A stretch of 20,000 nucleotides of DNA from IMG/VR virus record IMGVR_UViG_3300025659_000005, one strand, 5' to 3'. Made by a program: the position numbers and the translations under genes. Each line of letters begins with the position of its first letter. Positions within the stretch are counted from its first letter, which is position 1. This DNA is from an uncultured virus (IMG/VR IMGVR_UViG_3300025659_000005). Its lineage: Duplodnaviria > Heunggongvirae > Uroviricota > Caudoviricetes. The notes beneath the pieces were generated by a model that searched no databases, was not told the DNA's origin, and was given only the letters and a program-made list of their open reading frames with translations. Positions 1 through 20,000 of the stretch are shown here, piece after piece.

Positions 1-53
1 ACTATTTAGAATCATTATTATATCCTAACCCTTTAGATTTATGTTTGATACTA

Positions 54-254
54 TTATAAATAAATTCTTTTTCCATCATGTGTGAAAAATATTTGTGTTT
101 GTGTAGGTATTTCGGTATATTGTGATTCACATGTTTTGCAATAATTAGTTTTAACTAATTTACATTTTAATACTACACTATCATCTTCATTAACCTGTTC
201 ATGACCACATTTACAAATTACTCGATATTTGTGTTTAGTAAATTCATTTTTCAT
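54..254 (-). CDS. Small hypothetical protein with CxC-H and CxxC motifs (possible Zn ribbon)
   Basis: 66-aa ORF (CKCGH, CKTC) with GGAG upstream; first gene downstream of the conserved motif at 317-330. Confidence 0.6.
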   Translation of the reverse strand: MKNEFTKHKYRVICKCGHEQVNEDDSVVLKCKLVKTNYCKTCESQYTEIPTQTQIFFTHDGKRIYL

Positions 255-316
255 TATTCATTGTCTCCATTTAAAAAGCCTCCTGTCTATTTATATTTAA
301 AAATAATGATTATTTA

Positions 317-330
317 TATTATTTCTATAT
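317..330 (-). promoter_or_regulatory. Conserved 14-bp intergenic motif, copy 1 (minus strand ATATAGAAATAATA), putative viral promoter
   Basis: Identical 14-mer at 317, 5195, 14583 and 19899, each between a terminator-like hairpin and a start codon. Confidence 0.7.
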
Positions 331-352
331 AAAAACAGAGAAAATATAAATT

Positions 353-376
353 ACCCGACTGCCGAAGCAGCCGGGT
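353..376 (-). terminator. Intrinsic terminator-like hairpin with C(UUCG)G tetraloop
   Basis: Minus strand ACCCGGCUGC-UUCG-GCAGUCGGGU (10 bp, one G-U) followed by a U-rich tract, just after the stop at 389. Confidence 0.8.
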
Positions 377-388
377 CTTTGTGATGAT

Positions 389-601
389 TTATTCGTAATC
401 ATGAATATTTTTTCTTGAAAACACAAAATCTTCAAAAGCACCATTTGGACTTTCTGGACTATCTGGATTGTCTTCACTTGGATCTTGATTTCTAGCAAAA
501 GATGCCATAAGATCCTTTTCAGGAGTTAGAGATAAATTAATTACAAAATCCCCAATTCTAATTTCGCTTTCTTCATTTTCTTCAATGTCTAATTCTTTCA
601 T
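389..601 (-). CDS. Small acidic hypothetical protein
   Basis: 70 aa; ATGA overlap with the radical SAM stop; GGAGG SD upstream. Confidence 0.7.
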   Translation of the reverse strand: MKELDIEENEESEIRIGDFVINLSLTPEKDLMASFARNQDPSEDNPDSPESPNGAFEDFVFSRKNIHDYE

Positions 602-1341
602 TGGGCCTCCTCTAATGATTTATGAATCATATACTTTTTACCATAATGATTCAATTTTTTCTCAACCTTCTCTTTGACTTCTTTCCAGTTTATTGTTTTT
701 TGGTGTTTGTTATAATTCAATTTACCAACACCATAAAAATCTGTGAATTCATGAGTATTATCGATAACATCTAATGCTTCTTGAAGATCAATAATTGGCT
801 CTAAACTTAACCAAGTTTTAATGTTTCTTTTTTTGGCTCTTCTTAGATTTTCAATCCTTTGTTTGGGGGAAGCTGCAAATGGTTCCCATTCTTTTTGTAA
901 ATCTTCATTTAACATAACTAAAGTAATACCGAATTCGTTTTCTTGAACTTGAGACAAAAGATCAAAATCTCTTTGAGCTAAATCTTCTCCTTTTGTAAGT
1001 ATTCGAACAGGAAAATCAAACGAATTTAATAATTTAATTGATGTTCGTGTTAGTTTTAGTTCTTCCTCTAGTGGTTGATAAGGATCACTAGTGAATGACA
1101 TAAGAACTTGAGATTTTTCGAATTCATCATTCTTTTCAATCAATTCTAAGTCTCTTATTAATCTCGTAATAATATCCTTTTTTGGTTTAATTGTTCCGTT
1201 AAAATTTTCTCTAGTGATTTTACAAACACCAGGGACAAAGCAGTACTTACAACCATGATTACAACCTATATAAAGATTGAGCGCAAGATCTGCATATTCT
1301 TTAGCAGAACCTTTTGGTTCATATATCACTCTATTTGGCAT
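598..1341 (-). CDS. Radical SAM protein, spore-photoproduct-lyase-like family
   Basis: CxxxCxxC motif (LNLYIGCNHGCKYCF) plus SDPYQPLE, ILTK and WLSLEP motifs typical of SPL-like radical SAM proteins. Confidence 0.85.
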   Translation of the reverse strand: MPNRVIYEPKGSAKEYADLALNLYIGCNHGCKYCFVPGVCKITRENFNGTIKPKKDIITRLIRDLELIEKNDEFEKSQVLMSFTSDPYQPLEEELKLTRTSIKLLNSFDFPVRILTKGEDLAQRDFDLLSQVQENEFGITLVMLNEDLQKEWEPFAASPKQRIENLRRAKKRNIKTWLSLEPIIDLQEALDVIDNTHEFTDFYGVGKLNYNKHQKTINWKEVKEKVEKKLNHYGKKYMIHKSLEEAQ

Positions 1342-2053
1342 TTGATTTTTCCTTCCACAAGAGATTTCTCCCTTTAGTATAAGTTATATTTAATGGATCA
1401 TGTGGTTTCTTTATAAAGATAACTGTACCCATTTGAGTTTTACCATGTTTATAAGGATACCCTTGTGGGTATATAGACCAATGATCTGGTATCCAATATT
1501 CTTTTAATAATATGTCGAATATATCACTTATTTGAAACTCTGATTTTTCTGAAAAAATATATGGATTTTTTAATACAAAATTACTAATAAGTAGTAATTC
1601 GTTTTTAACTCCATTATCTATAGTTTTCATAATTTTCTTAAGATAATCAGATCCATATTTTGGTTGCATTACACCATCATAATTAATAATTGATGGGTTG
1701 AATTGTTTGCCTATTATTCTTTCGCAAATAGTTTCAAGGAAATCTCCATGAATCCATTTAATGTGTGGATAATATTTCGCATTAGTTTTAATCACTTTTT
1801 CTTCTCGATCAACTCCGTAGAATTGATCTGGGTGAATTAGGTTGGAATTAACCAAATGCCCTAATTCACCCACTATAGAAGAAGTTCGAGTATAATGCGC
1901 TCCACACATTGTCCAATACTCTGAGTTTTCAGGAATTGATAACCTTCTAAATACTTTACGATATATTTTAATTATCGTTTTATATCTAGCTTCCACTTTT
2001 ATATCATCATCCCAAGGACTACTATGTACATAATTAGGTTGTGTATTGCGCAT
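1331..2053 (-). CDS. Putative class I SAM-dependent methyltransferase-like protein
   Basis: Rossmann-like motif order YWTMCG ... FYGVDRE ... WIHGDF ... IINYD; overlaps the radical SAM start by 11 nt. Confidence 0.55.
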   Translation of the reverse strand: MRNTQPNYVHSSPWDDDIKVEARYKTIIKIYRKVFRRLSIPENSEYWTMCGAHYTRTSSIVGELGHLVNSNLIHPDQFYGVDREEKVIKTNAKYYPHIKWIHGDFLETICERIIGKQFNPSIINYDGVMQPKYGSDYLKKIMKTIDNGVKNELLLISNFVLKNPYIFSEKSEFQISDIFDILLKEYWIPDHWSIYPQGYPYKHGKTQMGTVIFIKKPHDPLNITYTKGRNLLWKEKSNAK

Positions 2054-2074
2054 TATTTAAACCCTCAATTAATA

Positions 2075-5000
2075 TTATCTAAGGATATGTTGAAATAATT
2101 CTTTCTTTTTGTATATTCGATTGACTAATCCATAATATCCATTCTTTTTTAACCATGTAGCTGGTGGTAATTTTCCACCATTGTCTTTAGCAAGAATCTC
2201 TGCTATTTCTAACCAATCCTCAAAAGATTTACTAGGATTAACCATAAAATCTCTATCAATATGTGAAAATGATTTTTTGTTTAAAGAAAGATAAACTACT
2301 AATCTTTTGTGTCCATTCTCTCTTAACCATTTAGCTGGTGGTAATTTTCCACCATTGTCTTTAGCTAACTTCTCGGCTATTTCGATCCATTCATCTGAAG
2401 GTTTGTGACAATAATCTCTTTTAATATGTTTGAATGATTTTTTATTTGCGTATATAATACGAATTAATGTATTATAACCATTTGTTTTTAACCATTTAGC
2501 TGGTGGCAATTTTCCACCATTGTCTTTAGCTAACTTCTCGGCTATTTCGATCCATTCATCCAGAGATTTAAGATTATTATCATTTCTTTTAATATGAGAA
2601 AATGTATCTCTATTTGATATTATACATTGATATAACTTACGATAACCATTTGTTTTCAACCAACTAAGTGATGGTAATTTTCCACCATTGTCTTTAGCTA
2701 ACTTCTCGGCTATTTCGATCCATTCATCCAGAGATTTACACGGATCATTAATAAAATCTCTATCAATATGTGAAAATGATTTTTTGTTTATACAAAGATG
2801 GTTTACTAATCTTCCGTACCCATTCTTTCTTAACCATTTAACTGGTGGTAATTTTCCACCATTGTCTTTAGCTAACTTCTCGGCTATTTCGATCCATTCA
2901 TCCAGAGATTTACACGGATCATTAATAAAATCTCTATCAATATGTGAAAATGATTTTTTGTTTAAATGGTAAAGTAAATTTGAATACCCATTTTCTATCA
3001 ACCATGTAGCTGGTGGCAATTTTCCACCATTGTCTTTAACTAGATTCTCGGCTATTTTAAGCCATTTTTCTGGAGGCATAGAATCATATTTTCTTTTAAT
3101 ATGATCAAACATTTTCTTATGTTTACTATACAAGAGAGCAGTTAACCCCATATAACCATTTCTTTTTAACCAAATATATGATTGTAATTTTCCACCATTA
3201 TCTTTAGCTAACTTCTCTGCAATTTTAACCCAATCCTCTGGTGAATTTCTTTCTTTATATAAATTTTCTTTAAGAATATGTTTAAATGAATTTTTATATT
3301 TATACAAACAAATTTCTAATCCATTATACCCATTCTCTCTTAACCATTTAGATGGTGGTAATTTTCCACCATTTTCTTCAGTTAATTTCTCAGCTATTTG
3401 TACCCATTCTTCTATAGATTTTCTTTCTCCCTTAATAACATCTCTAAATTCTTGAAATGTTTTTGATGTACATGTATTAGTTCCAAAAATTCTTAAATCT
3501 TCAAAGATGTCATTCAACCAAATTTTATCAAAATCTTCGATAAAATAATTTGAATTATTTTTAGAATAATCAATTGATTTAATAATATGTTTTTGATTGT
3601 GCATTTTTCTAAAAACTAAACCGATGTGATTAATGATTTGGTCTTGATTTTTAATTATGTTCTCTGATGTTAATAAACATTTGATCCATTGTTTAACATC
3701 TTGAGCAGATGGATCTTCTGAAACAGATTTCATAACTATTAGTTTTTTAATTATGTTCTCCAATAATTTTGCTCTTTCATCATCATCTGGAAATATTTCC
3801 TCTAGAGGATTAATATATAACTCTCTTCTATTATTTGATTTTAATTTTGTTGGGTATTTAATTGGTTCAATAATGTCTTGTAACAATAAAGATGTTGCTA
3901 GAGCATTGAAACTTTTACTTAAATGTATTCGCCTTTCTTCTTCGTTTTTAAATTTACTTTCAAAAGGAAGAAAACAGTAATATATTATTGATTTCTTATT
4001 AAAGAAATCTCTCCACAATCTACCGAAACGTTGATGTGTTATTCTTAAAGTATTTGAAGGTGCTAAATCAAGACATTGTTCTGCATGAACCCAATCTGAT
4101 CCTTCATCAAATATTTTAAGAGTTAGTATCACATCAACATGTTTAGCATCTCTATTATCAAGGAGTATTTCTTTTCTCTTATCTCTACCGTTGGTTTCAA
4201 TAAGATCAAGAATTTTACAATCATGCCACTCTTCTTTGATAGTTTTAATAAGTTTATCTTTAAATTTATTCTTATTACTATCATTCATAAGATGACCAAC
4301 ATAAGGACAGAAAATTATGCTCTTTTTGTGTCCTAATTTAAATACTTTCTTAACTTCATCAAATATTTCATATTGTTTGTATATAACAAAATTAAAAGTA
4401 AAATCTTCAATATACTTAATATTTTCTTCCCAATGTTTATCTAGAGGAAGAAAATGCTTATCAAATGTATCTAGAATTTCTTTAGGTATAATAGAATTAC
4501 TATCACCACGATATGGTGTAGCTGTTACTAACCAAAGAGAACTATCAGATTTATTTTTAAAAATATGATTGACCATACTTCCAATTCTATTTGATGTTTC
4601 ATTATCCTCATACATTATATGATGAGCTTCATCAATTACGATTGTAGTATTATCAAATATATCATTAAATTTTGATACTTTTGAATATGTTTGAGCTAAA
4701 GTAGAATGTGTAACAATAGCCACACGATTTTCAATACCAGGTTCAAATTCTTTCTTTTTAAGAAATTTAGTTAAGTATTTGATTTTTTGAAGGTTAGATT
4801 TCTTGCAAAGATCATGAAAACAATCCCAATTAATTTGTGTACCATCATCATATTGAAGAATCATTTTTCCAAAAGATTTTGCAATAAATGTTTGAGGTAC
4901 AGCTATAACAACTTTCATGTTTGGATTATTTTTCAATCTATCAGCCATAACAAAAGCAACATTAATAGATTTACCTGATCCAGGTGGTTGTATCAGTTGA

Positions 5001-5146
5001 AAATATTTTGAATTTCGATTTTCTTCAAAAACTTCTCTTTGTTGGTTCCTCTGTGTGATTATTTCAAAATCTTCATTTTGATCTATTTTTATATCTACAG
5101 GTTTAATTTTATCAATGTGTCTTCCGAAAGCTCTAAAAATAGTCAT
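2075..5146 (-). CDS. Superfamily 2 (DExH, restriction-Res-like) helicase with C-terminal array of 8 tandem ~57-aa repeats
   Basis: Walker A PPGSGKS, IVIDEAHH, motif III TATPYRGD, motif V FDEGSD, motif VI QRFGRLWR; SD AAGGAG; repeats with WxxIAExLxxxNGGKL. Confidence 0.9.
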   Translation of the reverse strand: MTIFRAFGRHIDKIKPVDIKIDQNEDFEIITQRNQQREVFEENRNSKYFQLIQPPGSGKSINVAFVMADRLKNNPNMKVVIAVPQTFIAKSFGKMILQYDDGTQINWDCFHDLCKKSNLQKIKYLTKFLKKKEFEPGIENRVAIVTHSTLAQTYSKVSKFNDIFDNTTIVIDEAHHIMYEDNETSNRIGSMVNHIFKNKSDSSLWLVTATPYRGDSNSIIPKEILDTFDKHFLPLDKHWEENIKYIEDFTFNFVIYKQYEIFDEVKKVFKLGHKKSIIFCPYVGHLMNDSNKNKFKDKLIKTIKEEWHDCKILDLIETNGRDKRKEILLDNRDAKHVDVILTLKIFDEGSDWVHAEQCLDLAPSNTLRITHQRFGRLWRDFFNKKSIIYYCFLPFESKFKNEEERRIHLSKSFNALATSLLLQDIIEPIKYPTKLKSNNRRELYINPLEEIFPDDDERAKLLENIIKKLIVMKSVSEDPSAQDVKQWIKCLLTSENIIKNQDQIINHIGLVFRKMHNQKHIIKSIDYSKNNSNYFIEDFDKIWLNDIFEDLRIFGTNTCTSKTFQEFRDVIKGERKSIEEWVQIAEKLTEENGGKLPPSKWLRENGYNGLEICLYKYKNSFKHILKENLYKERNSPEDWVKIAEKLAKDNGGKLQSYIWLKRNGYMGLTALLYSKHKKMFDHIKRKYDSMPPEKWLKIAENLVKDNGGKLPPATWLIENGYSNLLYHLNKKSFSHIDRDFINDPCKSLDEWIEIAEKLAKDNGGKLPPVKWLRKNGYGRLVNHLCINKKSFSHIDRDFINDPCKSLDEWIEIAEKLAKDNGGKLPSLSWLKTNGYRKLYQCIISNRDTFSHIKRNDNNLKSLDEWIEIAEKLAKDNGGKLPPAKWLKTNGYNTLIRIIYANKKSFKHIKRDYCHKPSDEWIEIAEKLAKDNGGKLPPAKWLRENGHKRLVVYLSLNKKSFSHIDRDFMVNPSKSFEDWLEIAEILAKDNGGKLPPATWLKKNGYYGLVNRIYKKKELFQHILR
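2078..3421 (-). repeat. Coding tandem repeat array, 8 units of about 165-175 bp
   Basis: NGGKL motif occurs 8 times; 2672-2790 and 2846-2964 are identical over 119 bp (174-bp period). Confidence 0.95.
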
Positions 5147-5194
5147 ACTTTCTCCTTTAATTTAAAAATAAATTTAAGCAAATTACTATTATCT

Positions 5195-5208
5195 TATTAT
5201 TTCTATAT
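5195..5208 (-). promoter_or_regulatory. Conserved 14-bp motif, copy 2, upstream of the helicase gene
   Basis: tattatttctatat on the + strand, 48 nt from the helicase ATG. Confidence 0.7.
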
Positions 5209-5229
5209 TAAAACAAAGAAAATATAAAT

Positions 5230-5259
5230 TATCCCTAGCTACCGAAGTAGCTAAGGATA
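5230..5259 (-). terminator. Intrinsic terminator-like hairpin with C(UUCG)G tetraloop
   Basis: Minus strand UAUCCUUAGCUAC-UUCG-GUAGCUAGGGAUA (13 bp, one U-G) followed by a U-rich tract. Confidence 0.8.
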
Positions 5260-5264
5260 TTAGA

Positions 5265-5477
5265 TTATTTTAGGTTAAGATTTACATACTGAGATGTTAT
5301 TTTTAAGAGATTTTCATAATCTCCACTCATAGCTTCATCTCTATATTTATTAAGATACTCTTCATCTGCTCCCTCATTAAAGAGAGATTTACAAGTTTTA
5401 CCAATTATTACGAAAGCGTTTCCGTCTTCACCATCTAAATCTATTTCAATTTCTGGTTTTTCGTTTGGTGCTTTCAT
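5265..5477 (-). CDS. Small phage-type hypothetical protein (DGNAF...SGDY motif); start re-called to 5477
   Basis: AGGAG SD just upstream of ATG 5477 (MKAPNEK); the longer 5567 start overlaps the upstream gene. Confidence 0.75.
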   Translation of the reverse strand: MKAPNEKPEIEIDLDGEDGNAFVIIGKTCKSLFNEGADEEYLNKYRDEAMSGDYENLLKITSQYVNLNLK

Positions 5478-5487
5478 GAATCTCCTA

Positions 5488-5868
5488 TTACTCATATAAA
5501 TGTGATGATTTATGTCTGCTACTATCAACACTATCAAAATCATAAAATGCGTTTGATACTGATGCAAAACAAGTAGGACATCGAAATCTAAAAGGTTCTC
5601 TTAATTTTTTATTACATTTAACACAACGTCTACCATTAAATTTACCAAGAATTTCTTTTGGTGATTTACGTAAAACATCTTTAAATGGTATTTTTCTTTG
5701 GTAGTTTCTAGATCTTTCTAAAATTTTTAATCGTTTTTTCTCTTGACATTCTTCTTTTTCACATGCTGTTCGTCGCCACCAATTAGTTAGATTTCTTGGA
5801 ATTTTGTCATTACAAAATTCACAAAAATTATCTGGTTGATTGTTTGCTTTATTCTTAGATTTTGACAA
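5488..5868 (-). CDS. Cys-rich putative zinc-finger protein
   Basis: CEFC, CEKEEC, CVKC and CPTC motifs; TTG start with AGGAG SD. Confidence 0.7.
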   Translation of the reverse strand: MSKSKNKANNQPDNFCEFCNDKIPRNLTNWWRRTACEKEECQEKKRLKILERSRNYQRKIPFKDVLRKSPKEILGKFNGRRCVKCNKKLREPFRFRCPTCFASVSNAFYDFDSVDSSRHKSSHLYE

Positions 5869-5877
5869 TTATTTCTC

Positions 5878-6598
5878 CTATTCATCATTTTCATTTATTC
5901 TAGTAATAAATTCAGTTACTGCTTGAATGATTGCAGACTTTTCAAAATATGTTGTTGTACAAAGAAATCTTTCAATTTCTTCTTCTGGAATTATATAATC
6001 ATTTTCTTTTACTTCATCACAAACCTCTAACAATTTTTCATCTTGAATTTTTTCATTAAGTTTATTTATTTGAGCATCGACCTTACTTGCTTTTTCATAA
6101 AAGTCAGATCTTTTCTTCTTGAGTTTGATCATCTCATCGGTATCTTCAACTTTTTCTTTTGCTAGTTTATATAAAATATCTTTAGAATGACTGTAATCTG
6201 ATTGGTGTTTTTCATTTTTAACTTTATCATATTGGTTTTTGAATACTTCATATGTTTTATTTAATAGTTCTTTTGCTTCATCAGGACTATTAACCATTGA
6301 GTTTCCAGGCTCAAGAATAATAGATTTTCTACAAACAAGTATAGGAATGATTTTTTTAGACTTTTTATCAATTCTTGTTGATAGTTTAGCGTCAGCTGTT
6401 GCACCACAATTATTATGTTTATCCGATATTATAAAATTATGGTTATAATATTTAATAAATATATCATATATACCTTTTGGAATATCGAAAACATATTCTT
6501 TTATATAATTTTCTTTTTGGTATTTATTATTTTTTTACCTTTGAAAGAATAGTTACTTAAAAATAATCAATATCTTTCTGTGTGTAAAATGACTTCAT
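5878..6598 (-). pseudogene. Hypothetical coiled-coil protein with apparent 5' frameshifts (pseudogene or sequencing error)
   Basis: The 5878-6297 frame stays open up to 6534; an SD-preceded ATG at 6598 joins it only if one base is added in each of two homopolymer runs. Confidence 0.5.
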
Positions 6599-6624
6599 AC
6601 TATTTATCTCCTTTATTACTAGAA

Positions 6625-6792
6625 TTATAAGTACTGTGTGTATTTATCAAGAATTGAAACAACTAAGTTATGACCTATACCATAAACGTCCATAATTTCA
6701 AACTCTGACATGCCTAACATATACCCATTAATAACACCTTCTAATATTTCTGGAAGAATGTAAGCAGTATCAGTATCTATAGAATGACCCAT
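6625..6792 (-). CDS. Small hypothetical protein (55 aa, MGHSIDTDTAYILPEILEG...), not in the ORF track
   Basis: Manually translated; AAGGAG SD; directly follows the topoisomerase gene. Confidence 0.65.
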   Translation of the reverse strand: MGHSIDTDTAYILPEILEGVINGYMLGMSEFEIMDVYGIGHNLVVSILDKYTQYL

Positions 6793-6800
6793 AATACTCC

Positions 6801-8150
6801 TTAAATATTAGAACTACAAAAATTACAAATTAGAGCGTAACAATCATTTACGTTATTACTTATTTTCAATTTAATATCTTTTATATTTTTATCATTCTCT
6901 TGAATATTAACATTATGTTCGATTAATGATTTGATACTTTTGGTTGTACATACGTTTTTAATATCTTCATTAGAGATAGTTTTTTCGACCAACATGAATT
7001 GATCTTGATCTTGATAATAATCTTCAGTCTTAATCTTATAATTTTTAAGAGCAAAGATTTTAATAATTTCATCAATAGATTTTACAGTTGGGTGATTTCT
7101 TAATATTTCACGAATGATTAAAATAATTTCGTTAGTGAACTTCTTATCGATATGTTTGATACATTCATTAATAAGACTAAATTTAACAATCTCTACATAA
7201 TACTCATAACACCTGAGTAAGATATCATCAACACCTTCTTGCTTAACAGACCCATCATTTTCACAAATATATATGATAAAATTAATGTTTTTGATTAGGT
7301 GTTTCTTATATATATATTTATAAAATGTTTGTAGATCTTCTCTTTTAGTTGGTTTAACACTAACATCAATTGTTGCACCAGAATAACATTCACAGTGTAA
7401 TCTATCGTCATCTTTTAAAGATGCAAATGTCGTTTGTGGTACTCTTCCTAAGATTCTTAATTCTTTATTTTTAGAAACACAATTAGGAATAATTGTTAGA
7501 GTACCAGAGCCATTAGTTAAAATCTTTTCTGCTTGAATATCATCTCGTTTAATAGAACAACCGTCTTTAGTTAGATTTGGATATATTATGATTTTATCTA
7601 ATTCATCTTCAGTTATCAAATATTTTAATCTTTTTGCTAGATCACTTAATTTGTATCTTGGAATAATTGTTCGGTGTGCAGCTATACCCATATAAATATC
7701 ACCATCACCAATTAATCCTATTGGTATAGGTGATGGTATAAATAAAGGTTCGTTTTCATATTCATATTCATCCCAAGGAACAAGATTAATATATTTAAAA
7801 CAAAATTCATCAACCCATTTTTTTAGTTTAGCTTCAGTATATCTTTCTGCACTAGGGTTAGCATCATCTAATCCAGGTGTTCCAAAATTTCCTTGATTGT
7901 CTACAAATCCTTGTTTATAAAGAGTTATTAGTGCTCCATATGCAGCTAATGTTCCATGTGGATGATAAGTACCAGTAGCATAACCAGTAATCTTTGAACA
8001 CTTAGTAAATTTTTTAGAAGCAATATCATGCATGCTTAGTAATAACCGTCTATAAACAGGTGTCAAACAATCTACAGGATTAGGAATCATTCTAAAACGA
8101 GAAATATATTTGAAATATTCAGTATAAAAAATTGGAATAACTTTTTCCAT
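6801..8150 (-). CDS. Type IIA DNA topoisomerase breakage-reunion subunit (GyrA/ParC/T4 gp52-like)
   Basis: RMIPNPVDCLTPVYRRLL, YHPHG, QGNFG and SAERYTE (catalytic RY) motifs; 449 aa, too short for a C-terminal pinwheel domain. Confidence 0.9.
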   Translation of the reverse strand: MEKVIPIFYTEYFKYISRFRMIPNPVDCLTPVYRRLLLSMHDIASKKFTKCSKITGYATGTYHPHGTLAAYGALITLYKQGFVDNQGNFGTPGLDDANPSAERYTEAKLKKWVDEFCFKYINLVPWDEYEYENEPLFIPSPIPIGLIGDGDIYMGIAAHRTIIPRYKLSDLAKRLKYLITEDELDKIIIYPNLTKDGCSIKRDDIQAEKILTNGSGTLTIIPNCVSKNKELRILGRVPQTTFASLKDDDRLHCECYSGATIDVSVKPTKREDLQTFYKYIYKKHLIKNINFIIYICENDGSVKQEGVDDILLRCYEYYVEIVKFSLINECIKHIDKKFTNEIILIIREILRNHPTVKSIDEIIKIFALKNYKIKTEDYYQDQDQFMLVEKTISNEDIKNVCTTKSIKSLIEHNVNIQENDKNIKDIKLKISNNVNDCYALICNFCSSNI

Positions 8151-8332
8151 TAGTCAGAATCCCTCGCTATTTTGGCTAGATCCAACATTTCTTGTTCGAG
8201 TATTTTGAAATCACCTGGCTCATAAGAATACACTGGAGATCTTTGTTTATCTATAGTATTATTCATACTTATCATCGCACATCTTCTGGTAATCAATGCT
8301 TCCAACTTAATTTTTATTTCTAGTTCTTTCAA
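8150..8332 (-). CDS. Hypothetical protein
   Basis: 60 aa, TTG start after GGAGG; stop overlaps the topoisomerase start. Confidence 0.6.
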   Translation of the reverse strand: MKELEIKIKLEALITRRCAMISMNNTIDKQRSPVYSYEPGDFKILEQEMLDLAKIARDSD

Positions 8333-8335
8333 TTG

Positions 8336-9166
8336 TTATTCCTCCATAAGTCGTTGTCTTAAAACTATATTTTCCAATTCTTTTACACCACCAAGTTGAT
8401 CGAATACAGGAATAAATATATTAAAAAATGAATTAAAATCTGGCAAACTAATTGATATTGTTTTATGTACAAGATTAGCAATACTTAAACTGATTGATTC
8501 TCGATTAGGTTTTCTTATTGTTAAGAATTTATTCATAACATATGACTTATTTAATTTCATATCATCTTCAACAAATCTACACATACTCCTTAGAGTGTCG
8601 TATCCTTTCGTTGAATCATAATCAATTATGTTTTTAATATACTTCTTAAATCTATACAATGTATTAAAATCATTTTTTATGCGTATATTTGGTAGAATTT
8701 TATCCGCATACAGTTCAAAGAATGTGAATCGATTAATCATTCGATTCTGTGCTTTGATAAATTTATCTGAACCTTCTTCAATTACGTTATAATAATTTGG
8801 TCTACCATAATTTACACTAGCAGTATGTAGATCCATATTACTATTATATTGATACAGTAAATAAATATCTTTTTGGTCATATGTAAATCGTAAACATGTT
8901 TTTAATACAGCATTATCACTGTTATAATAGAAATTATCATTAGAATCATAAACATCAACTTTGATTGAATATTGTTCACTTGCAAACTCATCATGTTGAA
9001 CAAGTCGCTGTTCTTTATTAATTTTTACAAATTGAAAAGTAGTTTCGGTGTAACCAGAATACAGATTTTTGAGTACATATTTATCATTATAAAAATATGT
9101 TAGCAAAGATAATATTTCATAGTTCTTATGTTTATTATTCTCTAGTGTGATGCTCTTTTGACTCAT
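8336..9166 (-). CDS. Hypothetical protein
   Basis: 276-aa ORF with GGAG SD, overlapping the primase end. Confidence 0.75.
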   Translation of the reverse strand: MSQKSITLENNKHKNYEILSLLTYFYNDKYVLKNLYSGYTETTFQFVKINKEQRLVQHDEFASEQYSIKVDVYDSNDNFYYNSDNAVLKTCLRFTYDQKDIYLLYQYNSNMDLHTASVNYGRPNYYNVIEEGSDKFIKAQNRMINRFTFFELYADKILPNIRIKNDFNTLYRFKKYIKNIIDYDSTKGYDTLRSMCRFVEDDMKLNKSYVMNKFLTIRKPNRESISLSIANLVHKTISISLPDFNSFFNIFIPVFDQLGGVKELENIVLRQRLMEE

Positions 9167-10142
9167 ACTTAGTCTCCCAATCTATTTTTACTACTGCTGG
9201 AAAATCGGCAACATCATTACCGATTAAAGGTTTAAACGCATTAATCCAGATCTTGCCGTTATAAATTTGTATTATTTTCTTTAACATCAATAAAATCTTT
9301 CTACTTTTATTATAATGATCACTATCGAAAATAATGTTAATTTCCAAATCATCAATTAAATAGTACATAATAATTAAACGTTCTAGGTTGTTGACATAAT
9401 TTTTACCATTAATACTGATAAAAATATTGTCTTTGAATAGGTCGTTATATAAATATAAACTGATTACATCAAATGGTCCTTCGCAGATAGTAATTTTGTT
9501 AATGTTGTTATGGATGTTTTGAAAATAGTATAAGTTGCTTGTGTTCGTATTAACTATGTATCTTTGATTATGTGATACATTGTTATCTGTGTGTCTTAAT
9601 AAAACGTTTTCCCCAATATGATTCGTGAATCTACACATCAATATACTATTCTTATATAGTGATGGAGATAGTAGAAATGTTGATGGATCTACGTCTGGTC
9701 CTAATCTCTTATTAATATAATTTCTATAATTAATGTAGTGATTATAATAATTCTTTTTGAAATTTAGAGTGTATTTTAATAATTCTTTCTTTAAGTGACT
9801 AAAACGTGGCGCGAGATTTGTTTGATTACGCAACCGAAAATAATCTTTAGTAAAGTTAATTTTGATAAAACTTGATATGTATTTTAGAACATCTTGATCA
9901 TCGAATCCAGTTTGTAGTAATAGACTTAACAAGGTACCACTACTATTACATCTAAAACAACTAAAAACTGGCATGGTTGTTGATATATACAAGTGTCCGT
10001 GATTTAAAGCTTTCTTTCTTAATGCATCATCACAGAACGGACAATGTATTATTATTTCTCCTTGAGGTATCACACGGAACATGTTCGGAGATATTTGTTT
10101 TAGATGTTCTAGCACCGGTGGAATTTGATTTACATCAAACAT
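9135..10142 (-). CDS. DNA primase (Zn finger + TOPRIM, DnaG/T4 gp61-like)
   Basis: CPFCDD...HLY...FSCFRC Zn finger; TOPRIM motifs ICEGPFD and IFDSD. Confidence 0.85.
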   Translation of the reverse strand: MFDVNQIPPVLEHLKQISPNMFRVIPQGEIIIHCPFCDDALRKKALNHGHLYISTTMPVFSCFRCNSSGTLLSLLLQTGFDDQDVLKYISSFIKINFTKDYFRLRNQTNLAPRFSHLKKELLKYTLNFKKNYYNHYINYRNYINKRLGPDVDPSTFLLSPSLYKNSILMCRFTNHIGENVLLRHTDNNVSHNQRYIVNTNTSNLYYFQNIHNNINKITICEGPFDVISLYLYNDLFKDNIFISINGKNYVNNLERLIIMYYLIDDLEINIIFDSDHYNKSRKILLMLKKIIQIYNGKIWINAFKPLIGNDVADFPAVVKIDWETKYESKEHHTRE

Positions 10143-10333
10143 TATTCCTCATAAAACTCGATACGGTTGATTGTTCGCCAATGTGTTTCGTTTGACCATA
10201 AATCATATTGTTTGGAATATTTATAACCATCTTGTCTACACCTTTTAACCGCAATTTTCTTTGTCTTAAAAACAGATAAGGGATAACCATCAGTATAATT
10301 TTTTGCTTGCACAATTAAATATACATTTTTCAT
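10142..10333 (-). CDS. Hypothetical protein
   Basis: 63 aa; overlaps both neighbours at stop/start. Confidence 0.65.
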   Translation of the reverse strand: MKNVYLIVQAKNYTDGYPLSVFKTKKIAVKRCRQDGYKYSKQYDLWSNETHWRTINRIEFYEE

Positions 10334-10644
10334 GAATCATCTATCTCCTTTTTAGTACTTATGAATACTGTAAATGTGATGATTTCATCACGTTTAATCA
10401 TGGTTTCCCCTGTGTCAAATTTCATTACAAAGAAATCTCCAGATCTTCCAAAGAACCACATATAAAATTTTATCCAAGGTTCTATTTTTATAGTACCTTC
10501 CCAAGGTTTAACAGTCCATGACATTTTATCACTTGATTTAGTTTGAATTATTAGATTGTTAGTTGATATTTCTTTATATTTAATTGGTTTAGGTAATTCT
10601 TTTTTAGATTCTTCTTTAATTATTTTTTTCTTTTTCCAGAACAT
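10330..10644 (-). CDS. Hypothetical protein
   Basis: 104 aa with AGGAG SD. Confidence 0.65.
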   Translation of the reverse strand: MFWKKKKIIKEESKKELPKPIKYKEISTNNLIIQTKSSDKMSWTVKPWEGTIKIEPWIKFYMWFFGRSGDFFVMKFDTGETMIKRDEIITFTVFISTKKEIDDS

Positions 10645-10663
10645 ATTTTTCTCCTAACGACTC

Positions 10664-10801
10664 CTACCTATTTCTTTTACGAGAAGATTTACTTATTTTT
10701 CGTTTCTTGATCTTTTTAAGTTTCTTTTTCTTAGCTTTAATATTTTCTGTTCGTATATCCATAAGTGATAGATCACAATGTAATGGTATAAGATTTTTCA
10801 T
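10664..10801 (-). CDS. Very basic small protein (45 aa, ...KAKKKKLKKIKKRKISKSSRKRNR), not in the ORF track
   Basis: Manually translated; fills the intergenic gap in the operon direction; GAGG upstream. Confidence 0.5.
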   Translation of the reverse strand: MKNLIPLHCDLSLMDIRTENIKAKKKKLKKIKKRKISKSSRKRNR

Positions 10802-10823
10802 AATTCTTTATTACCCTCAGTGT

Positions 10824-11006
10824 TTATTTACGACTATGTATTTTCTGCCGTTGCTTCCATTCTTCTTTACGCAACCGTTCAAGTAAGGCCCAACTATGCC
10901 GTTGTCTTCGGTCATCTTCTGATTCATCTTCACTAATCAATTCAGTGTATCCTTCTCCCATATCATCATCTGTTATATGCGTGTCTCTATAATTGCTGTC
11001 CATCAT
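10824..11006 (-). CDS. Hypothetical protein with acidic N-half and basic C-half
   Basis: 60 aa with strong GAGGAGG SD. Confidence 0.6.
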   Translation of the reverse strand: MMDSNYRDTHITDDDMGEGYTELISEDESEDDRRQRHSWALLERLRKEEWKQRQKIHSRK

Positions 11007-11084
11007 CCTTCCTCCTCGGTTTCGTGTTAAACCATATTGTAGATATTTTTATTCACAGTGTAAGATTTTTCATAATTCCTCTCC

Positions 11085-11621
11085 CTAACAACTACTATCA
11101 TCAATTTCAAATCTTTCACCACAAATTGGACAACGAATATCTAAATGCCACCAAGTATCATTATAACACTCCATTCCAGATCCATATCCTCCAGTACTGG
11201 CATAACAATAGGGATCTGTAATTATTTCATATGTTAGACAAGAACATTTTATCTCTTTTATATTTCTAAATTGAAAATTCCTTCTAATGAATTCATCCCA
11301 CACATTTTCAGCATGTGAGTATCCAAGAGAATAACATATATCTTCAGCATCAATACTATTCTCCATATAGTGACATCCTGGTTGATGTGCTTGAATATCT
11401 TGTTTCGGTACAGATTCATAATATGGTAAATAATTCCATCCACATTTAGGGCAATTAGTATCATTATTAAAATCTATCTGACTGTCACAAATTTTGCAAT
11501 AATAATAATCTTCTTGCCAGGAATATTCAGGAGATTTTTCTTGATCATGTGGAGTAAGAGCTTGACATTCGTCGCACCAGAAATATCCTTTAGGTATATT
11601 TATATATCCATCGCTAGACAT
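11085..11621 (-). CDS. Multi-CxxC zinc-ribbon protein
   Basis: CDEC, CKIC, CPKC, CSC and CPIC motifs; overlaps the ATPase stop. Confidence 0.7.
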   Translation of the reverse strand: MSSDGYINIPKGYFWCDECQALTPHDQEKSPEYSWQEDYYYCKICDSQIDFNNDTNCPKCGWNYLPYYESVPKQDIQAHQPGCHYMENSIDAEDICYSLGYSHAENVWDEFIRRNFQFRNIKEIKCSCLTYEIITDPYCYASTGGYGSGMECYNDTWWHLDIRCPICGERFEIDDSSC

Positions 11622-12189
11622 TATTCATTCCTCTTATACCAGAATAAATTTGTTTTGTAAATTCAACAACATCATTATAATATCCATCAGTTAATTCAAT
11701 TACGTTGAACATAGGATTTAATATTATAAATGGATGGTGTGTAATTATTGATATTTGTGATGCTTTTGATTTTTTCAAAGTAGATATTAATAATTTCAAT
11801 CCATTTATATCTAGAGCTTGTTCTGGTTCATCTAAGAAGAACATACTATCTTTAGCGTCATCTTGTGTCATACATTTGATAATAGCTTGATTTGATTGAC
11901 CGTGAGAAATAAACAAAGATGAAATTTGAGTCTTATTTGATATATAACCTTTTTTTCTTGGATTATCTTTTTCGAAATCAAATATATAATAATTACCATG
12001 AATTGAATCTACCTTACAAGTTTTTTTAATTTCTTTTGAAGGTGTTGTTAATAGATGAAATAATGATGATTTACCGCTACCATTTTCACCAATGATTACA
12101 TTAGGACCTGGTTTAAAAAATATTTCTTTCTTATTGATTCTATTTTTCATATCACCAGATACTTTAACACTGATCACTTGAGGTTTCAT
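11614..12189 (-). CDS. Stand-alone ABC-type ATPase
   Basis: Walker A GENGSGKS, signature-like SHGQ, Walker B FFLDEPE, H-loop IITHHP; no transmembrane partner adjacent. Confidence 0.85.
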   Translation of the reverse strand: MKPQVISVKVSGDMKNRINKKEIFFKPGPNVIIGENGSGKSSLFHLLTTPSKEIKKTCKVDSIHGNYYIFDFEKDNPRKKGYISNKTQISSLFISHGQSNQAIIKCMTQDDAKDSMFFLDEPEQALDINGLKLLISTLKKSKASQISIITHHPFIILNPMFNVIELTDGYYNDVVEFTKQIYSGIRGMNNV

Positions 12190-12246
12190 AATTAACCTTT
12201 ATGTTGTTGATTATATATTGTTGGTGTTTTATCTTGTTTAATCATT

Positions 12247-12804
12247 TTAATCACCTTTTACAAATTCTCTTATTTTATCAACTCTTTCTTTTATTGCTAA
12301 ATCACCTTCGTATGTAAGAGTTGTATAAAAAGTGGGATCTAAATTTCTAGGTACAATTTTAGTCCATTCAGGCATAAGAGATAATAGAAATCGAAAATCA
12401 CTAATTGCTTTTTCTTTACGAATCCATCCAAATTTTTCCATTTCTTCTTGATTCAGTGTTGATATTTCTTGATTTGGATTAAGAATAAAGAAGAAGATTT
12501 TCTTTCTTAATTCTTTTAAAATCATTCTTAATTTTTTAGATATTTGATCTTTAAATTTATAGGTTTCACTATCAACCTTTAAAATAATAATAGTACCATC
12601 TTCTATATCTAGTTTCTCAAGATCTATAATATCATCTTTTAAAGAACCTTCAACATTTATCTGAGGTTTCATTTTGATATAATTATTAATAGTTTTTATT
12701 GTACAATATTCAATAGATTCTTTCTGTTGTTTAGGTGTACCACACTGAAGCATCACATTTGCTATTTGATCTTTAGTTTTACCATCTAATTTTATCGTTT
12801 TCAT
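12247..12804 (-). CDS. Hypothetical protein
   Basis: 185-aa ORF with ATGA overlap. Confidence 0.65.
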   Translation of the reverse strand: MKTIKLDGKTKDQIANVMLQCGTPKQQKESIEYCTIKTINNYIKMKPQINVEGSLKDDIIDLEKLDIEDGTIIILKVDSETYKFKDQISKKLRMILKELRKKIFFFILNPNQEISTLNQEEMEKFGWIRKEKAISDFRFLLSLMPEWTKIVPRNLDPTFYTTLTYEGDLAIKERVDKIREFVKGD

Positions 12805-12998
12805 GACATTACTTTAGGTTGTGGTACATGAATAGACGGCGAGTTATCTTTCTTGAGCATTTTACTGAGTGATACTTTAGACATTTCAATATCTTCTGAT
12901 ATGTTCTTTAAAGGTTTTAGTAAAGATATCAAAATGCTTAATTTATTATTTATTCCTTCAAGCTCTCTTTCAATTCCGTTATATTGAGTTTGTTCCAT
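12801..12998 (-). CDS. Hypothetical protein
   Basis: 65 aa with GGAGG SD. Confidence 0.6.
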   Translation of the reverse strand: MEQTQYNGIERELEGINNKLSILISLLKPLKNISEDIEMSKVSLSKMLKKDNSPSIHVPQPKVMS

Positions 12999-13024
12999 TA
13001 TTTATTCCTCCTGTAAGGTTAATT

Positions 13025-13351
13025 TTAAAAATCAATAGTTTCATTAACATCAATATAGTTTTTCTCCATTATTCTTGAATATTCTGTTTTCTTTTCAAAT
13101 ATTATTTTATAAAAACAATCTATATGAGAACTATCAACTATATTTGTTCTTCTTAATAGATAAAGAGCTATTTGTAGGGAAAGAATCTCTTGAACTAAAT
13201 GAAATTCGTCATTATCAAATTTCACAATTTCTTGATATTCTAACCACTGTTTGTAATTAGTAATAAAATTATGTGGTAATCTTTCTTCCATTTTTAATTC
13301 TCCTAAAATAAAACTGATTTTTTCAAACATTTCATGATTTTTCTTCTTCAA
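13025..13351 (-). CDS. Hypothetical protein (true start may be the ATG at 13335 or 13330 region)
   Basis: ORF in the operon direction; start uncertain. Confidence 0.5.
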   Translation of the reverse strand: MKKKNHEMFEKISFILGELKMEERLPHNFITNYKQWLEYQEIVKFDNDEFHLVQEILSLQIALYLLRRTNIVDSSHIDCFYKIIFEKKTEYSRIMEKNYIDVNETIDF

Positions 13352-13595
13352 ATTTATCAGCCCAATCTAAAGATTCATTCAAATAACTTCTAAGAAGTAA
13401 ATATATAGGATTTATTCCTTTAGTATCAAACCCAACAGATACAAATGTAGCTGCCTTGTCTGATGCTTCTCTTAATGTTAGTTTATAACATTTACTAAAA
13501 TCATAACCAGGTCCTTTAGATTGCGCTAGTTTATGATCAAAAGAGTCTTCTCTTAATTTTACTGCCAATTTTATTGCACTGGCTAATTTTTCCAT
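13332..13595 (-). CDS. Hypothetical protein
   Basis: 87 aa with AAGGAG SD. Confidence 0.65.
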   Translation of the reverse strand: MEKLASAIKLAVKLREDSFDHKLAQSKGPGYDFSKCYKLTLREASDKAATFVSVGFDTKGINPIYLLLRSYLNESLDWADKFEEEKS

Positions 13596-13604
13596 TATTT
13601 CTCC

Positions 13605-14009
13605 TTATTTTTTAACTAGAGTAAATGGATTCTTTTTAACAGTTTTAGCTTTAGGTTTTTCTTTTAAAGGTATTTTCTCTTGATGTAATTTATCAGTATC
13701 AAGAGCAGCAAAAAATCTATCTTCACCATTAACAGTGAATGTTTCTTGACCAGTCATTTGTTCTGTTCTCATGATTAATGTAGTAGTAAGTAAAGGTACA
13801 GATAGTATTGTAAATGTTACATGCCACCAAGTACCAGTCTTTACAGCTTGATCTCTTATTATTTCATGAACAAAACCATACAATATCATATCCGGCATTG
13901 CAAGAATTATTAAATCTTTTTCATTTGTATCATCTTTAATATACATGTTCTTTTTGAGAATATTCATATTTTTTTCAAAATCCATATCATTCTCCTTGTG
14001 CATATCCAA
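13605..14009 (-). CDS. Hypothetical protein (likely start MDFEK at 13985)
   Basis: AAGGAG precedes the internal ATG; globular-looking core GFVHEI...WWHVTF. Confidence 0.7.
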   Translation of the reverse strand: MDMHKENDMDFEKNMNILKKNMYIKDDTNEKDLIILAMPDMILYGFVHEIIRDQAVKTGTWWHVTFTILSVPLLTTTLIMRTEQMTGQETFTVNGEDRFFAALDTDKLHQEKIPLKEKPKAKTVKKNPFTLVKK

Positions 14010-14325
14010 TTATTCGCGAAGCTTTTTCTATAAGACTCATATTTCCTTCACACATAATAAATAATTCTTTATAAATCTTTTTTCTTTTCTTAGACAATCT
14101 TATTATTTTTTCTTTAAGTTCACTAACTTTACCATCACGTATTTCTTTTTCTTTTGAAGTAGCTGTAATTATATGAACATAAAATTTTTCATTACAGAAC
14201 CTACAGTACTTTTCTCTGGTTGCCAATTCACTAGCGAATCCTGATATTTGTACACATCCTACTTTACCACAATTAGGGCACTTAACATTCGGAGTCATTT
14301 GATTAATCTCCTCTCCTAAATACAA
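13987..14325 (-). CDS. Zn-ribbon plus coiled-coil hypothetical protein (likely start MTPNVK at 14298)
   Basis: CPNC and CRFC motifs; AGGAGAGGAG SD before the internal ATG. Confidence 0.65.
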   Translation of the reverse strand: MYLGEEINQMTPNVKCPNCGKVGCVQISGFASELATREKYCRFCNEKFYVHIITATSKEKEIRDGKVSELKEKIIRLSKKRKKIYKELFIMCEGNMSLIEKASRIIGYAQGE

Positions 14326-14525
14326 ATGGAATTAGAAGAATCATTAAAATCACACAATTCGATTTGTTCATTTTGTGTGAATTCAAGATATGCTTCATCA
14401 TTTTCACATTCATTAGTTATTGATGTTAAATCTTTTAAAATACCTCTGATTTCATATATTTTCATTTTTATACTAGTTTCAGCATCTTTAAATAAAACAG
14501 TTTCCTTAAGTTTTTCGAATTGCAT
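14316..14525 (-). CDS. Hypothetical protein, probable paralog of 14655-14825
   Basis: 69 aa, GGAGG SD, first gene after motif copy 3. Confidence 0.7.
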   Translation of the reverse strand: MQFEKLKETVLFKDAETSIKMKIYEIRGILKDLTSITNECENDEAYLEFTQNEQIELCDFNDSSNSICI

Positions 14526-14582
14526 TTGTTTTTCCTCCTAGATCGCGCCCTACGTTTTAGAAATATAAAAAAGACTTTACTA

Positions 14583-14596
14583 TATTATTTCTATAT
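14583..14596 (-). promoter_or_regulatory. Conserved 14-bp motif, copy 3
   Basis: tattatttctatat, 57 nt from ATG 14525. Confidence 0.7.
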
Positions 14597-14614
14597 ATAA
14601 AACGAAAAAATATG

Positions 14615-14644
14615 AATTACCCCCAAAATATAATGGGAGTAATT
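14615..14644 (-). terminator. Terminator-like hairpin
   Basis: Minus strand AAUUACUCCCA-8 nt loop-UGGGGGUAAUU (one U-G) followed by CAUAUUUUUU. Confidence 0.65.
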
Positions 14645-14654
14645 TTAAGATTTA

Positions 14655-14825
14655 TCAATCCCTCAAATGAATATCTCCAAAGTCATCAACTTCAAGAAAC
14701 TGTTCATGTTTACACTCATCAGTTATTGATTCTAATTCAATTAATATATTTTGAATGTCTTTTCTATCTTTAATACCAAAATCATCATTAAAAACAATAA
14801 TTTTTTTTAAATCTTTAAATTTCAT
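14655..14825 (-). CDS. Small hypothetical protein (56 aa, MKFKDLKKIIVFNDD...), not in the ORF track
   Basis: Manually translated; TAATG coupling to the upstream ORF; similar to 14316-14525. Confidence 0.7.
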   Translation of the reverse strand: MKFKDLKKIIVFNDDFGIKDRKDIQNILIELESITDECKHEQFLEVDDFGDIHLRD

Positions 14826-15025
14826 TACTTTATCTCTCGTAATTCAATCCAAAGTTTCCCGTCAAAATCGTAAGTCAATTGACCAACTTCTAAAAAGTTT
14901 CCATTTTTTGATTTCACTAAAGTTCCTATTTTTGGTACATTTACAAAAACTTCAGGCCACTCTAATAATTCATATTCTTCTATATTTGTAAAACATGATG
15001 CAGTTATCATAATTTTTGTCTCCAT
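14825..15025 (-). CDS. Hypothetical protein
   Basis: 66-aa ORF directly after the terminator at 15037-15070. Confidence 0.6.
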   Translation of the reverse strand: METKIMITASCFTNIEEYELLEWPEVFVNVPKIGTLVKSKNGNFLEVGQLTYDFDGKLWIELREIK

Positions 15026-15036
15026 TAATTGTTAAA

Positions 15037-15070
15037 AACTCCCAGAAGATCTAATGACCTTCCGGGAGTT
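15037..15070 (-). terminator. Intrinsic terminator after queD
   Basis: Minus strand AACUCCCGGAAGGUC-AUUA-GAUCUUCUGGGAGUU-UUU (15 bp, two G-U pairs). Confidence 0.8.
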
Positions 15071-15077
15071 AATATTA

Positions 15078-15512
15078 CTAGTTTTTAATGTATGTATAAG
15101 ACCCACTATTATTTTCAGTCTCAAACATCTTTATACGAATTTTATAAAAATTATCAAATTTTATATCTTTAAAAAATTCTAATAATAGATCTAGAAAGTG
15201 TTTACACATGTTCTCGACAGTTGTGTTAGTATATTCTTTTGGCATAATATATACTTTAGAACAATTAACATCAATAACAGTATCTCTAGTAATGATTACA
15301 GAGTGATCAATAAATGAATCAATTAATTCTTTTTGAAATGTTTTTAATTCTCCAAAATCAATTATGAAACCATTTCGATCTAATTCTTCACTAGAAATTT
15401 TAACATATAATTTATATGAATGACCATGTATAGTTGAGCATGGATGGTTTTCTCCTAATCCTTTTAATACATGTGCTGCTTCAAATGTAAATTTCTTTTC
15501 AATTTCGTACAA
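15078..15512 (-). CDS. queD: 6-carboxy-5,6,7,8-tetrahydropterin synthase
   Basis: FEAAHxL, CxxIHGHSY, IDFG, DH, TxEN and ET motifs; adjacent to queC; TTG start. Confidence 0.92.
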   Translation of the reverse strand: MYEIEKKFTFEAAHVLKGLGENHPCSTIHGHSYKLYVKISSEELDRNGFIIDFGELKTFQKELIDSFIDHSVIITRDTVIDVNCSKVYIMPKEYTNTTVENMCKHFLDLLLEFFKDIKFDNFYKIRIKMFETENNSGSYTYIKN

Positions 15513-15527
15513 TTTATACTCCTGTTT

Positions 15528-16199
15528 TTATTCATATTCAATTGGATCTTTAACATTATTTAATTTAAATGCTTCAAGACGCTCAACACATGATCCACAA
15601 ACACCACAAGATCTTTCTTGATCTTTGTAACATGTACGTGTAAGATGATATGGAACTTCCAAATCAAGACCTTCTTGAACAATCTCAATTTTATCCATAT
15701 CAATTAATGGTGTGTAAACTTCAACACTTTTATCAGTTGACAAGTAGATACAAGAATCTAGTGCTTTTACAAATTCCTTACGACAATCTGGATAGATCTC
15801 ATGATCTCCCTTATGAACACCTAATGCAATTCTATTAAATCCAATACTTTCAGCATAACCGGCTAAAATACTAGCAAACATTAAATTTCTACCAGGTACT
15901 ACTGTTTGTGACATTGTTGCATCATTATAATGTCCTTCAGGTATTTCACCACCAGACAATAGTAAATTAGATTTAAGTAATTTTCCAACATTTCTTAAAT
16001 CTATTAAACTGTATTCTACATCATAATGTTTAGCAATTTTTTTTGCACTTTCAATTTCATATTTATTATGTTTAGATCCATATTCAAATCCGACACATCT
16101 AATACTGTCTGATTGATGAAATGATTGATCGAATAAAATGGCTAAAAGTGTAGTACTATCTAATCCTCCCGATAAAGCTACTACAAAACTATCTGACAT
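15528..16199 (-). CDS. queC: 7-cyano-7-deazaguanine (preQ0) synthase
   Basis: SGGLDS PP-loop, VPGRN, YPDCR and TRTCY...CGVCGSC Zn site. Confidence 0.95.
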   Translation of the reverse strand: MSDSFVVALSGGLDSTTLLAILFDQSFHQSDSIRCVGFEYGSKHNKYEIESAKKIAKHYDVEYSLIDLRNVGKLLKSNLLLSGGEIPEGHYNDATMSQTVVPGRNLMFASILAGYAESIGFNRIALGVHKGDHEIYPDCRKEFVKALDSCIYLSTDKSVEVYTPLIDMDKIEIVQEGLDLEVPYHLTRTCYKDQERSCGVCGSCVERLEAFKLNNVKDPIEYE

Positions 16200-16522
16200 T
16201 AGTAATTAACCTCGACTCTTGATAGAGTGTTTTGTATTTCATAAAGATTTTTTTCGATTTTACTAACTAGGGAATATATATCTTGAAAAAGAGGCGGAAA
16301 TTCAGATGTGTTTATACCTTTAAGTTCTTCTTCAATAACTGTTTGACTAATAACTGGAGTTAATCTTTTTAGAGTATATTCCGCAGTACTAGAACTTAAA
16401 TCAACAATGTTTGTTAGAAAATCTAATGTTTTCTCTGCTGACGATTTTAATTGATCTTTATTTTTTACCAGATCTGTATTACTTTTACTTTCTTTTTTAG
16501 CTGTCATCGTTTGTGCCTCCAC
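16199..16522 (-). CDS. Hypothetical protein (likely start MTAKK at 16507)
   Basis: GGAGG SD before the internal ATG; coupled to the queC start. Confidence 0.65.
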   Translation of the reverse strand: MEAQTMTAKKESKSNTDLVKNKDQLKSSAEKTLDFLTNIVDLSSSTAEYTLKRLTPVISQTVIEEELKGINTSEFPPLFQDIYSLVSKIEKNLYEIQNTLSRVEVNY

Positions 16523-16527
16523 AAAGA

Positions 16528-16944
16528 TTATTTAAATGTACCAACTGGCATACTCAAGTTATTGCTCTTTTTTTCTTTAACAGGTTTTTCTCTTTTTGTA
16601 CCTTTTGTCATTGCAGCTTTACGAATTTGAAGGTAAGTAACTTCAGACTCTTGTATAACATGACTATACATCTCGTCAGATAATACTTCTGCTAAAGCTG
16701 TATGATCAACTTTCTTACTTTTACGATCAACATATTTTGCTTCGTAAGTTTTATCAATAGCAGAAATGTATACTTTTATTGAGTTTTGTTTGATATCATG
16801 TAATGTTTCATCAACTTCATTTGATATTTCTTTACATAAATTTTTAAAATGATTTTCTTGAGATTTATACTCAACATATTTTCCAATAAGTTCTTCAAGA
16901 TACTTATCCACTTCTACTTTTTGCTCTTGTGTTAATTCGCCCAT
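16528..16944 (-). CDS. Hypothetical protein with N-terminal coiled coil
   Basis: 138 aa with GGAG SD. Confidence 0.7.
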   Translation of the reverse strand: MGELTQEQKVEVDKYLEELIGKYVEYKSQENHFKNLCKEISNEVDETLHDIKQNSIKVYISAIDKTYEAKYVDRKSKKVDHTALAEVLSDEMYSHVIQESEVTYLQIRKAAMTKGTKREKPVKEKKSNNLSMPVGTFK

Positions 16945-16989
16945 TATATTCTCCGTCTACTTAGTTATTAAGAACTTATGGAAACGATT

Positions 16990-17112
16990 TTAATATCGGG
17001 ATTCTCTTTTGTTGTCTCCTCGACTGGTTATTGCTAGTATAGCAATAATAAATACTATGCCGATTACTATGAATTCAACAATGCCACCGATAAAATTTAA
17101 AAACATTTCCAT
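16990..17112 (-). CDS. Small single-pass membrane peptide (40 aa, MEMFLNFIGGIVEFIVIGIVFIIAILAITSRG...)
   Basis: Manually translated; GGAG SD; hydrophobic stretch followed by a charged tail. Confidence 0.6.
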   Translation of the reverse strand: MEMFLNFIGGIVEFIVIGIVFIIAILAITSRGDNKRESRY

Positions 17113-17130
17113 ACGCACACTCCAAATCTA

Positions 17131-17241
17131 TTATCTATTCCTTCGGTTAAATACCATAGCTATTAGTGTAACCACACCAATAAGTATTGTGAACTCAAAT
17201 AATTTAACTGCAAAACCCCATATACTTTCTAAAAATTCCAC
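17131..17241 (-). CDS. Small single-pass membrane peptide (36 aa, GTG start, EFLESIWGFAVKLFEFTILIGVVTLIAMVFNRRNR)
   Basis: Manually translated; AGGAGG SD; hydrophobic stretch with a basic tail. Confidence 0.55.
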   Translation of the reverse strand: MEFLESIWGFAVKLFEFTILIGVVTLIAMVFNRRNR

Positions 17242-17271
17242 ATTTACTTTAGCCTCCTATACTAGATCTAC

Positions 17272-17925
17272 TTAATTAACACTAACTGGTGAAAGAGTTC
17301 TCCATAGTATTTGTGCAAAATATTTACTTAATATTGGTCTTAAATAGTTTTCTGTAAACATCTCACAATCACTGAAATCAATTAATTCTAAATAATTACC
17401 AAATCTACTAACTAGTTCTTTGTATGGTTCATCATCAGTAAGCTCTGCAAATTTTTGTAATTTTAATAATATATTGATTGCTGCTGATAGATTATTCATT
17501 ATGTGTTTTTTGATATAATTTCGATCATTTTTATTATGAAAAAGTAACCGATCAAAACCTTCTATTGATTGTATATTAGTCTGTTCTAATATTCTAGGAA
17601 TGATAACATTAAATCCATCAACACAAAGAAATTGATATAATAGATTTGCTGTTTGAGATAATTCTTCATCATTCATTATATAATCTTTATTTGGGATAAC
17701 TAAATAATTGTTTTTGGTGTAATCAATAATATCATGATAAATCTTATTTTTGATTTCACCTTCTTCGATATCTTTAAGTAAATTTACACCTAAATTATCC
17801 AGATCTTGCAGCTGTTTTAAAATAATATCGTGAATTTGAGAATATTCTTCCATGTTTAAAAACTCAGAACCTATTGGAGGATATACCAAATTGTCAACAT
17901 GATCAACTGTTAATATATTTAACAT
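17272..17925 (-). CDS. Hypothetical protein
   Basis: 217 aa with AGGAG SD. Confidence 0.75.
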   Translation of the reverse strand: MLNILTVDHVDNLVYPPIGSEFLNMEEYSQIHDIILKQLQDLDNLGVNLLKDIEEGEIKNKIYHDIIDYTKNNYLVIPNKDYIMNDEELSQTANLLYQFLCVDGFNVIIPRILEQTNIQSIEGFDRLLFHNKNDRNYIKKHIMNNLSAAINILLKLQKFAELTDDEPYKELVSRFGNYLELIDFSDCEMFTENYLRPILSKYFAQILWRTLSPVSVN

Positions 17926-17955
17926 ACATTACTCCTATATTAATTTTTAAATAAA

Positions 17956-18088
17956 AGCTTCCGTTTCGAGTCATACGTGGAAGCTAACATCTAAACGTAT
18001 ATAAAGGAAGGGCGAAATAGCATTGAAATCCCCAGACTCTGAACCCGTTACATTGTGTCTGTACACATGTATCTACACGGTGAACTGG
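17956..18088 (-). ncRNA. Candidate structured RNA (long interrupted hairpin plus H-type pseudoknot/terminator)
   Basis: Locally GC-richer non-coding gap with complementary segments 17956-17962/17979-17985, 17973-17978/17995-18000 and a hairpin at 18045-18080. Confidence 0.45.
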
Positions 18089-18097
18089 TAGAAATAA

Positions 18098-18256
18098 TTA
18101 AATCTCTTCAATATTAATAACATCAGTTGTGAGTTTATCAAGCGAATCTTCATCTTGTTCATGTATTGCTCTACACAATAAATCCTCTAAATTAAGATGA
18201 TTTTTAAATATCTTAAATCTTATAGTTCGAATTTCTTCATCTTTTTCAAGTCTCAT
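18098..18256 (-). CDS. Small hypothetical protein (52 aa, MRLEKDEEIRTIRF...), not in the ORF track
   Basis: Manually translated; overlaps the upstream stop region; GGGGA upstream. Confidence 0.55.
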   Translation of the reverse strand: MRLEKDEEIRTIRFKIFKNHLNLEDLLCRAIHEQDEDSLDKLTTDVINIEEI

Positions 18257-18728
18257 CAAGTTCCCCAAGATCTTCCTTTGGAGTTTTGTATATTTTTATA
18301 CCTACAACATCTAATAATGTAAATATATCTTCTTTTGGATAATCATGAGTATATAAAAAACTCACCCAATCAGTTTTGTATGGTGAATTGTCTCCATCAC
18401 AAATTTCTTCACCAGTATCAGTATTTTCAAAGTCAAAATTTTTTATTTTGTCAATTTCAAAAACATAATTTTGACAAGAACGAACTATTAACCATTTTGA
18501 TGATCCTTCTTTTTCAAGAATATTAAAACAAGCTTTATGTAATATTTTATATCCAACAGAAGGTGCTGTAAAATAATTGATTAATATTTCAACAATGTAT
18601 TGTTCGATTGTACCGTCTCGTGAATATGAATTATACAATTCCTCAGTTAATCCATCTATTTCTTTATTACCTGTTGGTGTACAATATTCTTTATATCTTT
18701 TTGGATTGTGTACTTTTAAATTTAACAT
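18246..18728 (-). CDS. Hypothetical protein
   Basis: 160 aa, TGATG coupling to the upstream gene, GGAGG SD. Confidence 0.7.
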   Translation of the reverse strand: MLNLKVHNPKRYKEYCTPTGNKEIDGLTEELYNSYSRDGTIEQYIVEILINYFTAPSVGYKILHKACFNILEKEGSSKWLIVRSCQNYVFEIDKIKNFDFENTDTGEEICDGDNSPYKTDWVSFLYTHDYPKEDIFTLLDVVGIKIYKTPKEDLGELDET

Positions 18729-19513
18729 CAGATTAACAAATTGCCTCCAGTTGTTACTTCAAGATTCTCAAATACATTTACTTTAACCATTCCAGTATCA
18801 CATTCGGTATAGCTAAAATGATTACCATTCGCAAGTTTTCCAATTTGAATTGTGTAACTCTCAGCATTAACACCTAGAAAAATACCAGTTCTTAATGTAA
18901 GATCTGCATTTGTTTCATCTAGAGTTTTAGCATCTGTATCTTTAAGATAGTCACTAAACAAATAAATAGCAGTTTCTGGAATATGAATACCTTTTAGTAA
19001 ATCATTTTGTACTAAGTACTCTACGAAATTAACATCAGAACTTAATCCAACCAACTGTTTAGATACTTCTTTATCAATTTTAATTTCAAAAAGACCTACA
19101 GATCCTTCAAAATCTGGCATTAAACCATCTTCTTCGTTAGTTACAACTGCTTGTTTCGGTAGAAATAATTTAATTTCATCATTAGTGATAATATACCGAT
19201 TGTTACCATTATCTTCAATAAAATTAATATCTACATTATTCTTGAATTGTTTAAATAACTTAATATATTTCTTTGGTTGAACAATCTCTAGACTTACTTC
19301 TTTTTCAAAAAGAGGAGTAATATCAGCCGTAATAATCGCTGGACCAAACTTTTGGATAATATTACTATTTTGTATTTTAATAGATTCCGCAGATTTCTCA
19401 AAGAGAGATAACGTCTTACTAAAAATATCAAACTTCGCCGGTGATAAAGTCAATAAAAGATTTTCACCAACAGATGGTGTGTTTTCTACATTATTAAATG
19501 GATTGAATTCCAT
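18728..19513 (-). CDS. Hypothetical protein, possible DNA polymerase sliding clamp (gp45/PCNA-like)
   Basis: 261 aa, acidic, with apparent helix/beta-strand alternation resembling clamps; no diagnostic motif, so the product is inferred. Confidence 0.4.
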   Translation of the reverse strand: MEFNPFNNVENTPSVGENLLLTLSPAKFDIFSKTLSLFEKSAESIKIQNSNIIQKFGPAIITADITPLFEKEVSLEIVQPKKYIKLFKQFKNNVDINFIEDNGNNRYIITNDEIKLFLPKQAVVTNEEDGLMPDFEGSVGLFEIKIDKEVSKQLVGLSSDVNFVEYLVQNDLLKGIHIPETAIYLFSDYLKDTDAKTLDETNADLTLRTGIFLGVNAESYTIQIGKLANGNHFSYTECDTGMVKVNVFENLEVTTGGNLLI

Positions 19514-19573
19514 TGACCCTCTGCCTCCATAATTAATTAACTATTGATTAAAGTTGTTAGATATTAGTTTGAA

Positions 19574-19837
19574 TTAAAAATTTATAGTAAAATCATTACC
19601 TTTATTCACCATAGAATAAGTCAATCCACGATTATGTGATTGGGGATTTAAATTTTTACTTTCTAGATATGATACCATACTACTCGATAGATTTTTCATA
19701 AAGTCTTTTTCGAATGTTTTTTCATCAGATACTTTTACAAAGAATACTCCTCCCATAAAACTACTATTTAATACACCTATTGAATCTAAATTCTTTTGAA
19801 TGATCTCTTTCTTTTGTTCGGGTTCTAAATTTCTCAT
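19574..19837 (-). CDS. Hypothetical protein
   Basis: 87 aa, GGAGG SD, first gene after motif copy 4. Confidence 0.7.
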   Translation of the reverse strand: MRNLEPEQKKEIIQKNLDSIGVLNSSFMGGVFFVKVSDEKTFEKDFMKNLSSSMVSYLESKNLNPQSHNRGLTYSMVNKGNDFTINF

Positions 19838-19898
19838 GCGTTGTTGCCTCCATAATACTTTTAAATTTTAGTTCAAAAAGAAAATTAAATAATGATTA

Positions 19899-19912
19899 TA
19901 TTATTTCTATAT
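19899..19912 (-). promoter_or_regulatory. Conserved 14-bp motif, copy 4
   Basis: tattatttctatat, 61 nt from ATG 19837. Confidence 0.7.
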
Positions 19913-19939
19913 TAAAAATGAGATTATAAAATAAATTAA

Positions 19940-19978
19940 CTCACCCTCCGAAACCGCCAATCGGAATCTTTGAGTGAG
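19940..19978 (-). terminator. Interrupted terminator-like hairpin
   Basis: Outer stem CUCACUC/GGGUGAG and inner stem UCCGA/UCGGA on the minus strand, followed by UUAAUUUAUUUU. Confidence 0.5.
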
Positions 19979-20000
19979 CCAATTTTATTAAGGCCGGCTA

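Follow-up and report, generated by a model that had tools for sequence, protein, structure and literature searches.

A motif-bounded operon of an uncultured virus that joins a repeat-bearing helicase, a methyltransferase-fold protein and a radical SAM enzyme

The window (the whole stretch of 20,000 nucleotides that was analysed) comes from an uncultured marine virus and contains a compact operon of four co-oriented genes, which according to the ORF calls runs from 5146 to 389 on the minus strand. A hairpin followed by a 14-base promoter-like motif (5259-5195) precedes the operon, and a UUCG hairpin (376-353) closes it. The genes for the helicase and for a 240-aa protein (p240) are separated by 21 nt, p240 and the radical SAM gene overlap by 11 nt, and the radical SAM gene and the gene for a small acidic protein overlap by 4 nt. 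The original prediction had described a self-contained four-gene unit with exactly this spacing, starting at the motif at 5195-5208 and ending at the UUCG hairpin at 353-376; the ORF coordinates agree, the motif and the hairpin are found in place, and the unit is indeed a bounded operon within a virus-like contig. Its features are:

5230..5259, minus strand: terminator-like hairpin closing the preceding transcription unit (13 bp, UUCG loop, -19.8 kcal/mol, z -6.1)
5195..5229, minus strand: T-rich stretch and the invariant promoter-like 14-mer ATATAGAAATAATA (5208-5195), which lies 48 nt ahead of the helicase start codon
5146..2075, minus strand: helicase, 1023 aa
3917..5071, minus strand: helicase motor core, about aa 26-410 (Pfam matches, helicase motifs)
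3416..3916, minus strand: middle region or linker, aa 411-577, free of family matches; relatives conserve it in front of their repeats
2078..3415, minus strand: eight tandem 49-58-aa repeats, consensus xEEWIEIAEKLAKDNGGKLPPAKWLKxNGY...F.HI
2053..1331, minus strand: p240, 240 aa, unnamed family, predicted class I SAM-dependent methyltransferase fold
1341..598, minus strand: radical SAM enzyme, 247 aa, spore photoproduct lyase (SPL)-like, CxxxCxxC at C27/C31/C34
601..389, minus strand: small acidic protein, 70 aa, in ATGA overlap with the radical SAM stop
353..376, minus strand: terminator-like hairpin closing the unit (10 bp, UUCG loop, -19.7 kcal/mol, z -5.5)
317..330, minus strand: next copy of the promoter-like 14-mer, start of the following unit (motif match)

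The small acidic protein (pI 4.1; 19 D+E versus 6 K+R) has a sequence match among the related loci only in L008, which is the window's own contig copy, and by this comparison it is lineage-specific and not conserved in sequence. The grouping of four genes thus holds for the three larger ones, homologues of which co-occur elsewhere, and not for the acidic protein.

The motif ATATAGAAATAATA has four exact copies in the window (317-330, 5195-5208, 14583-14596 and 19899-19912), all of which are on the coding strand and intergenic, and the conservation around it continues upstream into the T-rich stretch. When up to two mismatches were allowed, seven matches were found versus 3.1 +/- 1.7 in shuffled sequences; this looser count is unremarkable because 7 of 200 shuffles also reached seven. 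A strong hairpin precedes three of the four copies, the third hairpin being located at 14644-14615 on the minus strand (-14.6 kcal/mol, z -4.9), while the region of the fourth motif folds no better than its own shuffles (z -1.1). The hairpin at 5230..5259 would be the first half of a putative composite terminator-promoter element. The exact 14-mer also brackets the homologous unit in other viral contigs, namely at 5356 and 9546 in L003, where it flanks ORFs at 5414-9466, and at 4337 and 8664 in L015; the version with helicase, p240 and a DUF5131-like protein is among the bracketed units, and the motif in addition precedes units with topoisomerase, primase, QueC and QueD. One contig of a DNA run joins 330 to 5194, but with only 21 letters on its short side it is too weak to be counted as a sign of recombination at the motif.

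This layout resembles the PeSLs of T4-like phages (PMC4122927), motifs that combine a terminator with an early promoter: behind a stem-loop stands a conserved promoter-like sequence, and copies of this element recur along the genome on either side of cassettes that differ between related phages. In the present case, a hairpin stands before three of four motifs, and the motif brackets different radical SAM genes in L003 and L015. It should be noted, however, that PeSLs belong to T4-like phages and that the topoisomerase subunit of the window's virus matches those of other phages at an identity of only 24-34%; the element described here would be a candidate for early-promoter activity and for recombination.

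The helicase matches the Pfam families DEAD (PF00270, 4.4e-10, 40.0 bits versus a cut-off of 26), ResIII (PF04851, 2.6e-9, 37.7 versus 22.5) and Helicase_C (PF00271, 3.1e-5, 24.6 versus 23.5), and motifs I, II, III and VI could be located (GSGKS 56-60, DEAH 172-175, TATP 208-211 and QRFGR 372-376). By these matches it is assigned to SF2 (DEAH/ResIII-type), and the families that it resembles are DNA translocases (ResIII, PbeA, a Dnd restriction enzyme, RapA and DpdE). The original prediction had seen no nuclease motif in it, and the family-profile searches likewise found no nuclease domain. The C-terminal array (period 174 nt, 7.6 copies in Tandem Repeats Finder) comprises eight repeats of 49-58 aa with a mean column identity of 67%. 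It occupies the position at which the fused relatives P0300 and P0305 carry helicase-associated (HA, PF03457) domains; nevertheless, the window's repeats gave no match to PF03457 at E <= 0.01 and a probability of 0.14 when their profile was aligned with the HA-bearing P0305 (hhalign), and they are therefore not classed as HA domains. In all three segments tested, dN/dS between repeats was below 1 (0.32, 0.60 and 0.84), and the array thus gives no sign of a rapidly evolving reading code. The helicase is basic, as is p240 (pI 9.2 for both).

For p240, four family libraries yielded nothing except one weak PHROGs match. Its predicted structure (pLDDT 91.2) has a Rossmann methyltransferase fold, and a Foldseek search of the PDB returned at least 500 matches at E <= 0.001 (best E 1.9e-6); among the matches listed, 50 of 50 were methyltransferases or methyltransferase-fold proteins. 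The structural neighbours (VIA Z 12.6-10.8, the top value over 185 residues) are mostly RNA and small-molecule methyltransferases, tied in score. The family has conserved residues at an acidic D82 at the end of strand 2 (D or E throughout), at D104 after strand 3 and at N124-x-D126 after strand 4, which we take to be the usual positions of SAM-binding motifs II, III and IV. On the basis of the model, p240 is assigned a class I SAM-dependent methyltransferase fold, in line with the earlier description of it as methyltransferase-like; a lack of a SAM-binding fold, named in advance as counting against that description, was not seen. C5-pyrimidine methyltransferases use a catalytic cysteine, and the wider p240 family has no invariant cysteine, which argues against such a mechanism.

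The p240 family comprises 665 clusters, seen only in viral and metagenomic DNA; two pattern scans, each covering one genome for every prokaryote species, did not find it. Membership in the TcmP family was defined as a match to NCBIfam TIGR04474 at or above 53 bits; p240 had no match to this model at E <= 0.1 and is thus ruled out as a TcmP member by sequence, and TIGR04474 had no match in six virus records either, four of which contain a p240 relative. As judged from sequence searches and the predicted structure, p240 represents a new, unnamed family with the class I methyltransferase fold.

The helicase and p240 are tightly associated in other genomes. In 19 of 23 unique related loci (unique p240 loci with at least 3 kb upstream), the N-terminal helicase domain lies upstream of p240 in the same orientation, and a helicase and/or repeat-protein match lies upstream in all 23, in the case of L017 as a 45-aa remnant only. 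Furthermore, the metagenomic protein P0300 (1068 aa) joins an SF2 core to three HA domains and, at residues 857-1066, a p240 domain in a single chain, its N-terminus being 27% identical to the helicase core (E 4e-29), and in P0305 HA domains are joined to a p240 domain. Since the two are neighbours in 19 of 23 loci and fused in P0300, they belong together, and helicase plus p240 is, on this genomic evidence, the conserved core of the unit. P0300 shares with the unit the order of SF2 motor, small helical tandem domains and methyltransferase-fold domain, and the window's helicase and p240 have homologues in its motor and its methyltransferase domain, respectively; P0300 differs in that the window's methyltransferase-like protein has a gene of its own, the repeats are not recognisable as HA domains, and a radical SAM enzyme is added. 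No experimental study of this helicase-HA repeat-methyltransferase class was found in the literature. In the Tunturiibacter phage Tunturi_5, a homologous helicase is accompanied by repeat proteins that are separate from it, and p240 is absent, and thus the motor also exists apart from the methyltransferase.

The third protein belongs to the radical SAM superfamily, as indicated by a match to PF04055 (1.5e-13, 51.7 bits versus a cut-off of 29.5) together with the CxxxCxxC motif. Its model (pLDDT 95.3) is closest to SPL among solved folds (4fhc_A, Z 19.4, rmsd 3.0 A over 225 of 247 residues), followed by the next radical SAM enzyme at Z 16.3, so that the predicted likeness to SPL is borne out by the fold; the CxxxCxxC motif is likewise shared with SPL. 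The enzyme nevertheless differs from SPL by its identity of only 14%, by a length about 120 residues below that of the SPL chain (368 residues), and by its viral context, whereas the context of SPL is sporulation. Its family profile gave no significant match to PDB chains of SPL (E 0.26-0.77), and it is therefore not counted as an SPL by sequence, although it is closest by fold. Matches to the PA0069 family NF033668 (3.9e-27, 95.2 bits versus a cut-off of 360), to Rv2578c NF038135 (64.2 versus 430 bits) and to mobile pair protein B TIGR04470 (62.4 versus 410 bits) were all below the curated cut-offs, which makes it a relative and not a member of these families. No match to DUF5131 (PF07505) was found at E <= 0.01, and the enzyme is not regarded as the DUF5131 partner of a TcmP pair; the protein in the same slot in L003 scores 28.8 bits against a cut-off of 28.9, the L005 homologue scores 20.8 bits, and some members of the family carry a precomputed PF07505 match.

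A radical SAM gene of any type adjoins p240 in 15 of the 27 loci with room for one (10 SPL-like, 3 DUF5131-like and 2 of a third type), and 12 of the 27 have none; the DUF5131-like protein fills the slot after p240 in L003 and L015. In the p240 tree, 18 of 18 radical-SAM-bearing rows fall within one clade of 25 rows (support 98/96), and outside that clade a radical SAM gene adjoins p240 in 0 of 6 loci with room. The radical SAM enzyme is, on this distribution, an accessory of one p240 clade, and its absence from 12 of 27 loci and from all six outside the clade indicates that the core works without it. The earlier view of a three-gene system found in other genomes thus stands in that homologues of the three larger genes occur together elsewhere and that helicase and p240 form a core, fused in P0300, and has to be narrowed with respect to the radical SAM gene.

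The explanation that we favour, albeit tentatively, is that the unit is an operon used early or in the replication phase by a large tailed virus that is uncultured, and that it encodes a motor-coupled nucleic-acid modification module, the substrate of which would probably be DNA. Gene order, operon boundaries, folds, co-occurrence and fusion are direct observations; beyond them, the SF2 helicase would translocate on nucleic acid, most likely double-stranded DNA, and the eight small helical repeats, if they bind DNA, would serve as an arm for binding, targeting or processivity. p240, which forms a subunit of its own in this virus and a fused domain in others, would work with the motor, bind SAM and transfer a methyl group or another group derived from SAM. 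One clade has in addition a radical SAM enzyme, SPL-like in this virus, which would most likely perform a second, radical reaction on that substrate or reverse or repair a by-product of the first step. The likely role would be to mark the viral DNA as self against host nucleases, or to act on the DNA of the host or of rivals. To our knowledge, the studied members of the SPL fold family work on pyrimidines within DNA.

The radical SAM protein could instead be an independent passenger, since loci with the core often lack one. It would then be a stand-alone anaerobic DNA-repair enzyme (SplB/SPL-type) riding in the operon, and the helicase-methyltransferase would have a job of its own, e.g. anti-restriction methylation. 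Genomes of archaea and bacteria contain related radical SAM genes, and so do gut phages, in which these genes occur without helicase or p240 and have SSB, ParB and hypothetical genes as neighbours (p240 had no match in the phage collection). COG1533 (SplB-type) genes are described in PMC8565304 as SOS-regulated DNA repair genes. Nevertheless, three radical SAM families share the slot next to p240, in one clade and in the same motif-bounded unit, and in the window the two genes overlap. This repeated, position-specific replacement makes a passenger hard to sustain, and we regard the alternative as unlikely.

A somewhat lower probability is given to a module that has RNA as its target (tRNA or rRNA of the host, or transcripts of the virus) and consists of a DExH RNA helicase and an RNA methyltransferase. 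SF2 DExH cores are also present in RNA helicases, and the best structural neighbours of p240 include RsmD-like enzymes, METTL16, KsgA/Erm, Trm1, Trm5 and TrmK. However, the helicase matches are to DNA translocases, the closest fold of the accessory radical SAM enzyme is a DNA enzyme, and the fused relatives carry HA domains, which reportedly bind DNA.

The TcmP/three-Cys-motif pair (TIGR04474 plus DUF5131) likewise places a methyltransferase-shaped protein beside an SPL-like or DUF5131-like radical SAM protein in mobile or viral DNA, and a virus-carried conflict system akin to it in function, which would mark or damage foreign DNA such as that of co-infecting viruses, might be considered, the more so as the helicase has weak PbeA and DpdE matches. 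We consider it improbable, because neither p240 nor the radical SAM protein matches a PADLOC model at E <= 0.1, p240 has no TIGR04474 match, the unit contains no nuclease or other effector, and the p240 family is missing from the prokaryote scans mentioned above. The window's pair differs from the TcmP pair in being tied to a repeat-bearing SF2 helicase, with which it is fused elsewhere, and in that its radical SAM member is optional. The parallel drawn in the original prediction thus survives in the DUF5131-like proteins of L003 and L015, and fails for p240, which is not TcmP by sequence.

Very improbable is a role of the radical SAM protein as the QueE (7-carboxy-7-deazaguanine synthase) missing beside QueD (15078-15512) and QueC (15528-16199), which would place the unit in 7-deazaguanine DNA modification: no further CxxxCxxC protein occurs in the window, and QueC and QueD recur in G001 (the viral contig of 285 kb on which L003 lies), but no QueE model matches it at E <= 0.1, QueE folds score Z 12.1, 9.7 and 9.5 versus 19.4 for SPL, G001 has a QueE-like gene of its own about 76 kb from the module, QueC belongs to another transcription unit in the window and lies at a distance of about 48 kb in G001, and no TGT/DpdA match was found in four related records.

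The motor-coupled modification module that we favour relates to uncharacterised methyltransferase-fold/radical-SAM pairs and to the helicase-repeat-methyltransferase enzymes. The Pseudomonas phage M6 offers a further comparison: its gp53 is an SPL-like radical SAM isomerase that, according to PMC8989533, acts on already replicated DNA, where it reshapes a thymidine modification within a hypermodification pathway of several enzymes. In contrast, the 5-hmdU kinase, amino-acid transferase and PLP enzyme of the M6 pathway are not seen in the unit, and the 17 phage records that the window's radical SAM protein matched do not include M6.

The DarB protein of phage P1 is a single very large virion protein and is not known to have a radical SAM partner. 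It is a methyltransferase plus SF2 helicase with anti-restriction function, presumed to protect phage DNA, and it resembles the unit in uniting the two functions that p240 and the helicase would have.

The four genes of the unit lie on the minus strand of an AT-rich window (G+C 25-31%) in which nearly every long open reading frame (ORF) has that orientation, and they are arranged as follows:

5146-2075, minus strand: helicase, 1023 aa
2053-1331, minus strand: p240, 240 aa
1341-598, minus strand: radical SAM (S-adenosylmethionine) protein, 247 aa
601-389, minus strand: small acidic protein, 70 aa

These ORF coordinates agree with the spacing of the original prediction, that is, a gap of 21 nt and then two overlaps, of 11 and 4 nt. 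The promoter-like 14-mer ATATAGAAATAATA occurs in four exact copies in the window, all of them intergenic and on the coding strand, and a stable hairpin precedes three of the four, with a UUCG loop in two of these hairpins. When up to two mismatches are allowed, seven matches are found, a number that 7 of 200 shuffles also attain, and therefore weight is placed on the exact, well-placed copies alone. The hairpins and the exact copies thus delimit a unit that spans from a hairpin-plus-motif element at 5259-5195 to a hairpin at 376-353, as originally predicted, and the next copy of the motif (330-317) comes after this end hairpin. In two other loci, L003 and L015, the homologous unit is bracketed by the identical 14-mer even though p240 is only about 50% identical there. 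The layout resembles the PeSLs of T4-like phages, which Comeau, Arbiol and Krisch (PMC4122927) describe as composite terminator/early-promoter motifs flanking shuffled cassettes; the topoisomerase subunit of the window virus matches other phages at only 24-34% identity, which does not mark it as T4-like.

Small cysteine-rich or zinc-ribbon-like ORFs, 66 and 126 aa long, are found in the flanking units at 54-254 and 5265-5868 (minus strand), together with a 100-aa phrog_1933 protein (5e-19). One contig of a DNA run joins position 330 to 5194, which amounts to loss of the whole unit between two motif copies, and several contigs of the same run diverge exactly at the motif or the hairpins. Because the short side of the join comprises only 21 letters, inside the repeated motif, this junction may be a repeat artefact and was left out of the evidence. 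The gene content of the window, which includes a topoisomerase II A-type subunit, a primase, an SMC/ABC-type ATPase, QueD and QueC, is taken to be viral; the related contigs come from a virus collection, and the clusters of p240 in a protein atlas belong mostly to tailed viruses. A radical SAM protein identical to that of the window carries the label 'archaeon' in one source.

The protein at the centre of the unit, p240, went unmatched in Pfam, NCBIfam and PADLOC and gave a single weak hit in PHROGs (phrog_9125, E 0.0035). Its predicted structure is nevertheless confident (pLDDT 91.2) and has the fold of a class I methyltransferase, so the SAM-binding fold on which the original prediction hinged is present. 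The conserved residues, among them D82, D104 and D126, occupy the customary sites of SAM-binding motifs II to IV, and no cysteine is invariant in the wider family. The fold singles out no target, with the nearest solved structures level at a Z of about 12. In the BFVD viral fold library, the matches were all generic methyltransferases (TM 0.33-0.55 relative to query length), and a PDB sequence search with the p240 profile gave nothing significant. The first search yielded 40 relatives, and a profile search 665 clusters at E ≤ 0.001. For one p240 cluster, the protein atlas lists Pfam PF28273 on 16%, and no match to PF28273 was seen in the analysis. By tblastn, p240 was not found in 50,697 GenBank phage records, nor did the single protein find anything in IMG/VR. 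In prokaryotes, with one genome per species, two pattern scans recovered no family member; they used short conserved patterns from a smaller alignment (A4), which distant members may escape.

The N-terminal 410 residues of the helicase form an SF2 DEAH/ResIII motor in which motifs I, II, III and VI are all present, with DEAH at residues 172-175, and its weaker family matches, all under the family cut-offs, are all to DNA translocases. The earlier impression that the helicase has no evident nuclease motif was borne out by a domain search, which found no nuclease domain; a PDB sequence search with the helicase gave nothing significant. The C-terminal 446 residues consist of eight tandem repeats, the variable positions of which are grouped at columns 22-23, 26-27, 31-32 and 34-36. 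There is no sign of positive selection on the repeats, with a dN/dS between them of 0.60 overall that stays below 1. A profile search found no match of the helicase-associated domain (HA, PF03457) in these repeats, and their assignment as HA domains was dropped, the repeat profile reaching an hhalign probability of only 0.14 against P0305, an HA-bearing metagenomic protein. In relatives of the helicase the motor is followed by arrays of HA, 'phage-integrase repeat', DUF4379 or other repeats. One protein on record, P0309, is identical to the window helicase over residues 1-420, yet has 968 instead of 1023 residues (window region 2078-3415); since the difference corresponds to about one repeat unit, it reflects either copy-number variation of the repeats or assembly collapse.

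A homologous helicase, gp100, is encoded by the 309-kb genome of the cultured soil phage Tunturiibacter phage Tunturi_5 (L056, 5088-8871), where motor and repeats reside on separate genes, gp100 being followed by the repeat proteins gp99 and gp98. The repeats resemble those of the window at 35% identity and have matches at 12 places in that genome. The next gene product, gp97, was considered as a p240 counterpart and is not p240-like, and a profile of the wider family (alignment A3, 39 sequences) found no p240 in Tunturi_5, whereas the positive controls G001 and G005 do match.

The co-occurrence of the genes, which the original prediction had proposed as a check, was examined in 43 unique p240 loci, including the window's own, after five duplicate pairs had been merged and three refetches of earlier contigs (L052-L054) left out. 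Of the 23 loci that extend for at least 3 kb upstream of p240, 19 have a helicase N-domain there; the remaining four show a match to a repeat protein, which in L017 is only a 45-aa remnant. Among the 27 loci that extend for at least 800 nt downstream, 15 have a radical SAM gene next to p240, namely an SPL-like gene (for spore photoproduct lyase) in 10 loci (in one of them between helicase and p240), a DUF5131-like gene in three and a MoaA/HxsC/viperin-like gene in two, once one gene further along. With an SPL-like gene in four shorter loci, 19 of the 43 carry a radical SAM gene. In a p240 tree of 38 rows, from which duplicates and the partial sequences L034 and L046-L049 were omitted and which was rooted at the midpoint only, the 18 rows that bear a radical SAM gene all group in a single 25-row clade (support 98/96), and the six loci with room that lie outside it lack such a gene. 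The lineages of L010 and L004, sisters in this tree, differ in whether they have one. The small acidic protein, in contrast, is a part of the window's unit that did not recur: it was matched only in the window's own contig, and among 14 loci examined, three others (L013, L018 and L025) have a small acidic ORF of unrelated sequence after the radical SAM gene, a weak pattern.

The motor and the p240 domain also occur in one polypeptide. In the 1068-aa metagenomic protein P0300, a motor with homology to the window helicase (27% identity over 398 aa, E 4e-29) precedes three HA domains and a C-terminal p240 domain, and P0305, the sequence of which is without an initial Met and possibly cut, combines HA domains with a p240 domain; these two are the only proteins of more than 300 aa among the 150 matches listed. 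We read the helicase and p240 as one enzyme system with the repeat array as its arm, and the nameless clusters of virus-borne p240 relatives gain both a methyltransferase shape and a tie to a repeat-bearing motor. Distant p240 relatives (L007 6262-7974, L041, L042, L029, L045, L046 and L051) stand behind proteins with other types of repeat, one of which reads KLG..L.NY...YDP.FD.KIRK.RPDWF; DUF4379 zinc-finger repeats precede the relative in L046, and W..W.DWLG repeats occur in four consecutive genes of L051. Downstream of p240-like genes, ORFs of about 405 aa (L007 9106-10332 and L038 3558-4775) resemble by eye IS200/IS605-type TnpB.

The radical SAM protein of the window has a PF04055 match and a CxxxCxxC motif at C27, C31 and C34, and is akin to the PA0069, Rv2578c and 'mobile pair B' families, with scores far under their cut-offs. 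A PDB sequence search gave nothing significant. The closest solved fold to its model (pLDDT 95.3) is spore photoproduct lyase (Z 19.4, rmsd 3.0 Å, 225 residues), followed by SuiB (Z 16.3); QueE reaches at most 12.1. With no QueE model matching at E ≤ 0.1 and a separate QueE-like gene on G001, the 285-kb viral contig that holds L003, an identity as QueE was rejected. Relatives are present in methanogen and bacterial genomes and, without p240 or the helicase, in gut phages. In gut Bacteroidales phages, as in Parabacteroides phage PDS1 (L002 4986-6497), the related gene lies between SSB and ASCH-domain genes. PF04055 matches are unusually many on two viral contigs, with 16 on the 207-kb contig of L005, including 12 at about 152-174 kb, and eight at about 7.7-17.8 kb on the 79-kb contig of L006.

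In our reading, the radical SAM enzyme is a later addition to the core pair, and other radical SAM types have replaced it at the same position. Such replacement argues, without proving it, that the enzyme works on what the core pair takes as substrate or releases as product and is no passenger. One clade, one slot and three unrelated radical SAM types would also constitute a natural experiment on what each enzyme adds. DNA is more likely than RNA as the substrate of the module, because the helicase matches are DNA translocases, the radical SAM fold is closest to a DNA enzyme, and the promoter motif is common to the unit and the replication genes. It is conceivable, if rather improbable, that the module modifies bases of viral DNA in a novel, two-step way. 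A translocase guided by the repeats would transport a new methyltransferase along the viral genome, and the radical SAM enzyme would next rebuild the methylated or a neighbouring pyrimidine; in related viruses, SPL-like, DUF5131-like and MoaA/viperin-like enzymes would write differing final marks on a common scaffold. Abundant marine and sediment viruses would then possess a modular, swappable DNA-hypermodification kit. Modified DNA would have a bearing on host-nuclease evasion by abundant ocean viruses and on how reliably such genomes can be sequenced, and the module could be a source of new enzymes for writing DNA marks.

Among the nearest described systems are the uncharacterised TcmP/DUF5131 pair, although p240 falls outside TcmP by sequence, helicase-HA-methyltransferase fusions, an architecture seen here in P0300, and gp53 of phage M6, an SPL-like radical SAM enzyme in thymidine hypermodification (PMC8989533). 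That paper presents gp53, in the authors' own assessment, as the first member of the radical SAM class for which installation of a DNA modification was demonstrated; known precedents are few. In the literature surveyed, mostly outside subscription journals and judged largely by title and abstract, no description of the module was found.

At 15078-16199 (minus strand), a QueD-like gene (144 aa) is adjacent to a QueC gene (223 aa), as in viral 7-deazaguanine pathways, and no QueE, FolE or TGT/DpdA was recognised within the window. The two genes are about 10 kb from the unit, in a separate transcription unit, and on G001 QueC, QueD, a Vut_1 family gene and the QueE-like gene are all distant from the module; in the window and G001, no support was found for a direct link of the module to these genes.

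Three RNA libraries yielded contigs that cover parts of each of the four genes, with identities of at least 95% and in nearly all cases of at least 99%. The matches indicate presence in the libraries and not transcription; such contigs reveal neither transcripts nor their starts and ends, the libraries may include DNA, and gaps in coverage are meaningless. The virus is common, as near-identical DNA is found in 14 DNA runs of marine or seawater origin, belonging to 13 studies; each run contains at least 75% of the unit's sampled words, and one of the runs may be the source.

Follow-up and report, generated by a model that had tools for sequence, protein, structure and literature searches.

In TALE, PPR and zinc-finger arrays, specificity resides in a few variable residues per repeat, and the TALE/PPR fold is a two-helix solenoid. 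Among modification enzymes, motif IV of amino-methyltransferases reads (D/N/S)PP(Y/F), DUF5131 radical SAM proteins pair with a TcmP methyltransferase-like partner, and genes of the QueC/QueD type belong to phages that make 7-deazaguanine DNA modifications. A helicase followed by tandem helical repeats is a known architecture, that of HA (PF03457); the title of an NMR paper cited within PMC12191111 states that DNA binding by HA is indicated, and HA is listed among the domains fused to nucleases in the work on modification-dependent defence (PMC12191111). The Type ISP enzymes LlaBIII and LlaGI are reported to share more than 95% over three domains, the target-recognition domain excepted (PMC3553950; domain order from PMC4666363), and the arms of homing endonucleases are described as strings of small DNA-binding modules on weakly binding enzymes with extended sites (PMC3664794), with HNH_repeat and PF14882 tabulated among repeat families (PMC8078820). 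DUF5131, MJ0683-like proteins and spore photoproduct lyase are classed as subgroups of one megacluster (PMC9477430), and TcmP appears as a table entry in PMC12429752. Phages and mobile elements commonly encode helicases that bear strings of small helical repeats; a literature search confined mostly to freely accessible papers and to main texts found no description of what these helicases do, and none of the repeat family, the methyltransferase-fold/radical SAM partners or the bounded array exchange reported here.

The window analysed here, a 20,000-nucleotide stretch of DNA from an uncultured virus, was present in 20 of 20 marine runs among the matches listed (17 studies) and resembles a large phage in encoding topoisomerase II, primase, QueC and QueD. 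The QueD (PTPS) and QueC genes lie at 15078–16199 on the minus strand. The locus of interest is a four-gene unit bounded by two terminator-like hairpins (Table 1), of a pattern that matches twice in comparison with 0.01 expected, but was picked after both hairpins had been seen. Promoter-like sites were fewer than expected (31, compared with 45 by chance).

Table 1 Features of the helicase–array locus in the window
Feature	Coordinates	Strand	Basis or remark
SF2 helicase, 1023 aa, with C-terminal 8-unit repeat array	2075..5146	-	Pfam and profile matches
Linker domain, helical, at the motor–array junction, residues ~380–575	3422..4009	-	family-specific, conserved
Array, 8 units	2078..3427	-	repeat periods, predicted structure, column entropy
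Unit 1	3427-3254	-	
Unit 2	3253-3086	-	
Unit 3	3085-2918	-	
Unit 4	2917-2744	-	
Unit 5	2743-2576	-	
Unit 6	2575-2411	-	
Unit 7	2410-2237	-	
Unit 8	2236-2078	-	
Exact 119-nt repeat, 2672-2790 = 2846-2964	2672..2964	.	exact sequence match
Class I SAM-dependent methyltransferase-fold protein, 240 aa, no named family	1331..2053	-	conserved helicase partner
Radical SAM protein, 247 aa, CxxxCxYC, PA0069/spore-photoproduct-lyase-like	598..1341	-	Radical_SAM 1.5e-13; NF033668 4e-27, far below its cut-off
Acidic ORF, 70 aa, end of the terminator-bounded unit	389..601	-	elsewhere only in the near-identical locus L058 (loci compared)
Terminator-like hairpin, CTTCGG loop, ATTTATATT tail, upstream of helicase	5221..5259	-	~75 nt from helicase start
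Second terminator-like hairpin, at the end of the four-gene unit, loop (CTTCGG) and tail (ATTTATATT) as in the first	343..376	-	pattern match

The motor occupies residues ~25–380 of the helicase and is ResIII/XPB-like (Pfam: DEAD 4e-10, ResIII 3e-9, Helicase_C 3e-5). SF2 motifs I, II, III and VI are all intact, and none of the 37 aligned homologues departs from G58 K59, D172 E173 and Q372 R376 R379 (Walker A, Walker B and motif VI). By profile, the nearest solved structures are the XPB, SauUSI-type, UvsW and RadD motors (7clg is the structure titled SauUSI). The linker domain had no library match when searched by itself, and Pfam, PHROG, PADLOC and NCBIfam detected no endonuclease domain in the three larger cassette genes. 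LlaBIII and LlaGI match positions 335–553 of the helicase-family profile, a match that the linker profile alone does not reproduce; the linker is possibly a functional equivalent of the Type ISP coupler.

The genes downstream of the helicase include a conserved enzymatic partner that the preliminary description of this locus had overlooked, together with the radical SAM protein, in an interpretation that otherwise proved partly supported. The methyltransferase-fold gene overlaps the radical SAM gene by 11 nt. Its family lacks DPPY/NPPY and displays NYDG..QP after strand 4; the partner found no match among 50,697 GenBank phages, and none of six partner proteins matched any NCBIfam model at E ≤ 0.01. 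Across the cassette family the helicase–array gene is the constant member and the radical SAM gene the variable one, its slot being filled by a DUF5131-like enzyme in L001 and L063/L087. In L059 (7977–11821) and L060 (295–3991), unlike in the window, the radical SAM gene follows the helicase gene and precedes the methyltransferase-fold gene. The 70-aa acidic ORF is a possible DNA mimic or regulator.

The array consists, as had been claimed, of eight tandem units on one consensus; the hexamers that follow NG(Y/H) agree with the earlier list letter for letter (eight of eight distinct, Leu invariant), and variation extends to the three residues preceding the second Trp (six distinct triplets among the eight units). 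Each unit is laid out as helix 1, a GGKLP turn, helix 2, NGY, the variable helix 3 and a short helix, and the predicted structure is a small helical domain (pLDDT 89), as anticipated. The periods from NGGKL to NGGKL along the array are 58, 56, 56, 58, 56, 55 and 58 amino acids, and family-wide, where arrays hold 3–13 units, the spacing is near-constant (723 of 756 periods, or 96%, measure 52–59 amino acids). TRF scores of the array DNA reach 762–951, compared with ≤47 for the remaining 19 of 22 TRF rows in the window. The scaffold DNA of units 4–7 is 82–93% identical, compared with 39–76% for the variable segment, and beyond the 119-nt repeat these units share exact repeats of 63, 61, 57 and 53 nt.

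None of five rows of a sequence search of the array against the PDB fell below E 0.26, the PPR and ankyrin rows of a Foldseek search all had TM ≤0.2 (PPR rows <0.2), and no solved HA structure appeared among the 50 VIA matches listed, which excludes nothing. For PF26683 (Atlas name Tyr_recomb_halo_N), precomputed annotation that gives no scores lists the domain on 19 of 27 homologues. The Pfam hits to APP_Cu_bd, Knl-2, DUF2188 and ZipA_C were judged to be summed repeat noise because no single stretch passes alone, as was the PADLOC MTase_II match; Atlas feature matches (top score 0.83) are a lead only.

Per-position variability across homologues, a check that the preliminary description had proposed, places the entropy maxima at columns 36–38 and 41 (helix 2) and 46, 49, 50 and 53 (helix 3), around the buried L48 and column 52. 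If L48 is taken as position 4, as we assume, columns 46, 49, 50 and 53 become recognition-helix positions 2, 5, 6 and 9. The variable residues, ~9–11 per unit, map in the predicted structure to the surface of helix 3 and the start of helix 2, in agreement with the earlier placement; they are polar or basic, poor in acids and covary as one patch (column pairs 37–49, 49–53 and 41–49; n = 923 units). D/E make up 43% of the helix-1 surface versus 6.5% and 5.2% of the variable sites (n = 923 units). Hydrophobic residues account for 17–24% of variable sites versus 60% under neutral drift (n = 101 units with DNA), and the sites are therefore constrained to be polar. In L001 and L063, helix 3 is almost uniform along the whole array.

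These properties bear on whether each unit could read one short word by itself, in an additive code that can be re-shuffled and programmed in the manner of zinc fingers or TALEs. The fixed scaffold, the near-constant period and the variable recognition-helix face would suit such a code. A few-residue code of the TALE/PPR kind, which had been suggested earlier, finds no support, as a small recurrent residue set is lacking: columns 49/50, the likeliest two positions for such a code, carry 249 distinct pairs in 923 units, the top ten of which make up 19%, and there are 685 distinct triplets in 914 units. The spread of the variation over two helices, with coupling between them, also argues against additivity.

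The same data can be read in a second way, in which the array is a sequence-nonspecific DNA tether, i.e. an avidity or processivity arm, and its replacement results from recombination-prone repeats and not from retargeting. Units would then be gained and lost by unequal crossover, helix 1 would be homogenised by gene conversion, and the helix 2–3 surface would drift under a loose ‘polar, not acidic’ requirement. We compared 221 within-gene unit pairs from 20 genes (three duplicate loci dropped), with column classes defined after the entropy was seen. At variable sites pN is about equal to pS, which is ~0.5 and likewise raised in the helix 2–3 segment; selection for diversity is thus left without support, and a test of these pairs for positive selection (dN/dS >1) did not show it. 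This outcome favours a tether, as do the frequency of D/E at variable sites (3.6–8.9%, not below the neutral 3.4%; n = 101 units with DNA) and the 896 distinct six-residue combinations in 913 units, in which no successful word is reused. However, variability is half as high on the surface of helix 1, which is exposed to the same degree (pN 0.26 versus 0.55, with a range of 0.54–0.56 at variable sites; higher at the variable sites in 18 of 19 genes with at least three units), and a drifting surface is at odds with variable positions that covary as a patch.

Comparison of close relatives reveals that whole arrays are replaced while the motor and the methyltransferase-fold partner are kept. Between L072 and L074, identity is 95% for the motor, 98% for the methyltransferase-fold gene and 36% for the arrays, which have 4 and 5 units; in L079, L124 and L125 the motor and methyltransferase-fold gene are 86–91% identical and the arrays (4, 4 and 8 units) 24–33%. 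For four pairs in these two independent groups, blastn homology stops ≤ ~60 nt from the array start and returns at the gene end. In a fifth pair, L001/L063 (82%, 81% and, for the array, 41%), the alignment is continuous. Replacement bounded by the array edges between motors that are 86–95% identical counts against a tether, which we consider unlikely. The exchange, as seen in sequence comparison, suggests a retargetable arm that would recognise DNA and may do so by some form of reading code. Close relatives swap arrays whole and not permuted, a further point against an additive code.

The 90% cluster of the window protein has 9 members, and the 8-unit form occurs on 11 contigs, forms without unit 4, 5 or 6 on 3, 3 and 1, and a form with unit 4 doubled and unit 5 missing on 1, in addition to 4 fragments. 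Database alleles of this kind are what independent, re-shufflable units would give. All four deletion/duplication alleles, however, fit breaks inside the exact repeats of 119, 63 and 53 nt and leave the protein otherwise unchanged (L058 has a 174-nt loss at the 119-nt repeat, and the remainder of its helicase gene is identical), as assembly collapse would produce. Because recombination and assembly collapse predict the same outcome, these alleles were left out of the evidence. Considering these results together with the lack of a recurrent residue set, we regard the additive code as improbable; of the re-shuffling proposed earlier, the exchange of whole arrays among close relatives stands and the reshuffling of units within the population is left without support. 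The segment is hypervariable between units but not within the population: Logan contigs from 4 of the 20 runs (4 studies) have no alternative letters over 1900–3700, with the caveat that rare variants are lost from contigs. Logan cover is interrupted at unit 6 in X4 and X5 and at unit 4 in X2, which may be graph simplification and proves nothing. Outside the cassette, L058 lacks ~625 nt at a small ABC/SbcC-like ATPase gene (11614–12189) and has 61 mismatches at 5750–6359, a segment that includes 5878–6359, the rest being 99.9% identical to the window; these differences are gene-level polymorphism in the phage population.

On the scale of the motor family, the type of repeat differs as well. 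A quick 50-row tree of motors requires at least 5 changes of repeat type: an HA-bearing motor is nested among motors with the window-type repeat, and of the sister motors L110 and L111 the first bears HA and the second an unnamed LPGGS repeat. At least 4 repeat types without demonstrated homology to the window's unit are found on this motor family, and L073 (1891–6641) and L084 (3664–8790) have a motor with no array, followed by the methyltransferase-fold gene; both facts suit a tether. L084 then has separate INT_rpt array genes, and the targeting module may thus also work in trans. In the cultured jumbo phage Tunturi_5, gp100 encodes the motor alone, two array genes adjoin it and a third array gene lies elsewhere, an arrangement that the additive code would accommodate; the phage has no match to the methyltransferase-fold partner. 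The window-type unit also occurs with an Mrr_cat_2 nuclease and a different SF2 motor (P0011), on T5orf172 nucleases, in strings mixed with HNH_repeat or INT_rpt, and alongside HA modules.

Several side observations concern these arrays. The Tunturi_5 genes gp100, gp99, gp98 and gp48 lie at L126 6088–9871 and L138 8491–9369, and the main text of the Tunturi phage paper (PMC11924767) does not mention helicases. The two stand-alone array genes that follow the motor gene of this phage open with an apparent half HA domain, as do several database arrays (P0057: weak HA match), and this start is possibly a docking segment. Two unnamed repeats on the motor family, the LPGGS and planctomycete types (L111 7878–11333, L108 2401–3849, L093–L122), are mutually related (hhalign 90%, E 1e-6), and neither has a Pfam match. 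The closest motor, that of L059, carries a shortened variant of the repeat that is missing much of helix 2, and in P0042 five units (residues 861–1064) precede a long CxxC zinc-ribbon-like repeat string on the same motor.

The repeat anatomy, the intact motor motifs, the conserved partner and the wholesale array replacement are direct observations. Beyond them, we propose that large phages carry a small mobile cassette, made up of the motor with its array, the methyltransferase-fold protein and usually the radical SAM protein, in which the array acts as an exchangeable DNA-targeting module. We hold this reading, in which we infer binding, specificity and chemistry, to be the likeliest one, at about even odds. 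Each unit would be a helix-turn-helix-type bead with the starts of helices 2 and 3 facing DNA, and its ~9–11 variable residues would give a short, context-dependent sequence preference. With 3–13 beads at near-constant spacing, the array could recognise a single long site with some tolerance, in the way of homing-endonuclease arms, or else any of several short sites. Binding would load the ResIII/XPB-like motor for translocation or sliding, the methyltransferase-fold and radical SAM partners would carry out chemistry on the DNA at the site or close to it, and array replacement would retarget the cassette, as does the exchange of target-recognition domains in restriction-modification enzymes. 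Of these parts, the array probably binds DNA; that it binds with a sequence preference which swapping changes is marginally probable, and that the two partners modify DNA as one system is slightly less likely than not.

The variable face might instead have a target that is not a DNA sequence (modified bases, RNA, or a protein of the host or of a competitor) and diversify in an arms race. The cassette partners are SAM enzymes, the window encodes QueC and QueD, HA is fused to nucleases in the defence paper (PMC12191111), and aromatic residues make up 8–11% of helix-3 sites, all of which would fit such a target. The basic linkers, the acid-poor helix N-termini and the fusion to T5orf172/Mrr nucleases fit contact with the backbone of duplex DNA, and we judge a non-sequence target very improbable.

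Returning to the array as a DNA-targeting module, the family makes function testable: it comprises more than 900 naturally occurring units built on a single scaffold, pairs of relatives whose motors are near-identical but whose arrays differ (L072/L074; L079/L124/L125), a conserved enzymatic partner as a potential chemical read-out, and cultured Tunturi_5, with motor and arrays as separate genes. If arrays are sequence-specific, they would provide a repeat-based route for retargeting a DNA-modification-like system; if units are additive, a new programmable DNA-binding scaffold. The furthest-reaching form of the model, which we find quite doubtful, is a natural library of ~55-residue metal-free DNA-reading beads with a near-additive code, swapped on the motor/methyltransferase/radical-SAM cassette and aiming base chemistry at chosen long sites; if true, DNA modification would here be directed to its sites by a programme held in protein, and the engineering of DNA binders would gain a new scaffold.

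Among described systems, HA arrays share with the window a ResIII-like SF2 motor followed C-terminally by tandem small three-helix domains, and HA carriers occur in the same motor family (L086, L110, L112 and L113, with 4–6 HA domains; L086 also has the methyltransferase partner). Membership of HA, which had been raised earlier, did not hold: HA arrays on related motors score 105–235 bits, whereas neither the window protein nor the array alone matches PF03457 at E ≤ 0.1, and the unit, shorter than HA (55–56 aa) and with its own consensus, reaches a profile probability of 7.9% over 31 columns. TALE, PPR and C2H2 zinc-finger arrays likewise repeat with a regular period and vary surface residues at set positions of a constant scaffold, but the window units are predicted globular three-helix beads and not two-helix solenoids, lack zinc ligands, and have 9–11 variable positions with no recurrent di-residue set. 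DUF5131–TcmP pairs resemble the cassette in that a methyltransferase-fold gene adjoins a radical SAM gene, and differ in that here the helicase–array gene is constant and the radical SAM gene variable. Ophion (10.1101/2025.09.30.679545), as described there, has different partners and was set aside as a counterpart.

GIY-YIG/HNH homing endonucleases (NUMOD and HTH modules; HNH_repeat PF18780, INT_rpt PF14882) also carry strings of modules on an enzyme, which in the window is a motor. PF18780 has no Pfam match to the window array or to any of three viral records with arrays, and HNH_repeat aligned by hhalign with five units gave 1.6%, compared with 1.7% for a reversed control (shallow template). 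The Type ISP enzymes share an SF2 motor, a methyltransferase fold and an exchangeable specificity module, and P0011, with its window-type repeat, nuclease and motor, adds to the likeness; the helicase-family profile matches the Type ISP structures 4xqk (3e-7) and 5ffj (7e-7), although XPB scores above them. The motor motifs of Type ISP and Type III enzymes are present in the cassette, whereas no endonuclease domain was detected in its three larger genes and the (D/N/S)PP(Y/F) motif is missing. The cassette also differs in that a gene of its own, lacking DPPY/NPPY, encodes the methyltransferase fold, that repeats strung on the motor would form the specificity module, and that a radical SAM gene is present in addition. 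Because it has no nuclease and no amino-methyltransferase motif, we place the cassette outside the Type ISP and homing-endonuclease families. Even so, the pattern of LlaBIII and LlaGI, conserved domains with a different specificity module, is the pattern of L072 and L074.
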